60,359 nt of DNA. Origin: an uncultured virus (IMG/VR IMGVR_UViG_3300007542_004333) (lineage: Duplodnaviria; Heunggongvirae; Uroviricota; Caudoviricetes). The stretch lies in IMG/VR virus record IMGVR_UViG_3300007542_004333, one strand, 5' to 3'. Below the pieces are notes generated by a model. It was not told the origin of the DNA and searched no databases. It saw only the letters and a program-made list of their open reading frames with translations. Positions 1-60,359 of the stretch are shown here, in pieces (the stretch's first letter is position 1; each line of letters opens with the position of its first letter). Made by a program: the position numbers and the translations under genes.

Positions 1-33
1 GGCTAGTAAATTTAATTCAAATCAGGTAAAGAA

Positions 34-378
34 ATGATAGAACTAATATTATTCGCCTTAATCGCCTACGGACTAACGCAGATTTTAGTTTATAGCGACA
101 TGCCTTTGTTAAAAAGATTGCGACCAGAAAAGCAATCATATAAAGGTTATGGAAAAGTATTTCATTGTCCTATGTGCATGGGTTTTCACGTTGGATGGAT
201 TTTAATGTTGCTTTCTCCAATGACGCAACTATTTAATTTTGAAGTTAGTTTAGTAAACGCACTTTTACTTGGCTCACTTTCCTCTGGAACATCTTATGCT
301 CTTAGCATGGTATTTGGTGATCAAGGAATTCAAATAGCGCAAAACATGAGGATTGGAAATGAAGATCACGAAGAGTAG
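34..378 (+). CDS. Membrane protein, DUF1360-like
   Basis: Hydrophobic segments around a CPMCMGFHVG motif. Confidence 0.55.
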   Translation: MIELILFALIAYGLTQILVYSDMPLLKRLRPEKQSYKGYGKVFHCPMCMGFHVGWILMLLSPMTQLFNFEVSLVNALLLGSLSSGTSYALSMVFGDQGIQIAQNMRIGNEDHEE

Positions 379-664
379 ATTAAAAGAAATTATTCTTGAA
401 GAGTTGGCAAACGATCAAACTGCTGATCCTACAAAGCTAGCTACTCAAACCGCCAGTGCTTCTCAAAGAAGAAAAGATGCTTTATCTAGAATTTCTGACA
501 CTGAAAAAGAATTAACTGGTCAAGAGACTGGACTTATTAATCAAATTGAAAAATATATCTCCGATTTAGCATCAAGGCCAGGGATTGATTTGTCCCAGCA
601 CAAAACTATGCTAGAAAGAATTCTTAAAATGTTAGAGCAAAATATTGGTTCTAAAGCCAAATAA
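359..664 (+). CDS. Hypothetical virion-associated protein with N-terminal MKITKSRLKEIILEE motif
   Basis: ORF in head module; ATG at 359 preferred over TTG at 353. Confidence 0.6.
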   Translation: MKITKSRLKEIILEELANDQTADPTKLATQTASASQRRKDALSRISDTEKELTGQETGLINQIEKYISDLASRPGIDLSQHKTMLERILKMLEQNIGSKAK

Positions 665-675
665 GGAGATGAACA

Positions 676-777
676 ATGAACGACATGATAATCAATAGAT
701 GGAAGCTACAACCTGTTCGTCGCTGCAAAAGCGGCTGTATATTCGTGCAGGGTGAGCCTGCTATTTTTAGGATTTAA
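676..777 (+). CDS. Small 33-aa ORF MNDMIINRWKLQPVRRCKSGCIFVQGEPAIFRI
   Basis: AAGGAG RBS at 663-668; fills the gap between genes; below the ORF-track cutoff. Confidence 0.5.
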   Translation: MNDMIINRWKLQPVRRCKSGCIFVQGEPAIFRI

Positions 778-779
778 TT

Positions 780-1385
780 ATGAGTCAGAAATTATTAAGA
801 GAATTTTATGCTCTTTGCGAGAGCGGAATATGCAAAGACCTTCTTACTGAAGAAGAAAAGCGATTTGTTGCTAATGGTGGTATGATCCTTAGTGGCAAAC
901 TACAAGAAGCAGATGTCCGCAATGGTAACGGTCGAGTTTACCCTTATCGTGTTCTCCAAAGAGAAATGAAGAACTACCAAAAACTTGTAAAAGAAAATAG
1001 AGCTTTAGGTGAATTAGACCACCCAGAAGATTCAGTTATTAATTTAAAGAACGCTTCTCACATGATTACAGAAGTCTGGTGGGATGGCAAAGCTGTTATG
1101 GGTAAAGCAAAAATTTTAGAAACTCCTTCTGGTAAAATTCTACGTTCTCTTGTGGAGTCTGGCGTTACTCTTGGTATTTCTTCAAGAGGCATGGGTTCAG
1201 TTAGAGAATCAAATGGTCAAACTATGGTTGAAGACGACTTCCAACTTATTTGTTTTGACTTTGTTTCTGAGCCTTCTACCCCTGGCGCTTTTATGATGAA
1301 AGAAGCCAAAGAACATAACATCAACGTATTTACAAAAGCAGATAAAATCAATCGCTTAATTAATCAGGTATTAGAAGATGAGTAG
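780..1385 (+). CDS. Prohead maturation protease (T4 gp21-like)
   Basis: NGNGRVY, ALGELDHP, GISSRGMGS and DFVSEPS motifs. Confidence 0.92.
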   Translation: MSQKLLREFYALCESGICKDLLTEEEKRFVANGGMILSGKLQEADVRNGNGRVYPYRVLQREMKNYQKLVKENRALGELDHPEDSVINLKNASHMITEVWWDGKAVMGKAKILETPSGKILRSLVESGVTLGISSRGMGSVRESNGQTMVEDDFQLICFDFVSEPSTPGAFMMKEAKEHNINVFTKADKINRLINQVLEDE

Positions 1386-3054
1386 TTGGTCAAGCTTTAA
1401 AAACGATAAAGTTATAGTGGATAAATGGCGTAGCTTTTTACAAGAGCGACAATATTCTCAAAAAGAGATAGATGATCTCAGTAATGTATTAGTTCCAGCT
1501 TTGCAAAATTACGCCGCCGCGCCACGAAAACAAAGAGAAAAAATGTTAAATCAAATCGATCAATACATCGAAATGCTTAAAAACAAAGGTGTCCCAGAGG
1601 AAGCTGTCGCAGCGGCTATTGAGGACGCCGAAGAAGAAGTGGAAGATCAACAAAAAGATGTATACATTTTCCGTGGGAAAAGAGGCAAAGGAATCCAATC
1701 ACAATTAGCCAAAGCTGGTATCGATAGCAAAACTTTAAATACAATCTTAAAAGCGTTGGCTACGGACTTGAAGAATGCTGGCTTCAATGTTTTGGAAGAA
1801 AAGAAATCTAGAAGAATTATTGATGCTCCAGAAACCATTAAAGCTTTATCTAATATACCAAAGGGACCAGATAGAGACAAGATTATAAGAGTTATTGTAA
1901 AACTCCTAAGAAACAATAAAATCAAATTAAATCCAGAATCTAGCAAAGCTTTGGGTGCGTCTTCTGCACAACAAGCACAAATAGCGTCAACAGCAGGAAC
2001 AGATACGCCGGAATCAGGAGGTCTGACGGATTATCAAAGAAATGTATTGGTTGATGAACTAATAAATGCTGAAAATAAAGAAAATTTCAAGAAAGTTTAC
2101 AAAGAACTATTAGGTAGTCGATTTGGAATTGGAAAAGAAGATATTGACAAAATTATAGAATGGTATAAAGAACCTAATGAAAGGGTAAAAGAATTTGTTT
2201 TAACCTACCTTAGCACTTTTGGAGCCGGCAACGAAAAAAGAGAACCAATAAAGAAAAAGTTTATAGAGTTGTTTGCTGGTAAAGATGTTTCTTCTGGTAG
2301 TCCAGAAGCGCCAGCAGAACCAACGGCTACATCGAGCCAATCAAGTTTCCCTGGACCACCGAGCAAACAATCTGACCCTGGAGCAGCACCTCCACGCCCA
2401 GACGACCAGCAAAATGGCGAGAAACCAGTTCAACAACCAGGAGCAGCAGACACCGACGCCCCGGATAGCGCAGATACCGACGCCACGGACGCCCCAGTAG
2501 GCGATACATCGGCACCAGTTCAAGAGCCAGAGCAACGGGAGCGTGAGCAGAGAAAATTCATGTACTCAGAAGAAAAGTTTACCGACGAGAATTTTAAAGC
2601 AGCATATGAATCATTCAAAAACAACGCTAAAGAAGAGGAAAAAAGTGAAGATACTTTTAAACAATACTTAGATAAGTTTGCCAACTTCTTAGGTAGATTT
2701 ATGGGAGATGAGCTTTTAAGTTCTCAGACGGCTCGACTTGTTAACGAGGCTTCTGTCAACAATCCCGGTAAGCAAATTTACGGCGATAAGAATACATCTC
2801 TTATTAACAGAAATTATGTTGTAAAAGCTAAATCTGTTAATAAGAAAGGAGGTCTAAAAGCAACTTTTGATAAGCTCAACTCACAAGATAAAAAAGCTGT
2901 GTACTATGCATACAGGGCTTTGTATGGCTCTGGGAAATTTGATAATTTTGCTATGGCGATTTATGAAAACCCTAATTACCAAGAACCAGAAGCAAAAACT
3001 CAACAAGAATCTGTAAGTTATGATAGGATGAAGATCCTAGCGGGTATAAAATGA
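1378..3054 (+). CDS. Putative internal head protein, 558 aa, with Pro/Ala/Asp linker
   Basis: Follows the protease; ends in RMKILAGIK, matching the scaffold C-terminus. Confidence 0.55.
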   Translation: MSSWSSFKNDKVIVDKWRSFLQERQYSQKEIDDLSNVLVPALQNYAAAPRKQREKMLNQIDQYIEMLKNKGVPEEAVAAAIEDAEEEVEDQQKDVYIFRGKRGKGIQSQLAKAGIDSKTLNTILKALATDLKNAGFNVLEEKKSRRIIDAPETIKALSNIPKGPDRDKIIRVIVKLLRNNKIKLNPESSKALGASSAQQAQIASTAGTDTPESGGLTDYQRNVLVDELINAENKENFKKVYKELLGSRFGIGKEDIDKIIEWYKEPNERVKEFVLTYLSTFGAGNEKREPIKKKFIELFAGKDVSSGSPEAPAEPTATSSQSSFPGPPSKQSDPGAAPPRPDDQQNGEKPVQQPGAADTDAPDSADTDATDAPVGDTSAPVQEPEQREREQRKFMYSEEKFTDENFKAAYESFKNNAKEEEKSEDTFKQYLDKFANFLGRFMGDELLSSQTARLVNEASVNNPGKQIYGDKNTSLINRNYVVKAKSVNKKGGLKATFDKLNSQDKKAVYYAYRALYGSGKFDNFAMAIYENPNYQEPEAKTQQESVSYDRMKILAGIK

Positions 3055-3470
3055 AAAAAAACGAATTAAAAAGTCTTATTAAGCCACTTGTAAAAGAGTG
3101 TATTCAAGAAGTCCTCATAGAAGAAGGGCTTTTATCTAATATTGTTTCAGAAGTCGCTAAAGGCATGCAAGGTAATCTTGTAGTTGAATCAAGATCCAAT
3201 GTTCAAAGAGAGCCTGAAAGAATTCAAATGAAACGACAAGCAGAACAAACAAAAGCAAAACTAACCGAGCATCGTCGCAAGTTAATGGATGCGATTGGAA
3301 AAGACGCTTATGGTGGTGTTGATTTGTTTGAAAATACAGAACCAATGACTAGTTACGAAGCAGCGGCACCAAAAGCAGGAGCAGTTGATTTAGGAGATCC
3401 TACGGACTCTGGCGTTGACATTAGCTCTCTTATGGGTGGCGCTTCAAAGATTTGGAAGGCAATGCAATGA
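3051..3470 (+). CDS. Hypothetical head-module protein
   Basis: Coupled ORF; N-terminus MKKNELKSLIKPLVKECIQEVL. Confidence 0.7.
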   Translation: MKKNELKSLIKPLVKECIQEVLIEEGLLSNIVSEVAKGMQGNLVVESRSNVQREPERIQMKRQAEQTKAKLTEHRRKLMDAIGKDAYGGVDLFENTEPMTSYEAAAPKAGAVDLGDPTDSGVDISSLMGGASKIWKAMQ

Positions 3471-3712
3471 AAAAACCAACTAATTTTGGTGTTGATATAA
3501 ATCAATGTAAAGGAAACGTTGAAAGAATGATTCGCAGATTTATCAAGAAAACAAAAAAAGAGCGAATCGTAGAACAAGTTAGAGAAAATTCTTATTACAC
3601 AAAGCCATCTGTTGCTAAAAGAGAAAAGCGACTTAGAGCACAAAGACGCCGCAGACGCGAAGAGCTAAAAAAACAAAGAATGACAGAAAAGCGCGCAAGA
3701 AACAATAACTAA
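3467..3712 (+). CDS. rpsU: Phage-encoded ribosomal protein bS21
   Basis: NVERMIRRFIKK...YYTKPSVAKREK pattern with Arg-rich tail; ATGA overlap with upstream stop. Confidence 0.85.
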   Translation: MKKPTNFGVDINQCKGNVERMIRRFIKKTKKERIVEQVRENSYYTKPSVAKREKRLRAQRRRRREELKKQRMTEKRARNNN

Positions 3713-3719
3713 CTACTTA
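3712..3719 (+). promoter_or_regulatory. Putative late promoter motif ACTA(T/C)TTA; other copies at 4655, 7607, 10787, 13782, 15545, 28286, 45818, 50783, 54679
   Basis: Same 8-mer lies 26-57 nt upstream of start codons, mostly of structural genes. Confidence 0.7.
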
Positions 3720-3741
3720 TTATTAATTGGAGAGATAAACT

Positions 3742-4125
3742 ATGGCTATATCATGGAAAACAGATGTTGGCTTAAACCACGTTGGCGCTTATCAAGTTTC
3801 AGGTCGTCCTTTTGTTACTGGTGGGGTTAATGCGGCTACAACTACAAAAGTTGAATTTCCAACAACCACTCGCTGGCTTTATGTGCTAAATCAATCAACC
3901 GATCCAGTACGAGTCGGCTTTTCGCAGAACGGTGTTGAAAACAACAACTTTTTTGAAGTTTCTGGTAACGGTGGAACATCTGCTGTTTTAGAACTTAAAA
4001 TAGGTGAGCTTTGGTTATCTGGTTCCAATAATGTTCAAGTTGTCGCTGGGTTAACCAACATTGATTCATCTAGAACATCTGGTTCTATTGGACCTAGCTG
4101 GTCAGGTTCTGTTGGAGTAGGCTAA
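3742..4125 (+). CDS. Virion structural/decoration protein
   Basis: G/S/T/N-rich beta-type sequence, late motif upstream, head module. Confidence 0.55.
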   Translation: MAISWKTDVGLNHVGAYQVSGRPFVTGGVNAATTTKVEFPTTTRWLYVLNQSTDPVRVGFSQNGVENNNFFEVSGNGGTSAVLELKIGELWLSGSNNVQVVAGLTNIDSSRTSGSIGPSWSGSVGVG

Positions 4126-4628
4126 TGGCTCAATTTGGTTGGGCATATGTAAGTTGCACTTCTTCTGCTGGGGGCGACGGAGCCGCATCAGGACCAGCTA
4201 ATTCTATTCAGTTTATGACCGCTTCTGGCGAAGGTGTTAGTAGCGGTTCATTAAACTTTTCTTTTTATACTGGCTCAGAAGCTGCCAATCCAGTTGCAGG
4301 ACATAACGTTGTTCTTTCTGGATCATTATTTGTTACTGGTGCTTACTATGCTGGCTACCGACCAATAACAACCACGCCTTTTACTGTTAATGACTCAGAT
4401 TACATTCTTGGAGCAACAGCAGCAGGAAACCTTGAAGTTACGTTACCAACTCCATCTGCAGCGATTACAGGAAGAATATTAGTTGTTAAAGATGAAAGTG
4501 CAGCAGCTAGATTTATAACAATCACAGGCTCAGGATTTAATATCGATAACGCTTCATCTTTTGTTATGTCTGGCTCTAATCCAGCCATAAACCTTTATTG
4601 TAACGGAACAGACTGGTTTATTTTCTAA
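4125..4628 (+). CDS. Virion structural protein (fibre/decoration-like)
   Basis: VTLPT...GRILVVKDE...CNGTDWFIF, typical of phage fibre C-terminal domains. Confidence 0.55.
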   Translation: MAQFGWAYVSCTSSAGGDGAASGPANSIQFMTASGEGVSSGSLNFSFYTGSEAANPVAGHNVVLSGSLFVTGAYYAGYRPITTTPFTVNDSDYILGATAAGNLEVTLPTPSAAITGRILVVKDESAAARFITITGSGFNIDNASSFVMSGSNPAINLYCNGTDWFIF

Positions 4629-4692
4629 TTTATTTGCTTTTATAAAAAAGTATTACTATTTAATTTTGAAACTTTATTTTTAGGAGAATTGT

Positions 4693-5715
4693 ATGTCAAG
4701 CTTACTAAAAGAAGCTATTATTGACGCAAAAGCACTTCGCGAAGCGGCATTAAAAAATGCCGAGGCATCAGTTATTGATAAATACTCTGATGAAGTTCGC
4801 AGTACATTAGAGCAATTGCTGGAACAAGACGAGCTTGGCTTGGGGGCAGAATTATCAGACACTGCAGCAGTTGCGCCTGCCGATGAAGCCCTTGAGGAAG
4901 AATTAGAAGACGTTCCTTACGCAGCCACTAGCGACCTAAGCGACATGCAGGGCTCAAACCTAACAAATATTCCAACTGAAGACGAAGAAGTTCAATTTAA
5001 TCTTGATCTTGGTGCTCTTCGCGAATCTGTTGAAGCTTTAAAAGCAGAACTTTCCGAAGAAGAGGAAATCAACATTGAAGAAGCTATAGAAGAAGAAAGC
5101 GAAGATTTATCTGAAGAAATTGAAATTGAAGAAGAACAAGAAGAACTTTCTGAAGAAGATTTAGTTGATTCTATCGTTGAAAAACTAATGGTTGATATGG
5201 GTGCCGACCTTTCAGGTTGGGCTGGTCGCTCCGCTAGCGACAAGAAATATCAAATGGAAAAAGAAATGGCTCATCGTCGTAGCACCGAACTACAACAAGA
5301 GTTAGAAGATCTTAAAAAGGCACAAGAAGAGCTTGTTTTTGAAAATAAACAACTTCAAGATCGCCTTCAAAACTACGAGCAAGCTACAAGCGAATTGAAA
5401 GAAACACTACAAAGCGTTAACCTTTCAAATGCTCGTTTATTATACACGAATCGTGCATTAAGAAGTACCTCCTTTAATGAGCGACAAAAGAATAAAATTG
5501 TCGAAGCTATTTCCCGCGCAGATTCTGTTTCAGAAGCAAAGACAATCTACGAAACACTTCAAAGCACAGTGGAGTCTGCTGGCGAACGTCACAGTCCAAA
5601 ATCACTAAGCGAAGCTATTCATCGTCCTTCTTCTGTTATCCGCGCTTCCCGTCAGGAAAGCACACAAACTGATGCGTTCGCAGAACGTATGCGTAGACTA
5701 GCAGGTATCAAATAA
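4693..5715 (+). CDS. Prohead core/scaffolding protein (gp22-like)
   Basis: Acidic coiled-coil directly upstream of the MCP; strong RBS and late motif. Confidence 0.8.
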   Translation: MSSLLKEAIIDAKALREAALKNAEASVIDKYSDEVRSTLEQLLEQDELGLGAELSDTAAVAPADEALEEELEDVPYAATSDLSDMQGSNLTNIPTEDEEVQFNLDLGALRESVEALKAELSEEEEINIEEAIEEESEDLSEEIEIEEEQEELSEEDLVDSIVEKLMVDMGADLSGWAGRSASDKKYQMEKEMAHRRSTELQQELEDLKKAQEELVFENKQLQDRLQNYEQATSELKETLQSVNLSNARLLYTNRALRSTSFNERQKNKIVEAISRADSVSEAKTIYETLQSTVESAGERHSPKSLSEAIHRPSSVIRASRQESTQTDAFAERMRRLAGIK

Positions 5716-5730
5716 AAGGAGGTATATCTT

Positions 5731-7542
5731 ATGTCTATTATCGAAAGATTGACCGAAGGTGTTGTCAATCGTGATATGCGCGCAGAATCTAACGCGCTAT
5801 TAAAGAAATGGGAGCGCACTGGACTCCTAGAGGGTCTAAACAACGACCGTAAACGCGCTTCTATGGCTCGTCTGCTTGAGAACCAAGCAAAGGAACTACT
5901 CCGTGAGTCTTCCAGCATGTCTGCTGGTGATGTTGAGGGCTTCGCTGCCGTCGCATTCCCAATTGTTCGCCGCGTTTTCGCTGGTCTAATCGCCAACGAT
6001 CTCGTTAGCGTTCAGCCAATGAGCCTACCATCTGGGCTTATTTTCTTCCTAGACTTCGTGTTCTCACCAAATCTAGGTGCTTCTGGCTCACAGACTAGTC
6101 GTCTTGGCAACATTGCTGATAAGTCCATTTACGGTACTGATCAGGTTGGCTCCCAGATCACTGGTGGCGTTGATCTTCTAAACAGCGCTAAGGTTGACTT
6201 TGGTGGTGCTCGTACAGTCGGTGCTCGTGGTTATGCTTACGCTTCACCAACCGGCAGTGTTGAGGTTGCCTTAAGCGGCTATGATCTACAGGCTTTCGAT
6301 CTGGATTCCGCTTCTGAGGCTCAGAAAAAGCTTCTACAGTTCGATCCAGACATTCTAGCTTTAAGTGGCTCAAGCACAGCTTACGCTGTTGCAGTTTTTG
6401 CTGTTGCTCAAGCTAGCTATACTGGCAACAACATCGATCTTGACAACACGGCTCCAATCGTGCTTAACGATGTCACCATTACTCAGCAGACAGGTATTGG
6501 CTCGTCCCTTACTTCTGCTGGTAACTTAGTTCGTCGCTTAACTCGTGTTGCTTCTGCCGCCGATGTCGCAACTGGCTTAGTTTCTGCCGATGAACTACTA
6601 TTCACGGTTGTTGCTCCTTCTGGCACGACAGCTGACGATATCAACACTGGCGCAGTTGCCGAGGCTGTTGGTCTTACTGCATCTTTTGCACTTCGCGACA
6701 ATCTAACCAGCGCTACCGCTCTTGGTGCTGTTGTCGGTGCATCAGAGTGGGGACTCGAAGGTTCTGAGCTAATCCCAGAGATCGACATCAAAGTTGATTC
6801 TATCGCTGTTACCGCTCAAACCAAGAAGCTAAAGGCTAAGTGGACACCAGAGCTTGGTCAGGATCTAAACGCTTATCACAACCTCGATGCAGAGGTTGAG
6901 CTAACCAGCATCCTATCCGAGCAGATTGCTCTAGAAATCGACCGTGAGATTCTAGCGGACCTCGTTAACGGTGCTACCGCTGGCACCTACTATTGGGCTC
7001 GCTCTCCAGGTCTATTCGTTAACCGCGAAACTGGTACTGAGATCGGCGCTTCTGCTGCCGCTCCAGACTTCACTGGTACTGTTAGCGAGTGGTACGAGAC
7101 TCTAGTCGAAACCATCAACGATGTTTCTGCACAGATTCACCGCAAGACTCTTAGAGGTGGCGCTAACTTCATCGTCGTCGGACCTGAAGTTGCTAACATT
7201 CTAGAGTTCACCGCTGGTTTCCGTGCTTCTGTTACCGCTGATGATGAGTCTGGTTCTGTTGGTGCAGTCAAGGTTGGCTCACTAAGCAAGAAGTTTGATG
7301 TCATTGTTGACCCATACTTCCTACGCAACGTGGTCCTCGTTGGTCGTAGAGGTAGCTCTTTCCTAGAAAGCGGTTACGTTTACGCTCCATACGTTCCACT
7401 ACAGACCACTCCAACCATCTTTGGTCCAGAGGACTTCGTGCCTCGCAAGGGGGTCATGACCCGTTATGCGAAGAAGATGGTCCGTCCAGACCTTTATGGT
7501 CTAGTCGTCATCCGTGGTCTTCTAGGCGAGTCTGGCTCCTAG
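5731..7542 (+). CDS. Major capsid protein (T4 gp23-like) with insertion domain
   Basis: LLENQ, VQPMSLPSGLIF, KLKAKWTPELGQDL, EIDREI, YAPYVPL and GVMTRYA motifs. Confidence 0.96.
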   Translation: MSIIERLTEGVVNRDMRAESNALLKKWERTGLLEGLNNDRKRASMARLLENQAKELLRESSSMSAGDVEGFAAVAFPIVRRVFAGLIANDLVSVQPMSLPSGLIFFLDFVFSPNLGASGSQTSRLGNIADKSIYGTDQVGSQITGGVDLLNSAKVDFGGARTVGARGYAYASPTGSVEVALSGYDLQAFDLDSASEAQKKLLQFDPDILALSGSSTAYAVAVFAVAQASYTGNNIDLDNTAPIVLNDVTITQQTGIGSSLTSAGNLVRRLTRVASAADVATGLVSADELLFTVVAPSGTTADDINTGAVAEAVGLTASFALRDNLTSATALGAVVGASEWGLEGSELIPEIDIKVDSIAVTAQTKKLKAKWTPELGQDLNAYHNLDAEVELTSILSEQIALEIDREILADLVNGATAGTYYWARSPGLFVNRETGTEIGASAAAPDFTGTVSEWYETLVETINDVSAQIHRKTLRGGANFIVVGPEVANILEFTAGFRASVTADDESGSVGAVKVGSLSKKFDVIVDPYFLRNVVLVGRRGSSFLESGYVYAPYVPLQTTPTIFGPEDFVPRKGVMTRYAKKMVRPDLYGLVVIRGLLGESGS

Positions 7543-7567
7543 AACCAATAAGCTATAAATGATAGCT

Positions 7568-7600
7568 AGCCCCTGGTGAAAGCCAGGGGCTTTTTATTTT
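7568..7600 (+). terminator. Rho-independent terminator after MCP
   Basis: AGCCCCTGG-TGAAAG-CCAGGGGCT followed by a T-run. Confidence 0.9.
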
Positions 7601-7640
7601 TCCATAACTACTTACTATAGTTTCGTTAAAGGAGTTAAAC

Positions 7641-7832
7641 ATGAATATTCGAAAAAAGAAACTACTACGCTCAAAAGCTGTTGAAGCTCCAGCGGCACCC
7701 GCTCCTGTTCCAGCGCCACAGCCAGTCGTGGAGCCTGTTGCAGAAGCTGCCCCTATCGAGCCACAACCTGCCCCAGAATCAGTTAAAAAAACTATCCGTA
7801 AAAGCACTCGCAGTAAAAAATCAGCAGAGTAA
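7641..7832 (+). CDS. Small Pro/Ala-rich protein with basic ends
   Basis: AAGGAG RBS; late motif at 7607. Confidence 0.6.
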   Translation: MNIRKKKLLRSKAVEAPAAPAPVPAPQPVVEPVAEAAPIEPQPAPESVKKTIRKSTRSKKSAE

Positions 7833-7852
7833 ATTAAAGGAAACTTCTACAA

Positions 7853-9133
7853 ATGCCAACAAACCTTAATCCATTATCACAGGTTAGCGCTTTAGTTTTA
7901 CCATCTACTGGTACTGCATCTGATGTTGCATCAGCAGTGCCTTATGGTATTTATACTGGTTCATCAGACTTTCTTAGTGGGGCAGCACTTCAAGTTAATT
8001 ATGTTTTCAAAAAACTTGGTGGTTCTGTTGTTGATATTGAATTAACTGCTGCTGATGTTTATACGGCATACGAAGAAGCTGTGCTTGAATATTCTTATAT
8101 TGTAAATCTTCATCAAGCACAGAACATTGTATCAAGTGTTCTTGGAGAACAAACAGGAACATTTGACCATAAAGGTGAATTAAAAGAAGGTCCATCTTCT
8201 GTAAACCTTCGTTATCCAAGATTTCAAATCGCACACGCTCGCGGAGTCGGTGATGTAATGTCAACGATTGCCGGCTTTGGCGGGACAACACCAATTTATT
8301 CAGCTTCTTTCAGTATAACAGAAGGTGTTCAAGACTACGATTTACAAACAATTATTGTTAGCGCTTCAGATTCTGGTGTTGACGATGCTGGAAATGCTGT
8401 GCCTTATTCTGGTGCAGTTGGAACGAATAGGGTTATTATTACTAAAGTTTTTTATAAGTCTCCTCGTGCTATGTGGCGTTTCTACGGTTATTATGGTGGC
8501 GTAGGCGTTGTTGGTAATTATTCAACTTACGGACAATTTGCTGATGATTCTACATTTGAGATTATCCCAACTTGGCAAAATAAACTTCAAGCAATCATGT
8601 ACGAAGATTCAATTTATACCAGAACCTCTCATTATTCTTATGAGCTAAGAGACAACAAATTAAGATTATTTCCTCAGCCAGATAAGTTTGGTTTTGGAGA
8701 TTCAGAATACAATCGTGTTTGGGTCAACTTTTATGTTGATAATGCAAACTCCTGGGATGTAAATGCAAATTATAATGATGGCGTAGACGGCATTAACAAC
8801 ATCAATACTCTTCCTTTTGATAATCTTCCATATGCAAACATCAACTCTATTGGCAAACAATGGATTCGTAAGTATGCTTTGGCGTTATGTAAAGAAATGC
8901 TTGGACAAGTACGAGGCAAATATACAACTATGCCAATCCCAGGCGAATCTGTTACACTAAACCATTCAGAGTTATTGTCGCAGGCAAAAGACGAACAGCA
9001 ACAATTAAAAGATAAATTAATGGAGATCCTCGATAAAGTCACATACAATGAACTTGCTAAACAAGATTCTGAAACCGCTGAAGCTGCTGCAAATACTTTC
9101 AAGCAATCTCCGCTACCAATCTTCGTAGGATAA
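7853..9133 (+). CDS. Neck/head-tail adaptor (gp13-like)
   Basis: KLGGSVVDIEL and WIRKYALALCKEMLGQVRGKY; position after MCP. Confidence 0.75.
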   Translation: MPTNLNPLSQVSALVLPSTGTASDVASAVPYGIYTGSSDFLSGAALQVNYVFKKLGGSVVDIELTAADVYTAYEEAVLEYSYIVNLHQAQNIVSSVLGEQTGTFDHKGELKEGPSSVNLRYPRFQIAHARGVGDVMSTIAGFGGTTPIYSASFSITEGVQDYDLQTIIVSASDSGVDDAGNAVPYSGAVGTNRVIITKVFYKSPRAMWRFYGYYGGVGVVGNYSTYGQFADDSTFEIIPTWQNKLQAIMYEDSIYTRTSHYSYELRDNKLRLFPQPDKFGFGDSEYNRVWVNFYVDNANSWDVNANYNDGVDGINNINTLPFDNLPYANINSIGKQWIRKYALALCKEMLGQVRGKYTTMPIPGESVTLNHSELLSQAKDEQQQLKDKLMEILDKVTYNELAKQDSETAEAAANTFKQSPLPIFVG

Positions 9134-9136
9134 ACT

Positions 9137-9367
9137 ATGAAACTATTATTAGAAAATTGGAAAGATTACATCAAAAATCCAGATGAAGAGCGCGCCTGTC
9201 TTACACCGGGTGCCATATATGATATGGATATTGGACCCAATGTTGTTGGAGTTAAAGTTCGTTTACCAATGAATATTGATATATCAGAAGAACAAGCAAT
9301 ACAATTGGAAAATGAAATGCACGATGCTCTTGAAGCAATCCTGTCAAAGTATTTTAGAGGCAATTAA
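9137..9367 (+). CDS. Small hypothetical protein with MKLLLENWKDYI N-terminus
   Basis: Coupled ORF between neck genes. Confidence 0.6.
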   Translation: MKLLLENWKDYIKNPDEERACLTPGAIYDMDIGPNVVGVKVRLPMNIDISEEQAIQLENEMHDALEAILSKYFRGN

Positions 9368-9859
9368 ATGTCTGATAACGAATGGTCTAGACCAGCAGCA
9401 CCTCCTCCTCCGCTCTTTCTCGGCAAGAAAGAGCGTGATCTCGTAAAGCAAGTTAACGATGAACTGATCGAAAAAGTAATTGGTCAGCAGATTCTTTATT
9501 ATCCTATTGATGTTGAGAGAACAAACTTTCATGATTTGTACGGAGAAGCAATAGAAAAAACTTTCTTGCCTCCTCTTCACGTTTATGCTCTTGTGGAATA
9601 TACAGATTTCTCAACAAAATATTTAGATGGTGTTGGTGTGGATAATTCATCAGAAATTAATGTACATTTTCATAAGCGAAGATTAGAAACAGATCAAAAT
9701 TTATCTGTTCGTGTTGGCGATTATGTTTTATATAATGATAGTTATTATGAGATAGTAAAAACTTCAAAGCCAAAACTATTATTTGGTCAAGCTGGTCAAT
9801 CCTTTGAGATTTCAGCGACATGCAGACTTACAAGACAAGGAGCGTTTGATGCTACCTAA
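9368..9859 (+). CDS. Head closure/neck protein (gp14-like)
   Basis: DLYGEA...VRVGDY...YYEI motif; synteny. Confidence 0.7.
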   Translation: MSDNEWSRPAAPPPPLFLGKKERDLVKQVNDELIEKVIGQQILYYPIDVERTNFHDLYGEAIEKTFLPPLHVYALVEYTDFSTKYLDGVGVDNSSEINVHFHKRRLETDQNLSVRVGDYVLYNDSYYEIVKTSKPKLLFGQAGQSFEISATCRLTRQGAFDAT

Positions 9860-10733
9860 AGATTTTGATTTCGCTATGATACCTCCAGGCACTGAATTAA
9901 AACTAAGTGAAGTTGGTATGCTAAACTCTTCTATTGAGACAATAGATTATGCAATTGTTTCATGGCTAAAAGAAGATCTAGCACTTAGCGCAACAACAAA
10001 CAAAGGCTGGAATAAGGTTCCTGTATTCTGGCAATCTCCAGAGCGAGCGTTCCAAGTAAAAGACGATAAATCTTTAAGAGATAATGACGGTGTTTTAATT
10101 CTTCCAGTTATCAGCATTGAACGCACTGGTATAGTAAAAGATCCAGCAAGAAAAGGATCTTTCCAAGCTCATTTATATTCTAAAGATAAAAACGGTAGAG
10201 CAGGGCGCATGGTTATTGCAAAACAAATTGTCCAAGATAAAACAAGAAACTTTGCTGTTGTTGGCAATACACGCGCAGCAAACTACACGGGTGGCACAGC
10301 GCAGAAATACGCCCCAAGAGTTAACAAAAAAATTGTTGTTCGTTCTCTTTCGATTCCATTTCCAGTTTATATAAACTTAGATTATAAAATTACAATTAAA
10401 ACAGAATACCAACAGCAAATGAACGAAATAATAACTCCGTTCATGGCACGTACAGGGCAAATAAATGCTTTTAATCTTCGCAGAAATGGACACACATACG
10501 AAGCGTTTATTGATCAAAACTTCTCACACAACAACAATACTGCTGCTCTTGGTGAGGACATAAGAATATTTAGTACAGAAATAAGCATAAAAGTTCTTGG
10601 TTATTTAATTGGCGAAGGCGAGAACGATGATAGACCTATTGTAAGGGTCGAAGAAAACTTTGTTGAGATTACATATCCAATGGAATCAATCGTAAAAGAA
10701 GACGATGATGGCTTCTATACGATCAGTTCCTGA
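9849..10733 (+). CDS. Tail terminator/sheath stabiliser (gp15-like)
   Basis: LPVISIER, PVYINLDY and QMNEII; precedes sheath; ATG at 9849. Confidence 0.65.
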   Translation: MLPKDFDFAMIPPGTELKLSEVGMLNSSIETIDYAIVSWLKEDLALSATTNKGWNKVPVFWQSPERAFQVKDDKSLRDNDGVLILPVISIERTGIVKDPARKGSFQAHLYSKDKNGRAGRMVIAKQIVQDKTRNFAVVGNTRAANYTGGTAQKYAPRVNKKIVVRSLSIPFPVYINLDYKITIKTEYQQQMNEIITPFMARTGQINAFNLRRNGHTYEAFIDQNFSHNNNTAALGEDIRIFSTEISIKVLGYLIGEGENDDRPIVRVEENFVEITYPMESIVKEDDDGFYTISS

Positions 10734-10843
10734 GAACGAAAACATTATATTTGTTTTCTTCCTGATCTCCTTTTGGACCGCTCGACACTATTTAGGTATG
10801 ACTAAGATGGTTTATACCATCAACTTAAAGTGAGGATCTATAA

Positions 10844-13750
10844 ATGTCAGTAAAGAATTTTAAGTTTGTTTCACCGGGGGTTTTCATCAACGAGATTGAC
10901 AACTCTTTTAGACCACGCGAGTCAGATGCAATTGGTCCAGTTGTTATTGGTCGCGCAACTCGCGGTCTTGCTATGACTCCTGTGAAAGTTCAATCTTATT
11001 CAGAGTTCGTTGAGCTAATGGGTGATGCGGTTCCAGGCAACGGTGGTGGTGATGTTTACCGTGGTGGCAACTATCAGTCTCCAATGTACGGAACTTACGC
11101 AGCGAAAGCGTTTCTTAACGCTAATGTTGCTCCGCTAACTTATATTCGCCTCCTTGGTCAGCAAGACGCCAACAATGACGGCACCGCTGATGCACAGGCT
11201 GGCTGGCAAACTGAAAATAACGCAGGAACTGCAACTGCTCCAGTTAACGGCACTTCCGCTGGCGGTGCTTACGGCTTATTTATCGCAGTTTCTTCTTCGA
11301 ACGGTGAATATACTGGTTCTGCTGGCTCTTTTCAGTTAGCTGGTATTATTTACGCTGCTTCTGGTTCAGTTCAGCTATCTGGCTCTCTTGCTGGCTCTAC
11401 TGAGGGTGTTCAAGCTTCTTCAACTATCGTTGAATCTGATTCAAACAATAACTTTGTTCTTGTTATCGACGGCGCGGTTAACGGCTCCAAGAAATACACA
11501 ATCAACTTTGATGATTCTTCTGAGTATTTTGCTCGCAAGCGTTTAAACACCAACCCACAGCTAACTTCTCCTCAAGGTACTTTTTACCCAAGTGCTTCTT
11601 ACGAAGATTATTGGTTAGGCGAGACTTTCGAACAAGAACTACGTGAGCGTTCGCTTATTGGTGGTGGTTCTGATTCTCTTGTTGGTGTTGTTGTCGGCAT
11701 CGCTTCCGGCTCCGCTTCAACAGTTGGACCACACCGAATGAAAGGTCAGCCTTCGCAGGAAGCTGTTGCTGGCTGGTTTGTTGGTCAGGATCTTGGAGAT
11801 TATTCTTCTTTCAACCCAGCTTCTCTACCAAAATTATTCCGTTTAATTGGTCGTGGTCACGGTGAATGGATGCACAAGAACGCCAAAGTTTCTATCGAGA
11901 ACATTAAGCGCTCTACTACAACCACCAGCGAGTATGGTACTTTCTCTATTGTTATTCGCCAGCTACTTGATACAGATAGCAGAGTCGTGGTTTTAGAGCG
12001 TTTCGATAACTGTACTTTAGACCCAACTTCTGCAGATTATGTTGCTCGTAAGATTGGCGACAAATACGAGCGCTGGGATGCCACAGAGCGTAGATTAAAA
12101 GTTTATGGCGACTTTGATAACCTATCAAAGTTTGTTAGAATTGAAATGAACGCTGATGTTGAAGCTGGCGCAACCGATCCGGTTCTACTACCATTTGGTT
12201 ATTACGGTCCTCCGAAGTATAAAGACGTTACTGCACTAGCGATGGATGTGGCTAACGCCGCAGAACTAGACCAGCGATTTGTTGTTGCAGGCACAGCGCT
12301 TCCAGGTGGTCACAGTGACGCAGCACTAATTGTATCATCTTCTTACGGTGTTGCTGCAACTGCTTCGTTTGCTTTCCCATCTGTCCGACTTCGTAACAGC
12401 GCTCTTGATGGCGGCTTATCTGACCCAACTAACGCTTATTTCGGCATGGAAGTTACCAGAACTGCTGCTTCAACCAGACCAGATGCGTCTGTCGCAGACC
12501 CACAACGCCTACTTTACATCGGTCTTGGTACAACAAACAACGTTCCAACAGATCCAACTGGCGATGCTATTGAGTCAATCAACGGGTATTCTTACATCTT
12601 TACCCTTGATAACGTTAGCTCTTCTGCTACCAGCGAGTATATTTACGCTTCTGGGTCACGTTTAGCTGGTACTTCTGTTTCTGCGAGAGGTTCAAACACC
12701 TACAACACTCTTCTCGATGCAGAGTACAACAGATTTACTGCTCCATTCTGGGGAGGTTTTGACGGTGTTGATATCACTGTTCCAGACCCGTTCTACAACG
12801 CTGGCATGACTAGTGCAACCGAAACTACCTCTTACGCTTACTACACAATTAAGCGTGCGATTGATACAGTTGCAGACCCAGAGTACCTTGACATGAATCT
12901 TCTATCCATGCCAGGGCTAACAACAGATGCTCTAACCACTCACATGATTGATGTTTGCGGCGAAAGAGCAGATGCATTAGCAGTTGTTGACTTAGCTGAT
13001 GTTTATATTCCTTCTCATGAAGCTTACTACGCAGACAAGGCTAGCCGTATCGGCACCACACCAATCAGCGCGGCAAACGCGCTAAGAGATAGAAGATTAG
13101 ACTCTTCTTATGGCTGTACCTTCTATCCGTGGGTTCAGACTCGCGACGAGCAAAGCGGTAGACTTCTTTGGATTCCGCCTTCTGTTGCTATGCTTGGTGT
13201 CTTTGCTTCCTCTGAGCGTCAGTCTGCTGTTTGGTTTGCTCCTGCTGGCTTCAACCGTGCAGGCTTAACAGGCGGCGCTGCTGGCATTCCGGTATCAAAC
13301 GTTTCCGAGAGACTAACTTCTAAGCAACGTGATACGCTTTACGAGGCTCGCATTAACCCAATCGCAAGCTTCCCAAGTACAGGTATCGTAGTCTTTGGTC
13401 AGAAGACCCTACAAGAGCGCCCATCTGCTCTTGACAGAATTAACGTTCGTAGATTAGTTATTTACCTAAAGAAACAAATTTCCATTCTATCAACTCAAGT
13501 TCTTTTTGAGCAGAACGTGCAAGCAACTTGGAACCGATTCAAGGGTCTTGTTAGTCCCCTACTATCAAGAGTCCAAACTCAGTTTGGTATCACTGATTAC
13601 CGTCTAGTTCTTGACGAAACAACCACTACTCCAGATCTTATCGATCAGAACATTCTGTACGCCAAGATCATGATTAAGCCAGCTAGAGCAATTGAGTATA
13701 TCGCAATTGACTTCTCTATTCTTTCAACTGGTGCAGCATTTGATGATTAA
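10844..13750 (+). CDS. Contractile tail sheath protein
   Basis: FVSPGVFINEID, WFAPAGFNR, INPIA, GQKTLQ and DRINVRRL. Confidence 0.96.
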   Translation: MSVKNFKFVSPGVFINEIDNSFRPRESDAIGPVVIGRATRGLAMTPVKVQSYSEFVELMGDAVPGNGGGDVYRGGNYQSPMYGTYAAKAFLNANVAPLTYIRLLGQQDANNDGTADAQAGWQTENNAGTATAPVNGTSAGGAYGLFIAVSSSNGEYTGSAGSFQLAGIIYAASGSVQLSGSLAGSTEGVQASSTIVESDSNNNFVLVIDGAVNGSKKYTINFDDSSEYFARKRLNTNPQLTSPQGTFYPSASYEDYWLGETFEQELRERSLIGGGSDSLVGVVVGIASGSASTVGPHRMKGQPSQEAVAGWFVGQDLGDYSSFNPASLPKLFRLIGRGHGEWMHKNAKVSIENIKRSTTTTSEYGTFSIVIRQLLDTDSRVVVLERFDNCTLDPTSADYVARKIGDKYERWDATERRLKVYGDFDNLSKFVRIEMNADVEAGATDPVLLPFGYYGPPKYKDVTALAMDVANAAELDQRFVVAGTALPGGHSDAALIVSSSYGVAATASFAFPSVRLRNSALDGGLSDPTNAYFGMEVTRTAASTRPDASVADPQRLLYIGLGTTNNVPTDPTGDAIESINGYSYIFTLDNVSSSATSEYIYASGSRLAGTSVSARGSNTYNTLLDAEYNRFTAPFWGGFDGVDITVPDPFYNAGMTSATETTSYAYYTIKRAIDTVADPEYLDMNLLSMPGLTTDALTTHMIDVCGERADALAVVDLADVYIPSHEAYYADKASRIGTTPISAANALRDRRLDSSYGCTFYPWVQTRDEQSGRLLWIPPSVAMLGVFASSERQSAVWFAPAGFNRAGLTGGAAGIPVSNVSERLTSKQRDTLYEARINPIASFPSTGIVVFGQKTLQERPSALDRINVRRLVIYLKKQISILSTQVLFEQNVQATWNRFKGLVSPLLSRVQTQFGITDYRLVLDETTTTPDLIDQNILYAKIMIKPARAIEYIAIDFSILSTGAAFDD

Positions 13751-13753
13751 TGA

Positions 13754-13781
13754 AAATGTGAGAGATTTTTCTCTCACATTT
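13754..13781 (+). terminator. Hairpin between sheath and tube genes (terminator or processing site)
   Basis: AAATGTGAGAGA-TTTT-TCTCTCACATTT, directly before a late motif. Confidence 0.6.
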
Positions 13782-13818
13782 ACTATTTAAAGTATAAACA
13801 TTATAGGAGCCTTTACAC

Positions 13819-14400
13819 ATGGCATTTTGGACAGAAAACTTCTCTGGTGGGGGCAAAGACCCAAAAAGAAATTTTAGATTTACAGTTCAGATCACTGGTT
13901 TAAGTAGCGCTGCAGGAACAGGTGCTGAATCATCTATTGTTTGGTATGCAAAGACTGCTACAAAGCCAGGATATACAATCAACTCGGTTGAGCACAAATA
14001 TCTTGGACATACTTTTAATTATCCAGGTTCCGTTACTTGGAGTGATGTTGATATTACTGTTGTTGACCCAACTGACCCAGATGTTGCCGGAACGTTAGCC
14101 CAAAAAGTTATTGAGGGTGGTTATGTTATTCCTGCAAACACTAACGTCCAGCAAACAATCTCAAAAGCAAAAGCGGTATCCGCACTTCAAAGTGTTATCA
14201 TCACGCAGATAGATTCAGATGGCCAACCTGTTGAGTCTTGGACGTTGTGGAACGCTTTTATCACTGAAGTCCAGCACGGTACTCTTGATTATACCAGTGA
14301 TGAACTAACCGAATATACAATCAAGTTTAAATATGATTGGGCTCAGTTAACTGATGCAAGCAAAACCGATCACTTTACAACCACAACCACTTCATCATAA
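13819..14400 (+). CDS. Tail tube protein (gp19-like)
   Basis: DPKRNFRF, YPGSVTW, WTLWNAFI, LDY and YDWA; follows the sheath. Confidence 0.88.
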   Translation: MAFWTENFSGGGKDPKRNFRFTVQITGLSSAAGTGAESSIVWYAKTATKPGYTINSVEHKYLGHTFNYPGSVTWSDVDITVVDPTDPDVAGTLAQKVIEGGYVIPANTNVQQTISKAKAVSALQSVIITQIDSDGQPVESWTLWNAFITEVQHGTLDYTSDELTEYTIKFKYDWAQLTDASKTDHFTTTTTSS

Positions 14401-14423
14401 ACTCATAAATAACGAGGTGTAAA

Positions 14424-15266
14424 TTGAGTAGAAATAGTGACCGTCTTGGCGCAACTCGCCAAGACACCCAGCCACCAGCGCAAATGGAAGACTCTGGTGG
14501 TTTTTCTTTTGTAGTTCCAACTGATTTTGTAGAACTACCATCTGGCGGAAGATTTTATTCGCCTAACCATCCTCTTCATAATCAAGAGTCAATTGAAATA
14601 AAACAAATGACCGCAAAAGAAGAGGATATTCTAACTTCCCAGACGCTTCTTAAAAAAGGCGTTGCTTTAGAGAGAGTTATAGCAAATCTTATTGTAGATA
14701 AAAGAATTAACCCAAACTCTCTTTTAGTTGGCGATAAAAATGCAATTATTATTGCGATTAGAAAATACGGGTATGGTAATATATATCAGACAAAAGTTAC
14801 TTGCCCAAGTTGTTCAACAAGTCAAGATTATTCGTTTGATTTAAATGAAGCTAATGTTTATAATCCAGGCGATGATTTAGGCGAAGATGTTACTCTTAAT
14901 GAAAATGGAACGTTTAGTGTTACTCTTCCAAAAACAAAAGTAAATGTTTGTTTTAGATTATTAACTGGAACAGATGAAAAAAGCTTTTTAAAAGGTATGG
15001 AAGACGATAAAAGATCCAAAGTAGAAAAAAACATTACAAGACAGCTTTACGCAATTATTGTTTCTTTAAATGGAGATACCTCCGAAGAAGCCAAGCGTTA
15101 TTTTGTTGAGAACGTTCCTTCTATTGATTCTAGATTTTTAAGAACAGCTTATAAATTAGCCGCCCCAAACATTGATTTAACACAAAACTTTGTTTGTTCA
15201 GAATGTAGTCACGAACAGGACATGGAGGTTCCGCTTTCAGCGGATTTCTTTTGGTCTAACAACTGA
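14424..15266 (+). CDS. Baseplate hub/tail assembly chaperone (gp26-like)
   Basis: VELPSGG, MTAKEEDIL, two CxxC pairs, ends DFFW. Confidence 0.8.
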   Translation: MSRNSDRLGATRQDTQPPAQMEDSGGFSFVVPTDFVELPSGGRFYSPNHPLHNQESIEIKQMTAKEEDILTSQTLLKKGVALERVIANLIVDKRINPNSLLVGDKNAIIIAIRKYGYGNIYQTKVTCPSCSTSQDYSFDLNEANVYNPGDDLGEDVTLNENGTFSVTLPKTKVNVCFRLLTGTDEKSFLKGMEDDKRSKVEKNITRQLYAIIVSLNGDTSEEAKRYFVENVPSIDSRFLRTAYKLAAPNIDLTQNFVCSECSHEQDMEVPLSADFFWSNN

Positions 15267-15501
15267 TTACATAGAGAACGTATACGAACAGTTTTTTTTC
15301 CTTAAGTATTCTGGTGGGTGGTCTTTTTCTGAAGCTTACAACTTGCCTGTAGGGCTTAGAAACTGGTTTGTTAAGCGCTTGATGAAACAGTTAGAAGCAG
15401 AGCAGAAAGCTATGCAAGAAGCTTCAAAGGGTAATAAATCTTCTAATACTCATACATTGTCGGCAATAAACCAGCCACCAAAACCTAAAAAGTTGATGTA
15501 A
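15250..15501 (+). CDS. gp51-like chaperone extension, probably reached by frameshift
   Basis: YEQFFFLKYSGGWSFSEAYNLPVGLRNWF; no ATG/RBS ahead of the conserved block. Confidence 0.65.
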   Translation, partial: FGLTTDYIENVYEQFFFLKYSGGWSFSEAYNLPVGLRNWFVKRLMKQLEAEQKAMQEASKGNKSSNTHTLSAINQPPKPKKLM

Positions 15502-15503
15502 AC

Positions 15504-15536
15504 ATAGGGCGCAACGATAGCGCCCTATTCTTTTTT
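15504..15536 (+). terminator. Rho-independent terminator
   Basis: ATAGGGCGC-N7-GCGCCCTAT then TCTTTTTT. Confidence 0.85.
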
Positions 15537-15574
15537 GCTGGGTTACTATTTATAAATAAAATGAGGGCTATTTT

Positions 15575-17554
15575 ATGGCTGATGAATCAAATTCGAAAAC
15601 CTTAGAAGAACTAAAAGAAGAACTAAAAGAAGAACTTAAATTACTAAAAGAGCAAAACGTAGAAATTAAAAACCGAGCAGAACAAGACAAAGAAATTCTT
15701 ACCATAAAACAAATACAAAGAGAGTATTTGGAGGACGAGGAAAAACTTCAAAAAAGAATCAAAGATCTTAAAAAAATAATTGCACAAAAAGGAAAGGAAG
15801 CGTCCGACGCGGAGAGAGAACTTCTATTTACACTACAAGAACAAGCAAAAATCATTAAAAAAGCAGGCGAAAGCGCCAAAGATCTTGCAAACTCATTCTC
15901 CACTATATTTTCAGGCAAAGCTCCAGATTTAAAAGGAGCATTAGACCCTAAAAATCTAATGTCTGTCGCTGAAAAAATGAAAAATATTAAAGCTGCCGGC
16001 ATGGCAGCAACAAAACTCTTTGCTGGCTTGTTTGCAGTAGACTCCCTTCTTGTTTTTACCAAAGCTATTGTTGATTTAGCGATAGATCTAGGTGATGCCG
16101 AAGCTAACTTTATGAAAGTCACTGGCGCTAATCAAGACTTCGCACGATCAGTCACTAACTCTTACAAAGAGACACGTAAATTTGGTGCCAGTATAGAAGA
16201 AACAAGTAAAGCTTATGAAGCCCTTTATACTGGTTTTACTGATTTTACGTTTATGGCAAAAGAGCAAAGAGAATCATTGGCACAAACTAGCGCGGTTTTA
16301 AACAAATTAGGTATTTCTAATACAGATTTTGCCAAAAGCGTTCAGATCTCAACAAAAGCATTAGGCATGTCAGCAGAACAAGCAGGGCAGAACATGCTGA
16401 ACATAGAGAAGTTTGCAGAAGAGATAGGGGTTGCTCCCCAAATGTTAGGTCAGCAATTCGCTGGCGCGGGCAACATGATGGCAAAGATGGGTGATCAAGG
16501 TGTAGATGCTTTTAAAGATCTTGCAATCGCATCAAAGATTACTGGTCTAGAAATGGAAAAGATTTTAAGAATTACAGATAAATTTGATACTTTTGAGGGT
16601 GCCGCCGAACAAGCTGGAAAACTTAACGCTGCTCTTGGAGGCAACTTTGTCAATGCAATGGACCTAATGATGGCAACAGATCCAGCAGAGCGTTTTAACA
16701 TGATTCGAGATTCGTTATTAAATGCTGGACTATCTTTTGATGATATGAGTTATTATCAAAAGAAGTTTTATGCTGATTCACTTGACTTAAGCGATGTTAG
16801 CGAGCTAGCTCTTGTTATGTCTGGAAACATGGATATGTTATCTGAGAGTACAAAACAAACAGAACAAAGTTATGTTGATGCAGCAAAACGAGCAAACGAG
16901 ATGCAAGGTTTCCAAGAAAAGTTAAATACAGCATTTGCTCAAATGATACCCATTTTGACACCGTTAATTGATTTGTTTACAATCCTAACAACGTTCATGC
17001 TAGAATATGCTGAGGTTTTTAAGTTTATTGGGGCTATTTTGATACCTGTTTTTATAGCAGGTATAGTAGCACTAAACTGGAGCATGATAACGCTCGCCGC
17101 TAGTACACTTGCTGCGACATGGCCATTTTTAGCAGCTGCTGCAGCTATAGGGGCAATCGGGTATCTTTTGTTCAAAAAGGTATATGCGTCCTCTTTCTTG
17201 GAGGGGTTAGGTAAAATTGGAAATGCATTTGGCTTTATCGCAGAAATGGTATTATCTGTTATGAATCCGATGAACCTTGTTAGTGGCGCAATTGATTCAG
17301 TTGGTGGCAAAATCAAAGGCTTTATGGGACTTGGTGAAGACGCGAATACTATGAAAGAAATTTCAATCAAGAAGAATGTGCAAGTTGCAAATTCTGCTAA
17401 CGCTGCTACTGCTGCTGGTGCGCCAGCGGCAACTTCTAGTAGAGAACAAACAGTAAGACAACCTATTCAAGTTACATTAAACGGCGATAAAATGGCAGAG
17501 TTTGTTGTTGAAGTAATCGGTAGAGAAATTAGAACAGTTAGAGCAGGAGGTTAA
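15575..17554 (+). CDS. Tape measure protein
   Basis: Long helical Ala-rich protein with C-terminal hydrophobic stretches, downstream of tube and chaperone. Confidence 0.78.
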   Translation: MADESNSKTLEELKEELKEELKLLKEQNVEIKNRAEQDKEILTIKQIQREYLEDEEKLQKRIKDLKKIIAQKGKEASDAERELLFTLQEQAKIIKKAGESAKDLANSFSTIFSGKAPDLKGALDPKNLMSVAEKMKNIKAAGMAATKLFAGLFAVDSLLVFTKAIVDLAIDLGDAEANFMKVTGANQDFARSVTNSYKETRKFGASIEETSKAYEALYTGFTDFTFMAKEQRESLAQTSAVLNKLGISNTDFAKSVQISTKALGMSAEQAGQNMLNIEKFAEEIGVAPQMLGQQFAGAGNMMAKMGDQGVDAFKDLAIASKITGLEMEKILRITDKFDTFEGAAEQAGKLNAALGGNFVNAMDLMMATDPAERFNMIRDSLLNAGLSFDDMSYYQKKFYADSLDLSDVSELALVMSGNMDMLSESTKQTEQSYVDAAKRANEMQGFQEKLNTAFAQMIPILTPLIDLFTILTTFMLEYAEVFKFIGAILIPVFIAGIVALNWSMITLAASTLAATWPFLAAAAAIGAIGYLLFKKVYASSFLEGLGKIGNAFGFIAEMVLSVMNPMNLVSGAIDSVGGKIKGFMGLGEDANTMKEISIKKNVQVANSANAATAAGAPAATSSREQTVRQPIQVTLNGDKMAEFVVEVIGREIRTVRAGG

Positions 17555-17556
17555 AA

Positions 17557-18372
17557 ATGGATTTTAAGTATGATAGGTATAATGCTCCCGCTGGGAATGC
17601 TTTTAGCGATCCTTCTGATGCTTTAGCCAATTCAGGATTTGTAATTATCTTTACTCATTTAATAACAGGCAAAGAAGTTGCTTTCAAAGCATTTATTAAT
17701 GCTTTTACTGATACATATTCGCCAGATTGGACACCAGAAACTGTTTATGGCAGAGCAGACCCTATTTATACTTTTAAAAACACAACAAGAAAGATATCAC
17801 TTACTTTTGAAGCGCCAGCATCAAGCACAGGCGAAGCTTATGAGATACTAGCAAAAGCACAAACGCTAGTTCAATTTCTTTATCCTGCTTATACTGATGT
17901 ACAAAGCGCGACCACCATAGCTCAATCTTCGCTTATTAGATTAAAAGTTATGAACTTGTTAACAAAAAATACTACTTCGAATGGAGCAGACCAAAGACCT
18001 GAAGATATTTATACAAACTATAAGGGCGGCGACAAGGGACTTCTTGGGATTATAAATAACGTAACTGTTGATCATAATATCGCTGATTCTGATTTAGGCG
18101 TATTCTTAAAAGATAAGGGAGTTATTCTGCCGAAAAAGGTTGTGATAACTGTTGATTTTAGTCCTATTCACGAGCATTCACTTGGATGGCAAGCAGATAC
18201 AAATGGCGACTACAGCTTTGCAGAAGGAAATAGCTTTCCTTATAATGCGGTTCAAGCAAATAATGTTAACGACGAAACACTCGAATCTGCACCCGCAGAA
18301 GAAGATGCACCAACTGATGCTGAAGTGGATGAACTGGCGTCAATTATTATAAGCACGATCAATAGCATCTAA
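17557..18372 (+). CDS. Baseplate/tail-tube initiator protein
   Basis: FKAFINAFTDTYSPDW...YGRADPIYTFKNTTRKISL. Confidence 0.7.
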   Translation: MDFKYDRYNAPAGNAFSDPSDALANSGFVIIFTHLITGKEVAFKAFINAFTDTYSPDWTPETVYGRADPIYTFKNTTRKISLTFEAPASSTGEAYEILAKAQTLVQFLYPAYTDVQSATTIAQSSLIRLKVMNLLTKNTTSNGADQRPEDIYTNYKGGDKGLLGIINNVTVDHNIADSDLGVFLKDKGVILPKKVVITVDFSPIHEHSLGWQADTNGDYSFAEGNSFPYNAVQANNVNDETLESAPAEEDAPTDAEVDELASIIISTINSI

Positions 18373-18392
18373 CAAGGATTTAATACTATACT

Positions 18393-18731
18393 ATGCCTTC
18401 AAGATATAATAAAGCAAGAATACTAACAAATAACAGTGACTATTACGAGCCAATTAGAAAATCAAGAGGTTCAAAATCAATAGTTCATCAAGCTACAAGA
18501 CCTATGGTTAACCCAACGGTTGCTCAAAGAGCTTCGATCAGAACTACGTATCACACTTGGAAATACGGAGATCGTCTTTATGTTCTCGCTAATAATTATT
18601 ATGGAGACTCCAGATACTGGTGGGTTATTGCGTGGTGGAATGGATACAACATGGAATCTCAAATAAAAACTGGCAAAGTTCTTGCTATTCCACTAAATTT
18701 AGAAGAAACCTTAAGAATCTTGGACGTGTGA
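18393..18731 (+). CDS. LysM-like baseplate wedge protein (gp53-like)
   Basis: GDRLYVLANNYYGDSRYWWVIAWWN. Confidence 0.8.
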   Translation: MPSRYNKARILTNNSDYYEPIRKSRGSKSIVHQATRPMVNPTVAQRASIRTTYHTWKYGDRLYVLANNYYGDSRYWWVIAWWNGYNMESQIKTGKVLAIPLNLEETLRILDV

Positions 18732-18735
18732 TAAA

Positions 18736-21700
18736 ATGACAACTGGTAAAGAACTTTATAGATTGGTCGTAGAAAAAGAAAACGGAAAATCCAATTCTGC
18801 GGACAAAAATCTTCCTTGGGATTTTCTTAGCTGGCTATCTGAAAAACAAAAAGGAACTGATCCCACTCCTGGCTCTATTAATAGCAAAGCTTATGGAATT
18901 GCCGAGGGCATTTTTAATGATCAAAAAGAAACTTTGATAGAGATTGATTCAGACTTTGAAGAGGGTATGGAGTTTATCGAGTGGATGATCGGCTATCGGG
19001 GTGCTCAAGGGGCGAAGAGCAAGTTAGGGGAAGATTTTGGAAAAAGTTTTAGTCAAAATATTGATAGAGTTTTCACTGTAGAATATATTTTCGGAGGTTG
19101 TGGGCTTGAAGATTTTAACGCAATATACGATCCGCTCCTGCTAGCGCAATCCCCTGCGACACTAAATCTTATAGGTGTTTTTACTAGTGGTAGTTCTATT
19201 GATAACGTTGGTAACGACTCAAGAGCAGTCGAGGTAAATTTTAATCCTTGCTCGACTTCCGAAACTAATTTAGATGCATATTTGGAGATTCTTGTTGCAG
19301 AAATTTATGAAAATGCGGGGTTCACTGCTATCTTTAAACAGGCAGAAGAGGAAGAAAGAAGTGGACTTGCTGGCATAATTAATCGCCGTTTTGGTGATGG
19401 CACTTTATCTGAAGAACTTTTAAGTGAAATTGCAGAAAAACAAGAACGTTTTAGAGATTCAATTTATTTTAAAAATGTTCGCTTTAAAGAGCAGTGCTTT
19501 CTTTTATCAAACGTTCAGGCACTTGCAAGAATAAAAAAACAAATTGATATAGGCTCCACTACCAACATAGAAGGCGAACCAGTAAGAGATCCTTTATTTC
19601 AAATATATCATAGAAAGCAATTACCCTCAGAAAGTGCCTCTGGCAATAGAACTTTATTGCTGCAAGGCGATCCATACGCTTTGATGAACAGGTTGACACA
19701 AAGCGGCAAGAAAGAAGCATTCTTCGACATTTCAAATGCTGCTCTTTCTTCTTTGCAGCCAATGACGCGCCTCTATAAAGTCGTCTATGACACCGGAAGT
19801 CAAACAGAAAGAGAAATTGAAATAGAATTTGATAGCAATACAACACAAAAAGACTTATCACTTCTGGAAGACATAAGAAAAAGAGGGCATGGTGTAGGAA
19901 TTAAAAGTTTTTCATTTTCTTATGATGGAGATAATCCATTTGCGATTAAAAAATCAATCAAAGCAACATTAGTAATAGTTGCAAATACGTTTGGAGAGTT
20001 ATTGAGAAAACGTGGCGAATACTCTTACATTGATCTTGCGCTCAAAACTGGTGGTGAAGAAACGGTCAACAGCTTGGATCCACTAAGCGCAGATGAGAAA
20101 TTAACGTCAAATCTTCAAAAATTAAATTTTAGATTAAAAGCAATCGTTGGCTGGGCAAACCCAATTAGCGTCGATGGAACTGTTATCACAGACGATATAA
20201 AAAGTGCTGTTTATGATTCTTATATTACTTTAAACTTGACTCCAACGGTTCATGATTTTAAATTTGAGGAAACTGGTAAGGTAACTTTCACACAACAATA
20301 CTTTGCTTACGTTGAAGACTTTTTTGATGAAAAAAGCTTTGATATTTTCTCAAACCCAGATATAGCTACAGGATCTGTTAGTCAAACATTACGAAAAATT
20401 GAATACGCTAATGAAATAAAGAAATGTAGCGCAGTTGAAAATATTTCAGAAATTAGAAATGCAAACGCTGAAGTTATCGAACAAGAGAAAATAATAAACA
20501 GACGTTCTCTCATGTTAGACATGATTGAAAAAGAAAAAATTAGAGTTGTAAATATACCGATTAACACAATGGATTTATATAGAAGAAACGGTCCTTTATC
20601 TGATAGCTCAGAACAACTAGAAAAAGCATTTGCAGAAGTTACGGTACAGAGCCTTTCACCAAGTACTCCTGATTCTTTAACTTCTACTTTGTTTACTGAA
20701 GCAGATACTGACGAAGAAAAAGTCACAGTAGCAACACCAAACACTTTTCCGGTAGAGACTGTATTTAGCACTTCTTTTTTCTGGGTAAGCGATTTGTTGG
20801 ATGTAATTTTAGAGCGTATTGGTAAGACGCTCGATTTAACAGTACAAGAATTAGAAAAAGAAGCTCCCGAAGGATTAGAAGAAGCTTACGCAATAGAAAT
20901 TGAAAATTACAAGAGATATCTTGAAAACTTTAAAAGATTGAGAATAATGCTGGGACCAGTTGAATTATTAAATGCGAACAAAACTGGTGCTGCCATTACA
21001 ACAGAATTCGTTAACTTTGGCGATTTGCCGATTTCAGTTAAATATTTTATGGAGTTTTTAACTGAAAAATACCTTAAAAAAGAAAGAGAAATATACCCAC
21101 TCAATACTTTCCTTAATCAGTTTTTTAATGAACTTATTGGTACTTTCTTGAATAAAGATACGTGCTATAGTAATAGAGCAAGGCAAAAGACAAGACTTGG
21201 TAGTGCTGCGCTCACTGCTTACAACAATTACGACGATGTTGATGATATTACATATTTATGTAAAAAAAGAAAAACAACAAGACTCCCCATTCAAGCCTTT
21301 TCGATGCCGATACTCAATGTTATGGGCGGAAGAGATGAGGCTACCAACAATCCAGGTATTGATAAAGAAATAAATTATCTTGTTTATTACGCCGCAAGAA
21401 CACAGCCAACTGAGATTATGAGAGGCGTGAAAAGCGAAGATCACCCAAAAGGTATATGGCACTACCAAGTTGGCAAAGATAGAGGCATTGTTAAAACAAT
21501 AGACTTAACAAAAACAACATCTACTGGTTTAGCGGAAGTTCGTTTTGAACAGGAAGGTTATGATGGGCTATCACAATTAAGAGTATTGTACGATGTTACT
21601 ATTAAGACATTTTTAGATGTTTCAGCTTTCCCTGGTAATTATATTTATGTTGAACCTCGTGGCTTTGATCCATCACTTGACCAAAATTTAACTAGACTTG

Positions 21701-22053
21701 GTGTTGGTGGCTATTGTATGATTATTAGCTCAGATCATACGATTGGACCTGGATTGGCGGAAACAACAATAAACGCGAAATGGGTAGCACAAGCAGAGGC
21801 AGAGGAGCTTGCCAGTAATCAAAATAGCGAAGCAGATAAAGGCTCAGAAGAGCCAGACACTTCAAAGTGTTCAGATTTGCTAAATCGAACTCAAAAAGCA
21901 AATGAGCAATTGGGAGAATTGAATACACTACCAGAAGAAGAATCTTTTGATGATGGAAGCAAAGGGACCGAGCACGATCATTTCACGCCACAAGAACGCT
22001 CTTATAGCGAATATGTGAAGTATCGCCCGACAGCAGGACAAAGGGACGTATAA
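18736..22053 (+). CDS. Large baseplate hub-like protein
   Basis: Synteny; C-terminal FPGNYIYV...GVGGYCMIISSDHTI resembles hub folds. Confidence 0.55.
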   Translation: MTTGKELYRLVVEKENGKSNSADKNLPWDFLSWLSEKQKGTDPTPGSINSKAYGIAEGIFNDQKETLIEIDSDFEEGMEFIEWMIGYRGAQGAKSKLGEDFGKSFSQNIDRVFTVEYIFGGCGLEDFNAIYDPLLLAQSPATLNLIGVFTSGSSIDNVGNDSRAVEVNFNPCSTSETNLDAYLEILVAEIYENAGFTAIFKQAEEEERSGLAGIINRRFGDGTLSEELLSEIAEKQERFRDSIYFKNVRFKEQCFLLSNVQALARIKKQIDIGSTTNIEGEPVRDPLFQIYHRKQLPSESASGNRTLLLQGDPYALMNRLTQSGKKEAFFDISNAALSSLQPMTRLYKVVYDTGSQTEREIEIEFDSNTTQKDLSLLEDIRKRGHGVGIKSFSFSYDGDNPFAIKKSIKATLVIVANTFGELLRKRGEYSYIDLALKTGGEETVNSLDPLSADEKLTSNLQKLNFRLKAIVGWANPISVDGTVITDDIKSAVYDSYITLNLTPTVHDFKFEETGKVTFTQQYFAYVEDFFDEKSFDIFSNPDIATGSVSQTLRKIEYANEIKKCSAVENISEIRNANAEVIEQEKIINRRSLMLDMIEKEKIRVVNIPINTMDLYRRNGPLSDSSEQLEKAFAEVTVQSLSPSTPDSLTSTLFTEADTDEEKVTVATPNTFPVETVFSTSFFWVSDLLDVILERIGKTLDLTVQELEKEAPEGLEEAYAIEIENYKRYLENFKRLRIMLGPVELLNANKTGAAITTEFVNFGDLPISVKYFMEFLTEKYLKKEREIYPLNTFLNQFFNELIGTFLNKDTCYSNRARQKTRLGSAALTAYNNYDDVDDITYLCKKRKTTRLPIQAFSMPILNVMGGRDEATNNPGIDKEINYLVYYAARTQPTEIMRGVKSEDHPKGIWHYQVGKDRGIVKTIDLTKTTSTGLAEVRFEQEGYDGLSQLRVLYDVTIKTFLDVSAFPGNYIYVEPRGFDPSLDQNLTRLGVGGYCMIISSDHTIGPGLAETTINAKWVAQAEAEELASNQNSEADKGSEEPDTSKCSDLLNRTQKANEQLGELNTLPEEESFDDGSKGTEHDHFTPQERSYSEYVKYRPTAGQRDV

Positions 22054-23267
22054 TGGGAACTTTTTTAGTAGAAAAAAACAATGAATCAACTCTTTTGCTT
22101 TTTAACAAAAGAATTGTTTATAAAAATGACGCAAAAAACTCTGTTTCACCTGAGTATGAAAATCTAATGGATTTTACGGCAGAGAAATATCTTTACGGCA
22201 GAGTTAATAGACGCTTTACTCCAATATACGTTACTTCAACATTTGGTAACAATCTAAAACAATTTAAATCTACAAACGCTCAGCAAAATGGTGTTCGCGC
22301 TTTAAATTTTGTTGTTGATGCATTTAACGACATGCTTCAGCAGTTTCAGAAATGCGCTATGACAGGCAAAATTGCTACTGATGATCCTTATTTGTCAACT
22401 CTTAAAGTTTATAAGGCATACCAAGACCCGCAAGTTTTATACAACAATTATAAACAGCGTTATAGGGGGCTAATAAAGCAAATCGCTGACTCTCAAGAAA
22501 ATAAAATAGAAAACTTTGATCAATTTACCAATTTAATGCAGCAAAGAGCTTCCTCAAAAGGCAAGCAAGAGCCAATTACATTTCCAGCTTTCGTTAAAAG
22601 CCGTGTTTGTCCGCTAACTGTCTCTGGATTAGTTATTGAAATAGCTGATTTAGACGCCACAAATGATCAACAGAAAAGCGATGTGTTTTTAAACAGCAAA
22701 AACTGGCAATTTTTTGTAAATGCAGCCAAAACATACGGTTTTATGATCGATCAACATGTTCCGTGGAGGTTGGTTGCTGATATTGGCTCTTCTACGATGA
22801 TTCAATACGCTAGGAGATACGGAGCTACCTCTACAGATGGAATTTTGGCAAGATATTACCGTCCTGCTTATTCTCCTTACGCTAGCAACTTCAGTTCAGA
22901 ACTATTAGACATTTATAACACGGTGAAGCCAACAAACATTCAGTATTTTGAAGAATGCAACGGCAGAACAATCGCAAGAAATAAAAAACCAAAGACCTAT
23001 TCAAATGTACAGCGTTTAACTGAACAGTATGAGAGCAGTTATTTTCTTCAATTTTATTGTCGTACAAGATTTTACGAAGAAGAAAGTAATTTTACTGAAA
23101 ATCAAAAAGCTTTAATGATTGACGATGTTGTGGAAATATCACAAAGAGTAAACACAACAACAGCTTTAAGGCAGTTTGAGCTAATATTAAATAAAACGTT
23201 TGACTATCAAGGATCGTTGAGTTATTATATAAACAAAGAAAAAGCGATAAAAGATTCAGAGAGGTGA
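22053..23267 (+). CDS. Hypothetical protein (end of virion module)
   Basis: 404-aa coupled ORF. Confidence 0.7.
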   Translation: MGTFLVEKNNESTLLLFNKRIVYKNDAKNSVSPEYENLMDFTAEKYLYGRVNRRFTPIYVTSTFGNNLKQFKSTNAQQNGVRALNFVVDAFNDMLQQFQKCAMTGKIATDDPYLSTLKVYKAYQDPQVLYNNYKQRYRGLIKQIADSQENKIENFDQFTNLMQQRASSKGKQEPITFPAFVKSRVCPLTVSGLVIEIADLDATNDQQKSDVFLNSKNWQFFVNAAKTYGFMIDQHVPWRLVADIGSSTMIQYARRYGATSTDGILARYYRPAYSPYASNFSSELLDIYNTVKPTNIQYFEECNGRTIARNKKPKTYSNVQRLTEQYESSYFLQFYCRTRFYEEESNFTENQKALMIDDVVEISQRVNTTTALRQFELILNKTFDYQGSLSYYINKEKAIKDSER

Positions 23268-23270
23268 TTT

Positions 23271-24449
23271 TTGTTATTTCAAACGCTTGACGATAAAACT
23301 GAATGTGTTGGCGTTTACGTAGATGGAAAGCTTCATTTTGATCATATTCCGCAGAATTTAACAAAAACATGGCGCTTTACTGGATCGGTAACCGACCCAC
23401 AAATTAAATACGCTTGGCTTTACTCTAACGGAGCCGAGATGGAAGATGTTTGTCCTCCAAGCTTGCTACCAGAGTTGGCAAGAATCAAAAAAACGTATTG
23501 GGCGTATCAAAAAAGCTTTGAGATCGCCAGAATACCTTTAACTGAATTTTGTTTTTTTGATATGGTTCCTCAATACTTTTTGTTGGAGTATTGCGAGATC
23601 AAAAACAAAGTTACACAAAATGTTTTTAACAATTTTGAACAGCCAGATAACTATGATCTTTTAGATTCTATTGATAAGCTAACTCATAAGATTCGTTATC
23701 AAAAATTAAATTTAAATAACGAAGGTTGCAAGAATCTTTATTACAGCACCTTTGGGCGTACAACAGCAGCTAAGTTTCTAAGTGGCAGTCGATACATCGA
23801 CTACAACATGTTTGGGACGGTCACAGGACGCCTTACAACGAACAAAAAAAGTTTTCCGATACTGACGTGTGCCAAAAAATTTAGAAGGCTTATAAAGCCG
23901 CACAACGACGTTTTTCTATCGTTAGATTATAACGGTGCAGATGTAAGAACGTTCTATGATTTGGTTGGCATTCCACAACCAAATGTTGATGTTCATGATT
24001 GGAATCGCAAGCATTTATTCTCTGGACAATTAACAAGAGATAACGCCAAGATTAAATTTTTTAAGTGGCTGTTCAACCCTGACTCAAAAATTGTTTCAGA
24101 TCATAAATCATTAAATCGAGAAAAACTTCTTGACGAATGGTATGAAGATGGTTATATTAACACACCATTTAAAAGAAAGATGCAGGTTGACAAAAGAAAA
24201 GCATTAAGTTATCTTATTCAAAGTTCAACCAACGATAGAGTATTAACAAGGGCAATTGAAATTGATTCATTCTTACAACATCATAAATCTTTTATTTCTC
24301 ACCTCGTTCACGACGAGGTTGTCATTGATTTGCATGAATCCGAGAAACATTTGATTCCATCAATAATTAATATCTTTGAAAAAGATAAATACAAAACCAA
24401 TGTAAAGATCGGTGAGAATTATTTAGATTTAGAGGAAGTTAAATTTTGA
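23271..24449 (+). CDS. Compact family-A DNA polymerase-like protein
   Basis: TVTGRLT, motif A DYNGADVR, YLIQSS and motif C VHDEVV. Confidence 0.75.
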   Translation: MLFQTLDDKTECVGVYVDGKLHFDHIPQNLTKTWRFTGSVTDPQIKYAWLYSNGAEMEDVCPPSLLPELARIKKTYWAYQKSFEIARIPLTEFCFFDMVPQYFLLEYCEIKNKVTQNVFNNFEQPDNYDLLDSIDKLTHKIRYQKLNLNNEGCKNLYYSTFGRTTAAKFLSGSRYIDYNMFGTVTGRLTTNKKSFPILTCAKKFRRLIKPHNDVFLSLDYNGADVRTFYDLVGIPQPNVDVHDWNRKHLFSGQLTRDNAKIKFFKWLFNPDSKIVSDHKSLNREKLLDEWYEDGYINTPFKRKMQVDKRKALSYLIQSSTNDRVLTRAIEIDSFLQHHKSFISHLVHDEVVIDLHESEKHLIPSIINIFEKDKYKTNVKIGENYLDLEEVKF

Positions 24450-25288
24450 TTTCTGTTATTGGGCTCGGTACAGGAGCTTCTAAAATTGCTAGTTTATATT
24501 CTCGTTTGCCTCAATACAACGCTTATGAGATGAACTCGTCTATCTCCAGAAACTCAAAAAATAAATTTGCTTTAAAGTCCTTTAATAGCCCAGAAGAATA
24601 CGAAAACAACATTCCAAATGTCTCTAAATTTTTTAAAGATTTAGATCATGAGGTTCAGTTTTTTGTTGTTGGATCTTCTTATAGTTCCAACTATTCTTTG
24701 GGCATAATAGAGCAAATTAAAGATAAGAAAATAGATCTTTTTTATATCAAACCTGATACCGAACTTTTAGCTGGAATTCCAAGACTTGTAGAATCTGCAA
24801 CTTATGGTGTTCTTCAAGAATACGCAAGATCAGGTTTATTAAACAGTATTAATCTTATCTCAAACTTAAATGTTGAGAGCGTTTTAGGCAATGTTCCGAT
24901 TAAAGGATACTATGAAACTTTAAACTCTGCTATTCAAAATTCTTGTCATTATATTGACTATTTTGAGCGCTCTGAACCAGAAATAGGACTAATTACTAAA
25001 CCATCCGAGATTTGTCGTATTAAAACCTACGGTATGCTCGACATGGAAACTTTAGAAGAAAAATGGTTTTTTAACCTTGACACTTACAGAGAGATATGTT
25101 ATTATTTATGTATCAATGAAGAAAGGTTGAGAACTGACGGAACACTTCATAAAAAATACGTAAAATTACTAAAAAACAAACCAAGAAATGCTTTTATAAA
25201 TATTTCGTATGCGATATACGAAACTGAATCCGAACAGGACTTTGGGTTTTGCGTTGCCCGAACTAACGCAGTGCAAAAAAACTCTTGA
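24446..25288 (+). CDS. Degenerate tubulin/FtsZ-like (PhuZ/TubZ-like) protein
   Basis: N-terminal VIGLGTGASKIA, YIKPD and INLISN; signature loop degenerate. Confidence 0.5.
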   Translation: MISVIGLGTGASKIASLYSRLPQYNAYEMNSSISRNSKNKFALKSFNSPEEYENNIPNVSKFFKDLDHEVQFFVVGSSYSSNYSLGIIEQIKDKKIDLFYIKPDTELLAGIPRLVESATYGVLQEYARSGLLNSINLISNLNVESVLGNVPIKGYYETLNSAIQNSCHYIDYFERSEPEIGLITKPSEICRIKTYGMLDMETLEEKWFFNLDTYREICYYLCINEERLRTDGTLHKKYVKLLKNKPRNAFINISYAIYETESEQDFGFCVARTNAVQKNS

Positions 25289-25313
25289 CTTTGCTAGCCA
25301 AGAGTGTTAAGTT
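25285..25313 (+). promoter_or_regulatory. Sigma70-like promoter for ssb; similar promoters at 27753, 28896, 30839, 37901, 42366, 46521, 58744, 59150, 59424, 59987
   Basis: TTGAC(A/T) plus 16-18 nt plus TAAATT/TATAGT/TATAAT-type -10, upstream of replication and early genes. Confidence 0.75.
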
Positions 25314-25362
25314 GAGATATCAAGGAACGCTTGATATACTATAGCCAAAAAGGAGAAATAAA

Positions 25363-26130
25363 ATGGCAATTAACATGGATCTAATGCGTCGTAAACTAGC
25401 GACTCTTCGTGGTGAGAATACTCGTGATAGTAAGGCTTCAATCTGGTTTAAGCCTGATGAGGGAGATACTGATATTCGTATCGTTCCTACTGCTGACGGG
25501 GATCCTCTAAAAGAACTATTCTTCCATTATGATGTTGGTAATCATAGGGGAGGTATTATGTGCCCCAAGCGAAACTTTGGTGAGCACTGTCCGATCTGCG
25601 AATTTGCGTCAAAACTATGGCGTGAAGGCGTCGATAACGATGATGTAGACAGTAAGAATCTTGCAAAAAGTCTATTTGTTCGTACTCGTTATTTCTCTCC
25701 TGTTTTGGTGAGAGGTCGAGAGGACGAAGGAATCAAGGTGTATGGATACGGCAAGAAGGCTTATGAGCTACTATTGGGCTACATCCTTGATCCAGAATAC
25801 GGTGATATCACAGACACTCTAGCTGGAACTGATATTACTGTTACATACACGCGCCCCACGAAGCCTGGAGCGTACCCTCAGACGAGCATGAAGGTTCGTC
25901 GTAATACATCAACTCTGCTAGAAGACACTGAGGCGATTCCAAGCCTGCTGGATTCCGCACCTGATTTTGATACGCTCTTTGAGAAAATGACCTCTTCTCA
26001 GATCGATGCGATTCTAGACGAATTCCTATCTGGAGATTCTGGTGCCGAGAGTCGCTCTTCGGAAACTCATCGCTACAACAAAGTCGATCAGGCTTATAAC
26101 GACCTGATGGACTCGAACATTCCTTTCTAG
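25363..26130 (+). CDS. Single-stranded DNA-binding protein (gp32-like)
   Basis: IRIVP, CPK...CPICE zinc motif, YGDITD...GTDI; acidic tail ending IPF. Confidence 0.8.
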   Translation: MAINMDLMRRKLATLRGENTRDSKASIWFKPDEGDTDIRIVPTADGDPLKELFFHYDVGNHRGGIMCPKRNFGEHCPICEFASKLWREGVDNDDVDSKNLAKSLFVRTRYFSPVLVRGREDEGIKVYGYGKKAYELLLGYILDPEYGDITDTLAGTDITVTYTRPTKPGAYPQTSMKVRRNTSTLLEDTEAIPSLLDSAPDFDTLFEKMTSSQIDAILDEFLSGDSGAESRSSETHRYNKVDQAYNDLMDSNIPF

Positions 26131-26139
26131 GCTGAGTTG

Positions 26140-26175
26140 AGCCGCTGGCAGATCGGTTAAAATCTGCCCTTTTTA
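26140..26175 (+). terminator. Hairpin/terminator (possible pseudoknot) between ssb and recA
   Basis: GGCAGAT-N8-ATCTGCC followed by a T-run. Confidence 0.65.
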
Positions 26176-26191
26176 TTTATTAGGAGAAATA

Positions 26192-27337
26192 ATGCCGAAA
26201 GCTAAGGCAAAGGCTGGTCGTGTGCCTATTGGTGATTTAATGGGAATTATCAACAAAAAGGCAGGCGCTCCAGTGGCGCATAATTTAAATGAAGATAACC
26301 CTACTGAAGTTAAAGATTGGATTCCAACTGGCTCACGTTGGCTTGATTCTATTATCTGCAAAGGTCAGTTAGCGGGTATTCCTGTTGGTAAAATCACAGA
26401 GATTGCTGGTCTTGAGGCTACAGGTAAATCTTATATGGCAGCACAGATTGCTGCAAATGCTCAGAAAAGCGGTAAACTAATAATTTATTTTGATTCTGAG
26501 TCTGCTATTGATCCCAACTTCCTTCAGAGAGCAGGTTGCGATCTTGAGCGTATTATGTACGTTCAGGCTCAGTCTGTTGAGTTTGTTCTTGAGACAATTG
26601 AAGAACTTCTTGGAGCAACAGACGAGCAGCTTGTATTTATCTGGGATTCTCTTGCTTTCACACCAACAATTACTGATGTGGAAGGAGATTTTAATCCTCA
26701 ATCTTCAATGGCAATGAAGGCAAGGATTCTATCAAAAGGTATGTCTAAACTAATCATCCCTATTGCTGACAAACAAGCAACTTTGATTGTACTAAACCAG
26801 CTAAAAACAAATATTCCTCAAGGTCCAAATGCTCGTATTGTAGCTATGACCACTCCTTACGTTACTTCTGGTGGTAAGGCTATGCATTATGCTTATTCGC
26901 TTCGTATCTGGCTAACAGGAAGAAAAGCTAAATCTGCTTATATTGAAGATGATAAAGGCTTCAGAATCGGTTCAGAAGTTAAATGTAAGCTTGAGAAATC
27001 TCGTTTTGGCACCCAAGGTCGTTCTTGCGCTTTTAGAATTCTTTGGGGTACAAATGAGATTGGTATCCGGTGTGATGAAAGCCTTTTTGATGCTATCAAG
27101 GGTTCTGAACATTTGTCTAACTCTGGTGCATGGTATTCGCTTACTATGGAAGATGGATCTGTGAAGAAGTTTCAACCTTCTAAATGGACTCAGTTTATGG
27201 CAACGGACGCCGACTTCAAGCAGCGAGTATACCAGATCCTTGACGAAGAAGTTATAATGAAGTTTGATAAACGCCAGGGTAGTGCGTCTTCTTTCTACGA
27301 GGACCAAGAGGATCTATCAATTCCCGTAAGTGAGTAA
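26192..27337 (+). CDS. recA: RecA/UvsX recombinase
   Basis: IPTGS, Walker A GLEATGKS, DSE, IWDSLA, NQL and SGGKA. Confidence 0.93.
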   Translation: MPKAKAKAGRVPIGDLMGIINKKAGAPVAHNLNEDNPTEVKDWIPTGSRWLDSIICKGQLAGIPVGKITEIAGLEATGKSYMAAQIAANAQKSGKLIIYFDSESAIDPNFLQRAGCDLERIMYVQAQSVEFVLETIEELLGATDEQLVFIWDSLAFTPTITDVEGDFNPQSSMAMKARILSKGMSKLIIPIADKQATLIVLNQLKTNIPQGPNARIVAMTTPYVTSGGKAMHYAYSLRIWLTGRKAKSAYIEDDKGFRIGSEVKCKLEKSRFGTQGRSCAFRILWGTNEIGIRCDESLFDAIKGSEHLSNSGAWYSLTMEDGSVKKFQPSKWTQFMATDADFKQRVYQILDEEVIMKFDKRQGSASSFYEDQEDLSIPVSE

Positions 27338-27345
27338 AAAAACCA

Positions 27346-27489
27346 TTAATTAAAACTGATGATGAATTTAAATAATAAATCATTCGTCTTATAGAAGAAG
27401 AGATTGTTCAGAAATTCCATAATCGTGAAGGTAACGCAAGCTGTTTTTACGAAGAGCCCGAAAATTTGACAGTCCCATTACAGGAGTAA
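27346..27489 (+). pseudogene. Diverged remnant of a second recA 3' end
   Basis: Translates LIKTDDEFK**IIRLIEEEIVQKFHNREGNASCFYEEPENLTVPLQE*, colinear with the RecA C-terminus. Confidence 0.85.
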
Positions 27490-27493
27490 AAAA

Positions 27494-27742
27494 ATGATTA
27501 ATTTGTTTGCCTTAATGTTTTTAGGTCTAATGAACACAGCTGATGCTGCGCATAGACACCCTCATCCACAGCCACCAAGAGCAGCTATCCAGCATGTACA
27601 TCGCCAGAATCATCGTGGACCTTATTGGCACAATGGACATAAATACCACAAGAGTGCTGGTATTATTTGGAGATGGATCCCTGGTCACTGGCAGGGCAGA
27701 GTTTGGGTCAGGGGGCATTGGGCGGTTCACATCAGACTTTGA
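27494..27742 (+). CDS. Secreted His-rich WxxGxW-repeat protein
   Basis: Signal peptide ending ADA; WIPGHW and WVRGHW repeats. Confidence 0.65.
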   Translation: MINLFALMFLGLMNTADAAHRHPHPQPPRAAIQHVHRQNHRGPYWHNGHKYHKSAGIIWRWIPGHWQGRVWVRGHWAVHIRL

Positions 27743-27752
27743 TTTAAAATAC

Positions 27753-27803
27753 TTGACAGCAACCTCCTGATCAGTTAAATTATAACTGTCAGGAGGTTTT
27801 TTT
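27753..27803 (+). promoter_or_regulatory. Promoter overlapping a long hairpin that includes the downstream RBS
   Basis: AACCTCCTGA-T-CAGTTA-AATTA-TAACTG-TCAGGAGGTT followed by a T-run. Confidence 0.75.
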
Positions 27804-28248
27804 GTTGAGAGTTCAAAAGTATGAGTATTCTTCGGATACTGAAAAGCTACACAGGTATTCAGGCAAAATCAAGCGCTACATGAGTCTTGCTGGTCGTGTT
27901 GCTCAGCAGTCATGCAGCGACATTCGTCATGGCGCGGTTCTTGTCAGTGGCAACTCTGTTGTAAATGTTTCGGCAAACAAGAACAGCTTTTGTTCTTTTG
28001 GTTCTCGTTTTCGCAAAGAATCTATTCAGCCTGGGTGCGCTACCGTCCATGCTGAACTTGGCGCTATCCTCGGCATTGATCGCAGTAAGACGCATAATGC
28101 TGATATTTATGTGGCGCGCATTGACAAGCAAGGAGACTACAAAATGTCAAAGCCTTGTCCAATGTGTGAAGCAGCCCTTCGACATGTCGGTATTCGACGT
28201 GTTATATTTACTATCAACAACAAGAAAGCAGGGAGCTACAGACTATGA
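27802..28248 (+). CDS. Zn-dependent CMP/dCMP deaminase-like protein
   Basis: HGAVLV, HAE and SKPCPMC. Confidence 0.85.
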   Translation: MLRVQKYEYSSDTEKLHRYSGKIKRYMSLAGRVAQQSCSDIRHGAVLVSGNSVVNVSANKNSFCSFGSRFRKESIQPGCATVHAELGAILGIDRSKTHNADIYVARIDKQGDYKMSKPCPMCEAALRHVGIRRVIFTINNKKAGSYRL

Positions 28249-28286
28249 AAAACTATGGATACGCATGCTTAAAACATTTCTTTTGA
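28245..28286 (+). pseudogene. Orphan 5' stub of uvsE (MKNYGYACLKHFF*)
   Basis: Matches the UvsE start MRNYGYAC at 28949; ATGA-coupled to the deaminase stop. Confidence 0.8.
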
Positions 28287-28311
28287 CTATTTATTATAGG
28301 AGAAACGTTTT

Positions 28312-28899
28312 ATGCAAACCAAAATCTGTAAAGACTGCCAAGAAGAAAAAACAATAGACCACTTCTACAAGAAAAGTGGAAGACCCGGTAAGTTCGTGCC
28401 TTATTGCAAGCCTTGCTCGTTGATCAGAAACAACAAGTCAAGGAAGAAGAACCCCAACACATTGGCAAGAACAAAAAAGAACTGGAAAGAGTGGTCTTCA
28501 AAAGAAGAAAACAAGCAAAAGAGAAGAGAATACAATAAGAAATACTATAAAAAAAGATGCGATGAAGATCCGTTTTATAGGTTAAAACTTCGTATGGGCA
28601 GTTGGATACTACTAGCGATCAAGAATAACAATGGCTCAAAAGAGGCTAGTGTGTGGGAACATTTACCCTATACACCCCAGCAATTGAAAGAGCATATAGA
28701 AAACCAATTTGAAGACTGGATGACGTGGGAAAACCACGGAAATGGAGAAGGATGCTGGAATTTGGATCACATATATCCGCAGTCATTATTACCATATGAT
28801 AGTTTAGAGCATCCAAACTTTCAAAAATGTTGGGCTTTGGAGAATTTGCAGCCTCTTCCTTGGAAAGAAAACCTATTAAAAAGCAATAAAACTTCTTGA
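28312..28899 (+). mobile_element. Free-standing HNH homing endonuclease-like gene
   Basis: N-terminal CKDC...CKPC; WNLDHIYP...NLQPL...N; own late motif. Confidence 0.82.
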
Positions 28900-28948
28900 C
28901 TTTGTTGCACGACTTTTCTATAGTATAAAGAGCATATAGGAGGGAATT

Positions 28949-29884
28949 ATGCGTAATTATGGCTATGCATGCATTTGCAAGTCGCTGTCCGATCTGCCCA
29001 AGTCACAGCGCATCACAACCAACCGCTCTATGATTCGTCGCACCTTTGACGAGCGCGGCATCAAGTATGCATCAGAGTTGGCTTTGCTCAACGTCAAAGA
29101 TCTAAACAAGATTCTTCGTTGGAATCTAACAAAAGGTATTTCGTTTTATCGTCTATCTTCCGACATTTTTCCGTGGGCGTCTGAATATGCGATGGAAGAA
29201 CTGCCAGACTATGAGTCCATTTTGTTTTACTGCCAGCAGGCTGGCGATTTTGCCAAGCAACACAACATGCGCTTGACTGCTCACCCTGGACCGTTCAACA
29301 AGCTGGCTTCACCCAAAGAGCGCGTGTTCAACCTTACAGCTACTGATCTAAAAGTTCATGCTGACGTGTTTGACATGCTCGGTCTTGAGCGCTCTCCGTA
29401 TGCCAAGCTCAACATCCATGTTGGTGCTGCTTATGGCGATAAGCCTACAGCGCTCGAAACCTTTTGTCGCAATTTTGAGCGTCTGCCAGATTCCGTGCGC
29501 TCTCGCTTGACTGTCGAAAACGACGACAAAGATTCACTATACTCTACCAGCGAGCTTTACGATGGTGTTTATAAACGTATCGGTATTCCTATCGTCTTTG
29601 ACTACCACCATCATCGCTTACACCCTGGCAATCAAACTGAGCAAGAAGCGTTGCAAATGGCTGTTTCAACGTGGGGAAACATCAAGCCTGTTGTCCATTA
29701 CGCTGAATCCCGCTCTGTTGAGCAAGATAACCCTAAGATCAAGCCACAAGCTCATTCTGATTACGTCAATGATTACTTTGACGACTATGGATATGATCTT
29801 GATGTTATGATCGAAGCAAAGCACAAAGAACTTGCACTTTTGCATTATCGTGATATAATTGGCAAGGAGGTGTTGAGTGGCTAA
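28949..29884 (+). CDS. uvsE: UV damage endonuclease
   Basis: GYACI, FYRLSSDIFP, HPG, NIHVG, ENDD, FDYHHH, AHSDY and EAKHKE. Confidence 0.93.
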   Translation: MRNYGYACICKSLSDLPKSQRITTNRSMIRRTFDERGIKYASELALLNVKDLNKILRWNLTKGISFYRLSSDIFPWASEYAMEELPDYESILFYCQQAGDFAKQHNMRLTAHPGPFNKLASPKERVFNLTATDLKVHADVFDMLGLERSPYAKLNIHVGAAYGDKPTALETFCRNFERLPDSVRSRLTVENDDKDSLYSTSELYDGVYKRIGIPIVFDYHHHRLHPGNQTEQEALQMAVSTWGNIKPVVHYAESRSVEQDNPKIKPQAHSDYVNDYFDDYGYDLDVMIEAKHKELALLHYRDIIGKEVLSG

Positions 29885-30842
29885 GAGAGTTTTATTTATA
29901 GACGGACTTAACGCGATGATTCGCGCTTATATTGTCGATCCTTCAATTTCTCATCATGGGCAACCAATCGGAGGAATCAAAGGATTTATTAAGATCCTTC
30001 AGAAGCTTGTAAGAGAAACAGAGCCAGACCAGATTGTTGTTTGTTGGGACGGACCTGATGGCTCTCGCAAGCGAAAAGACATTGACAAAAATTACAAAGG
30101 TGGTCGCAAGCCGATCAGATTAAATCGCGCTTTTCATAATCTCACAGAAGAACAAGAAACCGAGAACAAAGCTTGGCAACAGCTAAGACTAATGGAATAC
30201 CTAAATAGCATGCCAGTTATTCAGATTATTTTGCCTCAGATTGAAGCAGACGATGTTATTTCTTTTTTGACTCAAACTGATTATTATCATGGCTGGCAGA
30301 AAGTTATTGTTTCTAACGATAAAGATTTCATGCAGCTTTGCGACGATGAGACAGTATTGCTTCGCCCTGTGAAAGACGAAGTTCTAAACAAAAAGACGAT
30401 CATCCAACAAACAGGAATTCATCCTACCAACATGGCTCTCGCCAGAGCTATTATCGGAGATAGTTCAGATAATCTTCCCGGTATTAGAGGTGCTGGGTTT
30501 GCGACGGTTGCAAAGCGACTACAGTTTCTTTCAGAAGAAAAGACATATACAATTCAAGACGTGATTGATTATTGTGAAAGTTCAGATAAGAAAATTAATT
30601 TCTTTTCTAACGTTGTAGAGGGAAAGAACGTTGTAGAGCATAATTATAAAATGATGCAGTTGTACTCCCCACAAATGTCACTTCAGTCAAAGGTCAAGGT
30701 AAAGCATGCTATTGAAAATTTTGACCATGCATTCAATAAAACAGAAATAATCAAAATGATGCGTGAAGATGGATTTGGTGAGTTGAATTGGGAGACACTA
30801 AGAACTGCCTTAAACAGAATTGCTTATAACAATAAGTCTTGA
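29877..30842 (+). CDS. 5'-3' exonuclease (PolI N-terminal/T4 RNase H-like)
   Basis: IDGLN, YKGGR, EADDVI, SNDKDFMQL and GDSSDNLPGI. Confidence 0.92.
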   Translation: MAKRVLFIDGLNAMIRAYIVDPSISHHGQPIGGIKGFIKILQKLVRETEPDQIVVCWDGPDGSRKRKDIDKNYKGGRKPIRLNRAFHNLTEEQETENKAWQQLRLMEYLNSMPVIQIILPQIEADDVISFLTQTDYYHGWQKVIVSNDKDFMQLCDDETVLLRPVKDEVLNKKTIIQQTGIHPTNMALARAIIGDSSDNLPGIRGAGFATVAKRLQFLSEEKTYTIQDVIDYCESSDKKINFFSNVVEGKNVVEHNYKMMQLYSPQMSLQSKVKVKHAIENFDHAFNKTEIIKMMREDGFGELNWETLRTALNRIAYNNKS

Positions 30843-30885
30843 CTTATAATAGCGGTTAAGTTAAACTATACAAAAAGGTGGTTTA

Positions 30886-32268
30886 GTGAATAATAATTTT
30901 TCAGATTTTAGTAGATATGGGAAGTCGTTCCAAGAGGGATTGGTTCAGTTAATCTTTGAGGACCGACCTTTCGCAGATCAGATTATTGAAGTTCTCGACA
31001 TTAATTTTCTGGAACTTCATTATTTACGTATCTTTGTTGAAAAAGTAATCAATTACAGAACTAAATACAGTAGGCACCCTTCTGTGCAAGCAATGTCAAC
31101 CATTCTTAACACAGAGATAGAGGGTGAAGAGGAGATCATAAAAAAGCAAGTAAGAGATTTCTTTCGTCGTATTCACACACACGAAGTCTTAGACGTTGAG
31201 TTCATTAAAGAACAGTCCGTTGATTTTTGCCGTAAGCAAACGCTTAAAAAGGCTATGATTGAGTCTGTGGGCTTACTACAAACCTGTTCATTTGATGAAA
31301 TCTCAGAAACGATCAATAAAGCACTAAAACTAGGCTCTGAGAATAACTTTGGTTATGATTATCTTGCGGATTTTGATAAGCGCTTCGAGCCTAAAATCCG
31401 CAATCCAGTTTCAACTGGCTGGTCAGAAATTGATGTTATTACAAAGGGAGGTCTAGGAAGAAATGAACTTGGAGTTGTCATTGCACCAACAGGTGCTGGA
31501 AAATCTATGGTCCTTGTACATCTCGGCACACAAGCTTTATTGGAGGGCAAAACTGTTGTTCATTATACGCTTGAACTACAGGATACGGTTATAGCTAGTC
31601 GTTATGATTCTTGCCTTACAGGATTTCCTCTTACAAACATCACAGACTTTAAAGAAGAGATTTATGAAAAGGTAAAGGATCTTCAGGGTGGCTTGATCGT
31701 TAAAGAATATCCAACAAAGTCTGCTTCCACGAATACAATCCGTTCGCATTTGTCTCGTTTGGTTAAAAAAGGAGTAGAGCCAGGAATGATTATTATTGAT
31801 TATGGCGATCTTCTTAAGCCAGTTATAGTGAGAAAAGAGAAAAGAAATGAATTGGAGTCGATTTACGAAGAAATGAGGGCACTTTCTGCCGAGTTTAATT
31901 GTCCCGTATGGACTGCTTCTCAGACAAATCGTTCTGGTTTGAACGCAGAGGTAGTCACAATGGAGCAAATTTCAGAAGCGTTTAACAAGTGCTTTGTTGC
32001 TGATTTCATTTTTTCTGTTTCCAGAACAATTGAAGATAAGCAAGCAAATACAGGTAAGGTTTTTGTTGCCAAAAACCGAAATGGACCTGATGGTATGGTT
32101 TACCCAATCAAAATGGATACATCAAACGTCAATATTAAAGTCTTGGAGAAGAACAATATTGAAGCTGTGCAAGCAGCATTAAATCCAGTGGCTCTATCAG
32201 TTGCAGAACAGAAAGAACTACTTAAACAAAAATATTCCAACTATAGAAAACAAAAAGGAAATAGCTAA
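30886..32268 (+). CDS. dnaB: Replicative DnaB-like helicase
   Basis: APTGAGKS, TLEL, IIDYGDL, WTASQTNR and KNRNG. Confidence 0.92.
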   Translation: MNNNFSDFSRYGKSFQEGLVQLIFEDRPFADQIIEVLDINFLELHYLRIFVEKVINYRTKYSRHPSVQAMSTILNTEIEGEEEIIKKQVRDFFRRIHTHEVLDVEFIKEQSVDFCRKQTLKKAMIESVGLLQTCSFDEISETINKALKLGSENNFGYDYLADFDKRFEPKIRNPVSTGWSEIDVITKGGLGRNELGVVIAPTGAGKSMVLVHLGTQALLEGKTVVHYTLELQDTVIASRYDSCLTGFPLTNITDFKEEIYEKVKDLQGGLIVKEYPTKSASTNTIRSHLSRLVKKGVEPGMIIIDYGDLLKPVIVRKEKRNELESIYEEMRALSAEFNCPVWTASQTNRSGLNAEVVTMEQISEAFNKCFVADFIFSVSRTIEDKQANTGKVFVAKNRNGPDGMVYPIKMDTSNVNIKVLEKNNIEAVQAALNPVALSVAEQKELLKQKYSNYRKQKGNS

Positions 32269-34235
32269 TGAAAACTTTTGGAAATATTCGTCGCTTTAGA
32301 TTATCAGATAATTTTATTGAGCCTTACATAACTAAGGAAGTTCCGTGGGGACCACTAGGTTATGTTACTTTTAAACGCACTTACGCTCGCAGATGTAATG
32401 AGTTTGATCCTACTGCTGCTGGCACCGAAGAATGGTGGCAAACTTGTCGTCGCGTTATTGAAGGCATGTTTAACATGCAGAAACAGCACGTTTATCTGCT
32501 TGGGCTAGATTGGAACGATGCAAAAGCCCAGAAAACCGCAAAAGAAGCTTATGAGCGCTTATTTGATCTAAAATGGACTCCTCCAGGGAGAGGTTTATGG
32601 ATGATGGGCACAGACTTTGTTGAAAATCGCACTGCTGCTGGTCTTTTTAACTGTGCGTTTAGATCTACTAAAGATCTACCAAACAAAGGTGGTTATCTTT
32701 TTGCTTGGATGATGGACGCTCTTATGCTTGGTATTGGTGTTGGTTTCGACACTAAAGGTGCCAATAGCATTATTATTCGTGAGCCTCAGTATACTGGCGA
32801 TACGCATGTTATTGATGATTCTCGCGAAGGTTGGGTAAACTCTGTTCATCTTCTGCTTGACGGGTTTTTCTTTGGCAACAAAATTCCTGTTTTTGATTAT
32901 TCTGCTATTCGTGATGCTGGCGAGCCTATTCGTGGTTTCGGTGGCACTTCTTCTGGCGCGGGACCACTAAAGCAACTGCACGAAGATTTAGTCGAGCTTT
33001 ATTCAACTCGCGTTGGTGAGCCAATCACATCTGTTGATATTGTTGATACTGAAAATCTTATTGGTCGTTGCGTCGTTGCAGGAAACGTGCGCAGATCTGC
33101 TGCTCTTGCTTTAGGCAACCACAAAGACCGCGAATATCTTGAGATGAAAAACGATCAAGAAAAACTATACCACCACAGATGGGGTTCCAATAACTCTCTT
33201 GACGCTGTTGTCGGCATGGATTATACTTGGTATGCTGAACAATCTCAGAAAAACGGTGAGCCAGGGTACATTTGGCTTGATAATGCAAGAACTCATGGTC
33301 GTTTTAAGGATGGTCTACGTTATGACGATATAAACGTGGCTGGATTTAATCCTTGTGTCGAGCAGCAGTTAGAAGATGCAGAACTTTGTTGTTTGGTTGA
33401 AACTTTCCCGGCAAAACACGAAAGCTACGAAGACTATCTAAGGACTTTAAAAATTGCTTATCTATACGGCAAGACAATCACGCTTTCAAATACCCATTGG
33501 GCGGAAACCAACGCAAAGATGCTTAAAAACCGTCGTATTGGTCTTTCTCAGTCTGGCGTGGTCCAAGCTTTCAACAAGTTTGGTCGCCGCACTGTTTACG
33601 AGTGGTGCGATAATGCATACGATTATGTAAAGCAACTAGATGAAGAATATTCAAACTGGCTTTGCATTCCGAAATCTGTTCGCATGACAAGCATCAAACC
33701 TTCTGGAACCGTTTCTTTGCTTAACGGTTCTACTCCAGGTATCCACTTCCCAGAGAACGAGTATTACATTCGTCGTATTCGCTTTGCAAAAGATTCTCAG
33801 CTACTTGACACTTTGCAGAAAGCTGGTTATTATATGGAAGATGATCAGTATTCTCCAAATACGATTTGCGTGGAATTTCCTGTGAGAGAACCTTTCTATA
33901 ATAAAGGCAAAGTTGATGTTTCTATTTGGGAGCAGTTAGAGATTGCGGCTCAGTACCAGCATTATTGGGCTGACAACTCAGTTTCTATTACTGTTACATT
34001 TAAGCCAGAAGAAGCACATCAAATCAAAGATGCACTCGAAATGTACGAAACTCGCTTAAAAGCTGTTTCTTTCTTACGCTACGAGGAGACAGGCTATGTT
34101 CAGGCTCCATATGAACCTATTACCAAAGAAAGATACGAAGAGATGATCGCAAACATTAGTCCAATCCAAAGATTCGACATTGAAGAACAAGGATCTGGCA
34201 CGAAGTTCTGCGATGGAGATTACTGCGAAATTTAA
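32268..34235 (+). CDS. nrdJ: Class II (B12-dependent) ribonucleotide reductase, monomeric RTPR type
   Basis: PPGRGLW, FNC, GNVRRSA, NPCVEQ, SIKPSGTVS; C-terminal FCDGDYC. Confidence 0.92.
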   Translation: MKTFGNIRRFRLSDNFIEPYITKEVPWGPLGYVTFKRTYARRCNEFDPTAAGTEEWWQTCRRVIEGMFNMQKQHVYLLGLDWNDAKAQKTAKEAYERLFDLKWTPPGRGLWMMGTDFVENRTAAGLFNCAFRSTKDLPNKGGYLFAWMMDALMLGIGVGFDTKGANSIIIREPQYTGDTHVIDDSREGWVNSVHLLLDGFFFGNKIPVFDYSAIRDAGEPIRGFGGTSSGAGPLKQLHEDLVELYSTRVGEPITSVDIVDTENLIGRCVVAGNVRRSAALALGNHKDREYLEMKNDQEKLYHHRWGSNNSLDAVVGMDYTWYAEQSQKNGEPGYIWLDNARTHGRFKDGLRYDDINVAGFNPCVEQQLEDAELCCLVETFPAKHESYEDYLRTLKIAYLYGKTITLSNTHWAETNAKMLKNRRIGLSQSGVVQAFNKFGRRTVYEWCDNAYDYVKQLDEEYSNWLCIPKSVRMTSIKPSGTVSLLNGSTPGIHFPENEYYIRRIRFAKDSQLLDTLQKAGYYMEDDQYSPNTICVEFPVREPFYNKGKVDVSIWEQLEIAAQYQHYWADNSVSITVTFKPEEAHQIKDALEMYETRLKAVSFLRYEETGYVQAPYEPITKERYEEMIANISPIQRFDIEEQGSGTKFCDGDYCEI

Positions 34236-34247
34236 TGGAGGTGTTAT

Positions 34248-34520
34248 TTGTTTCAGCCAGTAAATCGTTATGTTCTAATTGAGGTTCTTGAAGATACTCA
34301 AGAAGAAGATGATTTTAGTGGTTTTGTTGTGCCAGACGAGTTCGCACCAGCAAAGCCAACACATTCCGCTGCCAGAGTTCTCAAAACGGCTCCAGACTGC
34401 CGTTTTGAGCTTCTGGCTGGTTCAAAAATTATTATTAACCGTTCTATGGTCGAAGAAATTTCTATTGGTTCTTCGACGTGGAGCGTAATTCTAGACAACT
34501 ATATTATAGGAATTTTATAA
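34248..34520 (+). CDS. groES: GroES-like co-chaperonin
   Basis: MFQPVNRYVLIE...SGFVVP...ILDNYIIGIL; 90 aa. Confidence 0.7.
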   Translation: MFQPVNRYVLIEVLEDTQEEDDFSGFVVPDEFAPAKPTHSAARVLKTAPDCRFELLAGSKIIINRSMVEEISIGSSTWSVILDNYIIGIL

Positions 34521-35410
34521 TGGATAAAGACTTTTATAATCGCTCGTCAGCGACTCAGCTAGGGTGGGAGCCATCTTGGTTTGGAGAAAAAGACTTTGAT
34601 GAAAGGCTTGTTAGGGCTATCAAAAAGTGGCAGAAAGCAAATGGAATAACTGCCGATGGTCTATGTGGTCCATCTACTTTTCGTCGTATTTGGACTGAAA
34701 GACAAGCAGATATTGATGAATACAAGCCAAAAGATTTAAAATATTCAAATTATCTTGTTTATAACGGCAAGTTTGTGCCCATCAAATGGGACAAAGTTGT
34801 GTTATGGTCAGAGAAAGCAGGGCTATCTGCTAAATCTGGAAATTATTACGATTATTCAGGCAAAAGTGATCGCAAGATTCGGTTATTTATTAATCATTGG
34901 GATGTTTGTTTAAATTCTCGCTCTTGCAACGACGTTCTAAATAAAAGAGGAATCTCGGTTCATTTTTTGATTGACAATGATGGTACAATATACCAAACTA
35001 TGGATATGCAACATGGTGCTTGGCATGCTGGTTCTGGGGCGATTAACAAAGCCTCGGTTGGAGTTGAGATCTCAAATGCATTTTATACGAAGCATCAGAA
35101 CTGGTACGTTAAAAATGGTTATGGAGAGCGCCCAATAATAGAAAATGCAGTTGTGCATGGGGGCAAGGTAGAGGCACATCTTGGCTTTTACCCTGTCCAG
35201 ATTAAAGCAGCGCAAGCTCTATGGAGCGCCATTGCTGGGGTTACTGATGTTGAACTTAAAGCGCCGTTAGATAGTGGCAAAACCTCAACTGATTATTCAA
35301 AAGATGTTGTTAGTGGTAAATTTGCTGGTGTAATCAGCCATTACCATTGCTCTAAAAAGAAAATTGATTGTGCAGGATTGGATATTGCAAAACTAATCAA
35401 AGAAATTTAA
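34520..35410 (+). CDS. Endolysin: peptidoglycan-binding domain plus N-acetylmuramoyl-L-alanine amidase
   Basis: AIKKWQKANGITADGLCGPST; SVHFLIDNDGTIYQ, AWHAG and SVGVEI. Confidence 0.88.
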   Translation: MDKDFYNRSSATQLGWEPSWFGEKDFDERLVRAIKKWQKANGITADGLCGPSTFRRIWTERQADIDEYKPKDLKYSNYLVYNGKFVPIKWDKVVLWSEKAGLSAKSGNYYDYSGKSDRKIRLFINHWDVCLNSRSCNDVLNKRGISVHFLIDNDGTIYQTMDMQHGAWHAGSGAINKASVGVEISNAFYTKHQNWYVKNGYGERPIIENAVVHGGKVEAHLGFYPVQIKAAQALWSAIAGVTDVELKAPLDSGKTSTDYSKDVVSGKFAGVISHYHCSKKKIDCAGLDIAKLIKEI

Positions 35411-35419
35411 GGAGGATAA

Positions 35420-35494
35420 ATGAAAGCAGTAGCATCTGTAGTTATTATTGGGGTCGCAGTGGCGGCTAGGATTTTACATGCCAGATTCAGTTAA
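35420..35494 (+). CDS. Small hydrophobic peptide MKAVASVVIIGVAVAARILHARFS
   Basis: AAGGAGG RBS; directly after the endolysin. Confidence 0.45.
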   Translation: MKAVASVVIIGVAVAARILHARFS

Positions 35495-35741
35495 CCACCC
35501 TTCCCACTATCAAAGTGGCGAGATCGAAAAAGATGGAACATCAAAATACGAAGCCATTAAAGTAATTCAAGCTTGGGACTTGTGCTTTTGTCTTGGAAAT
35601 GTTATAAAGTATGTAGCACGGGCTGGAAAGAAGACTTCAAATCCAATCGAAGACCTTGAGAAAGCCAAGTGGTATCTTGAAAGACATATTCAAAAACTGA
35701 AGGAGAATAATGACAGTTCTGGATCGAGAAACAAGACGTGA
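35478..35741 (+). CDS. DUF3310 family protein
   Basis: DSVNHPSHY...GNVIKYVARAGKK...EDLEKAKWYL. Confidence 0.88.
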   Translation: MPDSVNHPSHYQSGEIEKDGTSKYEAIKVIQAWDLCFCLGNVIKYVARAGKKTSNPIEDLEKAKWYLERHIQKLKENNDSSGSRNKT

Positions 35742-36240
35742 ACGGTATGACTACAAAGCCAAAACAGCAAAATTTCTTCCTATGTCTATGGGTTGTGTAA
35801 ATTTTGATTGTGACGGTAATCTTGCTTATCTAATACGCTCGGCGGCGTGTTTCGGCATACAAGATTTACATGTAATCGGCTCTGTTCCGCATCGCTCAAA
35901 ATTAAATTCTTTATCAGGTTCCACATACGATTATGTAAACATTATTCAGCACTCTTCGCCTTATAGCTTTTTGAAATGGGCAAGAGAAAACAAAGTTAAA
36001 ATTGTTTCTGCGGAGTTGACCGATGAATCTCAAAAACTAAGAGATTATTCTTTTGACTTCTCAGAACATATTTGTATCTTTACTGGACATGAAACAACTG
36101 GTGTGCCAATCGAGATCATCAAAAATAGTGATTGCGTTGAAATTGATATGCCAGGAATCGGTTTCTGTTTAAACACCGCTCAGGCGGCTAACATCTTACT
36201 TTACGAATCATGCAAACAATATTATCATACGACAAAATAG
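35710..36240 (+). CDS. SpoU/TrmH-family (SPOUT) RNA 2'-O-methyltransferase
   Basis: GNLAYLIRSAACFG, GHETTGVP and IDMPG...CLNTAQA. Confidence 0.85.
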   Translation: MTVLDRETRRERYDYKAKTAKFLPMSMGCVNFDCDGNLAYLIRSAACFGIQDLHVIGSVPHRSKLNSLSGSTYDYVNIIQHSSPYSFLKWARENKVKIVSAELTDESQKLRDYSFDFSEHICIFTGHETTGVPIEIIKNSDCVEIDMPGIGFCLNTAQAANILLYESCKQYYHTTK

Positions 36241-37091
36241 TAATAGGTAGCTCACTTGAAGCACTAATGTTTGCTTTCATTCATGATCTGCCTATTTTCT
36301 TTTCAACTCCAGATTATCCATTTAAGTTTTCTTTTTTGGATACAAACTTAAACCTTTCTTATCTTAAGATTGAAAATAAGATGCGTAAACTTAAAACGCA
36401 TGCAAATGAGATTATAGTTGGCGCTCCAAAAAGCCTTCTTTGGGAAAGATTAATGTTTTGCTTGGGAGTTACCAACAAAACTCCAACAGCGCATTTGTGT
36501 CATTCGATCCGATATAATGGAGACACTATTTCTTTTATGGACGAATACCACAAGATTGCAGAAATAGAATTTAATCATTGTTACTACTTTGGAGATCAAA
36601 ATTGCAAAGGCTTTGTAAAAACTGAAGCAGTTGAAGATAGATTTATGTGCTATGATTGGTTATACTTTAGTAGTGGCAAAAAACACAACATTGATTTTAT
36701 TGAAACTGGCGACAACTTTGTTTCTAAAATATGGTTTTATGATGAGCTTAGAGAAGGAGAATTGGCGCTATTAAAAGACGCTTGTGCTGTGTCTATTCTT
36801 ACAAAAGAGCAACTACAGGATTTTGATTATTCAGAAACTATGTCACGCTTTAAAGCTATCCATGAAATGGAAAAGCGTGGAATGAAACATAGAAATAGCT
36901 TGATTGTTAACGGCAAACAACACACAGTTAACATACAAGCTCAACATAAAAAAAGAGAAATATGGAGGTTAAATGAAGAAATCTATTCGGCAGATGATCG
37001 CATCGAAATTGCGAAATACAAAGAAAAAGATTTATATGCAGATTTGCAGAATTGCAAGTTGGCAAACAATAGATTTTTGAGGCTATTATGA
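36210..37091 (+). CDS. Hypothetical protein with degenerate Rossmann-like N-terminus
   Basis: YDKIVIGSSLEALMFA. Confidence 0.55.
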   Translation: MQTILSYDKIVIGSSLEALMFAFIHDLPIFFSTPDYPFKFSFLDTNLNLSYLKIENKMRKLKTHANEIIVGAPKSLLWERLMFCLGVTNKTPTAHLCHSIRYNGDTISFMDEYHKIAEIEFNHCYYFGDQNCKGFVKTEAVEDRFMCYDWLYFSSGKKHNIDFIETGDNFVSKIWFYDELREGELALLKDACAVSILTKEQLQDFDYSETMSRFKAIHEMEKRGMKHRNSLIVNGKQHTVNIQAQHKKREIWRLNEEIYSADDRIEIAKYKEKDLYADLQNCKLANNRFLRLL

Positions 37092-37942
37092 AGCAACACT
37101 TAGCAGGGATTATTCCCGTCGCCAATTTGCAAACTGATTACGAGATAGAAACCCCTGAAATACTAATGCCCGTTAACGCGGGCTTTACTGCTATTCAGAA
37201 GTCTGTTTTTGAGTGCTCTCTTGCTGGCTGCAACACAATTTGGATTGTCGCAAATCAAGATTTGGCTCCAATCGTCAAAAAAGTAGTTGGTGAGTGGGTT
37301 TATGATCCAGTTTATTACAACCAAGAGCAAAAAAGATTCTACAGAGAACATCGCAGAGAAATACCAATTTATTATATTCCGATTGATGATAAAGATATGA
37401 ATCGTCGCGATTCTTATGGTTGGTCAATCTTGCATGGAGTTAACACTGCGTGGTGGGTTGGAAACAGACTTTCACGCTGGCTTGTGCCTGATAAATATTT
37501 TATTTCTTTTCCAATGGCTGCACATGATGTCTATTCTATTCGCCAATACAGAAAAGAAATCTCATCAGAACAAAACTTCTTTTTAACTTACGAAAACAAA
37601 ACAGTTAAAGATAACTTACCTTTGTCTTTTACAATGCAAGGGCAAGATTATCTTAATTGCCGAAGAAATATAACCGCTATTTCAACACGGAAAACAAGAA
37701 TAACCCCAGAAGGCAGACAAAACTTACCTCTCAGCGAGCGATGGTCGGCAAGGTTTTTTGATTTATCCACGGTTTTGGACAAAATGGATACCGACAACGG
37801 CATAAAGCAAGAAGCCGATTGGTTTTTTGATTTAACTTCTTGGCAAGGCTATAAAAACTTTCTTGGCTCTGGTCACGAAATAGCAAAACCGTATAAAGAC
37901 TTGACAGGACCGCACCGACACGTTAAATTAATTGAGCACTAA
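37088..37942 (+). CDS. Divergent sugar-nucleotidyltransferase-like (GT-A fold) protein
   Basis: LAGIIPVA...LMPV...AGCNTIWIV. Confidence 0.5.
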   Translation: MKQHLAGIIPVANLQTDYEIETPEILMPVNAGFTAIQKSVFECSLAGCNTIWIVANQDLAPIVKKVVGEWVYDPVYYNQEQKRFYREHRREIPIYYIPIDDKDMNRRDSYGWSILHGVNTAWWVGNRLSRWLVPDKYFISFPMAAHDVYSIRQYRKEISSEQNFFLTYENKTVKDNLPLSFTMQGQDYLNCRRNITAISTRKTRITPEGRQNLPLSERWSARFFDLSTVLDKMDTDNGIKQEADWFFDLTSWQGYKNFLGSGHEIAKPYKDLTGPHRHVKLIEH

Positions 37943-37951
37943 GGAGAAAAT

Positions 37952-40900
37952 ATGGATAGAACTGAATCAAAGATTAAATTTGTTGGGCTTCACGCTCATA
38001 GTGTAGCCGGGTCTATCTTTGACGCGCTCGGATTTCCAGCCGATCACATGGATTTTGCGTACCAGAACGGTTGCGATGCACTTGCTTTGACTGATCATGG
38101 CAACATGAACGGCTTGGCGTATCAGGTTCTTCATGCAAAGAAGATGGTCAAAGAAGGAAAAGACTTTAAGCCAATCTTTGGTTGTGAAGCTTATTTTATT
38201 CCTTCAGTCGATGAGTGGCATGAAGAATATGCCAAAGCGATGGAAGACAAGAAGAAGGCACGTTCGCTGGAAAAATCTGAGCAGTCTGGTGCTACCGTAG
38301 AAGACGAAGGAGATTCAAAGAAAACTCAGGATATTCTTCGTCGCCGCCGTCATCTTGTTCTTCTGGCTCAGAACCAAGAAGGTCTAAACAACCTATTTAA
38401 GCTTATCTCCGAATCTTATGAGGAGCGAAACTATTATCGGTATCCTCGCATTGATTTTGACATGCTTCAGAAGTATAACAAGGGTATTATCGCTGCCTCT
38501 GCTTGCCTTGGCGGCGTTTACGCTGGTTGCTATTGGGAGAACCGCGATCAAGGTCCAGAGGCGATTCTTAATGCGATGCGCTCTGTTACCCAGCGTATGG
38601 TTTCTATTTTTGGAGATCGTTGGTATGGTGAACTACAGTGGAATAACGTTCCAGAACAGCATGAGCTAAACCAATACATTATTCAGATCGCAGAAGAGTT
38701 CGGCATTGGTCTTATCTCAACTGCTGATAGCCATTATCCAAACCCTGATGCTTGGAAGGACCGTGAGCTATACAAGCGGCTTGGCTGGCTTGGCAAGGGT
38801 GCCCCAGCATGGGGTAACACAGAGCTTCCTGAGAATGTAGAGGAGATTGGATACGAGCTATATCCAAAGAACGGTGATCAGATGTGGAATGCTTATAAGA
38901 AGTATTCTCAACAATGCGAGCAAGATTACAACGATGATCTTATTCTTAACTCGATTGAAGAAACTTATCGTATTGCTCATGAGCGTATCGAAGTTTTCAT
39001 GCCCGACAATACGGTTAAGCTACCTTCGTTTGTTGTTCCTGACGGGCTAACTGCGGAGCAGGCTCTTCGTAAGCTTACGTTTGAAGGTCTGCGGGCACGC
39101 AATCTACATACAAACAAAGAATATACCGATCAAGCAGAGTATGAACTATCTGTTATTGCAGATCGTGGGTTTGACGAGTATTTCCTTACGATGGATGCAA
39201 TTACTGAAATTGCTGAGAACATGATGCTTACTGGTCCTGCCCGTGGCTCTGCTGCCGGCTCTCTTGTTGCTTATGCGCTTGGTATCACTCAGATTGATCC
39301 TCTCAAGTATGGTCTGCTGTTTTCTCGCTTTTTGCGCTCCGATGCAACTGACTATCCAGATATTGATTATGATGTATCTGACAGCATGGCTCTTAAAGAG
39401 AGGCTGGTTGAGCTTTGGGGCGATTCTGTCGTTGCTCCAATCTCTAACTGGAATACGCTACAGCTAAAGTCTCTAATCAAAGACATTTCTAAGCTTTATG
39501 ACATTCCTTTCACTGAAGTTAATGTTGTTACGTCTATTATGATTCGCGAAGCTACGCCTCTCGCGAAGAAGCGTCATGGCATTAAAGCAGGCGTCTATAC
39601 TCCTACTTTCGAAGAGGTCATGGAGTTCTCGGATTCACTTCAGAAATATCTAAATAAATACCCCCATGTAAAGACTCACGTTGAATCTTTGGTTGGTCAG
39701 GTGCGCTCTTGTTCTCGTCATGCTGGCGGTGTTGTGATTGCAGAAGACCTTGACCGCAACATGCCTCTAATCAACTCTGGCGGTGTCCGTCAGACTCCGT
39801 GGTCTGAAGGTCAGAACGTTCGACATCTTGAGCCTATGGGATTCATTAAGTTTGATTTGCTTGGATTGGCTACTCTCAAGATGATTGAAGGCTGCATTGA
39901 GCATATTCTTCGCCGCCACAACGGCATTGCAAACCCGACCTTCACGGACATTAAGAGCTATTATGATCAAGTTTTGCATCCTGACGTTCTAAATCTAAAC
40001 GATCAAGATGTTTACAAAAACATTTTCCATAAGGGTCGTTGGGCTGGTATTTTCCAAATGACCGAAACTGGCGCGCAGGATCTATGTCAGCGTATCAAGC
40101 CACGTAGTATTATTGATATCTCAGCTAGCACTTCTATTTATCGTCCTGGTCCTCTATCTGCGAACGTTGACGAGGATTACATTGAAGCAAAAGCTCATCC
40201 ACATCGAATTAAGTATCTAAATGAAGATCATCGCGCTATTACTGAAGAGACTTATGGTTTTCTAATTTTTCAGGAGCAGATTGCTCTACTTGCCCACAAG
40301 CTTGGTGGGCTAACTCTTGATGAAGGTAATCTTCTTCGCAAAGTGCTAACCAAGAAAGGTACTGGCAAGGGGGGTATCACCGACCAGCTACGAACAAAGT
40401 TTATTAACGGCTGTGTTTCTAACAATATTTCTGCTGACGCTGCGTCGAATCTTTGGGATAAGTTTGAGTATTTCTCTGGCTATGGATTCAACAAATCTCA
40501 TGCTGTTGCTTATTCTGTGATCTCTTATCAGTGCGCTTGGCTTTGGCACTATTATCCTGCTGAGTGGATGGCTGCGTTCTTGGATAAAGAGCCTGAGACT
40601 CGTAAGGAAAAAGCAATCAACATTGCAAAGCGCTACGGGTTTAAGATCGCCCAGACTGATATTAATACTTCTGGAAACGTTTGGGAGATCTCGGAAGACG
40701 GTAAGACTCTTATTCAGCCCCTTACTGCGATCAAGGGTCTTGGGGCTTCTGCTCTTGAGCAGATTATGAATAATCGTCCATTTACGGACGCCCATGATTT
40801 GCTCTTCAGAAAAGACGTTGTGTATTCAAAACTAAACAAAAAAGCTCTTGATGCTCTTTGTCGGGCTGGCGCTTTGGACGCTCTTGTTGATGAACAGTTC

Positions 40901-41374
40901 ACTGGACGAAAGCACTTCTGGTCAGCTTGTATTGTAGATCGCCCAAAGAACCCAAAGCGTCTGCGAGATAACATCGAGTCTTACGCACCAGAAGGTGATT
41001 TTACTCAAGATGAAATCATTCAGTTTAAAACGGATCTAACTGGAGTTTTTCCGTTGAATCTTGTTATTGACAATGATACAATTGAACAGCTTAGCCAGCG
41101 TGGTATTCCTGCAATCTCCGAGTTTGATGATGAACTAGCTCTTTGTTGGTTTATTCCTCGCAACGTTACAGAGCGCAAAACAAAGAACGGAAAGACTTAT
41201 TGGATTCTTGATGTTATTGATTCAAATAACGAACAGACTGCAATTCGGTGTTGGGGTATTGATCCCAAACGAGATCAAATCATGCTAAACAAAGCATACG
41301 TTGCTCGCTTGAGCTATGACCCCAAGTGGGGATTCTCGACACGAGCGCTTGGTAGAACTTTTAGAATGCTGTAA
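37952..41374 (+). CDS. dnaE: DNA polymerase III alpha subunit (family C)
   Basis: PHP LHAHS/ALTDHG, RGSAAGSLV, PDIDYD, HAGGVV, KFDLLGL and YGFNKSHA. Confidence 0.96.
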   Translation: MDRTESKIKFVGLHAHSVAGSIFDALGFPADHMDFAYQNGCDALALTDHGNMNGLAYQVLHAKKMVKEGKDFKPIFGCEAYFIPSVDEWHEEYAKAMEDKKKARSLEKSEQSGATVEDEGDSKKTQDILRRRRHLVLLAQNQEGLNNLFKLISESYEERNYYRYPRIDFDMLQKYNKGIIAASACLGGVYAGCYWENRDQGPEAILNAMRSVTQRMVSIFGDRWYGELQWNNVPEQHELNQYIIQIAEEFGIGLISTADSHYPNPDAWKDRELYKRLGWLGKGAPAWGNTELPENVEEIGYELYPKNGDQMWNAYKKYSQQCEQDYNDDLILNSIEETYRIAHERIEVFMPDNTVKLPSFVVPDGLTAEQALRKLTFEGLRARNLHTNKEYTDQAEYELSVIADRGFDEYFLTMDAITEIAENMMLTGPARGSAAGSLVAYALGITQIDPLKYGLLFSRFLRSDATDYPDIDYDVSDSMALKERLVELWGDSVVAPISNWNTLQLKSLIKDISKLYDIPFTEVNVVTSIMIREATPLAKKRHGIKAGVYTPTFEEVMEFSDSLQKYLNKYPHVKTHVESLVGQVRSCSRHAGGVVIAEDLDRNMPLINSGGVRQTPWSEGQNVRHLEPMGFIKFDLLGLATLKMIEGCIEHILRRHNGIANPTFTDIKSYYDQVLHPDVLNLNDQDVYKNIFHKGRWAGIFQMTETGAQDLCQRIKPRSIIDISASTSIYRPGPLSANVDEDYIEAKAHPHRIKYLNEDHRAITEETYGFLIFQEQIALLAHKLGGLTLDEGNLLRKVLTKKGTGKGGITDQLRTKFINGCVSNNISADAASNLWDKFEYFSGYGFNKSHAVAYSVISYQCAWLWHYYPAEWMAAFLDKEPETRKEKAINIAKRYGFKIAQTDINTSGNVWEISEDGKTLIQPLTAIKGLGASALEQIMNNRPFTDAHDLLFRKDVVYSKLNKKALDALCRAGALDALVDEQFTGRKHFWSACIVDRPKNPKRLRDNIESYAPEGDFTQDEIIQFKTDLTGVFPLNLVIDNDTIEQLSQRGIPAISEFDDELALCWFIPRNVTERKTKNGKTYWILDVIDSNNEQTAIRCWGIDPKRDQIMLNKAYVARLSYDPKWGFSTRALGRTFRML

Positions 41375-41388
41375 AATAAGGAGTTTAA

Positions 41389-42369
41389 ATGATTACAGAT
41401 ATTGTTGTAGGTCTTCAGCATGGAGATGAGGGCAAAGGTAAAGTAGCGCATCATCTACTTAAAAGTGGAGAATATACTCATTGTATTCGCTTTAATGGTG
41501 GTCAGAATGCGGGACATACGATTTACCATAAAAATAAAAAATTTGTCACCCATATTATTCCTCAAGGAGTTTTTTTTGGTGTTCGGTCGATTATTGGTCC
41601 TGGGTGCGTATTCAATGTTGAAAAGTTGTTAAAAGAGATTTATGAGCTAACAGAAGCTGGAATCGATCTTGGAAGAAACCTAAAGATCGCTCACAACGCT
41701 CACATTATTCTAGAGCACCATATTCTTGAGGACTCCAAAGATGTCGATGTTGGTACAACTAAAACTGGCAACGGTCCAGCGTATCGAGATAAGTATTATA
41801 GGCAAGGTATAAGAGCAGAGCAAATTCCATTTCTTCAGCCTTTTCTAATTGACATCTACGAAGAACTTTACAATAAAGATTCTGTGATTTTGATGGAGGG
41901 CGCTCAGGGTTGGATGTTGGATCCAGATTGGGGAGATTATCCTTATGTCACTTCTTCTCATACTGGTGTCGCTTCTGCTTTGCTAAACGGAGTAGAGCCT
42001 CGCTCTATCCGAGATGTTTGGGGTGTAGGCAAGATCTACGAGACTTATGTTGGCAAAAAAGATTTTCAGCCCCCTGGTGATGTGTTTAATAAAATTCAAA
42101 AGGCTGGAAGTGAGTTTGGTGCGACCACAGGGCGTGTTCGTCAGTGTAACTGGCTTGACTTTAACAATCTACGTCAGGCAATCCATATGAACTCCGTTAA
42201 CAAGCTTGTACTAAACAAAGTAGATATTTTACGTGAAGTTGGAGAATGGCAAATTAAAAACCCTGATGTTACTTTTAACAGTGAAGAAGAAATGCGCTCT
42301 TTTATCAGCGAAAATCTATCCAAAGATGTAGAGAACATTTTCTTTTCAGAATCACCAAAAACCATTTGA
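41389..42369 (+). CDS. purA: Adenylosuccinate synthetase (short form)
   Basis: GDEGKGK, GGQNAGHT, EGAQG, YPYVTSS and GATTGRVR. Confidence 0.92.
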   Translation: MITDIVVGLQHGDEGKGKVAHHLLKSGEYTHCIRFNGGQNAGHTIYHKNKKFVTHIIPQGVFFGVRSIIGPGCVFNVEKLLKEIYELTEAGIDLGRNLKIAHNAHIILEHHILEDSKDVDVGTTKTGNGPAYRDKYYRQGIRAEQIPFLQPFLIDIYEELYNKDSVILMEGAQGWMLDPDWGDYPYVTSSHTGVASALLNGVEPRSIRDVWGVGKIYETYVGKKDFQPPGDVFNKIQKAGSEFGATTGRVRQCNWLDFNNLRQAIHMNSVNKLVLNKVDILREVGEWQIKNPDVTFNSEEEMRSFISENLSKDVENIFFSESPKTI

Positions 42370-42417
42370 CAGATCGACTGCATCTTGTTAAATTATAATA
42401 GCCAAAAGGAGGAAATC

Positions 42418-42678
42418 ATGGCTAACAGCGAAGAGAAGAAGCGTCTTGTGCAGGAGTACATTCGATCCCTGCGTGCTATTGAAGAAGCTATGGAGCCGTA
42501 TAAGGAGCAGAAGCGAGAGCTTCGTGCAGAGTACCGAGAGCAGGGCTGGCTTGACACCGATGAGATTCGGTCTGCTGTAAAAGCTTACCGTCTATTCAAA
42601 GGCAAGTTCGACATTGATGCTGTTTATAACAACTTTCAGCTGCTGTTCGGACATCTTGACAATGAGGATGATGAATGA
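42418..42678 (+). CDS. Small dsDNA-binding protein (T4 DsbA/GapR-like)
   Basis: Helical EYIRSLRAIEE...KRELRAEYREQG pattern; AGGAGG RBS; own promoter. Confidence 0.55.
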   Translation: MANSEEKKRLVQEYIRSLRAIEEAMEPYKEQKRELRAEYREQGWLDTDEIRSAVKAYRLFKGKFDIDAVYNNFQLLFGHLDNEDDE

Positions 42679-43133
42679 TTATCGAGTTTTATCGCACCAG
42701 ACCAGATGCGATTAGTCCAGTTCGGGCTAATCCATCGGATGCTGGTCTAGATATTTTTTACTGTCCCGATCCTTATACATCTGGCGTCACTCTACAGCCT
42801 GGAGAATCTGGAGTTTTTGCAACAGGTCTAAAGTTTGGCGTGCCTCATGGTTATATGCTTGAGGTTAAGAATCGTTCTGGAAACGCTGCCAAGCGCTCGC
42901 TTTTGGTTGGCGCGTGCGTAGTTGATTCAGGTTATGATGGAGAAGTGTTTGTTAACTTACACAACGTTGGTAACTCTCCTCAGTATATTCACGCTGGAAT
43001 GAAAATTGCACAGGTTGTATTGATTCCTGTTGTGACTTTTAGACCAGTGGAACAAAGTGAAGATGTGCTTTATAAACATCCAATGTCAATTTCTAAACGA
43101 GGCGATGGAGCCTTTGGGAGTACAGGTGGATAA
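42675..43133 (+). CDS. dut: dUTPase
   Basis: DAGLD, RSG, VVDSGYDGE, KIAQ and RGDGAFGSTG. Confidence 0.95.
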   Translation: MIIEFYRTRPDAISPVRANPSDAGLDIFYCPDPYTSGVTLQPGESGVFATGLKFGVPHGYMLEVKNRSGNAAKRSLLVGACVVDSGYDGEVFVNLHNVGNSPQYIHAGMKIAQVVLIPVVTFRPVEQSEDVLYKHPMSISKRGDGAFGSTGG

Positions 43134-43605
43134 AAATACAACAGATGTGATGTTTAGCTCAAAATCTAATGATTGGGCTACTCCACAGCACTTTTTTGAT
43201 TACTTGGAAGATAAGTTTGGTCCATTCACTCTCGATCCTTGTTCAAACGAATCAAACTATAAAGTGCGAAATCACTATACAGAAAAAGATGATGGCTTAA
43301 ACAAAGATTGGAGCGGTAATAAAGTTTTTATGAACCCTCCATATGGCAGGGCGATTAAAGATTGGATTAAGAAAGCTTATGAAGAAGGGCAGAAAAATGA
43401 TACAACAGTTGTTGCTCTTATCCCAGCAAGAACCGACACACGATACTGGCATGACTATGTAATGAAATCTGATGCTATTTATTTTATCCGTGGTCGGCTT
43501 AAATTTGGAAATGGCGAGAACTCTGCTCCTTTTCCTTCTGCTGTTGTTGTTTTTCGCAGTACAAATCATAACTTTCCAAAGATTGGTGTCATGGAAGCAC
43601 GATGA
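43126..43605 (+). CDS. Phage N6-adenine DNA methyltransferase
   Basis: WATPQ, LDPC, NPPYG, LIPARTDT and RGRLKF; GTG start at 43126. Confidence 0.9.
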   Translation: MDKNTTDVMFSSKSNDWATPQHFFDYLEDKFGPFTLDPCSNESNYKVRNHYTEKDDGLNKDWSGNKVFMNPPYGRAIKDWIKKAYEEGQKNDTTVVALIPARTDTRYWHDYVMKSDAIYFIRGRLKFGNGENSAPFPSAVVVFRSTNHNFPKIGVMEAR

Positions 43606-43856
43606 ACAGAAAACAACGCAGAGAAGCAGAAAAGCTCCGCAAAAAGAATGACCCAAATCAGATCATGGCAGATCAAATTCATCTTTTTGGAAAACTACCA
43701 GATCATTGTTTATCTTGCCAAAAAACATTTGACAAGAGCAATAAAGAAATGGTAATGTCATGGAGTGTTGTGGTGAAAAGCGATAATGTTTCGCTTTTCT
43801 GCCCTGACTGCATTAACAAAACAAAAGAGGTTTTAAATGGTAGAGCGATTGAGTAA
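43602..43856 (+). CDS. Small Zn-finger protein
   Basis: MNRKQRR start; CLSC...CPDC. Confidence 0.65.
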   Translation: MNRKQRREAEKLRKKNDPNQIMADQIHLFGKLPDHCLSCQKTFDKSNKEMVMSWSVVVKSDNVSLFCPDCINKTKEVLNGRAIE

Positions 43857-44193
43857 GAGTGCTTTACAGAAAATGATGAGTGGCAAAGTAAAAGAGCCTG
43901 CAACGATTGTTGTTAAGTTCTATAGCAATAGCTGTCATTATTGTCATGCGCTAAAGCAAGATTATGAATATGTATCAGAAGAATTTCCTGATGTTCTTTT
44001 CTTTGCGTTTAATATTGAAGATTACCAAGACGCATCCAAAATTCTAAATTTTGAAGGTGTGCCCACAATCTGTAAGATGGAAGTTGGAGGTACACGTCCA
44101 AGAATCAAAGTGATTCCAGAGCCCGAAAATCCACACAAAACAACTTGGTATACCAGAGATGATATTAGAATCTTTATTGGAGGTGAGCAATGA
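43837..44193 (+). CDS. Thioredoxin-like protein
   Basis: VVKFYSNSCHYC...GVPT. Confidence 0.82.
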   Translation: MVERLSKSALQKMMSGKVKEPATIVVKFYSNSCHYCHALKQDYEYVSEEFPDVLFFAFNIEDYQDASKILNFEGVPTICKMEVGGTRPRIKVIPEPENPHKTTWYTRDDIRIFIGGEQ

Positions 44194-45230
44194 GAGAAGC
44201 ACTGGCATTTGACGACGTGCTACTGGTTCCTGGCAGATCTGATATTGATTCAAGATCAGAAGTTGATATTTCATCAGATCTTGATCTTGGCGTAAGTTTA
44301 AACGTGCCTATTTTCTCTGCACCTATGGATACAATTACCGAAGGTGCGATGGGTGCCGCATTGTCAGATTTTGGCGGCTGTGGCATTATTCACCGTTATA
44401 ATTCTATCGAAGAGCAAGTAAGACAAGTAAATATTGCTTGCCAACTTTCCAAAGTGCATAGCTCTTATATTAAAAGAAATATTGGAGTTGCCGTAGGAGT
44501 ATCTGGAGATTTTCTAGAGCGCTCAAAAGAAAGCGTTCGCGCTGGTGCCAATCTTATTTGTATTGATGTAGCTCATGGTCACCATACAAAAGTTAGAACA
44601 GCGCTTCGACAAATTAGGTTGCACGTTGGGGACTCAGTTCACATTATGGCTGGAAACGTTGCCACGTTAGAGGCATTTGATGATTTGTCTGATTGGGGAG
44701 CAGATTCTATTCGAGTTGGAATCGGCGGGGGCTCAATTTGTTCCACTAGAATTCAAACTGGTCATGGTGTCCCAACTTTTCAATCTATTTTAGACTGCTC
44801 GCATTCACAGCGCCCAGCAAAACTAATTGCTGACGGTGGCATTAAAACAAGCGGAGATATTGTAAAAGCTTTAGCTGCTGGTGCTGATGCTGTTATGTGC
44901 GGCTCTCTTCTATCTGGAACAAGAGAAACCCCAGGTCGCACTATCCACGACACAGACGGTCGTTGGAAAGAATATAGAGGTATGGCTTCCAAAGAAGCTC
45001 AACGCGACTGGAAAGGAAGCTACAACTCATTAGAAGGTATTTCTACTCGTGTTCCTTTCCGTGGCGCGGTAATAGACATTCTAGAAGATCTACGTAGAGG
45101 AATCACTAGTGGCTTTAGCTATTCTGGTGCTAGAGACTTGGCACAGCTTCAATCGCGTGCTAAATTTATTCGTCAGACAAGCGCTGGAGCTTCTGAAAGT
45201 AGAACCCACATTCTTAATAGGAGGTGGTAA
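44190..45230 (+). CDS. guaB: IMP dehydrogenase/GMP reductase (no CBS domains)
   Basis: FDDVLLVP, SAPMDT, IDVAHGH, GIGGGSICSTR, ADGGI and YRGMAS. Confidence 0.9.
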   Translation: MREALAFDDVLLVPGRSDIDSRSEVDISSDLDLGVSLNVPIFSAPMDTITEGAMGAALSDFGGCGIIHRYNSIEEQVRQVNIACQLSKVHSSYIKRNIGVAVGVSGDFLERSKESVRAGANLICIDVAHGHHTKVRTALRQIRLHVGDSVHIMAGNVATLEAFDDLSDWGADSIRVGIGGGSICSTRIQTGHGVPTFQSILDCSHSQRPAKLIADGGIKTSGDIVKALAAGADAVMCGSLLSGTRETPGRTIHDTDGRWKEYRGMASKEAQRDWKGSYNSLEGISTRVPFRGAVIDILEDLRRGITSGFSYSGARDLAQLQSRAKFIRQTSAGASESRTHILNRRW

Positions 45231-45231
45231 A

Positions 45232-45558
45232 ATGTCGTCAGAGATAGATTATGGTAAACTTACGCGAAGAATCGTATTTACAGAAAATGATCATAGACAT
45301 GCTCAGTTGGTTTTAAAACTAAAGAACATGAAGATTAGACAATCTGATTTTTTTAGACACATTATTACAGGTCTGATAGAAGATGAAGAGCGCATACTGA
45401 GCTATGTAGAAGAGATATCAAAAGTTGCAAAAACAAGAAAAGCAGACAAAGCAAAACTACGGCAAAAAGGACAACAAAAACTATCAGACTTTGCATTATC
45501 AGAAGAAGATATTGATGATATCTTTGACATGCTAGAAGGGGAGTACCCTGACTTATGA
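45232..45558 (+). CDS. Hypothetical protein (possible DNA-binding)
   Basis: GGAGG RBS; ATG at 45232. Confidence 0.6.
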   Translation: MSSEIDYGKLTRRIVFTENDHRHAQLVLKLKNMKIRQSDFFRHIITGLIEDEERILSYVEEISKVAKTRKADKAKLRQKGQQKLSDFALSEEDIDDIFDMLEGEYPDL

Positions 45559-45794
45559 GAAAATCACATCTTCCATCGTGTGCAAAGCTTTGTTTGGATA
45601 ATGGCTCTTCTTGTGAATTAAACGGGTGTCGTTATTGGATTAATTATAAAAAAGAGCAAAATTGTTCTTTAGTGTCTATTTATCTTAACGGAAGTATGAC
45701 TTTACGCGAAGTTGCAGAAAGATTAGGTATTTCATTCGCAAGAGTTAAGCAAATAGAGTCTCAAGCAATAGATAAAATAAAAAAGTTTATTTAA
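45555..45794 (+). CDS. Stand-alone sigma70 region-4 HTH protein with Cys-rich N-terminus
   Basis: MTLREVAERLGISFARVKQIESQAIDKI. Confidence 0.8.
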   Translation: MRKSHLPSCAKLCLDNGSSCELNGCRYWINYKKEQNCSLVSIYLNGSMTLREVAERLGISFARVKQIESQAIDKIKKFI

Positions 45795-45856
45795 AAAAAC
45801 ATTTATGAAATTTGAGGACTATTTAATGTTGAGTTCATGTTTTAAGGAGAAATATA

Positions 45857-46519
45857 ATGGCTCGTAAAAAATTACTAACAGAATCTGAAATTCGTAGATT
45901 TATGAAGCTTGCCAATGTTGCGCCAGTTGGCAACAAAAGACTAAGCGAAATGTATGATGCCCCAGGCACGCGTGATGAGGAAGAAAAAGAGCCTGCTATG
46001 CGCGACATGATGGAGCAGGAAGAAGAAGAGATGGATATGGAAATGGATATGGAAGAGCCAATGGGCGATGAACTTCCAGCCGAAATGCCAGAAGAGCCAA
46101 TGGGCGATGAAGAAATGGACATGGATATGGACATGGATATGGGTATGGGCGCTGAAGGCGACATGATTTCCATTAGCGATTTCATGTCAGCACTTGAAGA
46201 TGCTTTAGAGAGCGTTACTGGACAAGATGTCAGTTCAGAAATTGGTATGGACGACGAGATGGGGGCACCGCCAGAAGGGGGTGATGTTGAAGATCTATCA
46301 GCGGAGATGCCTCCAATGGACGATGAAGAAATGGGTGATGAGGAAGACATGCTAGCTGAGAGAATTGCAAGACGTGTTCGCGCCCGTCTAAGAGCAGAAA
46401 GAAAAGCTGCCGATGCTCTTAAAGAAAGCAAAATGAGAAAAGTCAAAGCAAAAATGAAAAGAGAAAGAATGGCAAATGATTTAACCGAGAGAATTTTTAC
46501 AAGACTCACCACCAAATAA
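45857..46519 (+). CDS. Acidic Met/Glu/Asp-rich scaffold-like protein
   Basis: Strong RBS, late motif at 45818, low-complexity core. Confidence 0.65.
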   Translation: MARKKLLTESEIRRFMKLANVAPVGNKRLSEMYDAPGTRDEEEKEPAMRDMMEQEEEEMDMEMDMEEPMGDELPAEMPEEPMGDEEMDMDMDMDMGMGAEGDMISISDFMSALEDALESVTGQDVSSEIGMDDEMGAPPEGGDVEDLSAEMPPMDDEEMGDEEDMLAERIARRVRARLRAERKAADALKESKMRKVKAKMKRERMANDLTERIFTRLTTK

Positions 46520-46549
46520 CTTGACATAGTAATTTAAAGCCGTTATATT

Positions 46550-46585
46550 ATAACCACCAGAAGAGATTCTGGTGGTTATTTTTTT
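46550..46585 (+). terminator. Rho-independent terminator overlapping a sigma70-like promoter
   Basis: ATAACCACCAGAA-GAGA-TTCTGGTGGTTAT followed by a T-run. Confidence 0.85.
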
Positions 46586-46592
46586 GAGGTGA

Positions 46593-47009
46593 TTGCTCTT
46601 GGAACATCCCTGGTTATTTTACTTTTTGTTTTTTATATTTGGCTACTATACTTGCAAAGTGTTTTATTTTCTTGTTGCAGTACAAAAAAGTATTCAAATT
46701 TTAAAGCTGACACAAGCAGTAGGACTACTTATTATTATAAAAGCATTAGAAAGTATGCATTATGCTCATAATTATCGGATCTTTTTGCTTGGTCCAACCG
46801 CAAGTGAACAAAACAAAGATGCTTATAATGCTCACTTTGAAGCCGAAATTAAAAGCTTTACTTCAAAGTACATTCGTGAGATAATTGATTTACATGGAGG
46901 ATTCTTTTCTCATCTTGTTGAGTTCAAGAATTGGGAAGAAGCCATGATTTACCTTGAAGATAAAAAAGATAACGTCATTGAATTCATGACTAAGGAGAAC
47001 AATGATTAA
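46593..47009 (+). CDS. Membrane-anchored hypothetical protein
   Basis: N-terminal hydrophobic helix. Confidence 0.6.
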   Translation: MLLEHPWLFYFLFFIFGYYTCKVFYFLVAVQKSIQILKLTQAVGLLIIIKALESMHYAHNYRIFLLGPTASEQNKDAYNAHFEAEIKSFTSKYIREIIDLHGGFFSHLVEFKNWEEAMIYLEDKKDNVIEFMTKENND

Positions 47010-47619
47010 CAAAGTTAAAAGCAAAATCAAAAACTTGCTATCAATAAACGAAAACGATCAAAGAATCGTGTTGTTCAACCCTGGAGAAAAAGAGCCTGAC
47101 TTAAGAGTAGTGGGACTTTTTTCAGATGTAGTTGACGAGAAAGTATCAGAGATTGTAACAGGTCTTATTTACATGAATGAAGTTAACAAGGCATCAAAAG
47201 AAAAAAGAGATATTGATTTTTATATTTCAACATACGGTGGTAACGCTGACGATATGTTTGCTCTTTATGACATTATGAAAGTAATCGAGCAAGATACTGA
47301 TATCAGCACTATCGGCATGGGCAAGGTTATGTCTGCTGGAGTTCTTATCTTAGCTGGCGGCACAAAAGGCAAGCGAAAGATTGGTCGCAACTGTAGAGTT
47401 ATGTTACATTCTGTTATTGCTGGCAATCATGGATCTTTACATTCTCTTGTAAATGAAATGGAAGCTATTCAAGACCTTCAAGAACTTTATATTGATCGGC
47501 TTGTTGAAGATACAAAAATGACCAAAAAACAACTAAAAAGACTGCTAGAACAAAAAGTTAACATCTATTTATCAGCAGAGCAAGCAGTTGAATATGGGAT
47601 TGCTGATATAATCGTGTAA
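47002..47619 (+). CDS. clpP: ClpP-family protease subunit
   Basis: FYISTYGG, MSAG, RVMLH and YLSAEQAVEYGIAD. Confidence 0.9.
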   Translation: MINKVKSKIKNLLSINENDQRIVLFNPGEKEPDLRVVGLFSDVVDEKVSEIVTGLIYMNEVNKASKEKRDIDFYISTYGGNADDMFALYDIMKVIEQDTDISTIGMGKVMSAGVLILAGGTKGKRKIGRNCRVMLHSVIAGNHGSLHSLVNEMEAIQDLQELYIDRLVEDTKMTKKQLKRLLEQKVNIYLSAEQAVEYGIADIIV

Positions 47620-47631
47620 GGAACTTTGTAA

Positions 47632-50049
47632 ATGAATAGATATCTTTTTGAAATGATGTTGCGTTTAATTAACGAACAATTGGATGCTCAAGAAGGCTTA
47701 TTAACCGAGGTGGTATCTGATCTTCCTAGTCGAGTATCACTTACATTCGGTCCCAATGATGATGTGCGAGCGTCGGTAACTGCAGATGGCAACTTTAAGG
47801 AATCAACCATTGACGCTCAGCCGCGTCTCGCCCAAATCGGTCAAGTCGTCAGACAAACGGCGTCTTACAGCCCCCCCCAACGAGGACAATACGAGCAAAG
47901 GCGTGAAGCAGCATTCAACGCTTTTATGGATTATTTGAAGAAGGTTCCAGATCCCCCCAACCTTGATATCGGCGCGGGAAGAGAAAACGCTGTATTTGTG
48001 GGCAGAGTGGTTCAGAGCGGGTCGCAACAAGTTCCGTTCACACGAGATAACATCAAGAAGCTGCCAACCTGGCACCGAATTATATTTCCAATAAAATACA
48101 TCAAGCCGAAGGGATATGCCAATCATATTGGCAATCTTATCAAAATAGGCAACATGGGATCACGCCCCAAAAGAAATGCTATTATTAATAATCTTATGAA
48201 AAACGGCGGCGTAACCTATGAAGGCTGGACCTTTAAAATAGATCCTAATCATGGTCTTCTCGACATCAAGACCGACGAAGGAGATTTTAATGTAGGAGGA
48301 GTCTTAACAGTCTCTTCAGATACTGAAGATATAAACGAAAGATTCAATATAACATTTAGCGGAGGTTCAAGCGACAGCAATGTATCTGAATTGTTCGAAG
48401 GAAACTTGCTCATAGCACTTAATGGGCACACAAGCTCATTCCCGCCACAAGCAGAAAACCTTGGAATTTATCAAGTGGAAAACAAAAGGGGACAACTAAT
48501 AGATATATTTATTGGGGATCCAGGGTGGCAGAACATTGCTAATGACGTCATTGCAAATATCACAGGATCGGGTCTGGGCACGGAACTTGCTAATCATGAA
48601 CTATACGATAAACCAGGGACTGCAGACAAGCTAACTGACATTTATAAATTTTATAAAGGAATTACAAAAGGCGAAGGGGCTCCCGCTACTAGAACACCAA
48701 AAACAGACATAGCAAGTGATGATAATGATAAAACTCTAAGAATATCAGTTAAAAAGAAAGGAGCTTCACTTTTAAGTCCAGAGTTCTCCGAAACAAAAGC
48801 TTTTATGGCTATTGCTTTGGGGTTTACCCGGAACAATCAGCTTTTAAATGATCCATTATTTAATAATGTTAAAAATGCGCTTGAATCGCCGCCCCGGAGG
48901 TTCGCGCGTCGGAGGTCGGTGTCTTTGAGATCGGCGCCCTCCAGATCGGCGTCCTTGGGGCGCTGGGCGGCGGCGGGTTCCCAACCCCAGAGGATCCCGC
49001 CTCCGAGATCCGAATCCGTGGCGAAGGGCAAAAACGCTTTGAATGAGATATATGATTATATAAATATTCATACTCTAAAGATCGATTTCAAAAAAGCTTT
49101 CTTATTGGAAGCCATGACCGGAAACCACAAGTTTCCCTCTGGAAGCGTAGCTATCGCTAACAGATTATTATCTTGGGACGAAAACGGAGCAGGTTCTTAT
49201 TATGATATAAACGATTGGGTTAATAAAAACTACAACAACGTAACATTTAGAGCCAGAAGTAGAGGTCAAGGTCGATCAGTAGGGCTTGGAATAGAGCAGG
49301 GAACAGCCTCCTTACAAGAATATGCAGAAATATCAAATGAAGAAATAAATGATCGATCATTTGAAATCGCAAATGATCTTATAGACTTTTTAAATATACT
49401 CTCCGAATCAGAGCAATCAGATGTTAACACGGTCAAAAGCTTTTTTTCCAAATTCATTGATAGCATTAACTCTAAAGAAACTGGTGAGTCAAAAGAAGAT
49501 CTTGCGAGAGAAACAGCACAAAAAACCAAAGACATGCTCGGAAGAGAAACGCGAGGCAAAAAAGCGATTATAGCTGGATTGCTGGCACTCGTATTGAGTG
49601 TTGGCACCAATGTCTTTAATAATATAGAAAACATTGTTGATAATCCAGAAAATGCAATAGAAATGGTAGAAGATAATTTACAGTCGCCCGCTCCTTCAGA
49701 AGAATCCATAAAAATACCATATGAAAAAATTAATGAATTTATATTAACTGCAATAGGTTATTCATTAAAAGAAGTAGATCCAGGGTCTAATACTGTTACA
49801 ATCGGATATCCAGATGAAGAACAAGAAAGAATTCTGCAAGCAATGGTTCAAGAAATGCTCGGCTCTCCTGGGAAACCAGAAGCACCAGTTCAACAAGATA
49901 CAGAGACAGAAATTTCTGATAATGTTGTTGCTTTAGATCCAAAAGATGTTAAAAGTACTAAAGACGACGAAGAAATAGAAGTTGATGTCAAAGACGACGA
50001 ACAAGAGGAGCAAGAGGAGCAAGAGCAGAATAACACGGAGGAAACTTGA
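47632..50049 (+). CDS. 805-aa protein with possible PD-(D/E)xK nuclease-like core
   Basis: ELFEG...TPKTDI...ISVKK; hydrophobic helix and acidic tail; function inferred. Confidence 0.5.
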   Translation: MNRYLFEMMLRLINEQLDAQEGLLTEVVSDLPSRVSLTFGPNDDVRASVTADGNFKESTIDAQPRLAQIGQVVRQTASYSPPQRGQYEQRREAAFNAFMDYLKKVPDPPNLDIGAGRENAVFVGRVVQSGSQQVPFTRDNIKKLPTWHRIIFPIKYIKPKGYANHIGNLIKIGNMGSRPKRNAIINNLMKNGGVTYEGWTFKIDPNHGLLDIKTDEGDFNVGGVLTVSSDTEDINERFNITFSGGSSDSNVSELFEGNLLIALNGHTSSFPPQAENLGIYQVENKRGQLIDIFIGDPGWQNIANDVIANITGSGLGTELANHELYDKPGTADKLTDIYKFYKGITKGEGAPATRTPKTDIASDDNDKTLRISVKKKGASLLSPEFSETKAFMAIALGFTRNNQLLNDPLFNNVKNALESPPRRFARRRSVSLRSAPSRSASLGRWAAAGSQPQRIPPPRSESVAKGKNALNEIYDYINIHTLKIDFKKAFLLEAMTGNHKFPSGSVAIANRLLSWDENGAGSYYDINDWVNKNYNNVTFRARSRGQGRSVGLGIEQGTASLQEYAEISNEEINDRSFEIANDLIDFLNILSESEQSDVNTVKSFFSKFIDSINSKETGESKEDLARETAQKTKDMLGRETRGKKAIIAGLLALVLSVGTNVFNNIENIVDNPENAIEMVEDNLQSPAPSEESIKIPYEKINEFILTAIGYSLKEVDPGSNTVTIGYPDEEQERILQAMVQEMLGSPGKPEAPVQQDTETEISDNVVALDPKDVKSTKDDEEIEVDVKDDEQEEQEEQEQNNTEET
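48887..49029 (-). other. GC-rich foreign insert encoding antisense pentapeptide repeats
   Basis: 103/143 nt G+C by hand count; minus strand reads ADLEG-ADLKD-TDLRR-ANLRG. Confidence 0.8.
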
Positions 50050-50807
50050 AATCACCACTACGCTACCCAGGTGGCAAAACTCGTGCAGTAAAGCATTTAC
50101 TGCCTTACATTCCAAATAAAGATATTTGCGCTCCATTTTTAGGTGGAGGTTCATTAGAGTTAAAGTTATCTCAAACAAGAAAAGTATGGGGATACGATGC
50201 GTTTTATCCTCTTTACAACTTTTGGGATTGTTTACTGAACAACAAGCAAGAGCTTGTAGAGGCTGTTACAAGAAATCATCCAATAAACAAACAACTTTTT
50301 TCTGCTCTCAGAGAAAAACTAAAGAACTACAACAAACAAGACGGCAAGTCAATTGAAATGGCTGCTGCTTATTTTGCAGTTAATCGCTCTTCTTTCTCTG
50401 GAGCAACTTTATCTGGTGGTTATTCACAGCAAGCGGCTGATGGTCGGTTTAACGCAAACAGCATTAAGCGCTTATCTGACTTTAGCGCGCCTAACTTAAA
50501 AGTAGGCTTTAAAAGCTTTGAGGAGAGCATTAAAGACCATGAAAAAAGTTTCTTGTATCTTGACCCTCCTTATTTTTTAGAAGCCAAAAGCAAGCTATAC
50601 GGAAAGAACGGAGACATGCATGAAAACTTTGATCATGATTTGTTGCATTCGCTCTTGACAAGTAGAAAAAACTGGTTATTATGTTATAATGATTGCGATT
50701 ATGTTCGTCAGCGATATTCAAACTATGAAATAGTGCAAGCCGAATGGGCGTATGGCATGAATAAATCAAAGCAATCAAGCGAACTATTTATTATTTCAAG
50801 AGGTTAA
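50046..50807 (+). CDS. dam: Dam/D12-class N6-adenine DNA methyltransferase
   Basis: SPLRYPGGK, PFLGGGS and YLDPPY. Confidence 0.9.
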   Translation: MKSPLRYPGGKTRAVKHLLPYIPNKDICAPFLGGGSLELKLSQTRKVWGYDAFYPLYNFWDCLLNNKQELVEAVTRNHPINKQLFSALREKLKNYNKQDGKSIEMAAAYFAVNRSSFSGATLSGGYSQQAADGRFNANSIKRLSDFSAPNLKVGFKSFEESIKDHEKSFLYLDPPYFLEAKSKLYGKNGDMHENFDHDLLHSLLTSRKNWLLCYNDCDYVRQRYSNYEIVQAEWAYGMNKSKQSSELFIISRG

Positions 50808-50808
50808 A

Positions 50809-52398
50809 ATGAGTCATAACATGGTCTTCGCAAGTGAAGACAAACTACAACAAAAAGTTATTAAAGGTGCCAACATATTGGCTGATAATGTTGCTTCAAC
50901 GCTGGGACCGAGAGGAAGAACAGTTCTTCTACAAGAAAAAGGTAAAACTCCTTTTGTTAGCAAAGACGGTATTACCGTTGCTCACTTTGTTCATTTAGAC
51001 GATCCATTTGAAAACGCTGGCGCGCAGTTAATTAAACAAGCAGCAGTAGAAACAAACGGAACGGCTGGGGATGGAACCACAACATCAACAGTTCTTGCTC
51101 GCTCTATTCTTGTTGAATCGCAAAGATATATTCTTGCTGGCTCTTCTCCAACTGAACTGCAACGTGATTTACAGACAGTTGCAAATGAAGTTGTAGCAAA
51201 CCTTTCAGAGCTTACTTATCCAATCAAAAGTATTGAAGACATTAAGCACATCGCTACGATCTCTGCTAATAATGACGAGGCGATTGGTGACTTGATTTCT
51301 CTTGCTGTTGATCGAGTGGGTCAAGACGGCGCGATTACAATTGAAGAATCAAGATCTATTGAGACAAGCTTAGATGTTGTTGAGGGCTTTCGCTTTGAAG
51401 GCTCGTATGCAGCAGGAGCTTTTATTAATGACGAGCGCCGTGCTATTATGTATTATGAAGAGCCTTTGTTTTTAATTACAGATCATAAGCTTGAAAGTGT
51501 ATCTCAAGCAGATCCAAATAGTATTCTTTCAATTCTTCAGGTTGCGAATAGAACTGGACGACCAATTATTTTTATTGCTGAAGAAATTGAAGGTCAAGCG
51601 CTCGCTTCTTTAATTTACAACGCAGTCAAGCGCAAAGAAACAAATGCAGGTATTCGCGCTGCTGCAATTAAAATCTCTTGTTATGGAGAAGAGCGCAGAG
51701 CAATAATGGAAGATTTAGCGTTGTCTGTTGGTGCGACATTTATTACTCGTGAAAGTGGTATGCAATTAAAAGACGCTAAACTAGAGCACCTGGGATCCGC
51801 AAAGTCAATTGAAAGCACAATAGAAAAGATTACTATTGTTGGCGGAACTGGTGATTATGAGCGTATTGAAGAACAAATCGGTACGTTTAAAGCTTTGATT
51901 GAGCAAAGCAGCGATTTATCTTTCTGCGAAAGAATACAAGATCGCATTGTAAGGCTGTCGTCTGGTGTTGCCGTTATTAAAGTTGGCGGCTCAACAGAAG
52001 TTGAAATGATAGAAAGAAAGCATAGAATTGAAGATGCGCTTGAAGCGGTAAGATCAGCACAAGAAGAAGGAATCGTTGGTGGTGGTGGAACTGCTTTGCT
52101 ACGCGCAAGCTTGAGACTACAAGGTGACTCTGAAGCACACGCTATTATTAAGCGTGCTTGTCAAGCTCCAATCCGTAAAATGGCTGAAAACTCTGGTTTA
52201 TCTCCAGATATTATAGTTAAAGATGTTCTTGAATCTTCTGATCAAGAAGGTTGGGATTTTAAACAAAATCGCTTGTCAAACATGCTTGAGAGTGGTATTA
52301 TAGATCCAGTAAAAGTCTCAAAGACGGCTTTACTAAACGCAGTTAGCTGTGCTGGTACGCTAATCACAACTAACTACGGCATTATACAGGTAGAGTAA
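50809..52398 (+). CDS. groEL: Chaperonin GroEL
   Basis: TLGPRGR, KDGITVA, AGDGTTT, EEGIVGGGG and GIIDP. Confidence 0.95.
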   Translation: MSHNMVFASEDKLQQKVIKGANILADNVASTLGPRGRTVLLQEKGKTPFVSKDGITVAHFVHLDDPFENAGAQLIKQAAVETNGTAGDGTTTSTVLARSILVESQRYILAGSSPTELQRDLQTVANEVVANLSELTYPIKSIEDIKHIATISANNDEAIGDLISLAVDRVGQDGAITIEESRSIETSLDVVEGFRFEGSYAAGAFINDERRAIMYYEEPLFLITDHKLESVSQADPNSILSILQVANRTGRPIIFIAEEIEGQALASLIYNAVKRKETNAGIRAAAIKISCYGEERRAIMEDLALSVGATFITRESGMQLKDAKLEHLGSAKSIESTIEKITIVGGTGDYERIEEQIGTFKALIEQSSDLSFCERIQDRIVRLSSGVAVIKVGGSTEVEMIERKHRIEDALEAVRSAQEEGIVGGGGTALLRASLRLQGDSEAHAIIKRACQAPIRKMAENSGLSPDIIVKDVLESSDQEGWDFKQNRLSNMLESGIIDPVKVSKTALLNAVSCAGTLITTNYGIIQVE

Positions 52399-52399
52399 A

Positions 52400-52669
52400 A
52401 TGGAAAACTTTAAGGATGGAGATTTATTGCACATACCACAAAATGTTTGGTTATACTCTTGCGATAAGTTAAGTAATGTTCTTAAAACAGAACGTCCCAT
52501 GATCGCTATTTACATGGGAGATCGTAAAAAAGAAAACATTATTACAGATAGATTTGTTAAAAACATTTTATCGTATGGTCACAGAGAAGATCAGGTTACA
52601 ACAGTATTTGTAAATAATCAGTATTGGTTTGTGGCTAAAAAATATTGTTATTCTTTAGGAGGGGCATAA
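52400..52669 (+). CDS. Hypothetical protein
   Basis: Coupled ORF; FKDGDLL N-terminus. Confidence 0.6.
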   Translation: MENFKDGDLLHIPQNVWLYSCDKLSNVLKTERPMIAIYMGDRKKENIITDRFVKNILSYGHREDQVTTVFVNNQYWFVAKKYCYSLGGA

Positions 52670-52926
52670 TGTTAATAAGATTGACAGAAGTAAAAAACAA
52701 CAGCTTGCGAGAAGTATTTGTTAATCCTGAGCGTGTTGTGATGATTCTTGAAGATCACAGAACAAAGTCATTAAATGAAAGCGGGCTATTAGCTGAAGGG
52801 TTAGATAAGAACCATAGGTTTTCTCGATTAGTTATGGACGGCAACAGCGACGTTATTGTTGTTGGTTCTCCTGCTATGATTGAAGAAACACTTCAGCGTT
52901 CTGGCAAGCAGTTGTTAAGAGGATAA
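52669..52926 (+). CDS. FlbD-like small protein
   Basis: MLIRLTE...VFVNPERVVMI; AGGAGG RBS. Confidence 0.5.
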   Translation: MLIRLTEVKNNSLREVFVNPERVVMILEDHRTKSLNESGLLAEGLDKNHRFSRLVMDGNSDVIVVGSPAMIEETLQRSGKQLLRG

Positions 52927-52927
52927 G

Positions 52928-53227
52928 ATGAGCAGAATTAAAATCCAATATTCAATAGAGTTAGATGAACTGGAACCAGAGGTTAAACGATTGTTTAATA
53001 AAATCATAGAAGCTCATTCTCATTTATCAAACTTTAACATTGACAGAGAAATACTGACGGTTGGTGTCTTAGAGGAGATCGATGCCGCCAGACAAGAGTT
53101 AGCAAAGTTGGATGCTTTATACACTGATATTGGAGCTATTACTCAATCTTATTTAACTTATAAAGCTCAAGAAGCCGCTTATCATCAAGCCCAAAGGATG
53201 CATAATGAAAGTGCCTTTGAAGAGTAA
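52928..53227 (+). CDS. Hypothetical protein
   Basis: Coupled ORF. Confidence 0.6.
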   Translation: MSRIKIQYSIELDELEPEVKRLFNKIIEAHSHLSNFNIDREILTVGVLEEIDAARQELAKLDALYTDIGAITQSYLTYKAQEAAYHQAQRMHNESAFEE

Positions 53228-53963
53228 CACGACCTTTAAAAGCACAGCAAAATTAAAAGAACTGATTAAGCCTGCAAGCAAAATCAGTTCTTTTTTGTTG
53301 TTCGATGGGCAAACCGAAGTTTCTTTAGCCGAAGCGGGACATTTTGTAATCTCACATACAAACAAGCCTTTTATCTACGAGTTCTGGGTAAACTTACTTA
53401 CAGAGCCAAAAGTATTAGCTCAAACGGCAGATGCATTATTTCCTACGCTCGCACCAGCACAGCTAACTTATTTGCAAGAAAGCTGGACTGAATTTAAATA
53501 CCCTATTGATAGATCTGCTTTGTTTTTCTTGCTCAATAGGTGCTCTGATAGTGGTTTTGTTTCTTGTGGCAAGATCAATAAAGATCATTACAACCCTATT
53601 GCTTTGAGCTATGTCAAGAACTTTAAGATAAAAAACTTTTATCCTTACCTTGACCAAGTTGACGATCCTTTTGAAGCGATAGTCAGCGCAAAAGACGCAG
53701 ATTATATTTTACTACCAGTTGGTAATTATAGTTTCAACTTCTTTGAGCAAGGTAAAAGCAAAGGACCAGAAATGTATTCAATTAATCACAAGAAACTGTT
53801 CAGAACATTGCAACAAATAAATAAGAAATGGATCATTTTATATAAGTTCCACCCCGCACTTCTTACTATGTATAATCGTAATAGAATCTTTATGTTTGAC
53901 GCTTACGGTAAGCCAACCAAAGATAAAGCAAAGTGCGAGGAGTTAGCTATTGTCAATTTCTAA
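53205..53963 (+). CDS. Degenerate Dam-like methyltransferase paralog
   Basis: MKVPLK start and RSALFFLLNRCS parallel the Dam at 50046; FxGxG and DPPY lost. Confidence 0.55.
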   Translation: MKVPLKSNTTFKSTAKLKELIKPASKISSFLLFDGQTEVSLAEAGHFVISHTNKPFIYEFWVNLLTEPKVLAQTADALFPTLAPAQLTYLQESWTEFKYPIDRSALFFLLNRCSDSGFVSCGKINKDHYNPIALSYVKNFKIKNFYPYLDQVDDPFEAIVSAKDADYILLPVGNYSFNFFEQGKSKGPEMYSINHKKLFRTLQQINKKWIILYKFHPALLTMYNRNRIFMFDAYGKPTKDKAKCEELAIVNF

Positions 53964-54300
53964 AATATTACTTGGATGCCTTTTAATAACTTTAGGACAT
54001 GCGATAGGTTGGTTTCACATGAACTCTCAGTTTATCTGGGAATGGTGGAAAGATAAGCCTATTCTTGCATTAATTATTTTTTCTTTGCCAGCGGGTATTT
54101 TCTTTTGGTATGGGGGCAAAATAGCTTTTAATCAGATAGGAGAGTTCTGGGCTGTTCGTTTCCTTGCCTTTGCTCTTTCTTATCTTGTTTTTCCATTTTT
54201 AGCATGGCATTTCATGGGTGAAAGTTTTTTTACTCCTAAAACTATTATTTGCGTTTTGCTTTCTTTCGTGATAGTATTAATACAGGTACTATGGAGGTAA
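53950..54300 (+). CDS. Small four-helix membrane protein (DMT/SMR-like)
   Basis: Four hydrophobic segments; MGESFFTPK. Confidence 0.6.
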   Translation: MSISKILLGCLLITLGHAIGWFHMNSQFIWEWWKDKPILALIIFSLPAGIFFWYGGKIAFNQIGEFWAVRFLAFALSYLVFPFLAWHFMGESFFTPKTIICVLLSFVIVLIQVLWR

Positions 54301-54301
54301 G

Positions 54302-54664
54302 ATGAAGTACAAAGGTTTTGTAGAATGGGAAGACGCTCAAAAAATTGAAAAGCCGTGGGGCTTTGAAATTCATTGGGCATTAACAGATAAGTATTGCGGT
54401 AAATTGCTGTTTATTAAAGCAGGGCACCGACTTTCAAAACAATACCACGAGGTCAAAGAAGAAACAATCTTTGTTCTTAAAGGTCCGCTTTATCACTATG
54501 ACGAAGAAGACAAAATCACCAAGCTTGTGTCAGGCGACACAATTCACATAGCCCCTGGACAGATTCATCGCTTTGGAGCGAACGAGTGCAACGTTGAGTT
54601 AATTGAAGTGAGTACGCCAGAGTTGGATGATGTGGTCAGGCTTGAAGACGATTATTCGCGTTAA
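54302..54664 (+). CDS. Cupin (mannose-6-phosphate isomerase type II C-terminal-like)
   Basis: KPWG, LSKQYH..KEET, HRF, EVST and DVVRLEDDY. Confidence 0.88.
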   Translation: MKYKGFVEWEDAQKIEKPWGFEIHWALTDKYCGKLLFIKAGHRLSKQYHEVKEETIFVLKGPLYHYDEEDKITKLVSGDTIHIAPGQIHRFGANECNVELIEVSTPELDDVVRLEDDYSR

Positions 54665-54704
54665 TACATAAAATAGCGACTATTTATGAAATGAGGGACA
54701 TTAT

Positions 54705-55484
54705 ATGAGCATTGCTGTAGATAGTTGGTTTCGATTTATCAACGAAGTTGAAAAACTTTTAGAGCGCGATCCGATTGACTTACGAGTTTATGAAGTTATT
54801 TTGGGCGTTCTTGTTGATTTAAGAATCTCAGGGCTAGATAACCAAATTGAAAATTCAATCCGAGGAATCAGAGAAGTAACAACGGTTAAACACATCGCAG
54901 ATCGCCAAAGAAGAAAAGGCGAAGACCTTGTTTATCGCGAGTACGCAATTAAATTTGAGTTAACCGGAAGACAATCAAGAGACACTTACAGAGATTATAT
55001 TCTTGTTCCGGCTGTCAATAAAGATGTTAAAGGCGTTAAAGTTGTTGATCGTGGTCCCGTTAAGGCTGTTGAAGCCGCTCTTCTTGAGTGGGGCGGATTG
55101 GGATATGCTGCTCCTCCAGTTGACCCATACTTGCCAACAATGCAAACACCAAGAGGCTCTTTAAATGCCGTTGTCGCTGATTGGGTTGAAGGTGGCGTTC
55201 AATTGTATGATTTTCCAACAAATACAAATGAAATGCAATACCATGTCATGATGCCAGTAGAAGAGCTTTGGGATTTTTGCTCACGAGAATACAGAGGAAC
55301 AGCAACCGACTTTGATGGTCGTTACAAAAACTTCATTAAAAATGGGGCACAAATGCCTGTATACGTTGCTATTGGCAAAAATGGGAGAGTAAAGATCACG
55401 GGCAACGAAGACCTTATTTGGTTTGCTAAAAAATCAGGGCTTAAAGAGCTACCAGTATTTTTTAGTTACCAACTTCAAGTATAG
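54705..55484 (+). CDS. Two-domain protein with ParB/Srx-like C-terminus
   Basis: PVYVAIG...KITGNED...AKKSGLKELPV; late motif upstream. Confidence 0.45.
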   Translation: MSIAVDSWFRFINEVEKLLERDPIDLRVYEVILGVLVDLRISGLDNQIENSIRGIREVTTVKHIADRQRRKGEDLVYREYAIKFELTGRQSRDTYRDYILVPAVNKDVKGVKVVDRGPVKAVEAALLEWGGLGYAAPPVDPYLPTMQTPRGSLNAVVADWVEGGVQLYDFPTNTNEMQYHVMMPVEELWDFCSREYRGTATDFDGRYKNFIKNGAQMPVYVAIGKNGRVKITGNEDLIWFAKKSGLKELPVFFSYQLQV

Positions 55485-55493
55485 GGAAATAAG

Positions 55494-56240
55494 ATGAAGA
55501 TATTACGCGGCTCCCTTATGTTTGCTTTAGCGACAATACTTTCTTTTGCTTACACTTACGGCTTAGTAAAAACAACAGTACAGTTACCAGAAATTAGCGA
55601 CTTAAGGGACGCAGACAACATAAGCAACAACCTTGGTTATTATGAATCAAGAGCGGTTCGCAACTCAAGACAGAGTGTTGTTCGCGTAATGTCAGTGCAT
55701 GATGAAGGGCTGGCTTCTTCCAGCGGAACGTATTTTAAAATCAAAGGCAAGCATTATATTGTTACTGTGAGTCATGGTATTTTGGGACCATGCGACTCGA
55801 CGTACATAATCTATGGCGATACTAACTTTTCAAAATGCAGAAACATAGTCGCAAAAGATGATGAAATAGATTATGCTGTTTTTGAGGTTGATAAGTTAAA
55901 GGGAATTAATCCTATCAAACTTGCCAATATACCTATCGGACAAAAATGGAAGCAATCTTTTGCGACTTTTTCGCCGCTTTATTATACTGGTTTTCCAAAC
56001 TCCGCTGGTCCTTTAACTTTCAGCGGTAAAGTTGCTGGTTATGCAAGAGGAGATTATGTTTACATGCACTCGTATGCTTGGTCTGGCGCATCAGGGGCTG
56101 GAGTTTTTGATTATGAAGGTAATTATGTTGGATTGGTTCTTGCGATTGACGTAGGAAAAACAATGTACGGAGTCCAAGCACTTGAAGATATGGTTGTTGT
56201 TGTGCCCTCGTTTAAAATCAACTGGAAAGAAATAAAATAA
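55494..56240 (+). CDS. Membrane-anchored trypsin-like serine protease
   Basis: TVSHG, DYA and GASGAG catalytic triad motifs; N-terminal TM/signal. Confidence 0.85.
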   Translation: MKILRGSLMFALATILSFAYTYGLVKTTVQLPEISDLRDADNISNNLGYYESRAVRNSRQSVVRVMSVHDEGLASSSGTYFKIKGKHYIVTVSHGILGPCDSTYIIYGDTNFSKCRNIVAKDDEIDYAVFEVDKLKGINPIKLANIPIGQKWKQSFATFSPLYYTGFPNSAGPLTFSGKVAGYARGDYVYMHSYAWSGASGAGVFDYEGNYVGLVLAIDVGKTMYGVQALEDMVVVVPSFKINWKEIK

Positions 56241-56295
56241 AACGGTTGACAAGGCGTGTAAAAAATGAAATACTTATTAAATGGAAGGAAACCTA

Positions 56296-56622
56296 ATGAA
56301 CAACGAAACATCAACAGAACCAGAGGCGTTAAAGCCAAAGAAGCCTTCTAACCGAGCACCAGAAGGTATTCGTACTTTTACGGTTTGCCGACAGTCAGAT
56401 GAGTCTGGTGTTAGTGGAGAAGGTATTGTTATTGAAGGTGCCGTGTTTGCTACGGGTCATACTGTCATTCATTGGTTGACTCCAGCACCAAGAGGCTCTA
56501 TTGCATTTTTCGACGCTTTTGATGATTTTATAAAGATCCATGTCACTCCTCACCCTGGCAATGGAACAATCATTACTTTTGAAGATGGTGAGCAAGTTAT
56601 TTATGGTAGGCAAGAACAATGA
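56296..56622 (+). CDS. Phage hypothetical protein
   Basis: DESGVSGEGIVIEG motif; RBS present. Confidence 0.65.
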   Translation: MNNETSTEPEALKPKKPSNRAPEGIRTFTVCRQSDESGVSGEGIVIEGAVFATGHTVIHWLTPAPRGSIAFFDAFDDFIKIHVTPHPGNGTIITFEDGEQVIYGRQEQ

Positions 56623-57515
56623 ATGAATGGAAAGAATACTTGGATAGTATTGAGGAAACAGGAACTTATAAAAAAAGAATCCGACGTTACCTCTCGGATC
56701 GCAACAGGTTACTTGGTAAAGGAGGTCAGAAAAACTCTGCTCCATACACCAAGCGCATGGGAAAACATGTAACGTTTGATAAGCAATTAGAAGAAGCTGA
56801 AGCCGAAGAGTTTCAGTTACAAACCAAGCTTCAGCCCGATTTATGGAAAGATAAAAAGTTAGATTCAGAAGTCCGCGAGCGCTTGCTACAGATTGCAAAT
56901 GATTTTATCGACGGCTTAAAAGTTGACAATCTTGAAATTCAAGACATTCGTTTTACTGGTTCTTTGGCAAACTATAACTGGTCACGATTCTCTGATATTG
57001 ATTTGCATATCGTCGTAGACTTCTCGAAAATAAATAAAGATACACAGTTAGTCAAAGCTTTTTTTGACGAGGCTAGAATGCGCTGGAACGACCAACACAG
57101 GATACTTTTGCACGACTTTGAAGTAGAGATTTATGTTGAGAACACTGGTGAGGACCACAAATCGACAGGTGTTTATTCAATAACTAATGATGAATGGATC
57201 GTAGAGCCACAACAACTCGACATCAATATTGATTTTGAAACTGCAAACAAGAAAGCAGAGGACTACAAACAGCAAGCTGATCAAATATCACAGATGATCA
57301 GCAAAGGAAAAGATTTAGATAAAGCTATTGATCGAGTTGAGCGTGTTAAAAGTAAAATTAGAGATATGCGCAAAGCTGGATTGGAAACAGAAGAATCCGA
57401 GTTTTCATCTGAGAACATAGCATTTAAGATTCTTCGTAGGGACAATGTACTAAAACAATTAAGCGACTTAAAACGAAACGCTTATGATAAGAAAATGACT
57501 TTACAGGAGGAATAA
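56619..57515 (+). CDS. Pol-beta superfamily nucleotidyltransferase
   Basis: TGSLANYNWSRFSDIDLHIV (GS...DxD) and EVEIYV. Confidence 0.8.
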   Translation: MNEWKEYLDSIEETGTYKKRIRRYLSDRNRLLGKGGQKNSAPYTKRMGKHVTFDKQLEEAEAEEFQLQTKLQPDLWKDKKLDSEVRERLLQIANDFIDGLKVDNLEIQDIRFTGSLANYNWSRFSDIDLHIVVDFSKINKDTQLVKAFFDEARMRWNDQHRILLHDFEVEIYVENTGEDHKSTGVYSITNDEWIVEPQQLDINIDFETANKKAEDYKQQADQISQMISKGKDLDKAIDRVERVKSKIRDMRKAGLETEESEFSSENIAFKILRRDNVLKQLSDLKRNAYDKKMTLQEE

Positions 57516-57757
57516 TGGAGTTTTATGATTTTGCAGATAATATAACCGCATACCCAGGAGAGTATTTGCTTCACATTCCTTCTCGACAGATCGTTGTTTG
57601 TGGCGCTTTCAAATTAGAAGAGCGAAAGATTAAAGCGCTTTCCAATGGTGTTTTGATCGAAGATAGAATCGAGAACTTCCAGAAGATCAAACTTAATAAA
57701 GAAGAGCGACGACAGAAAGTCGTTAATCGTGGTTGCGGAGGTTGTAAAAAGAAATGA
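57515..57757 (+). CDS. Hypothetical protein
   Basis: AGGAGG RBS; C-terminal GCGGCKKK. Confidence 0.65.
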   Translation: MEFYDFADNITAYPGEYLLHIPSRQIVVCGAFKLEERKIKALSNGVLIEDRIENFQKIKLNKEERRQKVVNRGCGGCKKK

Positions 57758-58017
57758 CAAACATTTATATTTATTGCTTATTTGATGGTGACGATATCTT
57801 TAGAGGCGTATACTCATCCCTTAAAGCTATCCACAGAGACGCACTAAAAATTGCAAACAGCGGCAACTCTGGTGTTTATTTAGAATCTTCAATGGGCTTA
57901 GATAAACCTTCTCTTACCGAATTACGTAATCATTTCAGAGGTAAGAGCGATGTTATGGTTCGTTATCGATCTGGCAACAAAGTTGCAAAGATCATTAAAA
58001 CAACTTTAAAAGAATAA
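57754..58017 (+). CDS. Hypothetical protein
   Basis: ATGA-coupled ORF. Confidence 0.65.
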   Translation: MTNIYIYCLFDGDDIFRGVYSSLKAIHRDALKIANSGNSGVYLESSMGLDKPSLTELRNHFRGKSDVMVRYRSGNKVAKIIKTTLKE

Positions 58018-58030
58018 CAACGGAGATAAA

Positions 58031-58495
58031 ATGAAGGTTGTAACAACAGATTTAGTTTATTTGTACCGACGTAGAAAGCCAGGGCTTGGTATTGTGCTGG
58101 ACACTAAAAAGCCTAAAGATCATATCCGACCAGGATTAATTGAAGATATTGAAGAATTAAAAGAAACTCTTTTGCGAAAAAATGAAGCGCTTTACAGAAC
58201 ATTTGAAGAAGAAATGCCAAATTACGCAGCTTTAGGGAGCCGGCGCTATACTATCGCTGGAAACCTAAGAGATTATTTTGTTATTTCGTCTGGGTTACCA
58301 AGAAATCTAGCATTTGAGATTATGATGAATAATGGAACTTATTCTTTAAGTTGGTGGTCTGATTCACTTGGCAAACACCTAAAGAAAGACTACGCTCTTG
58401 TTTACTGGTATCAAAGTCCTTCTTGTTATACTGCTGAAAGTATTAGAGATAAACAAGTGTGGTATCCTTCTTCTTGGCTGAGGAAACAATGTTGA
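58031..58495 (+). CDS. Hypothetical protein
   Basis: GGAG RBS. Confidence 0.6.
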   Translation: MKVVTTDLVYLYRRRKPGLGIVLDTKKPKDHIRPGLIEDIEELKETLLRKNEALYRTFEEEMPNYAALGSRRYTIAGNLRDYFVISSGLPRNLAFEIMMNNGTYSLSWWSDSLGKHLKKDYALVYWYQSPSCYTAESIRDKQVWYPSSWLRKQC

Positions 58496-58747
58496 GTGGC
58501 AATCCCAAGTTTTAACATAGGTGATTTGGTCGTATGCAAATACAGTATGGAAGTTGTGCATTTTCCAGTTTATGAACTTGAAAAATATCAACAAGTACAT
58601 ATAGGCTTGATTATTGAGATCAGAAAAGATTATGTATTTTTATTTGACAAATCTACCGCTTATGATGTAAAGTGTTTTGATAATGTAATCAGGACTTTTT
58701 CTTGCTGGGAGATGCAAATCTTGAGTTCGATAGAAAAAAAGCCTTGA
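58496..58747 (+). CDS. Small hypothetical protein (FNIGDLV family)
   Basis: Abuts the upstream gene; shared motif. Confidence 0.6.
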   Translation: MAIPSFNIGDLVVCKYSMEVVHFPVYELEKYQQVHIGLIIEIRKDYVFLFDKSTAYDVKCFDNVIRTFSCWEMQILSSIEKKP

Positions 58748-58793
58748 CAGATTCCATGAGCATGTTATAATGTAAAAGAATAAAGAGAAAAGA

Positions 58794-59015
58794 ATGATTA
58801 AAATTGGCGACTTGCTGAAATATACAACCTTTTTTCAAAGAGGGGAAATATATTATATTTATCTTGGAGAAGGCGTTGTTGAAAACGAGCTTTATCAAAA
58901 AATGTACGCTATGAATGGCTCTTGCGCCGGTTCTGTAGAGCAGTATTGGGGACCGCGTGCTTTTTATGAATCTTCTCCTTATTGGGAAGTTATTTCATCT
59001 TTGGAGAAAGAATAA
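58794..59015 (+). CDS. Small early protein (KIGDLL family)
   Basis: Sigma70-like promoter at 58744. Confidence 0.65.
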   Translation: MIKIGDLLKYTTFFQRGEIYYIYLGEGVVENELYQKMYAMNGSCAGSVEQYWGPRAFYESSPYWEVISSLEKE

Positions 59016-59170
59016 TGAGAGAATTACTGATTGTTTTAACTGTTGCTTTTTTTCTTGATGCTGTAGCTATGTTTGGCTTTTATCTTTGGATTAGATTTAA
59101 GGTAAGTGATCTTGAAACCCGCATCGAAAACTTTTTTAACAGAAAGTCCTTGACAAACAAAAATGAATAG
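59015..59170 (+). CDS. Small single-TM protein
   Basis: GGAG RBS; TAATG overlap; hydrophobic helix. Confidence 0.55.
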   Translation: MRELLIVLTVAFFLDAVAMFGFYLWIRFKVSDLETRIENFFNRKSLTNKNE

Positions 59171-59458
59171 GATAAATTAAATAAGTAAAAAGGAGGACAC
59201 ATGACTTGGACTGCGATTGTTGTATCGGCTCGTGGGGGCGAATTTAGCCACTCTTTTGCTTTTGATGGACCTTTATTCCCGCGTGAAGCTTACGAACATG
59301 CTGTATCGCTCCTGCCTAAGCCTAGGTATCATGCTTCTGGTTGGTTTTATAACATTGCTGCGGTTATAAAAGGTGAGCATTTGATTTATCACCCATCTAC
59401 AGAATAAAAAACAAAAAAAGTCCTTGACAAATAAAAATGAATAGGATAAATTAAATAA
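59143..59458 (+). repeat. 42-bp direct repeat (59143-59184 and 59417-59458) carrying a sigma70 promoter
   Basis: AAAGTCCTTGACAAA(C/T)AAAAATGAATAGGATAAATTAAATAA, one mismatch. Confidence 0.93.
59201..59407 (+). CDS. Small early protein between the promoter repeats
   Basis: AGGAGG RBS. Confidence 0.7.
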   Translation: MTWTAIVVSARGGEFSHSFAFDGPLFPREAYEHAVSLLPKPRYHASGWFYNIAAVIKGEHLIYHPSTE

Positions 59459-59462
59459 ACAA

Positions 59463-59546
59463 GGTCGAGTGTCGGAATCGGTAGACGATCCTGACTCAAA
59501 ATCAGGTGCCAGTAATGGCGTGCGGGTTCGAGTCCCGCCTCGACTA
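59463..59546 (+). tRNA. tRNA-Leu(CAA)
   Basis: Cloverleaf GGTCGAG/CTCGACT, anticodon arm CCTGA-CTCAAAA-TCAGG, long variable arm, GTTCGAGTC; no encoded CCA. Confidence 0.92.
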
Positions 59547-59552
59547 CTTTAT

Positions 59553-59625
59553 TGGGGCATAGTTCAATTGGCAGAACCACGGGTTTTGATTTCGTATGTT
59601 GCAGGTTCGAGTCCTGCTGCCCCAA
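59553..59625 (+). tRNA. tRNA-Gln(TTG)
   Basis: TGGGGCA/TGCCCCA acceptor, ACGGG-TTTTGAT-TTCGT anticodon arm, GCAGG-TTCGAGT-CCTGC. Confidence 0.88.
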
Positions 59626-59628
59626 CTT

Positions 59629-60021
59629 ATGAAGATAGGCGATTTGATAACTGATGATCCCGATTTCAACATGGGGATTATTTTTGAATTTGTTGATGAA
59701 GATAATTATGTAGTATTCACTACTGATGGTAAAAGATACCATTTCTGGTCTGAAGTTCAAAAAGATGGAACAATAATAAGATATTTAAATGGGTTTATTC
59801 ACTCAAGAAAAGGTCCAGCGCGTGAAAACACAAAAACTGGACGTAAAGAATGGTGGATAGATAATTATTTACATCGCATTGAAGGACCGGCAATTATTCA
59901 TGGAGATTATGAATCTTATTATCTGCGTGGGCAACCTTACAGTAAAGAAGCTTGGAAACTCGCAGTAGATAAAATAAAAAAAGTTCTTGACAAAATCTCT
60001 AAGAACGGGTTACATTGTTAG
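59629..60021 (+). CDS. MKIGDL-family protein with LHRxxGPA repeats
   Basis: HSRKGPA...LHRIEGPA; ATG at 59629. Confidence 0.65.
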   Translation: MKIGDLITDDPDFNMGIIFEFVDEDNYVVFTTDGKRYHFWSEVQKDGTIIRYLNGFIHSRKGPARENTKTGRKEWWIDNYLHRIEGPAIIHGDYESYYLRGQPYSKEAWKLAVDKIKKVLDKISKNGLHC

Positions 60022-60040
60022 CATCAAAGAGGAAAAGGTC

Positions 60041-60359
60041 ATGAATCTATCAAACGGTTGGTTTCAAAACTTTAACTTTCAAGACTCTGACTTGAAAGAA
60101 GCTGACTTTTCAAATAGCGACCTGACCCGCGCTAACCTGACCCGCGCTAACCTGTCTGGCGCTGACCTGATTGGTGCTAACCTGTACGCCGCTAACCTGT
60201 CTGGCGCTGACCTGATTGGTGCTAACCTGATCAGCGCTGATCTGTACGCCGCTAACCTGATCAACGCTAACCTGAGCCACGCTAACCTGAGCCACGCTAA
60301 CCTGAGCCACGCTAACCTGAGCCACGCTTACCTGACCGGCGCTTACTTGAACCACGCTA
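60041..60359 (+). CDS. Pentapeptide-repeat protein, truncated by the window end
   Basis: MNLSNGWFQNFNFQDSDLKEADFSNSDLTRANLTRANLSGADLIG...; 15-bp tandem repeats GCTAACCTGnnnnnn. Confidence 0.9.
   Translation, partial: MNLSNGWFQNFNFQDSDLKEADFSNSDLTRANLTRANLSGADLIGANLYAANLSGADLIGANLISADLYAANLINANLSHANLSHANLSHANLSHAYLTGAYLNHA

Follow-up and report, generated by a model that had tools for sequence, protein, structure and literature searches.

An antisense fragment of a high-GC pentapeptide-repeat gene likely replaces a helical link in a predicted restriction-type nuclease of an uncultured T4-like phage

UvsX of phage T4 is reported to join broken ends via homologies of 3–4 nt, yielding deletions (PMC8262927), and illegitimate recombination is described as rare next to homology-driven exchange (PMC3945230). 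MspI, HinP1I and HhaI are described as monomeric 4-bp cutters (PMC7026639), and an enzyme of family PF02086 is reported to be able to methylate GGCC (PMC6105098). The DNA analyzed here is a stretch of 60,359 nt (the window) from an uncultured virus of the Caudoviricetes (IMGVR_UViG_3300007542_004333). It belongs to a large T4-like phage, with PHROGs matches for the major head protein, tail sheath and DNA polymerase, and the phage record is rated 61% complete.

The gene of interest is predicted to encode an MspI/HinP1I-like restriction-type nuclease, and is flanked by genes for ClpP and a D12-class methyltransferase. Its main features, with positions in the window, are:

47632..50049, plus strand: host gene, 805 aa, predicted MspI/HinP1I-fold restriction-endonuclease-like protein with a nuclease domain at ca. 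aa 245–560 (ORF, AlphaFold2, Foldseek, VIA)
48385..48756, plus strand: putative catalytic residues E256, D359, S372 and K374, all upstream of the patch described below and intact; invariant across all 16 aligned sequences
50046..50807, plus strand: D12-class DNA methyltransferase (PF02086, E 1.3e-31), overlapping the stop of the host gene; likely partner of the nuclease, which it adjoins in 8 of 14 loci

Pfam, NCBIfam and PHROGs held no useful family for the host gene. Its nearest homologs are 29–40% identical, and the nuclease domain had no detectable homolog in cultured phages. The family assignment comes from predicted structure. An AlphaFold2 model of aa 237–560 had a pTM of 0.73, and Foldseek with the predicted domain matched MspI at E 2.5e-3 and HinP1I at E 3.4e-2, neither below 0.001. 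The top three matches in a VIA structural search were MspI (Z 9.8), HinP1I (Z 8.1) and HhaI (Z 6.3), above unrelated rows; the MspI match to the predicted model covers 206 residues with an rmsd of 4.4. The N-terminal part of the gene (window 47780–48080) has a G+C content of ca. 0.5 and is missing from most homologs – it may be an older acquisition. N-termini rich in L-x-E occur in this protein (window 47632–47715) and in other ORFs of the contig, and are presumably akin to those of the capsid-packaged internal proteins of T4-like phages; by this analogy the nuclease may be virion-borne.

Within the nuclease domain lies a short block of very different composition. The parts of this patch and its flanks are:

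48871..48886, plus strand: left flank, copy 1 of an imperfect repeat (KNAL, at a predicted helix end; from sequence and model)
48887..49029, unstranded: the patch of apparently foreign DNA, 48 host-frame codons, 143 nt, 72% G+C
48891..48950, minus strand: four clear pentapeptide units (A/T-D/N-L-x-x) in the donor frame, PF00805 27.6 bits
48951..48983, minus strand: middle 33 nt with no pentapeptide likeness (identity to the core units 5–7 of 15, the chance level); the host-frame W here aligns with the W-N motif of the family
48984..49013, minus strand: two additional degenerate pentapeptide units, 10/15 and 11/15 nt identical to the core units (chance 0.011 and 0.002)
49030..49044, plus strand: right flank, copy 2 of the imperfect repeat (KNAL, inside a helix homologous to the G-D-D-A-L of relatives; from sequence, alignment and model)

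The initial annotation had reported 143 nt at 72% G+C in AT-rich DNA, and a composition scan returned the same figures: 48887..49029 has 72.0% G+C, more than any other 143-nt segment of the window (mean 0.39, sd 0.06), and is also the GC-richest 143-mer across the 122,359-nt contig (mean G+C 0.38). The patch occupies codons 420–467 of the 805-codon plus-strand ORF. Third positions are G or C in 38 of its 48 host-frame codons (79%), vs a GC3 of 0.32 in the remaining gene, and none of the 102 ORFs scanned has a stronger local GC3 spike (p 1e-9). Next in strength comes a leucine-rich-repeat-like ORF (by eye) with high GC3, located outside the window (G000 C1 53084–53923).

As the same annotation had it, the plus-strand ORF stays open at 805 aa and gains an Arg/Ser/Pro-rich loop: 26 of the 48 residues gained are R, S or P, and the net charge of the peptide is +11. 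The opposite strand of GC-rich DNA is often without stops and encodes an Arg/Pro/Ser-rich peptide (antisense shadow ORFs, overprinting). The open host frame of the patch is unremarkable, because five of its six frames are stop-free, 37% of shuffled patches have no stop in the host frame, and 121 of 349 windows in the phage's own repeat genes are stop-free in the equivalent antisense frame.

The minus strand had been said to read as a pentapeptide-repeat peptide, with G or C at the third position of 38 of its 47 codons. Both the peptide and the count were reproduced, and the minus frame matches PF00805 (Pentapeptide) at 27.6 bits (E 2.1e-6; cut-off 20.2), over just 21 of the 40 profile positions, which falls short of the run of units that a beta-helix needs. 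Among the five stop-free frames tested, the minus frame alone matches Pfam. A 15-nt periodicity is present in the patch, with autocorrelations of 0.45 (lag 15) and 0.42 (lag 30), vs 0.22–0.35 for the other lags. G+C by codon position (of 47) is 37/26/38 in the minus (donor) frame vs 26/37/38 in the host frame, and the donor-frame pattern is the usual one for a high-GC gene. The plus and minus frames of the patch share third codon positions, so GC3 cannot tell the strand; a mirror plus frame has the same codon-position pattern as the minus frame, and it is the Pfam match that separates them.

The phage has five pentapeptide genes of its own, read from a record that reaches beyond the window, in a genome rated 61% complete. 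They use GCT-AAC/GAC-CTG codons and have 11–20 units each. The claim that the codons of the patch are unlike those of the phage's own pentapeptide gene held against all five paralogs: the patch codons differ, and the longest word in common with the 19.7-kb stretch that carries the paralogs is 11 nt. These five dispersed genes (window 60041–60359; L050 1195–16843) have the N-terminus in common and resemble one another at the C-terminal end, and their repeat arrays are shuffled. The sequence GGCGCC has 2 sites in the contig, where ca. 10 are expected, and one of them is inside the patch. An origin of the patch in a foreign, high-GC pentapeptide-repeat gene is well supported at the sequence level, because of the donor-frame Pfam match, the codon-position G+C, the codon mismatch to the phage's own paralogs and the rare GGCGCC site, with 39% of the genome unseen. 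The capture had also been called recent. The third positions are unameliorated, as would be expected, but all copies of the phage that were seen are near-identical and give no date.

Other explanations for a GC-rich block within a gene were considered. Read in its own frame, the patch is a 64-aa ORF with a TTG start; no Shine-Dalgarno-like run was seen by eye and promoter matches were at chance level, leaving an expressed antisense mini-gene unsupported. A self-splicing intron or structured RNA is also unsupported, with 0 Rfam matches at E<=1 and a folding z of −0.23. As for signs of a diversity-generating retroelement, there is no second copy of the patch in the contig that could be a template repeat, no variation within the patch, and no match to the reverse transcriptase PF00078 in two incomplete records of the phage.

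The donor was sought in several collections. An exact 31-mer of the patch had 0 matches in 185,579 GTDB genomes. A peptide-pattern scan gave 600 stretches, none of them confirmed, and two degenerate donor patterns gave 3 and 0 matches, the 3 of which do not extend. With blastn against phages and plasmids the best E-value was at least 0.1, although several top matches are pentapeptide genes; a protein search with the donor-frame peptide returned repeat proteins of a generic kind, all of which lack the middle 11 residues. Five related phage records had 0 donor matches, and no host assignment was obtained via the capsid protein. The host DNA named in the initial annotation is one possible donor, and the patch is thus at most a potential clue to host identity; it is equally conceivable that the donor is another phage or a mobile element. 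Identifying a matching donor would indicate which host, or which co-infecting element, goes with this uncultured phage clade. The idea that the fragment was cut at GGCC ends is unsupported – at its left end the patch more probably continues into a GAT that the flank has too. The absence of GGCC inside the patch has a chance of 0.07.

A compositional edge this sharp could also mark an assembly chimera or a laboratory construct. Coverage across both junctions was checked in contigs, not raw reads. At least half of the gene's sampled words are carried by 20 of the 24 listed runs (16 studies, years 2017–2025); all 24 are environmental or unlabelled, none is listed as RNA, 7 are flagged as possible sources of the record, and 7 runs were compared across the patch. 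In run X8, which is not flagged as a source, both junctions are in one 361-nt contig with a depth of 704 and no variant letters. In run X9, also not flagged, both are spanned by one variant-free 796-nt contig. Runs X1, X4 and X5 span the patch as well, all three being possible sources, while in X10 and X12 the patch is partly uncovered and not bridged, which proves nothing. The IMG/VR and JGI contigs are 100% identical across the gene, and the two sequence variants of the protein cluster differ outside the patch only. Despite the sharp edge and the two runs without bridging, the junctions bridged in X8 (ca. 700x) and X9, and the recovery of the same sequence from different studies and years (these two runs, the three possible-source runs, IMG/VR and JGI), leave a chimera or construct with a practically negligible probability.

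The initial annotation took the patch for a foreign piece read antisense and in frame, and on this point it stands: the donor frame is on the minus strand and the host ORF stays open. A simple insertion with target duplication is not supported, since ca. 15–17 ancestral residues are missing at the site in the comparison with homologs. The alignment to homologs lacking the insert, proposed as a check, instead points to a net replacement. From the S-V-K to the E-A-M-T-G motif there are 122 residues in the patch-bearing protein. This spacing is 79–160 in the 38 homologs that have both anchors, from 56 homolog sequences examined (for P0016 it is 87, the regex value of 72 being a mis-hit), and 87–103 in 11 clade relatives (support 95/91). 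Excising the patch and one KNAL would give a spacing of 69, below the shortest measured homolog (79). In the alignment, 15–17 residues lie between the two KNAL-equivalent positions in relatives and 48 in the patch-bearing protein, and the first KNAL aligns with one helix end while the second aligns with a separate G-D-D-A-L helix of the family.

Structural models are consistent with the loss of an ordered segment. The model of relative P0009 has a helix, a short helix and a helix at the site, with pLDDT block means of 81–94. In the model of the patch-bearing protein, aa 422–453 form a 32-residue loop with pLDDT below 50, and the next helix starts at aa 459, within the patch. The S-K-x-x-W-N motif, kept in 8 clade homologs, is removed by the patch. 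Minor contigs of run X8 (depth 17 and 11) have 28–30 nt in common with the gene at 48796–48825 and rejoin it at 49098 and 49143. Computed from the lengths of the records rather than the letters between, the two minor alleles are 96 and 84 nt shorter (28–32 codons) and in frame, the 84-nt figure assuming that the common piece starts the record. These minor relatives diverge from the patch allele over the whole 270-nt region. The family spacing, the lost link, the mapping of the helices and the shorter X8 alleles thus point to a net replacement of a helical link, not a clean insertion.

Two things stand against replacement: no direct ancestral allele was seen, the nearest homologs being 29–40% identical and the X8 alleles divergent throughout, and the flanks form a repeat. 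The two KNAL flanks, which start at 48871 and 49030, have 14 matches with gaps and abut the GC block exactly. Their score is reached by 0.7–0.9% of random genome pairs and 0.14–0.35% of within-gene pairs (p 0.001–0.009), and the distance from copy 1 to copy 2 is 159 nt, a multiple of three. Such a repeat, unlikely by chance, would fit a duplication-type insertion. The near-duplicated flanks of the initial annotation are therefore borne out as an imperfect repeat beyond chance, but the copies are not identical and map to separate helices of the family. One history that would accommodate the repeat has two steps: the link is deleted, leaving a short allele with one KNAL, and a clean insertion follows, whose 15-nt target duplication later decayed. 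The position of the repeat at both ends of the GC block, the likeness that continues out of frame, the rarity of equal scores and the 159-nt distance speak for it. However, the short allele would have a spacing of 69 vs 79 in the shortest of 38 homologs; no short-allele joint is listed at ca. 700x, though contigs drop rare variants; and the flank copies differ by two changes, yet the patch retains a GC3 of 79%. No empty-site allele with one KNAL was found in 7 runs, 38 homologs and contig scans, in which there was also no close allele, and the viral scans and a metagenome scan covering 51 of 64 parts gave 100% copies or distant homologs only, among the matches listed. The two-step history is considered unlikely. 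A combination of deletion and duplication, whether in a single event or in two, accounts for both the evidence for replacement and the flank repeat.

The middle 33 nt could be seen as something other than captured DNA – ancestral linker that was retained or matched by homology, with capture guided by, or selected for, a W-N-A-A-G-S likeness. In the host-frame reading, 7 of 14 residues agree with the P0009 linker in an ungapped comparison (the best among 9 homologs, p 0.0008–0.003), the W kept by 8 clade homologs is among the matched positions, and the matched segment is exactly the part without pentapeptide likeness. But the test of this resemblance was post hoc; scored against a profile built from 8 linkers of the family it has p 0.30, and summed over 9 homologs p 0.14–0.39. 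P0009 is no closer to the protein than other relatives are (39% vs 37–40%), and G/C third positions in the middle part (12 of 14) are unlike phage codons. The resemblance to the P0009 linker is probably chance, and a retained or homology-matched linker as the source of the middle part is quite improbable.

The preferred reading, to which a probability of ca. 0.6 is assigned, is that a 143-nt antisense piece of a pentapeptide gene replaced ca. 16–20 codons of the helical link in a one-off illegitimate repair, and that the result is likely a tolerated surface loop. The event would have begun with a break or a stalled fork in the nuclease gene, inside an infected cell, and the gap would have been patched with available high-GC DNA from the host chromosome or a co-infecting element. 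Joining would have used only a few bases of homology, as the RecA/UvsX-like protein of the phage may be able to do (the RecA-family gene has E 3e-35), and ca. 15 nt of the flank probably ended up in two imperfect copies. Against such a route, the UvsX products reported for T4 are deletions and not captures (PMC8262927), and illegitimate recombination is rated as rare (PMC3945230). Survival of the allele could be due to a net change that is a multiple of three, a stop-free frame, and a site that follows the catalytic lysine where differences in length are tolerated; the next helix is predicted to be lengthened by the final eight foreign codons.

Other parts of the host gene vary as well. In its C-terminal part, 315 nt (window 49351–49665) are 80% identical to a gene 61 kb upstream (L007 1510–1824), which suggests module exchange between phage genes. 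Minor contigs of run X8 with a depth of 71–82 leave and rejoin the gene at 47709–48208, 48423–48529 and 49352–49712. Because X8 shows these other allele swaps, the host gene is considered a variable mosaic with several swappable segments. A more radical reading makes it a hypervariable cassette rebuilt with scraps of the high-GC host DNA that it probably degrades, in which the antisense scrap was selected for re-supplying the lost tryptophan link and the start of a helix. This is very doubtful; if true, a gene read backwards would have served as raw material for an entirely new, working structural element.

With the S-K-x-x-W-N motif removed, nuclease activity may be impaired. The patch could even have crippled the enzyme and been kept since loss or weakening of the nuclease is neutral or useful to the phage. 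A helix conserved in the clade is gone, 11 net positive charges have been added, and the gene is already mosaic, as the 315-nt stretch in common with another contig gene shows. Yet the reading frame is unbroken, the putative catalytic residues are retained along with the C-terminal motifs, the spacing in the family ranges over 79–160, and the cluster's two sequence variants differ outside the patch only. A crippled nuclease is accordingly rated as a rather remote prospect. The replacement allele is probably tolerated, and the protein is presumably expressed and may retain activity.

The gene order ClpP, nuclease, D12 methyltransferase, GroEL (window 47002–52398) is kept across the clade; in the clade loci the nuclease is ca. 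30% identical and the methyltransferase often 72–75%. The nuclease domain is found in 14 of the 24 homolog loci examined, and the methyltransferase adjoins it in 8, is missing from the slot in 3 and falls beyond the contig end in 3. GGCC has 7 sites in the contig vs ca. 146 expected, and is avoided in most clade loci (L010–L025), including loci without the methyltransferase. CCATGG, CGATCG, GAGCTC, GGTACC and GTCGAC have zero sites in 122 kb. The missing sites are possibly a fingerprint of restriction systems of the host or the phage. Nuclease and methyltransferase may form a restriction pair directed at GGCC, which should be taken as a lead rather than a result. The clade-wide occurrence of a putative MspI-fold nuclease with a D12 methyltransferase in GGCC-avoiding genomes offers a candidate restriction system of phage origin that can be put to the test.

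The locus would represent a natural sub-gene capture in a lytic-type phage, with unrelated DNA from the wrong strand fixed within a conserved enzyme domain in samples of 2017–2025. It offers a snapshot of new protein sequence arising from foreign DNA, in a single event and in a protein of predicted function, and makes it possible to test directly if an evolved helix can be substituted by a random antisense peptide. Titles and abstract openings of the literature gave no direct precedent for the in-frame capture of a backwards-read fragment.

Compared to known systems, the predicted fold and the adjoining methyltransferase gene are like those of MspI, HinP1I and HhaI, and the spacing of the D...x-x-K motif is like the SD-X11-EAK of HhaI (PMC7026639). 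The phage protein differs in being only 9–13% identical to these enzymes, in its long N- and C-terminal extensions, in being phage-encoded and in the predicted status of its activity and recognition site. With regard to the PD-(D/E)xK motif, E256, D359 and K374 are invariant, but S372 is found throughout the family where the second acidic residue is expected. Like PF00805 proteins, the patch has A/S/T-D/N-L-x-x units, four clear and two degenerate, with a 15-nt period and up to 86% peptide identity over 21 aa; unlike them, it is a mere fragment, interrupted by 11 non-repeat residues and antisense in another gene. It resembles antisense shadow ORFs and overprinting in being GC-rich, with a stop-free opposite strand and an Arg/Pro/Ser-rich peptide, but here the antisense reading sits within a conserved protein domain and overlaps no working gene. 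The reports on T4 UvsX minihomology (PMC8262927) and on relaxed phage recombination (PMC3945230) describe the use of homology that is very short or imperfect, as is proposed here for a phage with a RecA-family gene; the products described there are deletions or exchanges between homologous phage sequences, whereas here an unrelated, backwards-read fragment would have been captured in frame. Phage mosaicism, short-homology repair and open antisense frames in GC-rich DNA are all known parts, and it is their combination inside a conserved enzyme domain that is uncommon.
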